Assembly: GCA_020137815.1 (NCBI GenBank)
Contig: CM035361.1
Location: forward strand, 3,844,001 to 3,908,000
Source: Hormiphora californensis
Lineage: Eukaryota; Animalia; Ctenophora
Direction: 5' to 3'
Length of the DNA: 64,000 bases
The notes beneath the pieces are model-generated. The model was not told where the DNA came from. It made no database searches and saw only the letters and a program-made list of their open reading frames with translations. This document shows positions 1 through 64,000 of this stretch, piece by piece; the stretch's first letter is position 1, and each line of letters starts with the position of its first letter. Position numbers and translations under genes: made by a program.

Positions 1-1772
1 TGGTATAAACCCTCAATAAACCCTACATGTAGCACAAAAATAATCCATTTCTGTTTCCACTTTTTTACATCAATCCCTTCATTAATAGAACGGTTCTGAT
101 CTCTTCCGGCATAGAAAATGAAACAGCCAAACACCTCCTCACGGTTCTGATCTCTTCCGATCCCCCACATGTAGCAAAATCAGCTGTGTCCCATTAGCTC
201 TCTATCTCTCTTTCTATCTCTCTTTCTATCTCTCTCTCACTCTCTCCCTTTTATCTATAATACCTCCCTCCCCTTCTATCTCAACTGCTGGTTAAGTATC
301 AGTTTGCTCTCCCTCCTCTCCTTGAGCTAAAGAATGGCTGTTATAGAATGGCTATAGAATAGCTATTATAGAATGGCTATAGAATAGCTATAGATTAGAG
401 CACATAGAATCCTCTTCTTGACCTGTTCTGTACTGATCGTTGCCTTCTCCCATTGGCTGAAAAGCTGATGAACACATCACCTTTCTCTAGTATTCCATTG
501 GCTGACACGTTATAGCAATGGTTTTTCTCTTATAATGCCCACGTACTGCTGCAGAACAACAAGCTGAATCTAGCTCTCCCCTGGCCCTGCCTGGATGATC
601 TTTGTATCTGAGTTCCCTTCCTTTATAAAAACCCTAGCGCTTTAGATGATTCGGTATCTCTACCGCTTTAATCTAGTTGGATAAGGATACGTGTAGATCA
701 AATGCAGCCTAATATTGTAGCCTAGTATAACACCAAACTAGCTTTGTCGCCGTCCCAGATTCCCAAATGATCGATCAGCTGTTTTAGTTCTCTGAAACTG
801 TCTCGTGAGTAACACACATACATACGTATTGGGGGAAAACAGTCGTGCCCGAACCTCAGGATCAGGCTACGGCTATTTTCCACTGAGACCTGAGATCTTA
901 CTGAAATTATTAGGATCGGACCCCGATTTACTGGAATCCCGGCCAGGCCATTTACTGGAATCCACTGTCCAGTTGTTGAGTAAGGGGTGAAATCTGTCCA
1001 GTAGAATTGTGCCATCCTGCGGCACAGTTTATAAAAGGGGGCCGTGACTACCAGACTAGTTGCATTTCCCGCCGTGAAACTGTTGTCCCTCCAGCATATA
1101 TAGCTTGACTGACTTTTATCCCAATATGTCGTTGGTGTGACGTGTATGTATATCACTGGTAGGTATATTGCTCCCTTTCTTATTCTTGGTCATCGTCATA
1201 GTTCTTAACTTAACACACTCTTTTATTAAGTGATATGTGTGTTAACATGATACGTATCCTTCTCCTTACAGCTGCATTGTGTGGAACAGTTGTTCTCACA
1301 GGTTCGTTACATTGCTTTGGTTGCCGGTTGGTTGGTTGGTATGAGCGGCTGGTGAATTGGGAGCCTTGTTAGAGGCTTTCCTGTTGACCATGAGAGGCTT
1401 CCCTGGTTTGGGATTTGCCGCCGCTGGGGGGGGGGGGGTTAGGTTGCGCACGTGAGTGACTTTCGGGGGGGGGGGGGGGGTGAACTTGCTTACCACCGAG
1501 AGGTCGATTTGCCCTGGGGCGTCTCGGTGGGTTTGAGGTGAGTTAGGGGTTGACCGGGGGCCCCTTTAGGAGAAGAAATGGGGTGGCCCCGGTTTGTAGC
1601 GTGCTTTGATCTAGCTATTCCAGCTTTTTGGTCTCTTTTATAAATTCCTTGAATATCTTTACTGATTTTCCCCAGTTATTTCGGACCGCAGTAATGTGAT
1701 CCTTGTAGCTGGTGCCTTCATTGCTTTGTAAATGCTTTAGTAAACAATTAAATTGTTACTGTTACTTTTCAG

Positions 1773-3844
1773 GCTGGACAGCTGTAGATTGGCGTGTATC
1801 GCAGAACAGGATGTCCTGGGATCTGGAGGGAACACCTCTCCAGATTATGACCAACAGCGATCAGGATGTCACTGCGGTGACGCTATATGCTGAATACAGC
1901 GAGTATATCAGTTATGTTGCTATTTTGTTGTCCTCACCCACCAAGTATTTAATACAGTTCTGCATGGACGACTACATAGTCCTGCCAGTGCAGCCCCCGG
2001 TGCAGGTGGAAAAAATCTGGACGATCACCAAAACGGAGACCGCCCTCATCATCGAATGTAACAATGTGATGGTGCTGAACTACCTGTTCGCAAATAGTTC
2101 AGATAGCGACTGTGTTACCAAGTTTGATGGTGATGTTGTGGAGGAGATCATGTTTGATACCGTTCAAGGACCAGCGTCTGACTTCTACAGAGCAGGTATG
2201 ATAAAGGGTCTAAATTTACCACTTATGCAACTATAATATAGTACTGTGAATGCATGATATGTAGGTATAACTTGTTTGCTTTAGTTCAGGGCCGTTAGAC
2301 CAGCTGTTAGTATCCTAATAATAACCTAGTGTGTTATTCAGGCTGGACGGCTACTGCAGGAAATACTGGTCCCTGATTGGCTGATATTCAGTCACGTGAC
2401 CTAAATAACGAGTTCTGATTGGTCGGTTACTAATCCTTGTTTTATTTCAGGCTGGACGGCTACTGCAGGGGAAGATATATATCTACGCTGGGACCTGGAG
2501 ACAATACCTCTCCAGATAAAGACGCATTCTATAGTGGGCAGTGGTGAGGAGATCAGTGTGAGCATGTTCGACGATTACGACAACTGGATCGGTGCGGTGG
2601 GTGTGCTGTTCTCCTCCAAAATGATGTATAGGATAACCCCCTGTAACAGCGACTGGGCAGACCTGCCAGTGCAACTCCCGGTGGAGGTGGATAAGACCTG
2701 GACGATCACCAAAACAAACACCGCCTGGATCATCACATGTAATGATGTGGAGGTGGTAAACATACTTTTCACAGATAGTTCAGATGTTAACTGCTATTGG
2801 AGGTGGACTGGTGATAAGGTCGGTGGTATCGGGTTTTACATTGACTATGACACAGCATCTGATTTCTTCAGACCAGGTAACAGTGCTGCTTGCAGTCAAC
2901 CCCTGATTGGTCACGGTTGCGCGTCGTCTTACTGTATCTTCGTTTTCCATTACCGTTTTCCCACTACAAGCGACCGTGTAAGGGTCTAAGTCCTCATACT
3001 GCATCTGATGAAATATCTCTTATTGTAACCCAATAACTATATCTCCAGAAGTTAAGTGTTCCCCCTTCACTGTTGAGGGATCAACTCAAGAGTCCTGGAA
3101 CGCCACATCACCAGGACATTATGTCTTCATTGAATGTACCGGCAACAATGTTCTAGTGGGAAATGAAACACGGCGGTGTCAGGAGGATGGATCGTGGTCA
3201 AGTGATGTACCACAGTGTGTTGTAGGTAGGTTAATTTAGTTGCTAATTAATTTTATTTTAACATATGTATAATGAAAAACAAGGTAAAACGATGTTTTAC
3301 TAAAACATCATCGCCTGAATGGTAGATGAACTCTAAATAAAATTACTGCAGCTATATTACAGCTATACTGTTTCAGTGCTGCTTGTAGTCGTATTACCGT
3401 AATGGAAATACAATAAGGAGACGCACACGTTGCATAACGCGCGGCAAAAAGTGCATGTGTTCAGCACGTACTAGCGCCATGATTGGTCACGGTTGCGCGT
3501 CGTCTTACTGTATCTCCGTTTTCCATTACCGTTTTCCCACTACAAGCGACCGTGAAAGATACCTAAAACTGGGCGACAAGATATATTTTCTAATTATTTC
3601 TGTTTATCATCTTTAGTAATCGTCCCAATTTATGTTTCAGATTGTCACACTGTCACTGACAGTGTTACAATCTGAAATTTATATGATTTTACTAATAAGT
3701 AATTCTTAATCAATTAAGATCATTTCAGGTGATATGGGATTGTGTGACAGTGGAGACTCCTGTAACTCGTCAGACCGAACGAATCTATTACACTTCCTCT
3801 CTGCCTCCCTAACTATAATCCTGGTTTTCTGGGTAGTGATCTGA
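1773..3844 (+). CDS. Secreted/GPI-anchored protein with two ~140-aa repeat domains (WTAV...WDLE.TPLQI.T) and a Sushi/CCP domain; 5' end uncertain
   Basis: Phase-1 GT-AG exons 1773-2195 and 2451-2876 are paralogous (LPVQ.PV.V.K.WTITKT..A.II.CN.V.V.N.LF..SSD..C). Exon 3049-3225 is a Sushi domain (C...C...GN.TRRCQEDGSWSSDVPQC). Candidate terminal exons are 3641-3675 (short, stop) or 3729-3844 (hydrophobic GPI-type tail). A possible signal-peptide exon lies at 1272-1301. Confidence 0.7.
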
Positions 3845-4531
3845 GTGTTAAAAACTGAACATGTTATTTGAGCTGTGCATTGTATAAGTAATTATTATAA
3901 TAGAACAATTCAATCCTGCACATTGCACTTCCACCGGATTTCAAATGTGCCGATACTGGAAGCTATATATATTATAGTCTGATTTTTAATAACTGTCGTT
4001 TTTTTAGAGTTTTCAAATTTCTTAAAATGACCATAAGTCCGGTTCCTGATGAGATAAAGACTTGAAATTTGGAGGTTATGAAGATCTCTGAAGATAAGTC
4101 TCTATCTTATCAGGAACCGGAGATATTTTGTTAATTTTGAAAAACGACAGTTATTTAAAATCCGACTTTATTTATACGCAATTATATAAATTCCATGTAT
4201 ACCATATTATTGACCCTTCATTGCATCTAATCAGCCCCGTGTGATTGTTGAATCTGTGTGAGAAACAGATAACAACAGCATTTCAATTATTAAGGCACCT
4301 TAATCCGCCGTGTAATGCGCAAACGGCGATTCCTGTCGATATTTCCTGGGAGTGAGAGAGGGGTGGCCCTAATTTCCTGCAGTTACCACGAATAGTGTTT
4401 TAGTTTAGTTTTAGTTTAAGACAAATATAGACACGTAGTTTCAGAGAACTATATCAATCAGGAAATTATTGAATCAGTTGAATCCGTTCCTCTAGATGGT
4501 GTCATGGTAACCATGGTAACTGTAGAGAGTT

Positions 4532-6566
4532 CTATTCCTCGATCTCCTCTCCAGCACTGCTGGTGGAGATGTAGTAGGCGTATCCGGCGATAGAACACAT
4601 GTTCTGCCGGGCTCGGCTCAGCTTGAAGTATCCCTTATCACCCCACCCAGTTCCCCAGGAGTTCCTGATGTCCCAGTAATTGCTTCCGTATCTGGGGAGA
4701 GAGAGGGTTATGAGTTGGGAAGTGGGTAACTTAAGATATTCGTACCAAAACAATTGTCGCGCTTTGAACCATGAAATAACTAACCCGACGAGAGTGATGG
4801 CGTGGGTAACTCGTCCACTGCACCTTCCGCTCCAGATTCCGGTATAATATCCTCGAATCTTGATGTTGCTGAAGTCAAGGGCAATTCCGAGAGGTCCGGA
4901 TCCAAGGGCACTCATAAGACCACTGTCTCCTCGGGCCTTGTGGACACCTGAGAACGAGTTTGAATGTTATAGAGGGTGAAAAGAGAGAATTGTAAACTGG
5001 GAGCGAGGATTAATTCGCCCGAAAATTGAGGTATGGCTATTAACCCCTGATATATAATCCCTGATCGATTAACCATTGGTTAACGCTTTGAGGACGATAA
5101 CGATCAGAACGGATGATCAGAGATTGTAAATCGAGGGTATGACTGCGTACCGTTAATCTTGAAGGGCATGCCGTTGGAATGGCTCTGGTATCGACAAGAT
5201 CCCTTTCGTCCAGCATATCGGTAGGAGCTTCCAGAGGCAAGATGGTTCCTCTGTCGGATATAGTTGAGACCCTCGTTATGCCATCCCCCACTGCAGGAGT
5301 TGCTCCTCCCAGAGCAGTCAAGGACCTCCTGCTCAGACAGACTGTGCGTCCTTCCGGTCTTAACATGAGCGTATCCTGGGAGGGGGGTGTTAGTTAGTGG
5401 TTGACCATGTATAACGCCCAAATATGGCACAGAGCTTTTCTGAATCAGCTTTTCAAGACGAATCCAACGCAACCGGAATTAGCTTTCTATCTCATCGGGA
5501 AGTGCTGGGTCTGGAACCTTCATTTTTAGTCATTTTTCGGTGCGCGGGCCAATCAGAGGCCTTTATTTTGAAATCCAGGCCTCTGATTGGCTCGCGCACC
5601 GAAAAATGAGCAAAAATGAGCAAAAACGAAAATGCCAGACCCAGCACTTCCCGATGAGATAGAAAACTAATTCCGGTTGCGTTGGATTCGTCTTGAAAAG
5701 CTGATTCAGAAAAGTTCTGTGCCTTATTTGGACCTTATACATGGTCAACCACTAGTGTTAGTATGTTGGGGTGGGGGGTGGGGGTGGGTGGTGGAAGGGA
5801 GTTGTGGGGGGAGGCGAAGATGTGGTGACATTAGATCAATTTCATAAAAACCTACCCTCAACGACTCCGACGGTGGCGTAGGCCCAGCAAGATCCACATC
5901 TTCCCTGGTTTTTAGCAGATCCGTATCGGTTTCGGTGGTTAGCAGAAGAAGGTCCCCATCTGGAATAAGAGGGTGGTTAGAAGAGGATGTAAGGAATGAA
6001 AGCTTTCTTCTTTCGAAAGAGCGATTTTTGATGATTGCAGTAAACTGATCATTGACCCTGGCCTAGAGTTTTGTGAATTAACAGAAGAAAAAGAAGAGGG
6101 TGGTTAGTAGAAAAGGGTGTCAGAACTCACCGTTTCTCAAGCTCCTCCTCATCCTCAATAACCTCAGGTGCCTCATCAGTAAGGTTGCCAGCTCCGTAGT
6201 ACTGCTGGGCCTCGTCCTCACTTAGATCAGCGAAGAAGGTAACTCCGTACTCAACATCAGAATCCTCGTTGTTGGCTTCAGCCATCTGGTGGACGAACCC
6301 TCGGAAGTTCTTCAGCCTCATTCGAGCCTCAGCAGCGGATTTGTACACCCTGGAATTCTCCCTCTGGAAGTTGCTGAACAGAGCCCTGCAGAGAAAGATA
6401 GTTTTATGAAGGAGTAACGGTGAGGGATATAGATGAGCAAAAACAGATGAAGTAGTAAACACATTCCATACCTGAGGACAGTGGGGTTTCCGTCGGCCAG
6501 GTTGACCAGAGGTCGATCAGCAAGGGCCATGGAGGCCAGTACAGTCAGACAGATTGCGGTAATCAT
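4532..6566 (-). CDS. Papain-family (C1A) cysteine protease, cathepsin L-like, copy 1
   Basis: Six exons (6566-6472, 6385-6131, 5959-5856, ~5375-5152, ~4947-4785, 4691-4532). Encodes a signal peptide, an I29 prodomain (FSNFQRENSRVY...EARMRLKNF...GVTFFADLS) and catalytic motifs QGRCGSCWA, HAITLVGYG, YWDIRNSWG. Confidence 0.93.
5395..5754. mobile_element. hAT-type MITE in a cathepsin intron
   Basis: Near-palindromic, TIR TAGTGGTTGACCATGTATAA, 8-bp TSD GTGTTAGT. A partial copy lies at ~7300-7384. Confidence 0.82.
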
Positions 6567-6914
6567 TGTTGGATGAGAGTGAATGAACTCGAATGAATTT
6601 TGGAAGGAGTTATGGGCCCCTTAAATACTGCATAACTTCCCAGTCAAATGCGATTATTATGATATAACAACACCTGTGACGTGAGGTGTTAAATCTTTCA
6701 ATCAGTTTTTCCTTCGCTTCTAGGGCGTGAAACAAAGGATTCAATCGTGCTGATCAATTTAGAATAGGTGTTAACAGTTATAAAACAAAAGGATCGTTAT
6801 ATTGTTCTCAAAAAAAGATAGTTTTATCATGAGGGTGTTCAAAATCGGAGACACGTCAATTGATTGTTCATATAACACATTTGAAATAACAGAGATCTGT
6901 TCAGTTTCTAGCAC

Positions 6915-9900
6915 TCAGATCACCACCCAGAAAACCAGGATTATGGCTAGGGAGGCAGAAAGGAAGTGTGATAGATTCATTCGGTCTGACGAGTTACAGG
7001 AGTCCCCACTGTCACACAATTCCATATCACCTGAAATCATTAACTAATTAATTAAGAATTACTTATTAGTAAAACGATAAAAGTGATTTGGATTCAATTA
7101 ATTGAGTGAAATAATTATTTTTGAAATTGTATTTTTGATTTTCCATTTGAAGCAACTTTTTCGGACTTTAGGTTAGGCAATAGCCACTTCCGTACCAAAA
7201 AGTCAAGACTTAAGGTTTCTAAAACGTCAGCCCACAATGTCCTGTCCAGTCTGGCGGGACAATTTGAGCACACTGTCGGCACTACCAGAGAGCTGATCTG
7301 TCAAAATTGCGTTGGATTGGTCTTAAAAAGCTGATTCAGAAGAGCTCTGTGCCTCATTTGGGCCTTATACACGGTCAACCACTAGGCCTTATAAATGTGC
7401 TTTATTGTCGGTACATTAGATGAATACCTCATCCTTTGAGTGAAAGTGAAATAACCATGCATGACGAAACTTCAGAGACATCACTCAAGTCGGGGATGTC
7501 ATAATTGGTTACTATGGCGCTCATGGTTACTATGGTTACTATGATTCGGCACTGAATTCCCATTCTCACCGCATATCAGAGTTTCAACTAGACTAATGAC
7601 TTGGAGTAGAACGCCAAGGTGCGGCTGTTATTGTTTCACGTATTGTTCCACACGTATAACATGTTTTCCATTTAATCTCGACCCCATTGTTACAACAATG
7701 GGCTCGTGGTTTAATGGAAAAGGGTCTAGATCTAACACCTCTCGAAATGTCACGTGACTGGTAGCGAGTGTGAAGTATTCGGTACTTAAGGATCCCGACA
7801 GCACCTCAACTTCATTCGAGTTTCAACCCTCATCCAACAATGATTACCGCAATCTGTCTGACTGTACTGGCCTCCATGGCCCTTGCTGATCGACCTCTGG
7901 TCAACCTGGCCGACGGAAACCCCGCTGTCCTCAGGTATGGAATGCGTTTGCTACTTCATCTGTTTTTGCTCATCTATATCCCTCCCCGCTACTCCTTCAT
8001 AAAACTATCTTTCTCTGCAGGGCTCTGTTCAGCAACTTCCAGAGGGAGAATTCCAGGGTGTACAAATCCGCTGCTGAGGCTCGAATGAGGCTGAAGAACT
8101 TCCGAGGGTTCGTCCACGAGATGGCTGAGGCCAACAACGAGGATTCTGATGTTGAGTACGGAGTTACCTTCTTCGCTGATCTAAGTGAGGACGAGGCCCA
8201 GCAGTACTACGGAGCTGGCAACCTTACTGATGAGGCCCCTGAGGTTATTGAGGATGAGGAGGAACTTGAGAAACGGTGAGTTTCACTTATACGGAGATAC
8301 CAATTAATAGATTTATAATCCAATCTATAGCTCGATTCGTTTCATGGTCAATCATTATTATATGACTGACTTTTTTACAAAAACGGTAAAATGGTACCCT
8401 CTTTCTTATTCCCCTAGGTGGGGTTCTTCCTCTGTGAGCCACCGATCTCGATACGGGTCTGCTAAACAACAGGGACGCTGTGGATCTTGCTGGGCGTACG
8501 CCACCGTCGGAGTCATTGAGGGTAGGTAACTGATCTACAAACCATCACGTTGTCCTATCATAACATTACCCTCAGGATACTAACACCCCACCACCCCCTC
8601 GACACCCTACACCCCCTCCACCCCACCACCTCTACCACTCCACCACTCCACCACCCCCACCACTCCCACCACTACCACCACTCCCAACACTGCACCCGCA
8701 CCCCCCAACATACCCACCCCCACAAACACCCCCACCCCTTTCAGGATATGTCTGTGTTAGGACCGGAAGGGTTCACAGCCCCTCTGAGCAGGAAGTCCTA
8801 ACCCCCAGCCCCCACCCCCACCACCCCCACCACCCCACCCCCAAACATACTAACACCCCCACCACCTCCACCACCTCCACCACTCCACCACTCCACCAAC
8901 CCCACCACTCCCTCCACTCCCAACACCCCACCCGTACCACCGAACATACTAACACCCCGCCCTCTCAGGAATGGCTCATATTAGGACTGGAAGGACCGCA
9001 TACCTCTCTGAGCAGGAGGTCCTGGACTGTTCTGGAAACTCAAACAACTGTGACGGAGGATGGCATCACCACGGACTCTACTACATCAAACAGAGGAACC
9101 ATCTCGCCTCTGGAAGCTCCTACCGATATGCCGGCCGGAGGGGATCTTGCCGATATAAGAGCTATTCCAACGCCATGCCTTTCAGGATTAATGGTTCGTG
9201 TCATAGATAACTGATTCTCTATTTTTAGGAAGATTTTAGATATTTCCCAGCTCTAATTGTTAATCAGCAATTTCTCTCTCCAAAAATGTTAAAACTTTCG
9301 TTCTCAGGTGTCCACCAGGCACGAAGTGATAGTGGTCTCATGAGTGCCCTTCGATCCGGACCTCTCGGAATTGCCATTGACTTTAGCAACATCAAGATTC
9401 GAGGATATTGGACCGGAATCTGGAACGGAAGGTGCAGTGGACATGTTACCCACGCTATCACTCTCGTCGGGTTAGTTATTTCATGGTTCAAAGCGCGACA
9501 ATTGTTTTGGTACGAATATTTTTAGTTATACCCACACCCACTTCCCAACTAATGTCTAATAACCCTCTCTCTCTCCCCAGATACGGAAGCAATTACTGGG
9601 ACATCAGGAACTCCTGGGGAACCGGGTGGGGTGATCGGGGATACTTCAAGCTGAGCCGAGCCCAGCAGAACATGTGCTCTATCGCCGGATACGCCTACTA
9701 CATTTCCACCGGCAGTGCTGGAGAGGAGATCGAGGAATAGAACTCTCTACAGTTACCATGGTTACCATGACATCATCTAGAGGAACGGATTCAACGGATT
9801 CAATAATTTCCTGATTGATATAGTTCTCTGAAACTACGTGTCTACATTTGTCTTACAAAACTAAAACATGCTGATTGTCACTTCTCAGTATTAACGGTAA

Positions 9901-9946
9901 TGACAGGAAATTAGGGCCTCCTCTATCTCAGTCCCTCTCTGTGTGA

Positions 9947-10032
<86 letters not shown>

Positions 10033-10037
10033 TCTCT

Positions 10038-10108
<71 letters not shown>

Positions 10109-10149
10109 CCTCCTCTCTCTCCTCCTCCTCTCACTCTCTCTCTCTCTCC

Positions 10150-10185
<36 letters not shown>

Positions 10186-12642
10186 CTCCTCTCCTCTCTC
10201 TCTCCTCTTCTCTCTCTCTCCTTTCTCTCTTCTCTCCTCTCTCTCTCTCTCTCTCTGCCTTTTCTGTTTAGTGGTTGCCAGGGTATAGACACGGGTATAT
10301 CAGTATTTTGACTGAACCTCACTTTTCAGTCACCTTGTTACAATACATAACTTACAGCTGTCAACAGAGAGGCTATCGTGAACATTGTTCTTTATTAACT
10401 TGCAGCTGTAGATCTCCTTGTAACACGTCCTCCACACCTGCGATAGACGATAGTGGATCATCAAATCTGTCAGTCAGGAACCGACCGAAACAAGTAAATA
10501 ACCAATCAGAACTCATTATTTAGGTCACGTGACTGGTTATCAGCCAATCAGGGACCAGTATTTCCTGATTCGGTCGGTTCCTGCTGTCAGTTGTGCTAAG
10601 ACAACTTTTGCATTTGCCAAGCTAGACTGCGGGCCTCGCACAACAAATGTAAAGGGAGCGCGCCAGGTGTCTATGTTACCAAGGTTAGAACAAAACAAGA
10701 CTACTTTAGGTATATATTATCGCCATTTGAATAAAATATAGATCTAATTAGAACTCAGATTTCTTCTCAAGGGCTATTTTACTACAGTCGGACCCCGATA
10801 AATCATGGCCCGACTGTATTTTAATTTTTATTTACCAGGGTTAGGGAACCAGACAGTACCTCACTGTATCTCGTTCTTGGTCCCGACATGGCAGCACTGG
10901 TGTTGTTCTTTTCCGAAACCCTACAGATATAGTGCAATGTTATGATGTTAGCAGTATGAAGTGTGATAAATGGGTGATTTTGAATCTGTCCACCTCAGCT
11001 GGTGTCATGATGTTGGCAGACATAAACTTGAGCTGATCAATATTAGAACAAAGTTCCATAAATTGAATTCAATATGGACATGTTATGCCCATATATGGGT
11101 ATAATTCCACCTATATTATGCCCATATATGGGTATAATTCCTTACCTCAGGGTGAATTTGGCACACGATTTACCATCATCCGGATCGCATAAAATCTCAC
11201 CCGCATGGTCAGAATTACACCAATAGGCTGAAAGAAGACAAGAATATTATGTTAAAGAAGCTTTTGCCATGGCTCCGCAACAACTATAAATTGGTGAAAC
11301 AATTATTACATGTAGCGATCGAGTTCACCCGATCATAGCGAATGTGTGATGTCAGATGTCAGATATTGATCTGTACAAGAGCAGAGAACCTATAATAGGT
11401 ACTACTAGTATGTTCGCAAAAGGCAAGCTTCCCCTCGTCCGACCCGAAGTTGGAATCATATGGGTTTAGTTTGTCGAACCGGCAAGTTGCTAACATGTTT
11501 CAAATCTTCACTACTTCTCAAATGATCCCATACTTTCAGTCTAATCCCAAAATCCTATTAAAAATAGAGACAAAAATAACGGCACCAAACTGTGAAATGC
11601 CCTTGCATTAGTGCGAGTAGAATAAAATCAATTTTCTATCTAAAGGCCGAGTTTATAGCAAGAAAGGACTATTTTACAACGAATTCTCTGGTTAGTATGG
11701 TAACCAACTCCGTTGTCATGGTAAATCAATCGAACTCTATCGAGTTCTATCGCCAGCAACTGGATGAAACTTTATCCATTTCATTATGCACAATGCACAG
11801 GCTTTGGTTACGAAGTTACCCCTTGCCAGCGTGTGCACGCGAAGGTCGCCCGGCGACAGAGTGTGAGGTGTCTTCGATACCAAGCACAGGCTTGTGTAAC
11901 AAAAAGGGGCGTTTTTATAGCTTATTGTTCATCATAACCTGAAATAAATAATTTTCATTACTTTCACAAAGGCTCAAAGTTTGAATATCAAATTTGCCAA
12001 AACTGTGCAGGGGCAAATTGGTGCAGGGGCAAAAGTTTTAATTGATTATAATTAATTAATTAATTAGAAAATCAAAAATCCGGCTCCGTTATGACTCGTA
12101 GTTATACTACTAGAACATACATGCAAAGTTTCATTTCGAAATTTCAAACGGTGTGGCCACAGTTTGAATATCAAAGTTGCAAAAAATGTGCAGGGGCAAA
12201 CAAAATGGTGCAGGGGCAAATGTTCAGGGGAAAATTGCACAATAGCTGATCGATACGGACATTACAGGAATAGGAACTCCCTCTATCTCTTCCATCTACC
12301 AATGCATCCTCCCTCTTCCGATACGGATCTCTAATCATGTCTCTCACTGACGTTTCACGATCTCTTCCGAGATAGCTCTGACTCGTTCTACCTCCACTAC
12401 ATCTGATTTCCTCTCAATTACGTATGCGATGCCCTCATCTCGTCCTCTCTGTCTCCACTCTCCTCTCTCTCTCTCCTCTCTCTCTCCCCTCTCTTCTCCT
12501 CTCGTCTCCTCTCTCTCTCTCCCTCCTCTCTCTCTCTCTCATCTCGCTCTTCTACTCTCATCTTCCCTCTGTCCTCTCCTCTTCCCCTCCTCTCTCTCTC
12601 TCCTCTTCCTCCACTCGTTCTCTCTCTCTCTCTCTCTACTCT

Positions 12643-12722
<80 letters not shown>

Positions 12723-14363
12723 TCTGTTTAGTGGTAGCCAGGGTATAGGCACGGGAATATCAGTATTTTGACTGAACCTCACTTTTCAGTCACCTTGTTA
12801 CAATACGTGACAACACTTACAGCTGTCAACAGAGAGGCTATCGTGAACATTATTCTTTATTAACTTGCAGCTGTATATCTCCTTGTAACACGTCCTCCAC
12901 ACCTGGATATAGGGGATCATCAAATCTGTCAGTTGTGCTAAGACAACTTTTGCATTTGCCAAGCTAGAAGCTGCGGGCCACGCACAACAAATGTAAAGGA
13001 GGGTTAGAACAAAAAAAAGACAACTTTAGGTATATATTATAAATAAAATATAGATCTAATTAGAACTCAGATTTCTTCTCAAGGGCTATTTTACTACAGT
13101 CGGACCCCGATAAATCATGGTCCGACTGTATTTTAATTTTTATTTACCAGGGTTAGGGGACCAGACAGTACCTCACTGTATCTCGTTCTTGGTCCCGACG
13201 AGAGTGCACTGGTGTTGTTCTTTTCCGAGACCCTACAGATAGTGCGATGTTATGTTAGCAGTATGAAGCTTCATCCAAAATCACCCATTTATCACACTTC
13301 ATGAAGTGTGATAAATGGGTGATTTTGGATCTGTCCACCTCAGCTGGTGTCATGATGTTGGCAGACATAAACTTGAGCTGATCAATATTAGAACAAAGTT
13401 CCATAAATTGAATTCAATATGGACATGTTATGCCCATATATGGGTATAATTCCTCATGTTATGCCCATATATGGGTATAATTTCTCACCTCAGGGTGAAT
13501 TTAGCACACGATTTACCATCGTCTGGATCGCATAAAATCTCACCCGCATGGTCAGAATTACACCAATAGGCTGAAGGAAGACAATAATATTAATATATAA
13601 GAGTGCGTTCTACCACCGTAGAAACTTGTTGAGTAAGGGGGAAGAGTTGAGTAAGGGGGAAGAGTGTCCCCCTTACTCAACAAGTAGAAACGATGGTGTA
13701 AACGATGGTGTAAACGATAGAGTAAAGAAGCTGTTGCCATGGCTCCGCAACAACTGAATTGGTGAAACAATTATTACATGTATAGCGATCGAGTCCACCC
13801 GATCATAGCGAATGTGTGATGTCAGATGTCAGATGTAAAAGAGCAGAGAACCTATAGTAGGTACTACTAGCATAGGACTATAGGTACTACCTACCTATTT
13901 TGAGAATTGTATTATCGACAGCAGACTGTACTGATTGGGTTCTAGAATATCCTTGTTCTAACACAGAAACACCATTATACTCCACAAGCTGCAGGGAAAT
14001 GTGTTATTATTATTAAAACACCCTCACAGATGCCCGTCAAATCGGGGTATTGTTATCGTATAGTGACAATAAGGTGTCACTGGACATGGTGTCCCTGGTT
14101 AAAGTGAACCAGCCGTAGCTTTACGATGCAAATCTTGGTGTGATTTGAATGTGATTTGGTATGATTTGGTGTGATTTGGTATGATTTGGTGTGATTTGGT
14201 GTGTTTTGGTGTGATTTGGTGTGATTTGGTGTGTGATTTGGTGTATTTTGGTGTGATTTGGTGTGATTTGGTGTGATTTGGTTACCTCTTTACAGTTGTA
14301 ACAACCAGTTATCACGTTAACAAAAGCCGCAGTTAGAAACAGTGAAATTCGCAGCAGACTCAT
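6915..14363 (-). CDS. Ly6/uPAR (three-finger)-like GPI-anchored Cys-rich protein with a tandemly duplicated internal exon block
   Basis: Signal exon from 14363 (MSLLRISLFLTAAFVNVITGCYNCKE). Exons ~11228-11146, 10920-10860 and 10437-10356 (duplicated at ~13570-12820) join in phase: YWCNSDHAGEILCDPDDGKSCAKFTLR-VSEK...YSE-VWRTCYKEIYSCK...VDS. Split codon T|GT = Cys joins terminal exon 7030-6915: CDMELCDSGDSCNSS + hydrophobic tail + stop. The link between exon 1 and the next exon is not resolved. Confidence 0.62.
7840..9740 (+). CDS. Papain-family (C1A) cysteine protease, cathepsin L-like, copy 2
   Basis: Exons 7840-7934, 8021-8275, 8418-8521, 8969-9193, 9308-9470, 9581-9740 join in frame. Same catalytic Q/C/H/N motifs as copy 1. 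Confidence 0.94.
9950..10257. repeat. (CT)n microsatellite (also ~12440-12717 and ~63865-64000)
   Basis: Read directly from the sequence. Confidence 0.95.
10475..10583. mobile_element. 109-bp hAT-type MITE (CAGGAACCGACCG...CGGTCGGTTCCTG family)
   Basis: 8-bp TSD CTGTCAGT, with an empty site in the duplicated block at ~12925. Other copies: 31128-31236, 45623-45731 (TSD ATGTGGAG), partial 2357-2428. Confidence 0.88.
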
Positions 14364-16026
14364 GATGATGAAATGCTATAGAAACGCTATAGAAGGCAAA
14401 CATAGGGTCGAATTATTCAATATTCTATAGGCGCAAGAGGGTTTAAAGACGAAATTGCAAAAACGAAGGTACTAGTTACAAGATACAAATCTCGCCATAT
14501 TGTATTAGAGTATCGGTTTAACGGAAGTGCAATATTTCTTTGGATAAAGCTGCTTTTGTCGACTATCGAATTGTTTCAACAATGATATCAAGAAACGTTT
14601 TACGTTTCATGTGAAACAATTGGAAGCGGAAGCAGTAAATAGAGTCGTGTTTCCAGCAAAGTTTCTCAGTACCATTTTTTATCCTGCCTCACCTTTTCTT
14701 CTTCCTTTCGCTCCCTCTCTTTTTTTCTCTCCCTTCCCCCCTCCGTTTCTCTCCCTCCCTCTCGTTTCTCTCCTTTCCCCACTTCGTTTCTCTCCCTTCC
14801 TCTCGAATGTATGTTCCCATGTGCTAATTTTTATAATTTTTACACAATACACGCTGCAACCTTTAATTAATTAATTTAGAAACCGTTAATTGGCATGTAT
14901 ACGGCATAGTATCTTGCCTTGGTTGACGAATGTGTCTTTCACGGCGGACTATAACAGGGCAAGTCAGGAAATAATTAAAGACCAGCGATTATAATGCCAG
15001 GAATTTGCTCATCGACAGATTGTGCTTTCCTTGGAGAAAATTGGCTTATGGTGCAGGCATGTGTGTGTTTATACTAAAAGTAATTCGTCTAGTAACTCGT
15101 TTGGTAGTGGTAGTTCGTCTGGTAATTCGTCGTTCCAACGATAATGACGATCCCAGCTGGGATGGTCATTATGACTGGGCCCAGTACGCTCAACCCACGC
15201 AGCACCAAAGAAAAAAGAAACACATTTATTGAGTTTAAAAACATTCTACAGCAATATGTAAAAAGTAAACAAACTTTCAATTTATTTTCCCTCGCGGAAA
15301 AAAAACTAAATTCTTTAGAAAGTGACGGCGGTCACGCAGTTCTACTTGAGCTAGGCATATTTATGATATTTGGAGTATTTTCTCAACACTTGTCAATCAT
15401 ATTGGTAACAATCAACAACTCGACGCAAAGCAGTGTTTGTTGCAAATAGTTCTAGAAGATTATTCGACCTTTAAATGTAGGTTTCAAGAGAAAGAGATCT
15501 CTTGAGAGGACAGCTGTATCCCTTCACCAATAGAGGAGAGGACTTTATACAGCTTCATTCGAATCAAAGTAGGTCATCAAACGCTGGGTTAGGGCACCTA
15601 GAGAGGATAAATTATAGACGATCACGAATTTAATGTTTAATAAAGCTCCAACAATACAAGCACATTTGGAGCAGGAGACAGTATAATAAGGCACATGTGG
15701 AGCAGGACACAGTAGACATGACAGCATGACACATGCATGGAGTTGCTAGTGGAAGCAGCGACACAAAACACACCTAGTGGTAATGACATTATATTAGTAA
15801 TGTGTGGTGGTAGGGCAATTCATATGAAATAACCCACTTTTTAGTGTGAGTGTGACTGTTCACCAAACCAAAAGTGTTGTGCACTTTTACTAAGCTGATC
15901 AATTATGTTTTCTAACTATTACATATAATACAACATGTGTAATTTAGTGTGTGTATGGCATGTGTTATGAAGGAAGGCTATGTATTATGAAGTCTGGGAT
16001 AATAAGATGCGCCAAAATATTGTATA

Positions 16027-16200
16027 CAGTCGGACCCCGATTTACCGGAACCCCGATTTTCTGGAACCCCGATTTACCGAGAGGATAAACTTCCCCCGAT
16101 ATAGGAAATAAACAGCATTTCACCCCGATATACCGTGCACCCCGATTTATCGTGCAAAACCCTTTCCCCAGAGCATTCTGGTAAATCGGGGGTCCGACTG
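16027..16200. mobile_element. Tc1/mariner-type MITE (CAGTCGGACCCCGATTTA family)
   Basis: TIR CAGTCGGACCCC...GGGGTCCGACTG flanked by TA. Related copies at ~10783, ~13096, ~16645, ~33563 and ~51236. Confidence 0.8.
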
Positions 16201-16723
16201 TACATGTACTCTCTCTCTCTCAGTACGTATGCAATATAATAAGGCAATTCTAGGTTCTGCTATGGTAGAATTGTGTATGCGTGCTACATTATTATATTTC
16301 CCTACTGCCATGCTAGAGAACCAATACATGCCCAGTTGATGCATGAATGGAATATTATATGTAATATATAGTTATAGTTATAATATAGTTGTATGAATAA
16401 TATTACATCTGATGAATGAAGAGCTATATAATGTGTTGTAATCTATTAATAATAGTATTATTATATTCACATGTACAGGCAACTCATTCGTCTAGTGGTG
16501 GTATAGCCTAGGCGGATGTGTGACAGATTTAATGGTCAACAATAAACCTAAAATACACTCACACATAACAAAACAGAACACACTCGAAGAGAACATCAAC
16601 ATTCAACTGTCAAACAGATATCATGATAATAATTATATCAGTCACAGTCGGACCCCGATTTACCGTGATACTCGGGGGAAAGGGTTTTGCCCATGGTGAA
16701 TCGGGGTCCGACTATATATACGA

Positions 16724-19700
16724 ATCAAAACCTAAGCTTATTGAACTTACTACTCCAGCGATCACACGATTTCTCTTTGTCCACATATCCATAGTAAATG
16801 GGTATAGCAGCCAGAGTGACACACAGCCACACTCCAGATATGAGGGGGGCTGTGTAGATAGATCCGAGGATAAGGTAGAGGGATGTTACGATAGCAATAA
16901 TGGGGATAAACAGCGGTACCTGGAGGGGGTAATTAATTAGTTAATTAATTATGATGAGAACCACTTTTACTATTATTTTCCTATCAATAAAAAAATTCAA
17001 AAACGAGAACTAATAAAATTCAAATTCATAATTGATAAAAACGATTAATTATCATCTAATTAACAAACTAACCCTGAAAGGTCGCTCCAAGTGGGGCTCT
17101 TTGAACCTCAGCACAATGACAGCAGCAAAACACAGGCCCCAAAATATCCAGCTGAGGAACCCCACATACACAATGAGGTTACCAATATTACTGGGCCAGA
17201 CGCAACACACTGATGTGAAACCCTGGGGAATAAGAGGGGTTATCACGGTTCTCTCGTGTTCCAATGCAGAAATGAGAATAGTTTCAGGTCAATGCTCTGA
17301 CTGCTCACAGAAATTACTGGGATACTACAGCTAGGCCAGAATACCATCTCACTAAATTCTAGTTTTGCTGGCAGCTTGTTTAGGTTTGTAGTTGTGAATT
17401 CTTCGATCTTTAACAGTTGGTGCTCACCAAAAAGAGAAGACTGGTAACGGGAGTTTTAGCCTTCTTTGAAACCAACCCAAACACAGAGGGTAACATGTGT
17501 TCCATCGTTCCCACGTGGGGTAACCTACAAAGAACACGTGTCATGGGGTATTACCTAGAGGGGGAATACGAGAGGATCGAGCGAGGCAAGTTTCAAAGTT
17601 AAGAAATTCAGCTCCCGAGACCCAAATGGAACCAAGACTATCACAGGTTTCAAATCCCGAACATGGTACCTTGCCTGCGTATTGTAGCAGGCCCTCCCGC
17701 GCAAACACGGACGTTCCTCCATGGTATACCTTGAGAATGATAGGATGATAGATAGCAGGGCACCAAAAGTTGACAAAGCCACACTTGCCCCAAAGAAATA
17801 ACGTCCAAAGAGCATCCAAGAGCTGCCGTATTCCGAGAAAAATGTCTCACCAGCTAACTGAAAATAATTGGAATTGACCGTAGTTTGATGTTAACCAACA
17901 TTGATGAGCGTGTGTGTGTCTTAATTGAAAAGGACTAGAATTGATAGACCAATCAAGATCTTAGTTTCCAAAAGTTTAACGTTTTATTCATTAACGTACC
18001 ACAGCAATTGATTCTGATTTCTTGAGTTCCTCAGGAGAGAGGATGGTGTGGTAAGATAGGTTGATCACCAGGTAGGATATGGTCACAACAACACCAGTTA
18101 TTATTAGTGCACGGGGCAGGTTCCTGAATGATAGATTTAGGATTATTTAGGTAGGGTAGGAGGGGGTAATTCGGGTCAGTTGGTAATTCGGGTCACTTGT
18201 TTGTAATTCGGGCCATTCTAATGTAACAAGATTTGGCGGGAAAATTTGAAATACGGAATATCGTTCATTTCCCGATTTTGGATTCAATTGGTATTCCCGT
18301 GAATTTGCGGAATTTTTTCGAGAAGAAAACATATGATTTTATCCAATGGGATAATTCAGCACTTATTGGCTAAGTTTTTGAAGGAATTACGTCATTATTG
18401 ATTTACCAAAATGACGTCATAAAACAGTGTGTCTAATTCGGGTCATGTTTGTAATTCGGGTCACAGGCAAAGCGGCTAATTCGGGTCACCTTATTTTTGC
18501 GATAAATCAGCAAGTTTGAGTGATTTCTGGCCCCATATTTTATGTTTTCTTCTCGATTTGGGGCCTCTGGGGGCCTTTAGGGGCCTCTTGGGGCCTCTAG
18601 GGGCCTTTAGGGGCCTCTAGGGGCCTCTAGGGGCTTTTAGGGGCCTCCAGGGGGCCTCTAGGGGGCCTCTAGGGGGCCTCTAGGGGCCTCTAGAGGGCCT
18701 CTAGGGGCCTCTAGGAGGCCTCTAGGGGCCTCTAGGGTCCTCTAGGGGCTTCTAGGGGCCTCTAGGGGGCCTTAAGGGGTCTCTAGGGGCCTCTAGGGGC
18801 CTCTAGGGGCCTCTAGGGGGCCTCTAGGGGCCTCTAGGGGCCTCTAGGGGGCCTCTAGGGTCCTCTAGGGGCTTCTATAAGGGGTCTCTAGGGGGCCTCT
18901 AGGGGGCCTCTAGGGGAATCTAGGGGGCCTCTAGGGGCCTCTAGGGGGCCTCTAGGGGGCCTCTAGGGGCCTCTAGGGGCCTCTAGAGCAGCAGTTCTAG
19001 AACAACGAAATCTACAAAGCAAATGTACACACAGCACTGCAAATATGCAGTGTTGTCTTAGTAACAGCCCCTCTCAAGTCGTATATGGGTAGCACGTGCC
19101 TCCCATATAAGGAATGATTAGATACACACGCTCTGACAGCCAACCAACAGCCAACCATCAGCCAACCAACAGCTGGCCCGAATTACAAACACTTGACCCG
19201 AATTAACCGCATGATTTCAGCGGCAACACGCTGTGTTGGTAATTCGGGTCATTTGGTCACGTGTTTGTTTGCGAGGGCTGTGATTGGCTGAATACGAGCG
19301 TGGCCCGATTTAGCCACTGACCCGAATTACCAACAATACGCAAACTAACGATTTCGTGGGCTTTTTTATGTGTGAAAAAGGTTGGATTTGAAAACTTCAA
19401 CAGTCCAAATATCTTAACAAGTGTCACATTGGATATAGTCCTAGGCATTTGGGTGAAATACAGGAATTTTTAGGTAACCATGCGAGACCTTCACTAAAAG
19501 TAGGCTATAGGTCCCTAGAATCACCAAAAAAAAGTTTACCACTTAAACTTCCCGAGAACATCTCTTAATTTGGCGTTAATTGGGTCTAATTGGCTAATAA
19601 TGAATTAAAAATTCAAAATCGTCGTAGAAGGTCGTAATTGGTCGCAATCGTTCAGAAATATTATTCTAATCATCTTTAAATCATAATTGTGACCCAATTT

Positions 19701-22700
19701 TGTAAAATTAGTGCCTAATTGGGCGTTAATTGGGTCAAATTGGGTCTAAATTCGGCAAAAATTCAAAATCGTTGTAGACGGTCGTGGTTGGTCGCAATCG
19801 TTCAGAAATATCATTCTTATCACCTTCAAAACATATTAGTGACTCAGCTCTGCCAAATTGGTGCATAATTGGTCCTAATTGGCTAAAAGTTACGCTTTTT
19901 AATGTTAGAACAAGAACGTCAATTTTCGCCCTGACTGGGGAAACAATTTGTAACATCGAAATTCCTTCACCAACGTGTCCATAAGGGTCTTCTGGAACAC
20001 CTCTTAGCTTTGTTCCTTGCGGGTTAAGGGGCAAAATGGTCATTTCCGGGTGAGTGTGCCACCTGTAACTTCAGGCAGTGCCCAATATTGACTTGACTTG
20101 ACTTAGGGCGGATTCCACGTGTGGTATTTCCGAACACCCAATATTGTAAATAGTTTAAGAATTGGAGTAGAGATAAAAATCAGGATAATAAAGCGTGTAG
20201 TGTCCTCGCATTAGTGGGGGTAGACAGTAGACACCCATGAAAAGTTCCTATCTCATTTGGTTAATTTGATAATTGGATAATTAGATGTATGCATATCCGT
20301 GTTTCAGCTATTATGTGGCTTAAACAGTTCATACTATGACCGACCATATTATGTGTCTCAGATCAGACCTGTGAATGATCCTGAGGCCCTGCTTGATACC
20401 CCTCATGTCCTGCTAGATACCTTTCAGATGTTGCTAGATACCGGAGATACCCCTAGAACCCCCTAAACCCTACTAGAAACCCCTCAGACCCCACCAGATA
20501 CCCCACCAGAGTCTACAAGATGCCCCTGAGATTCTACTAAGTACCCCTCAGACCCCATTAGATTCCCCTTTAAGAGTTGAGACCCTTCTAGATACCCCTC
20601 AGAGCTGAGAGCATCCTATCACCCTCATAAACACCCCTCAGAGCATCCTAGATACCTTAGAAATAATCTACCTAGCAGGGTTTGAGGGGTCTATGGGGTA
20701 TCTAATAGGGTCTGAGGGGTATTTAGAATGGTTTGAGAGATATCTACAACACGGGTCTGAGACGTGAGAGGTATCTATAAGGGTCTAATGGGTGTCTAGT
20801 AGAGTCTGAGTACATTTGAGGGGTATCTAGTACGGTATGTTGGGCGTCTAGAATGGTCTGAAGGGCATCTAGTGGAGTCTAAGGGGTATCTAGAAATATC
20901 TGAGTGATATCTAGCAAGGTCTACGTCTAAGGGGTGTCTAGAACTATAATATGGGTATCTAGGATGCTCTGAGGGGCATCTATAAGGGTATCAACTGTTA
21001 AAGGGGCATTTAATGGGGTCCGAGGGGTACTTAGTAGAATCTCAGGGGCATCTTGTAGGCTCTGAGGGGTATCTGGCGGGGTACAAGGGGTTTCTAGTAG
21101 GGTTCTAGGGGTATATAAGGGGTTCTAGGGGTATCTCCGCTAACTAGCAACATTTGAAAGGTATCTAGCTAGGGCATGAGGGGTATCAAGCTAGGCCTCA
21201 GGATCATTCACAGGTCTGAAATAAGCCACATAACATGGTCGGACATAGTATGAACTGTTTAAGCCATATAATAGCTGAAACACGGATATGCATACATCTA
21301 ATTATCCAATTATCAAATTAACCAAATGAGATAGGAACTTTTCATGGGTGTCTACTGTCTACCCCCACTAATGCGAGGACACTACACGCTTTATTATCCT
21401 GATTTTTATCTCTACTCCAATTCTTAAACCATTTACAATATTGGGCTCTGCCTGAAGTTACAGGTGGCACACACACCCGGAAATGACCATTTTGCCCCTT
21501 AACCCGCAAGGAACAAAGCTCATAGGTGTTCCAGAAGACCCTTAGGGACACGTTGGTGAAGGAATATCGATGTTACAAATTGTTCCCCAGTCAGGGCGAA
21601 AATTGACGTTCTTGTTCTAACATTAAAAAGCGTAACTTTTAGCCAATTAGGCCCAATTAGGACCAATTACGCACCAATTTGGCAGAGCTGAGTCACAAAT
21701 ATGTTTTGAAGGTGATAAGAATGATATTTCTGAACGATTGCGACCAACCACGACCGTCTACAACGATTTTGAATTTTTGCCCAATTTAGACCCAATTTGA
21801 CCCAATTAACGCCCAATTAGTCACTAATTTTACACAATTGGGTCACAATCATGATTTAAAGATGATTAGAATAATATTTCTGAACGATTGCGACCAATTA
21901 GGACCTTCTACGACGATTTTGAATTTTTAATTCATTATTCGCCAATTAGACCCAATTAACGCCAAATTAAGAGATGTTCTCGGGAAGTTTAAGTGGTAAA
22001 CTTTTTTTTGGTGATTCTAGGGACCTATAGCCTACTTTTAGTGAAGGTCTCGCATGGTTACCTAAAAATTCCTGAAACGGGCACTTTCTTACGCAAATGC
22101 CTAGGACTAATAAATTGAATAGATTTTATGTGCAGACATTCTTCCACAACCAAGGGAATACCACTTTAATCAAAAAGGTGACCCGAATTACCCCCGCCTA
22201 CCCTAAGTCCTTAAAATGATAATGAATTCGATTTAGGATTACATATTAAGGTTTTGTGTGTTAACGTTAGGAATCATGATTCCTGAATGAGAATATTAAA
22301 TTTAGGATTCTTTTGGTAAATTCGCTATTGTAATTCGGTCACTGTCTAATTTGCTGCGGCCGTTCTTTTGTTTTTGCTACTAGGCTCCTACCGAATATTT
22401 TGGGTAATGCGTAATCCCTCTAATCCGGATAATTCAATTCAGATAATAACCGAGATGTTAAACTTTTATCCGTACGTCCACGTACGTCCACGTGGACGAT
22501 AAATTCGTCATTTATCAGGAAGGTATTCCTGCAGGAAAACTCAAAACTTACTTTTTTGGATTCTTCACCTCGCTCGCTACCACATTGATACTCGTCCTGT
22601 AAGACAAAGAGAATACTTTAACAGGGGTGGTGGAACCAGTGCAGAGGGGAAGGGGTGTAGCCGAAGGGGGCTGGGTGGTTATCCTTAATCCTTATTGATG

Positions 22701-25700
22701 TAGTCTACATCAATAACTATAAGGATGTAGGTACTCTAAAGTCTAAGAGAACCTAAATAAATAAAACCTAATGCATGTATATTTAGAGATCGGAAAATGG
22801 AAATATAATTGCAGGTAATAGAAACTCTACTAACCAGCCATTGTAAGCCCATAGGGAGGAAAGTAGTGCATTGCTCCATCCAGAAAAGTCGGTGTTTGTC
22901 CCCTCAAATCCGGACGTTATGTTTTCTGTTCTTCCTATAATACAAGGTAGAGGAGGGTGGATATTGGCTGTATTGGCTGTTAGGATCACGGATTATAAGG
23001 CCCCTGGTGGTGATCATGTATCAGTAATTGAATTCCAACACTTACCCTTTCCTAAGAATACAACTGCCAGAATTATCAGGAATCCAATAGCGAGGAACTT
23101 CATAAACATAAAGAAGTTTTGTACCTTTACACCTGCCCTTGTACCGTAGATACAGATACTAACAACAACAACTGAAATGCAATGGTTACCATGGGAACAA
23201 CTAAAATGCAATGGTTACCATGGGAACAACTGAAATTACGGTTTCTATGAAAATGTTCCAGCTGGGAGCTGATTCAGTTGATAGGTTTTCTTGGAACATC
23301 AGCTCATAATGCAATGTTATGCATTTTATGGTTTTATCGAATTAAGCTTTGTTGATGACATGGTAGAGAGTTAACCCAGTTCCTCACCATACGCTCAAAT
23401 GTGAGCTTATGGTGAGGATCGAGTTGGGGCTCAATTGAAAATATCAAGGTAGCTAGGACTCATCAATGAGAATCGTCGACGAACTCAAGATCTTTAATAA
23501 TACAATAACACACTGCAACTTACCGATGGCGAGAGCAGCGATGAATTTCTTGACGATGGCAAAGTGAGCACTGTCACTGTCCATGAAGAGTGATAGGAAG
23601 TACGTCGAGAAGGTCAGAGCAATGACCGCGGGTCCCATGCTGCTCACGATCAACAACACCTGTGGTCTCGCATTTGTTTCGTCAGATGTGGGTAGCTCAA
23701 ACAAATATGTCCAAATATGGGCATACAAACTACCATATATGGACCGTTTTGTACTTTGTAGTCTCGCATTTGTTTCGTCAGGTGAGGGAAGTTCAAACAA
23801 ATATCAAATTATGGGAGATTGCGGCAAAATCGTCCCAAATATTGGCATACACATATATATACCCATATATGGGTGGTATGGTATAATGACCATATATGGG
23901 TATACTACTGCAGACATGCCCATATTTGGCTAATTCTAGCTCGGAGTTGAATTCTTACCCATAGGTTCACAAATGATGCCATTCTCCCATAAGTCAGCTT
24001 AATGTACTGGAGTTCTCCACCCGACTTGGGACAAAGGGCTCCTAGCTCCCCAAAACACATCGCACCTAGGAGAGAGATCAGAGTGAGAGAGAGTGGAGTC
24101 GATAGTGGGTCCAACTATAAAAGGAGAGAGGGTCAGAAAGTGGTTATGAGACTGAAAGAGAGTTGATGGAGAGAGGGGGAGAGAGTGGGTCAAACTATAA
24201 AAGGTATGAGACTGAGAGAAAGTTGTTAAATGATTGTTTGCTAGGATCGGAATGGCTTTAACTTATTTGCTAGTTTAATGTCTGCCATGGGAGTGAACCC
24301 CTTGGAAAACTTACCACAAAGAGCAAGAAGTCCTCCGATCATCCACATTAACAAAGAAACACCCATTGACCCGACACTCTTGATGATTACATTGGGTGAC
24401 ACAAATATACCTAGAGAAATACATACAGTGTCACAGTAGGGCTGTTATAGTCTGAAGTAGGTAAAATGGTCAACCAGGGGCTGTTATAGTCTGAATGGCC
24501 AGTTTTAGGGCACCATGGGGATTGTGCCTGAATCTCAGGTTCAGGTCATGGCTATTTACCTTTGAGACCTGAGATCTCAAGACTATTTGAGGTCCATGTT
24601 ACCTGAGCTGTTTGAAAAGTTCAAGATTCTTACCAGAGCCTATTATCTGCGATACTGCGATTGAGACAGTATGGGTGAGGGATAGAGTCTGCTCAAGTTC
24701 CCTGACCTTCAACGTACATTGCTCAATGTTGATACCCTGATCAACTGTCTCACTGACGAAAGTTATGATATTAGTCAAGCATTTAGTTGAGTAAACACAC
24801 ACACACATTGAGCAAGCTCCTCCCGGTGCTCCTACCCCCTCTACTAAAGCATTTAGTTCCTAGGAACTGGTAAATCGGGGACCGACTATATGAGCAATTC
24901 TTTAACCCTTTGGGGACGATAAGCCCCCTGTCGACAGAATTCTCTAAAACTTCCTGGAGACACTTACTTTGAACCTACTTGAACGCAGGAAAAGGAATTT
25001 TGGTTCTACCACCTGTATTTCTATTGGGTCACCTGTGACCCAATCGTCCCCTAACCCTAAAACAGGATTTGAGATTTCGCAGCTATTTTGCCCCATATTT
25101 CGAAAACCGCTCATTTTAGGCCCTATGTTTCTTCATAACACTTATATAAACCCGGCCATTCTGCACATTTTGCACACCCTATGGACCTCTCTATTTCATC
25201 TGTAGCCGATTTTAGAATTTCAAAATTGGCCGAGATGAAAAATTTTATGAAGGAGCACGGATCTCAAAAAATTTTTCATCGACTACCTATGATGTTGAGA
25301 TAACAATGATGGAGTCGGTTAGTCGCTAGCACCAGTTTCAAAAATGCCATTTTAGACATTTATCGGCGGCCATTCCTTTAGAATTGCTCGTAAAATGCAA
25401 ATTTCTGTTTTAGGCGTTAGGGGACGATTGGGTCACAGGTGACCCAGCACTTTGAAGGCCTCTGAGAGGCACAAAATTTGTAATATCACCCTGAAACTTT
25501 ACCCCGGGGTAAAACTACACACTTTTCTTGCATTTTCCAAGTCCATTTTAAGCATACTCGTACCAATTTTGAGATATGGCCATTAAACTACCCATTTTGC
25601 CTACCAAATGCACTGTTTTAGCCCTGTTTTCCGAAGTCGACAACTTCAGAGGCTCAAAACGACCTCAAAATGGTAGAAAAATGTATGTTTCAACACTGGA

Positions 25701-25953
25701 AACAACTTAAAACTTTCAAACATGATCTATAAAGACGCTAAATGGGTTCAAAGTACTGGGTCACCTGTGACCCAATCGTCTCCAAAGGGTTAAGGTACAA
25801 GAGGTAAGCTTTGAAAATTCCAAAAGACGAAACTTACGCTTCAGCGCAAAGAGTCCCATAAGACTTAAGTGGAACTGTATCTTTTTGTGGTTGATGGGTG
25901 TTATCCGGGATATCGTCGAGTGCCAGCGGGTTAACTGAAACCTTATCCTTCAT
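16724..25953 (-). CDS. SLC7/LAT-family (APC superfamily) amino-acid transporter light chain
   Basis: About 13 phase-consistent exons from ATG 25953. Motifs IIGSGIFVSP, GAMCFGELG..PKSGGE..Y, SLWAYNGW, NLPRAL, TFGALLS..SR, KEPHLERPFRVPL. The 3' end is approximate. Confidence 0.9.
18153..22203. mobile_element. TA-flanked TIR element with AATTCGGGTCA subterminal repeats and a GGGGCCTCTA satellite; hosts a foldback element
   Basis: TIR GGGTAGG(A/C)GGGGGTAATTCGGGTCA at both ends. Satellite at ~18560-18990. Confidence 0.72.
19438..22107. mobile_element. Foldback element with ~1.2-kb inverted arms
   Basis: GTCCTAGGCATTTG...CAAATGCCTAGGAC flanked by TA. 19438-~20670 is the reverse complement of ~20950-22107. 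Confidence 0.85.
24906..25789. mobile_element. piggyBac-type non-autonomous element
   Basis: TTAA TSDs; TIR CCCTTTGG(G/A)GACGAT; internal palindromic GGGTCACCTGTGACCC repeats. Confidence 0.82.
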
Positions 25954-26127
25954 TTTGCTAGGAAAGTTTTTAAGTACAAAGTGACATTATACACATATTA
26001 CACAAATAGAAGCATCAAAATAAGCACGAAACAGGGTGTGTGTCTGAATAAGGGAGATACAGGTTGTACTCCTTCATAAAACATCACAACGGAAGCAAGT
26101 ATCAAATAGTCTTGTTTGTTCATGAAA

Positions 26128-26462
26128 CAAAAAGGGGGGGTTGAGGGGTGACCTATTGGCTAACAAGATCCCCCCTGCAGTACTAAACGAACCCGGATTT
26201 TCCACTCTGACAAGAAACTTCACTTTCACCAAAAGTCATACCACACCATCGTATGCCCGTTTGAGCTCTTAATCCCCCTCCGCTAGCTTGGTTTTGGGCT
26301 ATGTCAACAAGCTATTGGGAGGAGGGAACGGTCCCAAAACCGATGCTTTTTCAAGCTAAATCTAAAGAAATCCATGTCACTCACCCCTCATGTGAAACCC
26401 TGTCACACCCGTGCTTGGAGCACAGAAGTCGGAGCGAGGTCACCCCTCAACCCCCCTTTTTG
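26128..26462. mobile_element. MITE with a 9-bp TSD (Mutator-like)
   Basis: TIR CAAAAAGGGGGGGTTGAGGGGTGACC; TSD TTCATGAAA. Confidence 0.7.
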
Positions 26463-28644
26463 TTCATGAAAGCTATGAGCTATGCAGAACTCGTATCATT
26501 ATTCAACTTCCTATTTTATATGAAGATACACCAAAGAGAATCCCCCCGGCACCAAGTTACAAATGCAGCAGCATCCATCATGTGGATCTTTTCAGGATTC
26601 CTAGAAATGTTAAATACACAGAATATAGTTGCCTTGTTCTAGCCTTTCTCACTCCGCAACATGAAGGAGGGTTAGAGCATCATATTAATAGACATGCGTT
26701 CACAGAACTGGACAGTATATCGAGCATATGTAATGGGCATATGTTGAATAAAATACAGGGTGATCGCTACACAAGGTCGTGAAGGAATGGATTTAGCAGC
26801 CGGAGACAAGGCACAGTGAATTATGATGCACGCGGTTTCGTAATTGTGCATTCTTGGAACTGCACCCGCCACCCAGCAATTCACACGACTAGAAAAACAA
26901 GTCTGATGCTAGGACACCCACGACCACGACCACGCCATTGGGAAGTAGAACTAGAAGGACCACTACCACGTTGTGTGGTGGTCACTGGTCTGTAAGGGTT
27001 ATTCGGTAGATCAACTGCCACCCTGCCAGGCCAATGCAGTCTGCAACCCGACCCCCTCCCCATTTCGCATCAGCAGCATAGCTGTCTATCTCTTAAATCA
27101 GAAAAATATTTTTAATATCTTCTCTGGCTGCTAATCTCACTTTCTCTCTCTCATACATGCACGCCCTACTGTACTACAGTGAAGGGAAACACACAGACGG
27201 GCAGATCACGGTTGTGGAAGAACGGTTATTTAATATTTAAATCAGGTTTCCTAATTCACTATTCCCCGGACATACTTTTCACTTTTATTTTCTGTCTCTC
27301 TTTCTGTCTCTCTCTCTCACACACACACTCTCGGTAAGCACAATTTAAAAAGTACTTGCGACACGAACAAGCATGTGCCCCTCAATCATCTGCTGTTACC
27401 AACTTCAATTGCAATCAACATTACTTGCTCTTTACACTATATTATCGTGTTTGGAATATTAGTGATTTTCAAACCTTTACTTGTTGTCTGATCGCCTAAA
27501 TTTAAGCTAAGGTATCTGACTATCTGGGCTAGCTGTCGACTGCCTAGTTGGATTCAAACAACCAATTGTTATAGGCCTTAATCAGTAGGCATACAATGCA
27601 ACATGGCCAATTTATTTTAGCTTTGTAACTCTCCTAACAGCTTAGTATAATTTTAGGCTACATTGCACAAGAAAAAGATTTGAAATTCAAAGCAGATGCA
27701 ACTGAATCACATATAATATTTATCAAGATGCGCTTATATGGGTAACCGAGTTAATATATTTCAGAAGTTTGGTTTCTTATCTCTCTCCTCCTCCCCCGAC
27801 CCCCGTCCCCCGTATTTTAATCCCTGGAACAGCTTTTAGAAGGCACGGTCACGTGATCTAGTAGGTCACGTGGCAATTGTAATGATGTGTGTTATCTGTG
27901 TGTTATATATAACCGGTTATTAATATTGAGTTAGAAATAACTGGAGTTGCTATGGAGACAGCTGTCGCCATAGTAACAACTAGTAACAACTACCACGGGG
28001 ACAAACAACACCATAATGAGGGGCAATAGAGCTGTTACAATTATCGTCCCGTGTGGGCGACCCATACGTAAAAGAAGAATGTGACCTAGTTACAGGCAAA
28101 GAATTTCCGATAACATAAAATATAAAGGTGTAAATAATATTAGACTTTACTGCTGCAAATATACAAAATGCCCCAACAAGTAAAATTATAAGACCCCGCA
28201 TGGGTCTAATTTGCGATACCGGTAATTCGATGTTAAAGGGAAGACACCAAAAAAAAGTCGATGAAAACAGGTTTTTTGTAGAGCGAGTTTATAAAATTAG
28301 AATAGGAATTATATTTTGAGGGATAAATTATTTGGTCGAAACTGATAAGCTGCACTGCAGGTAACTGAATTATTGGGATGGCTGAATTAGGGGTATGGCT
28401 TCCTTGGCGCTGTCCAGCACCTTATCAATTCATCACCAATTTAAAGTGTAAATAATTATAGAACCAGCAGATGGTGGTAAGAAGTTTCTCCCCAGTTTTA
28501 CTGGCAACTTAATTATATTTAACATTTACTCTCATATGATCCCTGCTGCAGTTATATGGTCCGTGGAATATAGTGTCTAAAGTGGGGTTCAAAGTAAATT
28601 CTCTACACGAATTATAACGAAAGGGCGTTCACAGAATTGACATA

Positions 28645-29502
28645 CCTTACTCTCGTTAATTAAGCTCGCATATTTCAAGAAACTTTTAAATAAGGAACTT
28701 TTTTACAAGAAACCCCAAAATTTAGACACCCTAAAAATAAGAAACTCTCTCGTTTATTAAGAAACTGAAAAAATAAGAAACCAAAATTAAGAAACTAAAA
28801 AAATAAGAAACCAAAAATAAGAAACCCCAAAAATAAGAAACCCCAAAAATAAGAAACCCCAAAATTAAGAAACCCCAAAAATAAGAAACCCCAAAAATAA
28901 GAAACCCCAAAAATAAGAAACCCCAAAATTAAGAAACCCCAAAAATAAGAAACCCCAAAATTAAGAAACCCCAAAATTAAGAAACCCCAAAATTAAGAAA
29001 CCCCAAAATTAAGAAACCCCAAAATTAAGAAACCCCAAAAATAAGAAACCCCAAAATTAAGAAACCCCAAAAATAAGAAACCCCAAAAATAAGAAACCCC
29101 AAAAATAAGAAACTCGAAAAATAAGAAACCTATTTAGGGGAGGGCCTCAAAAAGCCCTAAAATAGACATTTTTGACAACACAGACCAAATGCGGCAAAAT
29201 AACGCAATTTGAACTAGGGAAAATGTTGTTTAGGCTATTTCGAAGGTGTGGTCTAACGGTTGACAGGTTACGAAATGGTGGCCGGAATAAGAAAGCTGAG
29301 ACAAGGGGGGTTAAACACAAAACAAAACAACTGCAATGAACTGCTTGTGTGTTAACACTCAGAACTGTTGCAGAATGCAGAGGCCCGTTTCTTATCTCTG
29401 TTTTCAAGATGGGTGTGTCGCCCTGCTTTCTCTCCCAATCTCTCTTCCTATCTCGCCCTCTTTTTCTTTCTTTATCATTGATGATGTCTGCGTGTGTGTG
29501 TT

Positions 29503-29552
<50 letters not shown>

Positions 29553-30953
29553 TGTGAGAGTGAGAGTGAGAGATAGAGATAGAGAGAGATACTAAGAAGC
29601 AAAGCGAGTGTTAAAACACAATCTAAGAGTGGGTGTGTACGAAAAGATAAGGTATTAGACCAGAATGTAGCTCGACAGTGGGAGGTACGAAAAGATAAGA
29701 AGTGATACTGAGTGTGAGAAGGGAAAAAAGGGGGGGGGGAAAGAGATGAAACAAAAATGACGACACGAAAGCAAGAAATCATGAACACAAAACACACGGA
29801 TTTGAGAGAGTGCAAGAGATAGATGAACGAGATAGGCATCGGGAGGTGCTCATGCGTGACAGACCTCCACGCACGTGACTTAGAATGCTCGCACCCAATT
29901 GGCTGATCATAGTGAAAGTGAAAGTGACCATAAATGCAGCAATTTGATTGGCTGCGCTGACTGAGTTTGTGATTGGGGGCGGGAACTGGGAAGAGAGAGA
30001 GAGGGTAGAGAGAGAGAGAGAGAGATTGAGAGAGACTGTGTGGGTGTGTGTGTGAGAGAGAGAGAGAGAGTGTGTGAGAGAGAGAGAGAGATTGGGAGAG
30101 ACTGTGTGGGTGTGTGTGAGAGAGAGAGAGAGAGAGTGTGTGAGAGAGAGAGAGAGATTGGGAGAGAAAGCAGGGCGACACACCCATCTTGAAAACAGAG
30201 ATAAGAAACGGGCCTCTGCATTCTGCAACAGTTCTGAGTGTTAACACACAAGCAGTTCATTGCAGTTGTTTTGTTTTGTGTTTAACCCCCCTTGTCTCAG
30301 CTTTCTTATTCCGGCCACCATTTCGTAACCTGTCAACCGTTAGACCACACCTTCGAAATAGCCTAAACAACATTTTACCTAGTTCAAATTGCGTTATTTT
30401 GCCGCATTTGGTCTGTGTTGTCAAAAATGTCCATTTTAGTGCTTTTTGAGGCCCTCCCCTAATTAGGTTTCTTATTTTTGGGGTTTCTTATTTTTGGGGT
30501 TTCTTAATTTTGGGGTTTCTTATTTTTGAGGTTTCTTATTTTTGGGGTTTCTTAATTTTGGGGTTTCTTATTTTTGAGGTTTCTTATTTTTGGGGTTTCT
30601 TAATTTTGGGGTTTCTTATTTTTGGGGTTTCTTAATTTTGGGGTTTCTTATTTTTGGGGTTTCTTATTTTTGGGGTTTCTTAATTTTGGGGTTTCTTATT
30701 TTTGGGGTTTCTTAATTTTGGGGTTTCTTAATTTTGGGGTTTCTTAATTTTGAGGTTTCTTATTTTTGGGGTTTCTTATTTTTGCGTTTCTTATTTTTGG
30801 GGTTTCTTATTTTTGCGTTTCTTATTTTTGGGGTTTCTTACTTTCTTGGGGGAGTTTCTTATTTTGGGGTGTCTTATTTAATGTGTTTCCACATTTCCCG
30901 TTTCTTATAAAAAATTTCTTCCTAAAGCGTTTCTTAATTAGCGAGAGTAAGGT
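28645..30953. mobile_element. Foldback-like element whose inverted arms contain a 16-bp minisatellite (AAGAAACCCCAAAA(A/T)T)
   Basis: TA-flanked TIR CCTTACTCTCG(T/C)TAATTAAG. The arrays at ~28770-29130 and ~30465-30870 are inverted, and ~29132-29443 is the reverse complement of ~30157-30465. Confidence 0.82.
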
Positions 30954-31241
30954 ATGCAACTCCCTGTCATCAGCAATGTATACACGAAACCTACATAATT
31001 CAACACACAATGCATACATATTACTAATTCTAACATTTAAATGTACAATACTCATGTGTGTTGGATTAATCCTGGATCAAAATTAAAAAAGAAATCACGT
31101 AATAATAATAACGTATTATGTATATGGCAGGAACCGACCGAATCAGGAAATGCTGGTCCCTGATTGGCTGATAACCAGTCACGTGACCTAAATAACGAGT
31201 TCTGATTGGTTGTTTACTTGTTTCGGTCGGTTCCTGGTATA

Positions 31242-31499
31242 GGGGAAACTCTAACTGAATGGCATCCCATTAATGGGATCCCATCATCAGTACAACTCTA
31301 ACTGATAATGAACCACAGTGATGGTTCTTTCTCTGTATTCTCTCTGTAGCAGTACATTGGACATGCCCGGGCATTGATTGATTGGGCGCGCACACACAGA
31401 GAATACAGAGAAAGAACCATCACTGTGGTCCATTATCAGTTAGAGTTGTACTGCTGATGGGATCCCATTAATGGGATGCCATTCAGTTAGAGTTTCCCC
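31242..31499. mobile_element. Palindromic MITE with a 3-bp TSD (PIF/Harbinger-like), inserted into the TSD of a hAT MITE
   Basis: GGGGAAACTCTAACTGAATGG... long TIRs, TSD ATA. Removal restores GTATATGG, the 8-bp TSD of the 31128-31236 MITE. Confidence 0.75.
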
Positions 31500-31577
31500 A
31501 TATGGAGTTGGGACGGCAAATATTGTAAAGGAGCTCCGAGCTGTCATGCTAATGCTCTGAGAGTAAAGTCGAAGGTT

Positions 31578-32519
31578 TGTTTGTTTGTTTGTTTGTCACT
31601 AAACCATGGGATACGCTCAGCAAACCTCCATACCAACCCGGGTATGTGGTAACTATGGCGCTGAGTCCCTTTCTCTCCCCTGGGAGAGAAAGAGACTCAT
31701 GGTTTAAATTTCTGGAACATTCGAGAGGATCTTGGTCCGTTAGGTAACGTTTTGCCTTTGAGGGGGTCTTGGTCGGGTAGGTAACATTTTGCCTTTGAGA
31801 GGGTCTTGGTCTTGAAAATAGGTAACGTTTTGCCTTTGAGAAGGTCTTGGTCGGGTAGGTAACGTTTTGCCTTTGAGAGGGTCTTGGTCTGGTTTGATGT
31901 TTATCGTATTTGTTGGTCTGTCTGGGGCACACTCTCAAGCTATGTCTTGTCTTACTCTTAATTATTGAATAGTCAATTACATTCACAATATCAACTGTAC
32001 ACAATAAATGAACAAACAATACGGACAGGTGAACTTACGACCTTGATGAATGATTGGTACCGTGATGTTGTTGGTGATGAGATGAGAGGTGTAAACATTT
32101 CCAATGGTGACAAAGAACGAAAACGATCAAACACAAACAATGGGTTGGGCAGATTGTAGCACCACTAGAGTGTAAAATGTTCTAGAAGACGATTCGGATG
32201 AGATAGATAATAACATTTGTTAGTTGTTACACGCGATAAGCGACTTAGTGCACCAAAACACAAGGATTGTCTCTGTAGTGTGGTGTTTTGCAATGTCCGC
32301 TATATTGGGAGAGGTGGGTGGGGGAGGGCGGGTGGGGGTGGGGCGGGGGGTAATATTGGACAAAAATGTTGCTGTAATTTAGTAATGAGACCAGGCCAGG
32401 CCCGAGAGACAGTTCAGTGGTAACTGGGGGGTCATGTGTGATGGAAATGAGAACTAGCCCTTTTTAGTGTCTGAGACAAGCAAAAGTGAAACGAAATGCA
32501 ACGTAACGAACGAGTAATC
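31578..32519 (-). mobile_element. Non-coding (AAAC)n-tailed retroposon (SINE-like), copy 1, uninterrupted
   Basis: 14-bp TSD TAAAGTCGAAGGTT (31564-31577, 32520-32533), 3' (AAAC)n tail on the minus strand, internal ~35-40-bp tandem repeats. Near-identical to 38190-38654 + 44089-44650. Confidence 0.8.
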
Positions 32520-33076
32520 TAAAGTCGAAGGTTAGAACATATAAAAAAGTTTAATCCCAATTTATCGAAACCCCATGAAATATCAATCGGGTCCGAATAT
32601 AGTACTTGATTTTACTTCAGGCTGGTATTTTATAGCAGACCCCTGCTGCAGTATACTAATTGTATAAGCTGTCACGATGAGAATTAAATCAAAGAAAACA
32701 ATTCCACCAGCTGACATCTCTCACTACAACATGTCATAGATCGTATTTGCTGTATAACACAGCTAGCTCGATTGAATAACATTCCTATTGAATACTGTCA
32801 TCACGAATAGTATATCGATATTTGAAACACAGCTGTGCATATCATATTTCAAATAATATTTGAATATAGAATTACAGTGCTTTAGGATGAGTTTTTTAAT
32901 TATTCGAGTAATTAAAATTCTGATCACTGAATGACGTAGTGATTCTAGAATATTTATGTTTTCAGTGTCTTTAAAAGGCAATTTAAATATCCACTTTACA
33001 GTTACGAAATCTGAAAATGGAGCTAATACAATAGCCGCTATAATCCCCTCCCTTACACTATATAGCTGTACACAAT

Positions 33077-36000
33077 ATGGGAAGTGGAGCCAGCAGTAGA
33101 CCGAACTTCCAGAGGCGACCCCAGCCCGAGGTTCATGACCACATGGAGAGACTTCAGAGGATCAGTGATAGGACCCGGAAACCTGTGATCAAGGCAAACA
33201 GCTATCAGGAAGTACCGGTGAGTTTGAGGGATGGTACTCGCAGATGTCTTTCAGATGTTATAGTTTTTTGTTAGCTCCGTTGATCGGGAGTTCCAAGTCA
33301 CAGCCAAGTCACAGCCAAGTCACAGCCCAGGCCCCATATTTACTAATCCCTAATCCATAATACCCTTTACTACCACATTAACCACTAACATCCAATTGTT
33401 TCAGTCGGATTATATTGACATGATACACCGAATGAAAAACATCAATCTCTTCAACAACTTCCACCTGCTGAAACCGGACTTGATGCCCTACCAGAACCTC
33501 AAATCTAATATAGAAGTCAGCACTAACATCGGTGAGATATCATCAGCATACTAGATATACTACAGTCGGACCCCGATTTAGGGACCCCCGATTTAGTGGC
33601 ACCCCGATTTAGGGACAGGATTTTTTTTCCCCGATATAGGAAATTAACCTTATTTGACCCCGATTTAGTGGACACCCCGATATTTGGGCATGTCGCGCTA
33701 TCCCCTGTATGGCTGCCAAGTGAGATATTATCAGAAAGTTTATTGTGAAATTCTGAAAACTCTTGGAGTGTGATATCCGTGAAATATCTGAAGCTTGTTT
33801 GTGGCAAACCTGAAATATTTTACTGTTTGTGTGTGATAGTCAATGATTTTGTAGACGCTCTCGTTCTTTGACATTAAGTTTAATACGAGGATCGAGCTAT
33901 ATCACACTGCCCCAGCCCCGGCCCCACTTACTAATTAATTAATTAACCAATTAATTTCAGCGGGGACCCAGGTGGAGATAAAACACAGGTCTGATGGAAA
34001 ATATGGTATTGATTTGTCCTCTCGAGGCTTGACCCACCTTCCCGAGGAAATATGCTTCAACTCAAATATGCAGCAGTGCTCCGTGAGTTTGGTTCTAAGG
34101 CAGCGGATGACCAGGGGGGAGGGGGCGAAAGAAATGTCCGAATAGATCGCCCGAAAGATCTATTTCGTACGTTCACCAGTGTGGTGAAACGTATTGCGCA
34201 GATGAATCTTTTGGGCGATCTATTCGGGCTCTCGTTTCAAGCCTCCGTAATCCCCCGTGTCAGGGTGCTCAGATGGGGCCCGCGGCGCCAGACTGATTCT
34301 GATTGACAACTCATCTCCTATCTTTGGTTCTTCTGTTCTTACCACCAATAATTAAACAGTCAATCCTCGACTTGCTGAACTTCTTGTTTACCCGAGGTTC
34401 GACTGTTTGCCCAAGACAAATGAAAATCTAATTGCTAACACAAAATTAAATTAAATTTTCAAACAAATATGTATATTCACAACGCAAAGTCGGCAGTCCT
34501 AACCAGGTCAGCAGGGAAAGTGGTGCTTCTGCGTGAGAAGCTAGCACTAAACCTAATTCAATATTCATAAACTAGATCCAAAAACCAAACAAGTTTGGTG
34601 GATAGCCGGGGCCGGAGAAATTAAAAATCGTGCGAAAGTTTTGATACATGAACTTTCGGGGCCTGGGGTGCTGTTAAATTCGCGTTTCCATGATTATAAC
34701 CAATAACTTTTCAAACTATACGCCAGGAAAACTAGTGCAATGATCAAACATTAGTTTATTCCACATTATCATAAATACAGATCCACATATGTCACATATA
34801 TTTACTGTGCACAGTGGGTCGTTTCAGAGTCTGTTTTACAGAATAATATTATTCTGATAATAATAGTGTGTTTTGAAAGAACGGCTGACTTGAGTGACTA
34901 TCATGGAAACGCGAATTTAACAGCACCCCAGGCCCCGAAAGTTCATGTATCAATACTTTCGCACGAGTTTTAATTTCTGTGGCCCCGGCTATCCACCAAA
35001 CTTGTTTGGTTTTTGGATCTAGTATCAGGCATTTTGTTATACTATGACATGCATTTTGTAATACTAGCTTAATCTAATAAACACGGATTGAGGATTCACG
35101 GACATTTTAAATCGTAGGTACTAGGTAGCCTCATAATAATCGCAGATATCCAATCTCGGATATCAATCGCGAATAACTAATATGCTAGGTATCGCAGACA
35201 ACCAATCGCGGATAACTTATCAGTTATCACGAATCCGTTATAAGTTATCGCGATTTATTTCGCGATAAGTTATCGTGGTTAGTTACCCGCAATTGGTTCT
35301 CCGCGATTGGTTCTCCGCGATTATTCTATGATTTTGATTATTAGTCACGGATAATGATCACGGATAAGCATTAATAATCAGATATATCTGATAAAATCAG
35401 GTTCTAGATGCTAATTCGCTCGTTTCTAGATTTTTTTGAAAATCGTCTTATATCTAAGACAGTCATAACTCTAGATATGACTACCAATTATCACTGAAAA
35501 TGCGGCAGTAAGCCTAATTTTATAAAACAAATCTAATTCAATGTTAATTTAGACTCTGAATCACTTCTTTGTAGGTGTTTTTAAAATCGTCTTAAATTTA
35601 AGACAGTCATACATACAGATATGACTACCAATTATATCTGAAAATACAGCAGTTGACCCACGTTGGAAAAACATGTATGATAAAATCATGATTTATAGTT
35701 TAATTTGCTCTTTTCTAAGTTTTTTGAAAATCGTCTTAAATCTTAATACAGTCAGATGCCCGTAACTGAAGAACCGTAACTCGGATTTGCTTGAAATTTT
35801 GAACGTGTGTTCAAGATGACAAGGCAACACAACGTACCAAGCGGCGTGTTCATAGAACGACGGGAAGGTTGTCTAAGACGCCAAACAAAACTTAAGACAG
35901 TCATAACTTTTGTTATGACTGTCCGTTTTCTCTGTCCAAGCTTTAATACAAGGTACACCACTAGACCTACCATCTCCCAAAGTTTCATGGTGATAGCTTT

Positions 36001-39000
36001 AAAACTGTGGCCTCCATCGTGTACGCAAAAAAGTGGTACAATCAAGGTCGTTAGTCACGCTAAAAACGGACATTTTGTCTAAAATACGACCATCTGTAGC
36101 GCAAAAACCGTAACTCCGATTTGCATGAAATTTTGAACGTGTGCTCTAGGCGTCAAGGCAACACGAACTACCAAGCGGCATGTTCGTAGTACAACGGGAA
36201 GGTTGTCTAAAATAAAGTTGAAATTGCCGATTTCAGACAATAAGTATAGTAGCGCTGTCAGAATTTTCAAAAATTTTCAAAAAAAAATTTTCCGCAATTT
36301 CGATTTTCCTTTTACTGGGAGGAAAGATGCTTGTTAGAGGGAAATTTTGGGGGAAATTATGGTTGGGGGAAGGGAGGATTGGGCCCCGGGCGCTTGCCAG
36401 CGCTATGACAGCTCCATATAATAGGCTTGGGTAGTCTCAAGAACGCTTTTCACCATGAACTATTATAGCGTAGACCTTACTAGAGATAAATTTGGTTTTG
36501 AAATGAGTGTGTGATCAAAAAAGAAAGGTACGGGTAGGAATAGAAAGATAAGAATAGCTATTTTTGCATTTACTCATAAAAACAATCGCTAAATCAATAT
36601 CGTTTTTTCACAATTCTCCTTGGTCTTTTAGTCGTCGTTATTGTCTTCATTATTGTTGTGTATCGACGCCATCTCAATGTTTTCCGTTACTTCTTTCCTC
36701 GCCAGAGTGAAGGAAAGGACCCTTCTCACTGCATCCCACCCTAGTCCCGCCCACTTCTCTACCTTTCCATAGACACTATCACTATACAGGAGGGGGTTGA
36801 TGATGGAGTTGATGGGGAGGACGATAACTGATAGAGCCCCATAGTACGGTGTAGCATCCACCAACTCCCCCATGTGTAGGCCGGATATTACCATGACAGG
36901 CAGCCAGCAAAGCATATCTGTACCTGTAAATGGGAATATAATAATAAAGGCAGCGGATGACGGGGGGGGGGGGGGAATAGATCGCCCGAATGGATCGCCC
37001 GAAAGATATATTTCGTACTTTCACCAGTGTGGTGAAACGTATTGCGCAGATGAATCTTTTGGGCGATCTATTCGGGCTCTCGTTTCAAGCCTCCGTAATC
37101 CCCCGTGTCAGGGTGCTCAGATGGGGCCCGCGGCGCAAGACTGATTCTGATTCACAACTCATCTCCCATCTTTGGTTCATCTGTCAATTACTATCATGTA
37201 CCAATAATTAAACAGTCAATCCTCCACTTGACTTCTTGGTTACCCGAGGGTCGACTGTTTGCCCAGGACAAAATGAAAATCCAATTGTTAACACAAAATT
37301 AAATTAAATTTTCAAACAAACATATTCATAACGCAACAAGGTCAGCAGGGTAAGTAATGCTGAAAGACTGCTTCTGCGTGAGAAGCTAGCAGTAGCACTA
37401 AACTAAATTCAATATTCATAAACAGCTGCTCCATATATGCTCGGGTAGTCTCCTGAGTCAAGAACGGGTAGTCTCTTGAGTCAAGAACGGGTAGTCTCTT
37501 GAGTCAAGAACGGGTAGTCTCTTGAGTCAAGAACGGGTAGTCTCCTGAGTCAAGAACGCTTTTTACCGTGAACTATTATACTCAACATAGTGTAGACCTT
37601 AGTAGAGATACTGCTTAGTAGAGATACTGCTTAGTAGAGATACTGCTTAGTAGAGATACTGCTTAGTAGAGAAACTGCTTAGTAGAGAAACTGCTTAGTA
37701 GAGATACTGCTTAGTAGAGATACTGCTTAGTAGAGATACTGCTTAGTAGAGATACTGCTTAGTAGAGATACTGCTTAGTAGAGATACTGCTTAGTAGAGA
37801 TACTGCTTAGTAGAGATACTGCTTAGTAGAGATACTGCTTAGTATAAAAAAATCGCTAAATCAATATCGTTTTTTCACAATTTTCCTTGGTCATTTAGTT
37901 TTCGTTATTGTTGTGTATCGACGCCATCTCAATGTTTTCCGTTACTTCTTTCCTCGCCAGTATGAAGGAAAGGACCCTTCTCACTACATCCCACCCTAGT
38001 CCCGCCCACTTCTCCACCTTCCCATATACACTATCACTATACAGTAGAGGGTTGATGATGGAGTTGATGGGGAGGACGATAACTGATAGAGCCCCATAGT
38101 ACGGTGTTGCATCCACCAACTCCCCCATGTGTAGGCCGGATATTACCATGACAGGCAGCCAGCAAAGCATATCTGTACCTGTAAATGGGTTTGTTTGTTT
38201 GTTTGTTTGTCACTAAACCATGGGATACGCTCAGCAAACCTCCATACCAACCCGGGTATGTGGTGACTATGGCGCTGAGTCCCTTTCTCTCCCCTCGGAG
38301 AGAAAGAGACTCATGGTTTAAATTTCTGGAACATTCGAGAGGATCTTGGTCCGTTAGGTAACGTTTTGCCTTTGAGGGGGTCTTGGTCGGGTAGGTAACA
38401 TTTTGCCTTTGAGAGGGTCTTGGTCTTGAAAATAGGTAACATTTTGCCTTTGAGAGGGTCTTGGTCGGGTAGGTAACGTTTTGCCTTTGAGAGGGTCTTG
38501 GTCTTGATAATAGGTAACGTTTTGCCTTTGAGAGGGTCTTGGTCTGGTTTGATATTTATCGTATTTGTTGGTCTGTCTGGGGCACACTCTCAAGCTATGT
38601 CTTGTCTTACTCTTAATTATTGAATAGTCAATTACATTCACAATATCAACTGTAATATTCAAACTTATATCCTGCCCATATTCTACAGGGACAGCAGAGC
38701 TTTACAGATGCTGCCACTGGAGGAAACTCAGAGCAGTTAACTAACTCTTAACCCAAATATAGAGACTCAAACAAAAAAACGGTGGAAAAATCCAAATTAT
38801 CCGGCTCACATAAGTGGAAAACAGATTAGGCTCATAACAGACCAAAATAGAAAAAACTCGAAAAAAGGCCACAGGATATATGTCACCACTGTCACTTCAT
38901 CACTCCAAATATAGACACAGATCAAATGTTCAGACAACAGATTCTGAACAACTGGATAACTGAAAATCGGAATAAAATTACACACTCGTGCTTCACTCAT

Positions 39001-42000
39001 GCTGCAAACCCATCGAATAAAGATCAGTTAAAAACTTGTCACGAGGTAAGATACAGACCTAAGTACAATACTTACGCTAGACAGTACAGCGGGATGGGAG
39101 GAGTAGGTACCGAGAAAAGATGTAGGCTGGAAAAAGGAAAAACAACCGAAACTAGCCTGATCCAAAGGCATCCACAAACAATCTTGTCTTTAACCCCGTT
39201 TTGAAAGATTCCACAGCAGGCCGAGATCGCAACTCAAGGGGGAGTGCATTCCACAGATCTGGCAGGAGAACAGATGGTCTCCTTTTCCTCAGTTTAGAAT
39301 TTGCATTAATGCTCGACAGCTTCGGGTACTGGAGCTTATAAGGGTCTGGAACAGCAGTCGATCTGGTACGGCAAGTAACATCAACGATATCTGTAGGTAT
39401 TTGCTCAATGAGGTAATCTGGAGCACTTCCATGTACAATCTTATAGGCCATGAGACAGGCCTTAAAGATCACCCGTTGCTCCACAGGGAGAATGTGGGTT
39501 TCTCTCATGTAAGGGAGGTAGTCCTCTTGATGACCGTGGAGCCCATAGATAAATCTTATACAAGAGTTGAGCACTTTCTGTAACCGAGAGATGAGCTTCA
39601 TTGGCAAACCTCCGTAGAGGACATTGCAGTAATCCAAGCGAGATATAACCAGCTGCTTAACAAGAAGGATTCTGGTAGAGAAGTCCAGGCATCGGTGGAC
39701 TTGCCATAAATTCCTCAGTAGCATTCCACAGTTTCTTCTGACACTGTTCACCTGACGTTCCAATGTCAGGTTCTCATCCATATAAATACCCAGAGTCTTT
39801 CCGGTAGTACCTGTGAAGTCAACTGGGTAGATATCTGCATCCCCAAACCTAATACAGGGCTCAAAAGCCAGCTTGTCAATGGCACTGCTCTTCCCTAGAA
39901 GAAGGAGCTCCGTCTTCGACTCATTACACTTCAGCCAATGCTGAACCATCCAAGTCTTGATCTGATCAAGACACTCTTCAACTTTCCTCCTCGTGATACT
40001 CCATCCACTTTCATCAAGAGGGACTAGACTCACATAGATTTGAGAGTCATCCGCATAGAGTTTGATTTTGAGTCCATACTTGTGTACCAGATCCTGTAGT
40101 TCCTCAACATATAAAAGAAACAAAACCGGTCCGAGAAGGGACCCTTGTGGCACTCCACAAATCAAGTAGATAATCTTCGATAGTTCTCCTCTAACGTTGA
40201 CTCTGAAGTTCCTCAGTCCAAGATAGCTAGTAAACCACTTGAGTGCTGTTCCTCTTATTCCAAATCTCCTTCTCAATACATCCACAAGTTTAGCATGGTC
40301 AACCGTGTCGAACGCTGCACTCATGTCCAAAAGGAGTAGAGCTACAACATTTCCCTTATCCATCTCCTGCAGTAGATCATCAAACATCCCCATGAGTAGA
40401 GTTTCACAGGAATGACCAACTCTATATCCTGACTGGTGAGAGTTGAGTAGGTCATTTTCATTCAGAGCCTGATTCAGTTGATCAAGGACAACTTTCTCTA
40501 GAACCTTAGAGACAAAGGGAAGGTTAGACACAGGACGGTAGTTGGAAAGGCTATCACGATCACCATAGGGGTTCTTGATGGTTGGAAAAACCAGTGCTTG
40601 CTGGAACAATTCTGGAACAATACCTTGACGGATAGACGAATTGATAATCTTAGTAAAGAGTGGAGCAAAAACTTCCACGCACTCTTTGATCAACCATGTC
40701 GGTATAAGATCAAGATCACACGTTTTATCCCGACATATTCTTAATGATCCTCTTCATCTCATCCTCAGAGACTTCCCTGAATTCCTCAAGAATACAATCC
40801 TTATCCAGGTCCACAAGAGAGTCCACATCCTCCGCAGGAAAGTCCACATCTGCCCTCACTGAGTTCCTGATTTTTTCCACTTTTCCAGTAAAGAAATCCG
40901 CAAAATCCTCGGCCAGTTTACGATCACAATCCACATCCGGCAACAACACCTCACTGTTTCCAAGTAGTCGATTTAGTTTCCTCTGTAACGCTTTGGAATC
41001 CCCTTTTGATTCTTCAAGATCTTCTTTCAGATAGTTAGTCCTCGCTTCCTTATCAACTCTACTAAACATCTTCTTCATCACGTTATACTGCATCTTCGTA
41101 ACAGGCGTCTTCTTGCTTCTCCAAGTCCTCTCCGCAGTCCGACGTCTTCTTAGCGCATCCCTGACATCATCATTGTCTCTCCACGGGCGAACCTTTTTCA
41201 CTTTCTTTCTTCTCTTCAACGGGACAAAACTATCTACTAACTCCTTCATTTCTCTTTCATAGATCTCAAACAAATCATCTGGGGAATCCAAATCAAACCG
41301 TCCTTCAAGGCCACTTCCTCTGAGGGCTTTCATGAACAATACCGGGTCCACTGATTTAAAGTCTCTGTAGGTGTTAACTCGATCCCGTTGCTGTAGGTTT
41401 CCAACCTTAGTCTCCAGTACGACTTCACTCAGAACAAGAAAATGGTCAGACTCTGTTCCCTCAGGATGTATTTCCACAGATTTAACTTTCTCCTCTACCT
41501 CCTTTGGACATATAACCAGGTCAAGAGTACCTCCACGGTTGTGGGTTGGTTGCCTGGGGACAAGCTGAGAAAACTCATGTGAGTCCAGGAGTTCAGCAAG
41601 CTTCTTAGTGTAGAAGTTGTCCCTATCCTGCCATTGAAAGTTAAAGTCTCCCATAAGACCAGTCTTCAATACTAGCTCTGAGAGATAGTCTGTGAATTCC
41701 TCTAGGAACTTCGCTTCAGTGAACCTAGCTTTACCAGTATAGGGCGGTCTGTAAACATTACATATCCGAGTAAGGTCCATTCCATTACCAATTAAAATCT
41801 CCTGAATCTGGAACGATTTAAATTTCCTCACTGGTGGTAGTTTCATCTTAACTCCATCCCTGTAGAGTATCCCAATACCGCCTCCTGCCCTCTCCGCCCT
41901 AGGGGATGAGAAAATATTCCAGCCATAGTCTCTTATCTCCTGAAGTTTCGCGGTATCACTAGTCTTCAAGTAGGTTTCCTGAATCAGACAGATATCACAT

Positions 42001-45000
42001 TCCATGTCTTCAAGATGCGCTATAACCCCAGACGTTTTATTCATTATCGAGTGCACATTTAGTGTGCCAACACGCCACGTGTTCCTCCCACGCCCTCGTC
42101 AGATAAGCGTTTTTTCTCTCCTTACTGACACCACTTGTGTTTTCCATCAGTCTTCCTCGAGCATTAACATAATGCGGACACAAGTTACTTGATGCTGGAT
42201 GGGATTTCGCATACTTCTTGTCATCCTTACTACCTCCAACATCACAGTTTACACACTTCATCCGATTGAGTTCATTCCCACTCTTCGCCCTACATTGTCT
42301 GGTGTCATGATCTCCTGCACAGAAGGCACAGGTGGCGCTTTTATCTTTACTCGGACAATAGACAGATCCAGCTACGTGTCCATAACGCTGGCAGTGGAAA
42401 CACTGAGTAACGTAGAATCTGTCCTTCACAATGTGCTGTCTTAACTTCAGGAAAATCCTATCTCGATTATCAGCAATGGCTTCTCGTATATCAGGTGTAA
42501 CCTTGAGCACCGCATACCTCCCAGCAGTGTTAACATGAATGACACTGACAGCCCACTATGTGGTCAAAACGCGCATTTGTCCGATAGGAATCCTCCGTTT
42601 TTAGGGGTTTTGCGCGATTTTGTTAGGCACTTTCAGGGAGCGTGCACGCTTGCGTGTGCTGTCAAACACCCTGGAAATTGTGTAGCAGTTGTAGGTAATC
42701 GTCTAAAGATCATTTTGCTACCCATAACTTGGCTGAAAGTGCGGCAGGTTTTGGACAGCACGGCATCAAAGTTCGTCCTATAGCCCAAAAACTGGCTTCT
42801 GTTCAAAGCGCAACCTAAACTTTGGTATCAAAAGAAAGCTAGGGGGCTAGAGATTACTATGCAACCTTTCCATTGCAACCGGTCCGATGCGGTCATGTAT
42901 TAAATGCGACATTTATACTAAAAAAGCACTTGTCAGCGCTGGTTTTACACGTAAAAACGCGCAACGAGGTTGGATCTTGGTCAAAATTGAGCCTCTACTG
43001 CGCGTTTTCTATCAAAATCACTAGATCTCGCGAGCCTATCGGACATGACCACATAGTGCAGCCTGCCCAGACTCATATAGCCTCTTCACCACTTCATTCT
43101 TATCACTCAAGATGGCGTCCAATAGCACCTCTTTGTTCAACAGGTCATGGTCCAGATCGGAAATCAATACCCGAGGATCCATCTTCTTCTGCTTCTCAAC
43201 AAACGGAGTAACATTCAGAAACGGGGACAGCACTTTCTCTGCTTCTTTGAGGTCGTCATCAGTTGCAAAAAACAACTGAGTGCCCTTCCTGTTCACCGAA
43301 GTGTCCAAGACGGGGATGTTCTTCAGAGCTTTCACGACCTTCGGTTTCACTACCATTTTCCACTTCTCCTCACACATTGGTGTCACTCCTTCCTCATTGC
43401 TGTCTTTGATGCTCATATACCGTTTCACAGGGGTAGCTGGTGCAGCTTTCTTCTCCTGCTGACCAGAACTACACGTTACTTCACTCTCCTCTCGGTTCTT
43501 CTTCAATATCTCATTGACTACTGGGGCCATGAGTCCAGGTAGGCTATCCATCAACTCTTGCTTCAGTTTTGAGAAACCATCCTTCAGATCATCACTTGAA
43601 ATCGAGACTCCAGAATCTGACGATGGTGTAGGACACCGGGAACTGTCCGGAAGCATCCGGTAACACATAATCAACATCTGCCAAAGATCCTTCTTCGTAG
43701 GTCCACCTGGAGCATCCATAGGCTCACCCGGGGTACCAGCATCCTCCTCCAATTTCTTCCACACTGTACTGCCTTTACATTTGTCAGAGAAGCTCGTGAC
43801 AAGGAGCTTACCTTCGAAGTCCTTCTTCGTTCCACTTTCATACTGGGGTGCCAATCCCGACATTCTATCCTGTAACAGTGGCGCGAGGATCCGATCCACC
43901 AAGATTTGGCTTCCTGGATTTGGCTCAACGAGGTCTCCCAAGATCTGCCCAACTTAGAAAGAGACAGGAACACCAGGCTTGTCTTGTCTTGAAAAGAGGG
44001 GGATTGAGCAGAAGTCTTAGAAGAGTAACGAGGAGCAGTTGAACGGAACCTCAAATTAATTTGTTTAAAGTAGTGTTGAAAAGTTTGAAACTGTACACAA
44101 TAAATGAACAAACAATACGGACAGGTGAACTTACGACCTTGATGAATGATTGGTACCGTCATGTTGTTGGTGATGAGATGAGAGGTGTAAACATTTCCAA
44201 TGGTGACAAAGAACGAAAACGATCAAACACAAACAATGGGTTGGGCAGATTGTAGCACCACTAGAGTGTAAAATATTCTAGAAGACGATTCGGATGAGAT
44301 AGATAATAACATTTGTTAGTTGTTACACGCGATAAGCGACTTAGTGCACCAAAACACAAGGATTGTCTCTGTAGTGTGGTGTTTTGCAATGTCCGCTATA
44401 TTGGGAGAGGTGGGTGGGGGAGGGCGGGTGGGGGTGGGTTTGGGGGGTAATATTGGACAAAAATGTTGCTGTAATTTAGTAATGAGACCAGGCCAAGCCC
44501 GAGAGACATTTCAGTGGTAACTGGGAGGTCATGTGTGATGGAAATGAGAACTAGAGGCAGATTTGAGTTGCATTTTATTGAGGAAAACAGCCCTTTTTAG
44601 TGTATGAGACAAGCGAAAGTGAAACGAAATGCAACGTAACGAACGAGTAATGAATAGAATTCTGCTCTGTGACTTGTTAGTGCTCCTTTATCAAACACGC
44701 AATGGCAAAGTACAAAGTTTCCCAAATTTAATTAAATGCGAAATTTCAAAGTTTTGGTCGATTTTGGCCAAAATTGCTGCCCTAAACTAACTATTGGACT
44801 GTGCGTTGCCGGGGAGACTGCTCACTGGTGACTGAGAGATCATATGTTCTCGAATATTGGTATTTGAGGCGGATTTAAGTTGTATTTTAGTGAGGGGAAG
44901 AGCTCATATTGGACAAAAATGTTGCTGTAATTTAGTAATGAGACCAGGCCAAGCCCGAGAGACATTTCAGTGGTAACTGGGAGGTCATGTGTGATGGAAA

Positions 45001-48000
45001 TGAGAACTAGAGGCAGATTTGAGTTGCATTTTATTGAGGAAAACAGCCCTTTTTAGTGTATGAGACAAGCGAAAGTGAAACGAAATGCAACGTAACGAAC
45101 GAGTAATGAATAGAATTCTGCTCTGTGACTTGTTAGTGCTCCTTTATCAAACACGCAATGGCAAAGTACAAAGTTTCCCAAATTTAATTAAATGCGAAAT
45201 TTCAAAGTTTTGGTCGATTTTGGCCAAAATTGCTGCCCTAAACTAACTATTGGACTGTGCGTTGCCGGGGAGACTGCTCACTGGTGACTGAGAGATCATA
45301 TGTTCTCGAATATTGGTATTTGAGGCGGATTTAAGTTGTATTTTAGTGAGGGGAAGAGCTCATATTGGACAAAAATGTTGCTGTAATTTAGTAATGAGAC
45401 CAGGCCAAGCCCGAGAGACATTTCAGTGGTAACTGGGAGGTCATGTGTGATGGAAATGAGAACTAGAGGCAGATTTGAGTTGCATTTTATTGAGGAAAAC
45501 AGCCCTTTTTAGTGTATGAGACAAGCGAAAGTGAAACGAAATGCAACGTAACGAACGAGTCACCTGTAAATGGGAATATAATAATAAAGTGATGTGTTCG
45601 ATCTCGAATCCTTGATGTGGAGCAGGAACCGACCGAATTAAGTAAACAGCCAATCAGAACTCGTTATTTAGGCCACGTAACTGGTTATCAGCCAATCAGG
45701 GATCAGTATTTCCTGATTCGGTCGGTTCCTGATGTGGAGAGTGTGTGGTGTGAGATCGAACACATAAAATTTCTGTACCAATAATGAGACTGATTTTGCG
45801 TTGTGATTTCTTCTGTTGTCTCAGTCGGGCGATGTGATTTTGGTTCAGTACGTTGTTATTATCATCTGAGCCATCTGTTACTTTACTAACACTCCTGTTT
45901 AGCTGAAAATATTTGGAGTGGTTATAAAGTGGTTATAAAGTGGTTATAGTAGTGATATTCCAGGGCTGGGGTTCGCCTTCCGAAAATGCAAGTCGACCCA
46001 GATAATTTCAGAAACGTTATACGTACCTCTAATGCAATGATGATATAGCAGGTAGAAATGACCGCCAGACAAGCCATGTTCACCAACTGGAAAGTCAGGG
46101 AAAACACAAACTGTGGGTCGTCCGGGAGGACAAAGTACTTGAACAGACATACACCTCCGTTCCCATAGAAACCAACAAACTTGTGCATTCCCTCCAAGTT
46201 ATCGTAGTCGCTGGTGTACATTCCTTTAATGAGATTTGTGGCATACTCCCAGCTCATTGTTGACGAGGATTTGCCCTTTTTGGAGATTCTCCCATAGTAA
46301 CCTTCAATTGTGTCCAAATGTTGAGCTTTACTTTGGGGATCGCCCTACGGGCGCGCGAACATGGGGGGCGCGACGTGCCCAAAGCTTTACTAGATCTTCC
46401 CAGGAACATCTTGACTTGTTCGTCCCAAACTTGTCCACTTATGAATACATCTTCAAACCACGTGGCTAGGAATACAGGAGACGCAGCTAACACCACAGAA
46501 AGGACCATCATCACAAAGGCTAAACTGGCAGATTTCACTATGTTCCGGTCTTTTGGAGGTCTGATCCCACCCGTCACACCAACTGCCCGGGTCAGACTCA
46601 AACTGGTCATTGCGAAGACCGAGAGACATGATGCAGATGTACTGAAAATCCCTAGGAGATTACATTTCCGACTAGTTAGCCACTCGTCTTGGTGTTGACA
46701 GTAATGGTCAGATTGGAGTTGATCATAAACCGCCACTATCAGCAAGTAAACTCCGTTTAGAGTGTCCCCAAAGCTTATCAAACCGACAAGGACCCTATTT
46801 TGGAACGCTATGTCTGTTTTTGCACCTGGCAGTTGCCTAGCAACGCTCAATAGAGTCCAAATGTTCAGGCCGGTAGCGAGTGATCCAAATACAAATGCAA
46901 AACTCGTCAGTGCTAAACCCTCCAGAATGTGTTTGCTGCAATGATCATTGCACTCATCACTTCGGTCAAAACAGTCTGCAACACCATCGCATACCTGATA
47001 GAGGGGTAACAGCTTTTGCCCACATTTGAAGTGATTCAGACAGTTCCCTTCATCGCTTCCATCCCCACAATCATCCACTAGATTACAGACTTTGTCATAG
47101 GTAAGGCACCGCTGGTTAGCGCACTGAAACGTCTCCTGAACCCACCACTCTCCTTTCCGGGTCACTATTGTTAACTGGTCGCTGTCGTAGTAAGTCAGGA
47201 CTTTTTTGGGAAAGTCTGCCGGACAGGCATCGCGTTTTAGTGGTGTTCTATCAAAGGGGCAAGTGACGTTGTCTGCGCATTTATTACTGCACGCAAGGTA
47301 TACAGTATACCTCACCGTAGACGTATTTGCAGGAGACTGGATTAGACGGAAGCTTCAATTCTACTTCTTTTGTGCCAAATATTGCGGTGTTATTGAAAGG
47401 TGTACTCGTACATTTTGAGCCAGATAGGACCTCAATACTACTCAGACCAGGAAGACAGTGAAGAAGAAACTTATGCCAGCCGTTATTAACAGGATAAGGC
47501 GGTGCCAAACTACATCTTTCCGATGCCTAACACACATTTTGTTTTCGTTGCCACAAGTATCAATCCCATCACACAGAAACCCAGTTGGTATAAAATCGAA
47601 TCTATCTGTCCATCCATCTGATCCTCTGCATACCACAACATCCTCACACGAAACCGCACTGCTGTCAACAAACCTCCTCGTGGTGCCAGTTGCCGCATGT
47701 TCGGCCACCATTCCGGATCTTCATCCTCTCCGTCCACACAGTCGGTAACACCATCGCTAAGCCAGCTAATCGGAATCTTCGAGTATTCCGCCGGATTGAT
47801 TTTTCTTTTACAGACGCTTCTACTGGTCATTGAACGGCAAATTTCATCGGTTTCCGAGAGGCAGTCAGGTTTACCATCACAAATCTGATGTTTGTGGATG
47901 GTGCAGGTAGAGGTCACATCCACACAGAGGATATCCAGGTTGTCATCACAGAGACCTTGACGTAGCTCGTTACATACCATTACCTTGGCAACGGTGGACA

Positions 48001-51000
48001 TGTAACCTCCTATGGGACATGACAGGGCAATCCTATCCGGGTCGGAGCAATTTGTCTGGTCCATGAAGTCCTTACAAACAGGTATATATGTATAGGTCTC
48101 CGTTTTAAAAGGATTCAATTCCTCGGAAGTTAGTCCCACTGTGCAATCTATCGCAGCCCAGTAAAACTTTATAGTTGAACATCGCGTGAAGGGAAAGATA
48201 GGTTTCAATTCACCCTCATAAGATTGATACATTGACCCATATCGCTCCGGACTTTCACAGTACTGCTGGTTAGGATTAATTGTAAAGTCACATGAGAGTG
48301 GTTTTGGGAGATTGTCACAGGTTCTCCCAACACCGCCTACACAAACATCACCAGGGGAAATGAACCAGTCCTTTTTCATATCATTAGCACATATTACTCC
48401 ATAGTTGAATCCGTTACAGGAGTACTCATCCCTACAGTCAGTATCACAAACCCCGTCACACATCCTACTAGCTTGTTCCTTGCAAATGTTAGCGGGGATG
48501 GTACCCCTGCAGCTGTCACTCTGACACGCTCTTGATATTAGCATTATCTCGTGTTCAAATAACCCTTCTACATTACTGCTGGCTGTATTACACGGTGCCG
48601 TACCACAAGCGTGACCTTCATTGATAGCGTCAAGTTGAATTGTTTTTAGCCCGCACATTTCGTAATTGATGTCTTGAGTGCACCGGAATCCGTACAAATA
48701 CGTCGTTTTTAAAATGTTGTACTTTAAGTAGTAGCGACCCAAAGAGTTCACACACTGATACAAGTCATGAAGTTCCCTTCCTACTACAAGCTTTTCAAGG
48801 CATTTCCGTTTAAGGAATCCTCCCACCACACTGATAGGGCACTCGTCAATGTGCGTCGATATCAGACGCTTTGTTGTAGCAGGTCTTTTAGCTGCAGAGA
48901 GAGAGAGGGAGGGAGAGTATGTGGGAGGGTATCTTTAGAAATGACATTTCCGACTTTCTACTAAAGCATGGTTTATTCTAGGCTTTGATTTGTAGCAGAT
49001 CAGATAGAAAATTGTCGGGAGATTTAACCTGGGTAAAAACTATGCAAGAACCCAAACGAACCCTTTACTGTTTCGACTATAATAACAAAGGTCCAAACAG
49101 TCGCGTTGCGTCAACGCATTGTGGGGCAGAGCCATGCAATTTTTGATAAACATCCTTTTTGCTTACAGCTTTTGTGTGAGTTAATGTCCAGCACATGTCC
49201 TGCAATGTAAACTCACCGCTGGGTGTTTGCTGCGTTGGTGGTGGTTTTGTAGTTCTCTTTCTAGGTTCCGTAAGTTCTATCATATCTTGATTCTGGGCGA
49301 GCTCTGATTCCCCAATCTCTCTCATACACCAAACTTTGTCGGTCCGGGTGAATGACCAAATCACAGCGGCCGTATCTTGAAAATGTTATCATTATTGGAA
49401 AGATACACCCGATATATATATATATATGTAGTGTAGATGTAACGTGTAGATACATCTACACTTGTGCATATATGCAAAAGGGGGTACAATTGTTTCACTA
49501 CAGCAGTACTACCAAAACTATACAAACAGTACAACATGATAAAGACAAAAAGCCTAAGACAACTAACACAAGCCATATCAGGACAAACAATCTGGCATCA
49601 GCCCAACAAATCAAAGACAACAAAATCGACCCAAATTGCACACCGTGTAAGGTAAAAGAGAACTCAGAACATGTCCTCATGTTTTGCCCGGACCTCGACG
49701 AGGCAAAACATAAACTCGGACGCCTCTTATTGTGAGTAAACAATAAGAGAAAAATTATACAAATCCGAAACGAGACACTTTAACCTAAACAAACTCGCAA
49801 AACTAATAAAGAGAAGCAACCGATTCCGCTAAGATGGGGAGGAAAGGGGCTCAACAAACAAAACAAGATCGGAGGGGACGTAATACCCACAGGGGCCAAA
49901 AACCCCTGCCCGTTAACCCAAACGGGATGTACTGGCTCGCTAAACCAGAGGGTAAGTACGCAAAAATGAAAGTAACCTATGTCCAAAGGCAGCTTTCATC
50001 CTGTCCAAAGCTACATCTCTTATAAAGGGAACCCCCGTTATGAGTGAAACCCAAGACCTGTACAATAAAGTACGGGTGCAAAACTACAGCAACATGCTTT
50101 ATGATCCAGAGGTCATGGAGAAGGAAGCTCCGCCTCCTGGGGAAACGACACCTTGTGTGTGTTGTGACCTCAGGAAACGAAAGCTGACCGATCTGGGATA
50201 CATATCTATGAATCTTGATCTCACCTTCGGGTTGATGATCTGGTCACGCTGGACCATGAAGCAGCCGTGGGATTGGAAGTGGGAGGCACAAACAACAACA
50301 AATGGACACGTTATAAAATATTTTGTGGCATACACCTGGTATTTCAGTAACGGCAGCTGATCTTTGGTTTGGAGGAACAGTCCGAGCGGGCATCCATAAT
50401 GGGACACCAGACATGATCTCTTCCGTGTAGGAATGGCGATACCAACCATCACTGTCATCTGCTTCCTTGCACATCCAGGAGTTGTCAGTAGTTAGTAAAA
50501 CACGCCCATAGATGTCCTGTCAGGCGTGTGAGATATCAGTCATATACCAGGGTCTTATTAATGGGATTTTAAAATAAAACTGGTGGGTGCGCTAGTGATA
50601 ATAAAACTTCGAAATATGTATTCTGTTAGACTCTAATTTTGTTTGGAAATGGACATCGGAGTGGATATTTACTAAGCAATGCAATTCTCCTTCATAAAAC
50701 CTAGATTATATTCTGAATGAATAAAGAGATGCAATATGGGCCTTTCTACAAGCATCAATTTCATAATTGAGTGCAGTCTATACCTTTATGGCACCATAGA
50801 TTCCGTACTTTCCGTTATTGTTGGTACAGGCAATAGCAAGCAGTTTAACAGACGGAGAAAGGTCGATATAACTTGCCTTGTCCCACCTGAAGAATATTGG
50901 GTTTTAAGGGAATAGCCGGCACTGAAACCTGATCAGATATCAGGTCTCAGTGGAAAATTATAGCCGTGGCCTGAACCTGAAGACCTGAGGTTCAGGCACG

Positions 51001-54000
51001 ACTGTTTTCCCCACTGTACTCACTGGTGTTCATTGTCTGTTTCCACTCTCTCCCCATCCACATATATCTCTATATCATCATTACAGGTTATAATCAGTTT
51101 GTATCCGTCTGCACCCACTCCTAAAACAGTAACACTTTAATAATGCATAGTATGATGTGTTTTTATTTCAACTTGTGCTAAGAACAGTAGAACACAGTGA
51201 TTTAGTGATTAGGATTAGATGCAATGGCAAATAAAGTCGGACCCTGATTTAGTGGCATCCTCGGGGGAAAAAAATCCTGCCACTAAATCGGGGTACCACT
51301 AAATCGGGGTCCGACTGTAGTAACAGTAACATGACGGACAACGGACAACAGAGGGGTTAGGTTAGGAGGGGTGGGTTAATGGGAGAAAACAGTCGAACTG
51401 GACCTCAGATATTGGTTACAACTTGTTGAGTATTACTCAACAAGTTACGGCTATCTAGTATTCTTGGCCATGAAAATTTTCCTGAAATCTTAGGGAATAG
51501 CCGTCACTGAGATCTCAGGTTTCAGTGGTAAATAAATAGCCGTGACCTGGATATGAGATTGAGGCGCACCACCCCCAATGGAGCAAATATTGTGATGATT
51601 CACAATATTTAGCACAATAAACTTACCAGATAGTAGGACAATAACTGATACTAGAAAGATAATCTTCTCCATGCCAGACCAAGCAAGGCTGTAACTCTAA
51701 CACCGATCACTTTTCAACAATCTGTAACTATCTCAGATCACAACTCATTATAATAATACCGTGTGGGGCAAAAAAAGTCCCCCAAGTCTACCATAGTTCT
51801 AGATATCGTGGAGTGCTAAAATTTGGTACAGTTACTCTACGAGATAAATAAATAACTTGCAGGGATTTATAAAGACTCGCTATAGATAATTCGCCACTTT
51901 ATTAAATATGCGAATTACAGACAAATAGCCCCATTCTATAAAGCACTCTAAGGCGCCGTTATGAATTGATGAAATTTCAATAATTCATAACGGCGCCTTC
52001 GAGTATTTAATAAAGTAGCGAGTTATATATAACGAGTCTTTCTTTTTCAAATCTCTTCTTCGCCCATTCTTCGCCTATTGGGTGGTTATCGCGAAATATA
52101 ATATTATGAATACAATGCTTTTTTCTTATGCGCGGTAAACAATTGAAATTTTGGGGAGCATCAAAAAGAAAAGACAAAGAATGAGCAAAGAAGACACTTG
52201 AAAAAGAAAATGAAAGAGATCAGAGAATTTTCAAAATCGCACGGTATAGGTATCGAATAACACAATCTCTACTGCAGTACGTAATTCCTGCTTGTTTTCA
52301 CACATTGTCACCTCGTATTACCCTCCACCCCACCCCTGCACCCACCCCTCCACCACACTCCTCCACCCCACCCCTCCACCCACCCCTCCACCCCACCCCT
52401 CCACACCACCCCTCCACCCAACCCCTCCACCACACCACTCCACCCCACCCCTCAACCCAACCCCTCCACTCCACAACTCCACCCCACCCCTCCACCCAAC
52501 CCCTCCACCCCACCCCTCCACCCCACCCTCCACCCACCCCTCCACCCCACCCCTTTTCTAATTTTCTTATTGTTTTCAGTGGATAAACCTGGCTCAGAAC
52601 AAGCTAGAAAGTGTGGAACATATTGAGGTTCTCATGCACCTACAGGAGGTCTATATAGGTAAGAATTGGCTTCAGATGAGCTGTATAAGGAGAATGGGTA
52701 ATTGTGAGTGTAATATGATGGTTATCGGCTGAACACTTTCGACTTCTTTGAAGCGTTTGAAAAACTGAAAAAGCGCTTTTTTAAAGCGCTTTTTAAAACT
52801 TTTTTTTTCTAAGAAAGTGTAATATGATGGTTATGGTTTGAACAATTTCGAAAGTCTTTCTTCATCATTCTACATCAAGTCATGTGCTATAAAGCATGCA
52901 GTCAGATTTAGCTGGGATGATAATTGAGATGTTGATATTGTTTTTTGCAGGTCGAGTTTTTGAGCATGGGACGGTTCACGGCAACAGAATTGGAAAGCTT
53001 CCAACCGAAGTATTTCAGCTCCCATTCCTCAAGGTATAAAATTGAAAAACGTACCAGGAATTAAACTTTGGTGTTGCCGAGTGAAACAGTTGTACGAACG
53101 CTAATTGGTCGGCAATTATTCGACTGTGAATATCTACAATTCTGATTTCTGATTATCTGAGCACCGATTTTAATCATTTGAGCTATTTTATTCATCAGAT
53201 TTTAGACGTTAGTGGCTGTATGCTAAAGGAACTACCAGGAACAATTAAAAACTTGGGAAACATTGAAGTTATCTCTGCAGCTAGGAATAAGTAATTGTAA
53301 CTTCCCCTAGCCATTAAAGAAACCATCTCTCCTGCTCTCTCTCTCTCTCTCTCTCTCTCTCTTAGTTAAAGTAACAATCTCTCCTGCTCCATAGGATTAC
53401 AGAGATCCCGGTAGAGATCGAACAACTAGGAACTCTCAAAACACTAAACCTGGACGGCAACCTACTAACGGAACTCCCTGATTTCTTGTCTCGTTGTCAC
53501 TCACTCCGCAAGCTTTCCGTAAAGAACAATAGAATTGGAGTGATTGGTGATGAAGTACCGATGATGGAGGGGTTAGAGGTGAGTTTTATATGTTAAATAT
53601 GGCCATACAATATCTAATTGAACAATTGAATTATTTATGTAATTATGAGCAATTTCGATCTGGTATTTTAGCCGAAAACTTCCGATTCCTGAGTTTATTA
53701 GTAATTTCCCATTCTTCTCCCATCCTTCCTGGGTTTATTGTTTAGCAACTGATTTCTTCTCCAATCCTAGATATTAAACGTCCATGGCAATGTGTTGATC
53801 AGTTTGCCAGAAACGATTGGAGAATTCATGAACCTGTCCATTCTAATTGCTAGCGATAACAAGCTCAGAGGTATGAGACATAAATGCCCCCCACACACAT
53901 GTAGTAGTGTGATATTGATGAAGAACAGTCAGACCCCGATTTATTTGCTACCCCCACCGGCCACCCCCACCCTCTTGCTCGACCCTCTTTCTCTCCACGC

Positions 54001-57000
54001 CCCGGAGTTTAAAGAAAACAACTCTACCCCAATAGTATGATATGATTACAATGAAAAACATCTCCCTGCTCAGGACTTCCAGCAACGTTTGAGGGACTCA
54101 CCAGCCTTCAAGTTCTCGGATTAGAAAAGAACATGTTCAAATTCCTCCCAGTTTGTATTCCCAAGTTGGACAACCTGAAGATGTTGAGTTTTAACTTCAA
54201 TGAGATCAGTGAGGTCTCAGAAGATGTTGGTATGTATTTATACATAACTATTTTATCTCAATGTTATACATATCGTACACATTTTCTATGTTGTGTCATA
54301 ATACCGCGTGGGCCAATAAAAAGGGAGGGTCTTAAATCTTAGATTTCTCGGGCAGCTTAATTCCAATGGTTCTGAAATTTTGACACAATGTTGTTGAGCT
54401 TATGCCAGATATGTGTACAGAGTTTCAAGTCCAAAAATGCAGAAATTCATTAATGAACCTAAATTCCTTTTTTTATAGTTAATTGGAGGTTTTCCCTTGT
54501 TCCAAGTCGATTTGGATCGCAAAATTGCGGCCACTCAATAGTATTAACATTTTTCAATGGCAATCTGAAATTTCATTGAAAATGAATAAAGTTTAGTGGG
54601 TGAAATTAATGAACTAAAAATGATCATTTTTTCAAAAAACATATTTTCGCTGAAAATGAGGAATTTCCACTGTAGAGATGAAATCAAAACCTAAAGTCCG
54701 TTTCAAGCGACTTGACCCGTAATTTTTGGAATTTGGCGCATTGCGCGTGTATTTACAAAGGGGAAATCCTGAATTTCCAGGAATCTCAGGTCAAGTCGTT
54801 TGAAACGCACTTTAGCTGGGTTATGCTTTAATCATTAAAGTTCATTCTGGTATGAAAAACTGTTAAATTTAAAAAAATTATTTTTTTTTAAATTTTAAAT
54901 TTTTCATTAACCCATTAGTGCCCAGATATCGAAATTTTTGAAGAATTTTTCCAATTTTTTGGGAATAGTACCCTAGCAGCACCAATATGGTAAGTTGAAA
55001 AGCAGAAGTCTCTATCTTATCGGGAAGTGCTTAAAACAACCTGTTGCGAAAACGCATCACTGGCACGTCCCATTTTCGCAACACTTTTCAAAGTCATTTT
55101 ACAGCTAAAATTCTAATGCAATCATTTTAAAATTTCACTTAACAGACTTCAATCTATTATGAAAATAGTTTGTGAGATCTAGTTTTTGTCTCCGGGCAAG
55201 TTTAAATTTCGTTGCGTTTTCGCAACAACATTCGGAGCCTGTTTACAGCTAAAAATTCAATAATTTTTTTCCAACTAAGTTATTAATGGCATTCTAGCAA
55301 TAGTGGAAATAGTTTGTGATAGTCAGATTTAAGCTTGGGGCAGCTTAGATATTCGTTGCGTTTTCGCAACACCTCATTCAACAGCAAATCTGGCCATCTC
55401 GTACAGTGTTTTTGATTTCTATACTACTGAGCAGCACCGTAAAGGTCTTACTACGGTATCTATGGGGAATTTGAAGGAAATCAGAAAGGTTGCGTTTCCG
55501 CAACATGCAAAAATGTCAGCAAATAGTGCCACCCTCACACCAATATAATTTCATTATGAAATAACAGAGAAATTATCACTAAACTTGATTTGAACAGACA
55601 TTGGGTGAATCATATCGATGTTGGAAGGTGGGAGATCATGTTGGATTAGAAAAGAAGGTTAAATATTTGTAAATTTGACCGAAAATTTATGAAAATATAG
55701 TGTTTGTGGGGGTATAGCCACTTTCAAGCCCAGTGGGCATGTCCTTAGCCATTCTGTGTCTCCCATAATTATTATGTATACTCACTGGGGCATCCTGAGC
55801 ACTCTCTAAGTCGTCCCTGGCGCTCCCTGAGTCTTCCCGATGACACCCTGAGTCATTCCTTGAGCTGTCCAAGGCGTTTCCTGAGTCTTCTTGGATGCCT
55901 TTGGGTCATCAGGCGTCCTCTGAGTTGTCCCAGGTGCTTCCCATATACTCCTGAGAGCTCGCTGAGCCGCTCTAGATACTCCCTGAAACGTACTGGGACC
56001 TTCAAGGTGCTCCCTGAGTCGCCCAAGGCGCTTTTAGAGACCTCTCAAATGCTCTTTTATGCGTCCTGGATGCCCCTTAAGTCGTCCTGAGACCTCCCAG
56101 GTACTCCCTGAGTCGTCCAGTGTACTCGGTGAGTCCTCCCACGCTCCCCTGGGTTGTTTCAGGCGCTCTCTGAGTTGTTGCTGGTGCTCTCTGAGTCGTC
56201 CCAGACGATCACTGGGACCTCCTGGGTGCTCCATCTGCTGTTTTGGATGCTCCTTGATTCGTCTTGGGACATCCCAGGTGCTCCCTGAGTCCTCCACTTT
56301 GCTCGAGGAGTCCTCCCACGCTCCCCTGGGCTGTTTCAGGCGTTCCCTAAGTTGTTGCTGGTGCTCCCTGAGTTGTCCCAGACGATCACTGGGACCTCCT
56401 GGGTGCTCCCTTTACCGTTTTGGATGCTGATTTTGTCGTTCTGGGACATCTCAGGTGCTCCCTGAGTCGTCCACTCTGTTTGAGGAGTCCTCCCATGCTC
56501 CCCTGGGTTGTTTCAGGCGTTCCCTAAGTTGTTGCTGGTGCTCCCTGAGTTGTCCCAGACGTTCACTGGGACCTCCTGGGTGCTCCCTTTGCCGTTCTGG
56601 GTGCTCCCTAAGTCGTGCCGGGTGCCTCTAGCTCGTCCCAGATGTCCCATGAGGTTATAGGTTAGAGATATCAAACACTAGAATCGTCAATAACAAGATA
56701 AAAATGGCCCAGAGTCATTTATAGTACTAAATTGTTTACTTTATAGATGTTGCGAAAACGCAACGATTGGAAACGGTTCATATACCCACTTTCAACCAAC
56801 CAAAGTTGTAAAATCTAATGTTTATAAGCATACTGATGTATAATTTCGCTAAATAACCCACTTAATGACTCAGAAACCGGCAGAAACAGCCAAAAAGTGT
56901 GTTGCGAAAACGCAACGATAATTTTTTTGAGTTGATTTTTTGCTTTAATCGATTAAGAAAAATATAAAAAGGCACCAAAAATAGTTCTATAATTTTTATT

Positions 57001-60000
57001 CATTTTAAATTGCCCCTTAACATGCTTTTAAATCCTCCAATATATGCCCCGTGCCAGTGTAGCGTTTCCGCAACCCACTTGTTTGAGGCTCTACAGGGCC
57101 AACAGGAAATCCGTTTGAGATCTAGTTTTTTTACAGAAACATCTCTGAACATTTCTCTAACTGATCAGCTATGTGTCATATCGGTAACTAGTCAAGATAT
57201 ATTACATAAATGCACATTTATGTGCATTAGTCCGAATGCCAGAAATTAGTACTTTTTAATTGATAATTACGGAAATTAGGGTCAATTTAGAAAACTTTTT
57301 AATGGCTAAAATTTTAGTTCGAACGATTCTCTAGTGATGTGTGGTGGTTACAGCATTTCAAATGCTCATATCTAGCCGCAATACGCCTCCAAACCTGGGT
57401 TGCGAAAACGCGTCACAGGTCACTAATGGGTTAATAACTGCATAAATTAACATTTAACCGATAGTTGAGACATTAGTAAATCGAAACCTTGCTAATGGAA
57501 GCTTACCAATGCCTATACTGATTGGTAACAACAAGCGTCATGTGACCTCCATGTAAGCAAGAAAAAACGTAATCAGGATGTAACATGTTAAAAAATCATG
57601 TTAGCAAGATTGCATGCAATATGTCTCGAATTTCCTTTGTTGTACCCAGTATCACATATCCGGCGTGGAGTGCAAAAGAGGTCCCTAAAAAACGAAAAAA
57701 ACCGAATAGAGAAAACCTACATTGGCTTAAAATCATGAATTTAGGTTCATTAATGAATTTTTGCATTTTTGGACTTGAAACTATGTACACATATCTGGCA
57801 TAAGCTCATGAACATTGTGTCAAAATTTCAGAACGATTGGAATTAAGGTGCCGGAGAAATCTATGATTTAAGACCCTCCCTTTTTATTGGCCCACGCGGT
57901 ACTTAATTATTACATATATGTAGTAGACAAATGGAAGGAAGAAAGAAGGGAGGAGAGAGAAATGGAGAGAGATTACACAAGTGGTTTATATAAAAAGAGT
58001 AGAAAGTTTTTTTTTCTTTTTTTTCGAAAGAAAAGGAGAGAAATACTGTTGTATTTATTAATTGTTTTTCACGTTGCGCCCTGCATAAATGTAAAGGAGG
58101 GTTATATTATTATTATATTAGAACAGTAAGGGGGCAGAAAGAAAATGAGATCAGAACTATATTTTCACCACAGGTCAACTAAAGAAGCTTGACCGACTGT
58201 GGCTGGAAGGAAACAAGATTAGTATTTTCCCGGAAACCCTGGCACTTGCTCCAGAACTGGATGATCTGAAGATCGGTGGAAACGAGTAGGTTATTTAAAA
58301 TGGGAGACATGAAACATACATCAATCCCTTCCCTGTTTTGAGTTTATAATTTACCGGGTCTGTGAGAGCAACTTTATTTACAACCTGTACCCTATGAGAG
58401 CGATTGGATATATTTACCATTAATCTGTCATGGCTATATAGTGTTTCTAACCCTCAGACAGTTTCACAGGGCTACCAGATTGCATCGGACAATTATACGG
58501 GATGAGGGATCTGAATATTTGCAATCTAAAACTCATTCGCCTTCCGGACACGTTTGAGTGGTTGTATAATCTCCAAAGTCTTGATGTCTCTCATAACAAT
58601 CTATCGGTATAAAGGAAAATCCTTGCGTGGCTCAAGACAATCCGTGTACTTTTATCATGGGGGCTCGAAAGGAGAGTCCGAATAGTTGGTGACATAGACA
58701 CCTGGCGCGACCGAGGGGTCGCGCCAGGTGTCTATGTCATCAATCCGAATAGATTGTCCAGGTCACGCGCATGTGCCTTCTACGTGATGAATGTACGATT
58801 TCACGTAATGTGCAAATAGATCTTTCGGGCGATCTAATCGGGCTCTCCTTTCAAACCCCTGTTATCCGCTGTCTAATCTTCATTGTATCATAATATCATA
58901 TCAACCCATCAAAACTTTTCATTCTCAGTTGTTCCCACAAGAGATTTTCCAGCTCAAAGCTCTCAATGAGTTACACTACGCCGGGAATGCCCTAAAGGAA
59001 GTTCCTGGAGAAATCGGCGTGCTGGAAAACCTTCATGTGAGTACCACGTGATACCTGCAGCTGCTTCTAACTATTAGAACTAATGTAGCTAAATAATTAA
59101 ATTTATGGGATTTTCCTCAAGGTTTATTGCTAGGAATAACAGCTGTTACAGCTGTTATAAATATTGTCTGTACACTGTTTTGGTGGAACTTACTGCAGGA
59201 CTCAGCTGCAGTAATTTCCACCAAAAAAGGAAGGATTTTAGTGAGAAATATTTTTCGTATTATGTAACCAACAACTACTTCTATCCCCTACTTCATTTAT
59301 CTTAAACTGCCCTGATAACCATACTTAACCAGTTCCTGCAATCTTCTCTCAGCCACTTCCCGACTATACTTTCTCTCAATCTCTCAAACACTCGACTTTA
59401 TCCTCACTGATCTCTTCAGTATGCCCCTATAATCCCCTCAATACCTCCTTCCCCTCTCTACCTCTGTCCTACCTCTCTCTACATCTCTCTACCTCTAGCT
59501 CTGTCCCCCTCTCAACCATGTCCCATCTATCTCTTCGTATAGATATATTGAACCCACCTCCCTCCCCTCTCAACCATATCTCTTCGTATATAATAGGTGT
59601 TGAATCTAACTAGGTACTCTCCCCTCTCAACCATGCCCTATCTATCTCTAGGTGTTGAATCTAAAAGGAAACCAGCTCAGAGAGATGCCAGAGAGTTTAT
59701 CGCAGTTGAAACTGTTGAGTATCTTGGACCTGACAGGCAACCAATTTAGAGAGGTGACATATTCAGTATAATTACCACCTTTATATCTTGGTAACATAGA
59801 CACCTGTCGCGCCAGGTGTCTATGTTACCAACTTTATATCCTTAATTTATATCATCATGTTAATTGGGATGGGACTGTTGGAGGGGAGAGCTGCCCTCTC
59901 ATTCCGCGAAGAGGGGATTGTTGGTAGAACTTTCCTAATTCATACAACCATGTGCAACTTCCTTGTCCATATTCACCCTAGATGCAAGTTTCGCTCCAAT

Positions 60001-62058
60001 TCATTTTCGATAGCTGTAATTCAATTTCAACATTCACTACAGCTGCAGACCGGGGCGGGGTGGGGGTCTTATCTTATGTGTGGCCGGTGGAATTCCGAAA
60101 AGGAAAATGCAGTGAATTTATCGGTACAATAATAATCCATACAGACATACAGACATACAGGCATACAGACATACAGTCATACAGTCATACAGGCATACAG
60201 ACATACCGACATACAGACATACAGACATACAGACATACAGACATACAGACATACAGACATACAGACATACAGACATACAGACATACAGACATACAGACAT
60301 AAAGTCGGATTTTTTGAAACTGTCACCCCCTTTTCGCGCGTGGCGTCGTATTTGCGCATGACAGCCCCCACTTCCTCTCACTTTTCGGCAAAAAACCGCA
60401 TATCACCAGAAAGAGCATATTTTTGTGAGTCCGTAAAACTTTGGTTTGACGAAATTGGTCAAGAAACAAAGGCGTGAGAGCCAAAACAAGATTCCGACAC
60501 GCAAATAAAAACTCGCGCGCCACCCAGGGGGGGGGGGGGGTGACAGTTTCAAAAAATCCGACTTTACAGACATACAAACATACAGACATACAGACATACA
60601 GACATACAGACATACAGACATACAGACATACAGACATACCGAAATATAACAGACGTGACCGACACACAGACATGTCTAGACATATAACAGACATACAAAC
60701 ACAGCTGTGTACGTCAAACTAAAAGGAAAACTTTGAGCAGGCACAAAATCACCGTGGTTTACAAATCACAGCTACCATCCATCACTTTATTCAATCCATA
60801 TGATTATATCATGTTTACTGGAGTGGTAGATCTCATAACCACTGACGTGTTTCGCTTCTAAAATTATAATTTCAGATACCCCTCTCTGTGTGCGCTACCA
60901 TTTCCCTCAAATACCTGGACTTCTCCAACTGTCACATCTCATCTCTCCCTGTGGAGTTGGGGAGATTACGGAACCTTAGGAGTCTTATACTCGATAATAA
61001 TACCTTCGACAAACTTCCTGAGACTATCTACGGGTTGCAGGAACTCACGGTGAGACAGATTTTCGGGCAATGAAAGCTGTAGCTTTTCTTAAGAGCCCAA
61101 GATTTTAAAAATTGGTTGAGAAATGGCCAGGTTATGGGGTCAAACGTCTCAAAATTGTGCCAAAAAGTTGTTTTTTGACTGATAAGGCCGCTGTTTCAAC
61201 CATAAAATAACAAATTTCAAACTTTTTATTTTTAAACCACACTGCACATAATTTCACATGCACCATTGTTTTCAGGAGTTGAGGTTCGCTGATAACGGGG
61301 TATCTGCTTTACCGGCGGAGATTGTCCGACTTGGCAAGATAAGTGTGATTGATGCTTCTAAAAATCCAATGGAGGATCCCGGTCATACTATAATTTGTAA
61401 GTTAATCTCTAATTAATCATACCATTGGGGGAAAACAGTCTTGCCTGAATCTCAGGATCAAGTCACGGCTATTTAGTATTTATACCTGAGACCTCTGGGC
61501 TATTCCCTGAAATTTTGAAATTCGGGCAATAGCGGTCACTGAACCAGCTGAGATCCTGAGATTCAGGCACGACTGTTTTCCCCCAATATATGTGAGTTGG
61601 TATCACTTAAATTGTGTATACAGATTAAAAGTTAGTTTTATTTGTAAGACAATCCTATTTAATATCCTTCGGAATCAGCTACAATGTAATCCGTTGTTCT
61701 ATATTTCAGCGGGAGGAATGGGCCCTATTAAAGAGTACCCCCGTCCCCACCGTCCCCATCGCCCCCACCGCCCCCACCGCCCCCACCGCCCCCACCGCCC
61801 CCACCGCCCCCACCCCTATAGTTAACCCACCCCCTATTTCAGCGGGAGGAATGGGCCCTATTAAAGAGTACCCCCCCCCCCACCGCCTCCACCGCCCCCA
61901 CCGCTCCCACCGCCCCACCCCCTATAGTTAACCCGCCCCCTATTTCAGCGGGAGGAATGGGTCCAATCAAAGAATATTTTCAAAGGAAACTGTTCAGCTC
62001 CAGACAAGGTCCGCCCGCCTTTCACGTAGACGTTCGTGCCATACGGGCTGCTATCTAA
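33077..62058 (+). CDS. Intracellular leucine-rich-repeat protein (SHOC2/LRRC40-like repeats) with an N-terminal MGSGAS myristoylation-type motif
   Basis: Sixteen phase-checked exons: 33077-33217, 33405-33531, 33961-34082, 52580-52658, 52951-53033, 53199-53290, 53395-53578, 53771-53870, 54074-54229, 58174-58285, 58462-58606, 58929-59036, 59652-59753, 60876-61049, 61276-61396, 61949-62058. Repeated LxxLxLxxNxLxxLP and a C-cap NPMEDP...GGMGPIKEYF. Confidence 0.88.
34572..35021. mobile_element. MITE with ~130-bp TIRs, inserted into a dispersed repeat
   Basis: CTAGATCCAAAAACCAAAC...GTTTGGTTTTTGGATCTAG. The host repeat 34099-34570 recurs at 36949-37420. Confidence 0.7.
36628..51672 (-). CDS. LDLa-repeat rhodopsin-like GPCR (GRL101/RXFP-like, no LRRs), nested antisense in LRR-gene intron 3; frameshifted as assembled (possible pseudogene)
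   Basis: Exons 51672-51627 (signal), 51120-51024, 50886-50784, 50516-50336, 49375-49217, 48891-46027, 45902-45779, then terminal exon 38178-37895 or 36923-36628. LDLa motifs (CNLVDDCGDGSDE, CDGVADCFDRSDEC). 7TM motifs (LISFGDTLNGVYLLIV, WLTSRKCNLLG, GTDMLCWLP, LPINSIINPLLY). Frameshifts near 47700, 47510 and 47310, plus a 59-bp insertion at ~46330. Confidence 0.85.
37442..37845. repeat. Two adjacent minisatellites (23-bp x5 and 16-bp x~15)
   Basis: CGGGTAGTCTCTTGAGTCAAGAA and TAGTAGAGATACTGCT arrays. Both are single-copy in the paralogous 3' flank at ~36430-36490. Confidence 0.9.
39152..42098 (-). CDS. LINE ORF2: AP-endonuclease + reverse transcriptase, with a 1-bp frameshift at ~40730
   Basis: EN motifs GTLNVHS, IQETYL, GGGIGIL, VYRPP, MGDFN, TLDLV, SDH. 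RT motifs NYRPVSNLP, LDMSAAFDTVDH, GVPQGSLLGP, YADD. L2/CR1-type C-terminus SRLDYCN...LWNALP. One extra G in ATGTCGGGATAAA splits the ORF. Confidence 0.95.
42037..43941 (-). CDS. LINE ORF1 (gag-like, three zinc knuckles), interrupted by a Transib-type MITE
   Basis: Removing 42554-43058 plus one TSD fuses ORF 43036-43941 to 42037-42510 in frame (YESGQAVSVIHVNTAGRYAVLKV). Knuckles CFHCQRYGH, CAFCAGDH, CVNC...H...C. Confidence 0.88.
42554..43058. mobile_element. Transib-type non-autonomous DNA element (505 bp)
   Basis: TIR CACTATGTGGTCA...TGACCACATAGTG and a 5-bp GC-rich TSD CAGCC (42549-42553, 43059-43063). CACWATG ends with a 5-bp TSD are Transib hallmarks. Confidence 0.85.
44050..44092 (-). 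other. Retrocopied ctenophore-type spliced-leader exon (AGTTTCAAACTTTTCAACACTACTTTAAACAAATTAATTTGAG)
   Basis: Matches, from memory, the Pleurobrachia SL exon ending ...ACAAATTAATTTGAG. It sits exactly at the LINE 5' boundary, and its first 4 nt overlap the TSD. No Sm-site-like SL RNA intron is evident downstream. Confidence 0.8.
46332..46383. mobile_element. 52-bp mini-MITE inside a GPCR coding exon
   Basis: TTTGGG...CCCAAA termini with TSD GCTTTAC (46325-46331, 46384-46390). Removal restores the frame GRSSKAQHLDTIEGYYG. Confidence 0.8.
49470..49990 (+). mobile_element. 5'-truncated LINE 3' fragment (C-terminal CCHC finger)
   Basis: Translation IDPNCTPCKVKENSEHVLMFCPDL matches the Cx2C..H...C C-terminal motif of I/R1/L1-type ORF2. 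Confidence 0.55.
54304..57899. mobile_element. TA-flanked Tc1/mariner-like non-autonomous element with ~170-bp TIRs
   Basis: TA|CCGCGTGGGCCAATAAAAAGGGAGGG...CCCTCCCTTTTTATTGGCCCACGCGG|TA. Confidence 0.82.
54911..57430. mobile_element. piggyBac-type element nested in the mariner-like element
   Basis: TTAA|CCCATTAGTG...CACTAATGGG|TTAA; subterminal GTTGCGAAAACGC repeats; GC-rich degenerate tandem core at ~55790-56650. Confidence 0.78.
60140..60640. repeat. (ACAGACAT)n microsatellite split by a TA-flanked MITE (~60301-60565)
   Basis: AAAGTCGGATTTTTTGAAACTGTCACCCC inverted termini between two 8-bp arrays. A related TIR occurs at ~3975-4170. Confidence 0.8.
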
Positions 62059-63861
62059 TATTGCATGTGCCATTTACCCCGCCCCCTTCAAATACAAGCT
62101 GCCATCTACCCCTTCTAAACCCATTCTAACACACATGGGCAATATAAAAATTGAAGCTTGTGGAGCCACCTAAACACTTTTACCAAGTTTTGATATAGAG
62201 TTGGTATGAAATGTGTGTATTGTACAGTATATTGTCGAGAAATAGAGTCCTTACCAATATATTGCCAACGAGTATAAAAGTAAAGTGGATACTAAAAGCT
62301 GCTCTCGTTAATATAATACCACCCTGTCAGAGCATATTGGCCTGACAGATACCCAGGCACCAACTGCAGTGGTCATTTCAAGAGTTTTATTATAAAGAAG
62401 TTGAGTGCAATTAAAACAAGTCTTTCAACTGTGAAAATTGTGAAATAACATTTTGTAGAGAATTGAAACAAAGCGTTTTTAATATCACTAGGTTAAATAC
62501 CTCTCACTATCAGACATTTCTCGGCCTGACAGACCTCACACGAAGCTGATCTGAACACCGCCCTTTACAAAGTCCTGAATAGCGCCCCTTGACAAGTGAT
62601 CAAGCACATGTTTAACTCATGTCACCAGCTGCGGGTGTTTATGCGTTCAATATCTTTCTTCCTTGTCATATTAAACACATCTTCCAAATGTGATTTGTTT
62701 TAAAACAGGCACTCTCCTTTATTTCTAGTCCTTTATTTCTTGTCCTTTATTTCTTGTCTTTCGTCTTGAAGGGAAATCTTGTTGTGTGATGTGCTTGGGA
62801 TACACTCATTTCTAAATCGCCCTGAAAATAAATAAAAATAAAAATTACACTGTCCTCCATTTCTCCTCATTAATCTCGAATGATTAATTGATCAATTAGC
62901 CAATTAACATATTGCCAAATAATCAAATATTTACCTGTTCCTTTACAACAAAGTGTTCCAGATTTAGACGGTTTATCTTCTTAGCCAGGGACACAGTCTC
63001 GATACCAGTGTAGTCTGTAGATACAATATTCACAGTCCTGTCACTGCAATAGAGTTGCTATTAATAACCTGGATTCACTTTGGAACAGGGTTCAGTTACG
63101 GCTGATATTTCAGATACATTTTCAGGGAATAGCCAAGAATAACACTAAAATATCTACTCAGGTAAATAGCCATTAGCTGTGACTTTCGAACCTGAGGTTC
63201 AGGCCCAACTGTTTCCCCCAATAGTAACCTGAATCACTTTGAAAACTACGCACAAAACAGATTGTCGCGACAATCTGTTATGTCGTTATATTGTTTTCTC
63301 CGAAAGCCTAGTTCCTGAAAACCTTTGTTTTTTGCAAAGGGTTTATAAATCTTGAGCTTGAACTGCGTTCTCTAAAGTAAGAAGAGGGAAATTACTAGCT
63401 TTTATAGTTTAAGTCATGTCGTTAAAATGATGTATTTCTCAGTCTCGTACTAATTCTCTCCCACTGGGAGGGAAGTATGAAGCACTGCAATGACTCCCAG
63501 TCCCGATTGTAACACGTCTCGCCGTATAAAGTACTTAAACATCCTTCTACTTCAAGTCTCGAGCGATTTCATTCGTCCTCAGAATCATTTATAGGAGTTA
63601 AACTGTTAAATGTTTAATTGGAGCCTCACGTTTCTAAAAAAATGCTTCTTTTAAACTTTCAACTATAAGTTCGCAAATCTGCGAATCGGAATTATAACAC
63701 CGTAGAATAATGTTAATGGAAATACACACAGTCTTAATATCCTATTGTATTGTTCATATTCTCATTTTATTTAGGTGATTCAGTATATGTTGTCCTTGGA
63801 CGACGGAAAGTATATGTAATCGTTCCCTTATTCGATGCTATGTTGCCATGCGTTCTTTCTT

Positions 63862-63911
<50 letters not shown>

Positions 63912-64000
63912 CTCTCTCTCTATCTCTCTCTCTCTCTCTCTTTCCTCTTCTCCTCTCTCCTCTCTCTCTCTCTCTCTACTCTCTCTCTCCTCGCTCTCTC

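Follow-up and report, generated by a model that had tools for sequence, protein, structure and literature searches.

How does a LINE come to begin with the spliced leader of its host? The question is raised by an element in the window, the 64,000-nt stretch of Hormiphora californensis contig CM035361.1 analysed here, whose outermost 43 nt on the 5' side are a complete leader exon (Table 1).

The leader-headed LINE and its insertion site

The 43-mer is identical to the leader reported for H. californensis in PMC8527503 (positions 2-44) and makes up the entire exon of an SL RNA gene at locus L068, where a C precedes the exon. Within the window the 29-nt core of this exon is present a single time, and it is absent from all of 100 shuffles; the A+T content of the genomic leader is 77%. 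L068 is an SL RNA-5S gene array with a 778-bp repeat unit containing the 5S rRNA, in which the exon is followed by a GTAAG donor (fold z -2.76); the sequence upstream of this SL gene differs from that in run X1, so that the gene probably comes from a related species. The same leader starts 93 ordinary-looking mRNA contigs, none of which matches a family of reverse transcriptases (RT) or endonucleases at E 1e-8. The preliminary description had taken the 43-mer, with these letters and at this position, for a ctenophore spliced leader, which the published leader and the L068 exon bear out: it matches a published leader, is present on diverse mRNAs and is encoded by an SL RNA gene that has a donor.

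With an N-terminal APE endonuclease and an RT in ORF2, an upstream ORF1, a simple-repeat 3' end, a target-site duplication (TSD) and no LTRs, the element is an APE-type LINE. From its architecture alone we presume a likeness to the CR1/L2 group; none of the 120 homologs listed bears a clade name, and the RT tree holds no named references. The copy is full-length, as first described, yet broken rather than intact: ORF1 is split by an insert which, by its hallmarks, we take to be Transib-like, and ORF2 changes frame near 40730. A single uninterrupted frame is found in P0002, which has 98% identity to the window ORF2 across the RT part. The 5' UTR, previously put at about 108 nt, had been misjudged, the distance from the leader end to the first ATG (43863) being 186 nt. 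An Rfam search of the window gave no match at all.

The empty site, at 31999-31993, holds a single TACAGTT with the same 20 nt on each side as at the LINE insertion and lies in a leaderless non-coding retroposon; insertion into an SL gene is thus not what is found here. This site had been correctly recognised near 31991, while the 7-bp TSD given with it is only one of two readings of the 5' junction, because the leader bases AGTT double as the last four of the 5' TACAGTT: either the TSD is 7 bp and the leader short by 4 nt, or the TSD is 3 bp and a full leader was joined through 4 nt of microhomology. The LINE indeed has the same orientation as the host retroposon and the surrounding GPCR gene, which encodes an LDLa/7TM receptor, but the proposal that their transcripts feed this copy has little force, because it is broken in both ORFs.

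Table 1 Features of the leader-headed LINE and its surroundings in the window
Feature	Position	Strand	Characteristics
LINE, whole	44095-38648	minus	APE endonuclease and RT, flanked by TACAGTT repeats
Target-site duplication TACAGTT, 5' copy	44089..44095	minus	shares its final 4 nt with leader nt 1-4
Spliced-leader exon, complete, 43 nt, AG-ended	44050..44092	minus	identity to PMC8527503 leader nt 2-44 and to L068 SL RNA gene exon
5' UTR, 186 nt	43864..44049	minus	without GTAAG donor; conserved TGTT..YAGG block ahead of ATG
ORF1, insert-split, cysteine/histidine knuckles toward C-terminus	42037..43863	minus	70% and 85% identity to intact 431-aa ORF1 of L049
Non-coding insert, 505 bp	42554..43058	.	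13-bp terminal inverted repeats (CAC start), 5-bp target duplication GGCTG
ORF2, APE endonuclease followed by reverse transcriptase	39152..42044	minus	PF03372 E 5.5e-8; PF00078 E 6.2e-20
3' UTR, one terminal ATT unit	38655..39151	minus	compare (ATT)n ends of L049 and L032
Target-site duplication TACAGTT, 3' copy	38648..38654	minus	matches 5' copy
Host non-coding retroposon enclosing LINE	38190..45561	minus	tail of (CAAA)n; target duplication CCCATTTACAGGT of 13 bp
Host-retroposon paralog without LINE	31574..32518	minus	empty site 31993-31999

Leader-headed relatives and the constancy of the leader

Other elements carry the leader as well. A scan that required an exact 25-mer, and so was blind to any family whose leader has drifted or is missing, returned 11 leader matches in two genomic-looking assemblies, comprising seven relatives of the window LINE (RT identity down to 64%), three probable second-group retroelements and one SL gene, so that by sequence 10 of the 11 are heads of retroelements, three of them probably. 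These three were assigned by a UTR motif common to L063, which has an endonuclease; the ORF1 of L063 and that of L049, a relative of the window LINE, gave no match to each other by tblastn. L009, L054, L096 and L101 carry probable, though not proven, LINE heads, of which L009, a member of the second group, is the sole candidate transcript among the leader-headed elements and has a protein that was placed in the atlas only in ctenophore clusters without names. RNA runs X15-X20 contained 5-13% of the words, a measure of word content only, and viral contigs gave no leader match.

L049, L029 and L032 combine the leader with both ORFs open, and an (ATT)n run closes L049 and L032; beyond the leader, only 5 nt of flank are available in L049, 6 nt in L032 and 1 nt in L096. 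A clade of 35 rows (support 100/99), 31 of which have no known 5' end, has leader-headed rows in each of its two halves. In record 1 of run X1 an unbranched path runs from ORF1 to the leader, and in records 30 and 31 of organism B the UTR is joined to the leader too, and no joint at the UTR-leader junction is listed for four DNA runs, with 146 loose ends outside the listing. The relatives pass from the UTR into the leader rather than into a promoter upstream. The depth of X1 record 1, which is not a copy number, is 269 versus 31-37 in two long flank contigs, which hints at several near-identical copies.

Among the copies the leaders are identical but clipped by 0-15 nt at the 5' end, so that the full 43 nt are kept in two of 12 (the window copy and L049), and the UTRs diverge, with 37-95% identity over their first 60 nt across the leader-headed loci. 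In the 18 leader positions outside the search pattern, 11 loci showed clean 5' breaks only, and over 158 nt none showed a substitution followed by resumed identity; record 12 of run X5 has eight differences, all in the UTR and none in its 19 leader nt. Leader identity, 5' clipping and UTR divergence taken together favour renewal of the leader by trans-splicing.

A leader probably renewed by trans-splicing, and alternative readings

Most likely the LINE RNA received its leader by trans-splicing, and this leader is likely to be renewed in each round of copying, a reading that we hold with moderate confidence. That the template RNA was trans-spliced, as had been suggested before, is well supported by the identity of the leader, the lack of SL intron and the presence of the leader on relatives, because none of four refutation tests set beforehand (leader identity, a conserved promoter upstream in other copies, alignment to the SL intron, restriction to one copy) refutes it. 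Beyond the observed anatomy, leader identity, family spread and absence of donor and intron after the leader, we infer the following cycle. A precursor RNA would begin upstream of the genomic leader, either by read-through, which had been suggested before as a way to do without an internal promoter, or from an internal promoter slightly upstream, with which the conserved UTR motifs would be consistent. The outron would end in the AT-rich genomic leader, with the terminal AG of that leader serving as the acceptor, so that a fresh capped leader would take the place of the old one base for base. Target-primed reverse transcription would then reach the cap or stop nearby, drop 0-15 nt and join by microhomology, and the new copy, retaining the AG, could repeat the cycle with its 5' end spared erosion. 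The window copy would be a broken product of this cycle.

Several points weigh against such renewal. The leader has no pyrimidine tract preceding it, and animal 3' splice sites that end in GAG are poor ones. A perfect replacement would also be traceless, and a tandem or relic leader was seen in none of 106 loci, although use of the terminal AG would predict just that. Moreover, three of five second-group UTRs begin with TTT(C/T)AG, an acceptor 6 nt downstream of the leader AG that is the stronger of the two and would be lost if used; this objection is softened because 25 of the 93 ordinary mRNAs keep a YAG at most 7 nt from the leader. The idea that the UTR start is a decayed second leader was unsupported (p at least 0.10 for each of 13 UTRs). 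A conserved YAG just ahead of the ORF1 ATG scored no better than shuffles (p 0.23-0.43, eight of eight), and no UTR-skipping joint was among the joints listed, which leaves this YAG as no more than a lead.

It is also conceivable, albeit rather unlikely, that the leader was gained by trans-splicing once or a few times and is now inherited, with transcription starting at the first leader base from a promoter inside the leader or the UTR, so that only whole-leader copies propagate and selection holds the identity. Internal promoters are usual in many LINEs, such as Pr77 of L1Tc, and in Ascaris the SL exon itself serves as a promoter element. A promoter role has likewise been suggested for the dinoflagellate leader DinoSL in the passages of PMC12014239, and the motifs conserved in the UTRs across leader-headed elements would fit an internal promoter. 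Two of the 12 copies do retain every leader base, but since only these two do, an inherited leader would erode, and the 5' bases lost in the other ten are beyond a promoter's power to restore. Inheritance further demands perfect conservation of the leader across the unrelated ORF1 types of L063 and L049, while the neighbouring UTR drifted to near-background identity.

We regard it as improbable that the leader-headed copies are dead ends that do not move again, produced by source elements that carry a promoter of their own upstream, together with an outron, and whose RNA is trans-spliced like any mRNA. This reading is offered in passing for flatworm loci in the passages of PMC12582326; the window copy is broken, and rare source loci could escape short contigs. 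However, a promoter upstream of the acceptor is not copied through RNA, and therefore many diverged leader-headed families could not arise as dead ends; the open ORFs of L049, L029 and L032 and the unbranched UTR-leader junction of X1 record 1, with no joint listed there in the four DNA runs, 146 loose ends aside, argue in the same direction. Least of all do we expect the 5' end to be a fragment captured from an SL RNA gene, or the product of a template switch onto SL RNA during reverse transcription, which would be very improbable even though LINE-1 makes 5' chimeras with small RNAs (PMC13174262, in part) and the window UTR begins with GT and has a 9-mer in common with the SL intron. A GTAAG donor starts none of 13 UTRs, their alignments to the intron of L068, probably a related species' gene, reach p=0.07 at best and p 0.15 or more in the other 12, and the upstream sequence of the gene is on no copy. 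Capture of an SL gene fragment is largely refuted by this absence of donor, intron alignment and gene flank, and template switching would not give junctions exactly at the exon end, as seen in 13 of 13.

Comparison with known systems

How LINEs define and maintain their 5' ends has long been a problem, with internal promoters and self-cleaving ribozymes as known solutions; host trans-splicing, if true, would be a third route, in which the bases lost at each insertion are repaired. In L1Tc/ingi, as in other retroelements, an HDV-like ribozyme at the 5' end similarly cuts a unit-length RNA from a longer co-transcript (PMC4035085), whereas in the proposed ctenophore route the host spliceosome would act and a cap would be added; an Rfam ribozyme search of the window and six loci gave no match. 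More broadly, we tentatively propose that at least two unrelated ctenophore LINE lineages may have abandoned a promoter-defined 5' end, that each insertion would bring its own trans-splice acceptor and turn passing transcripts into capped, unit-length, self-repairing templates, and that such heads could make up most ctenophore genomic leader copies. Genomic leader copies number 718 in H. californensis and 491 in M. leidyi; the passage that reports them (PMC8527503) gives no explanation of their origin, and they might thus be read as retroelement heads, as are 10 of 11 in our sample (three probably).

Partial-leader loci at LTR and LINE elements of parasitic flatworms (597 loci; six TE genes in S. 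mansoni) are likewise genomic retrotransposon copies with a leader, interpreted there as integration of trans-spliced RNA (PMC12582326, PMC5832876). They were set aside during filtering, and their families, junctions and life cycle go undescribed in the passages concerned, whereas in the ctenophore a near-complete leader forms the very 5' end of intact families with two ORFs. The genomic leader copies of dinoflagellate retrogenes are transcribed and trans-spliced anew inside the old leader, the internal AG splicing leaving tandem relics on host-gene cargo (passages of PMC12014239); in the ctenophore the cargo is an autonomous element, and relics are absent from all 106 loci. TE RNAs as substrates of SL trans-splicing are also known from Hydra, where about 30% of TE Iso-Seq reads bear a leader (PMC12220107), and from C. 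elegans Cer1, whose full-length RNA bypasses its SL1 site (PMC3315495), but genomic leader-headed families do not feature in the relevant passages. Our literature search, mostly at title and abstract level, yielded no description of leader-headed ctenophore LINEs, nor did term searches of PMC7986045, PMC12460157, PMC4233971, PMC12221973 and PMC11184263.

Leader-headed copies would spread leader-like exons and acceptors into introns and mislead gene annotation. A leader sequence also adjoins non-LTR elements in SLACS, CRE, CZAR and NeSL, which insert into SL genes and have a restriction-like endonuclease after the RT. The window LINE differs from these: its target, as the preliminary description had maintained, is not an SL gene but lies in a retroposon within an intron, its leader lies inside the duplication, and its APE endonuclease precedes the RT.

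Structure of the window LINE and its insertion site

The window LINE, an element encoding an APE endonuclease and RT, is bounded by a 7-bp duplication that occurs once in a paralogous copy of the repeat around it (20 nt the same on each side), in agreement with the preliminary description of its ends and empty site. The 43-mer heading it was likewise located as described, with a single occurrence of its core in the window and none in 100 shuffles, and it is identical to the Hormiphora californensis leader (positions 2-44) as given in PMC8527503, where this spliced leader (SL) is reported on 56% of Iso-Seq reads and in 718 genomic copies. AGTT is common to the leader and the TACAGTT repeat, so that a whole leader implies 4 nt of microhomology at the 5' joint.

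A UTR of 186 nt separates the leader from ORF1, which is interrupted by an insert of 505 bp that has inverted ends of 13 bp and is flanked by a 5-bp duplication. This non-coding insert, single-copy in the window, with inverted ends beginning CAC and a GC-rich duplication, we take by its hallmarks to be a Transib-like DNA transposon. ORF2 encodes endonuclease and RT and shifts frame, a change that may be genuine or an assembly error, and that P0002, a database protein 98% identical to the RT part, crosses in one frame. Whichever holds for the frame change, the insert in ORF1 leaves this copy unable to be an autonomous source. Just 5' of the ORF1 ATG, a TGTT..YAGG block is kept in the relatives' otherwise diverged UTRs; it could be a candidate second acceptor for an ORF1 mRNA, and as an acceptor it scored no better than shuffles.

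Coordinates of the features (in the window unless stated)
Feature	Position	Strand	Remarks
Window LINE	44095 to 38648	minus	TACAGTT at both ends
Spliced leader	44092-44050	minus	43 nt
TGTT..YAGG block	43864-43880		
Insert in ORF1	42554-43058		505 bp
ORF2 frame change	near 40730		
Empty site	31999-31993		single TACAGTT
Host retroposon target duplication	38177-38189, 45562-45574		13 bp
Host retroposon 5' part	44450-45560	minus	tandem, 456-bp period
Long exon-like receptor region	45925-48658	minus	
Last-helices exon duplication	36576-36934		93% identity
X5 record 13	44067-44134		
110-bp repeat	45623-45731, 31127-31236, 10475-10587, 2357-2431		four times
L068 SL RNA gene (positions in L068)	693-815 and 263-381		43-nt exon, GTAAG donor, stem-loops, U-rich Sm-like stretch, 778-bp tandem unit with 5S rRNA

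Leader-headed elements beyond the window copy

Scanning metagenome contigs for exact matches to the leader's last 25 nt, a design to which leader-less families are invisible, yielded 107 stretches at 106 loci. At 93 of these the leader is found at the end of a contig or close to it and precedes a reading frame of ordinary appearance (examples are Ras, ribosomal proteins, innexin and collagen), with no RT or endonuclease family among them at E 1e-8. Besides these and L068, an SL RNA gene array, 12 loci resemble retroelement heads. Five (L049, L029, L020, L032 and L066) are 30-70% identical to the window LINE in the first part of ORF1 and 64-84% in RT where the contig covers it, and the UTRs of L098 and L105 are close to those of L032 and L020. 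L063 has an endonuclease and an unrelated ORF1; its short UTR motif recurs in L054, L096, L101 and L009, which are probably retroelements. Apart from the eight loci compared, the other 98 all lack the motif. In this second group the motif, a candidate promoter or RNA signal, lies within the first 60 nt after the leader and is followed by a GCCC...GGGC stem in four of five, while the ORF1 proteins behind it are mostly unalike.

Two assemblies (prefixes Ga0233438 and ERZ1046148), which by content we infer to be genomic, gave 11 matches: seven window-LINE relatives, three of the second group, one SL gene and no ordinary gene present as a retrocopy. Among the 45 rows of an RT tree (the window LINE, three of the loci and 41 homologs out of the 120 listed), 35 form a clade (support 100/99) with leader-headed rows, four in all, in each of its two halves; these four are the rows of the clade, out of 35, with known 5' ends.

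Contigs of four DNA runs, out of 22 runs available, were also compared with window 43560-44260, and the following is drawn from the listed part of the result (31 pieces out of 2087, and 22 loose ends out of 168). Run X1 holds one unbranched 768-nt contig leading from ORF1 through the UTR into 19 nt of leader; the eight differences of X5 record 12 are confined to the UTR, its 19 leader nt being unchanged; and in organism B (X9) a diverged UTR continues into the leader (records 30 and 31). At 44029, both X1 and X9 have a loose end that reveals a sister family with the first 21 UTR bases in common. The leader is thus no one-off of the window copy: leader-headed LINEs are real, family-wide and extend, in an animal, to two or more lineages of LINEs.

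Origin and probable renewal of the leader

The L068 array comprises exon, GTAAG donor and a 778-bp repeat including 5S rRNA, and its SL RNA folds better than 198 of 200 shuffles. Since a C precedes its exon, the printed leader may owe its first G to the cap. Were the leaders captured fragments of such a gene, donor, intron or gene flank should accompany them. The closest approach to the first 95 nt after the SL donor is that of the window UTR (p=0.07; the other twelve p >=0.15; 500 shuffles each); GTAAG begins none of the 13 UTRs and SL gene upstream sequence is in none of the copies, which makes capture very improbable. The leader-UTR joints lie exactly at the exon end in all copies, as expected of spliced RNA, and make it near certain, judging from sequence, that the leader stems from a trans-spliced RNA, as had been proposed.

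Whether this leader is inherited or renewed was judged at positions 1-18, those free of the scan pattern, over 158 nt at 11 loci. Each shows a clean 5' break after loss of 0, 1, 1, 1, 2, 2, 2, 3, 5, 8 or 15 nt and none a substitution followed by resumed identity, while the same elements' first 60 UTR bases are 37-95% identical; all 43 nt are present only in the window copy and L049. Drift and erosion would be expected of an inherited leader and not of one taken from host SL RNA each round, so this constancy and clean clipping exclude neutral inheritance and point to renewal, although strict selection on a promoter may also cause constancy. A precursor RNA would arise by read-through or from an internal promoter firing upstream, and host trans-splicing at the terminal AG of the genomic leader would then replace the leader each round.

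We consider it fairly probable, from these comparisons, that the leader's own AG serves in this way. Against this acceptor, GAG is weak, and TTT(C/T)AG, which differs by one letter from the leader's last six bases, stands at the start of three of the five UTRs of the second group; YAG within 7 nt of the leader is however kept in 25 of 93 ordinary mRNAs, so adjacent downstream sites are often passed over. Tandem or relic leaders occur at none of the 106 loci, which thus give no sign of re-splicing at the first AG of the leader, whereas re-splicing at its last AG would be traceless; dinoflagellate retrogenes, in contrast, are described as re-spliced inside the old leader (PMC12014239). That the cycle runs promoter-free on read-through precursors, which would be a novel case, is a more doubtful proposition.

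Related cases are described in flatworm genomes (partial leaders next to LTR and LINE elements at 597 loci, attributed to the integration of trans-spliced RNAs; PMC12582326), S. mansoni (six such leader-bearing genes; PMC5832876) and Hydra (leader on ~30% of TE reads; PMC12220107), and HDV-like ribozymes are reported to release element RNAs from co-transcripts (PMC4035085). Neither leader-headed ctenophore LINEs nor a LINE life cycle with the leader as a permanent component was found in the literature searched, Derelle 2010 and the Hormiphora supplements lying outside it.

Host retroposon and receptor gene

The window LINE lies inside a non-coding retroposon that ends in a (CAAA)n tail and is flanked by a 13-bp duplication. 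An LDLa/7TM receptor gene contains this retroposon, just as the retroposon contains the LINE, at a point before the exon for the last helices; all three are on the minus strand, hence in sense as previously noted. The 13-bp duplication copies the splice acceptor of that exon, which therefore still has an intact acceptor behind the insertion. The tandem units of the retroposon's 5' part are 100% identical, and the empty paralog has one unit. The receptor gene has its last-helices exon in duplicate, and in its long exon-like region the frame changes at least twice, which assembly error, sequence decay or introns that escaped recognition may explain. X5 record 13 joins the leader's 5' end to the same host-repeat position, with three gap letters, and may represent the same insertion in another animal. 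Three of the mRNA contigs headed by the leader (L003, L007 and L021) also have the 110-bp repeat of the window, in their 3' part.
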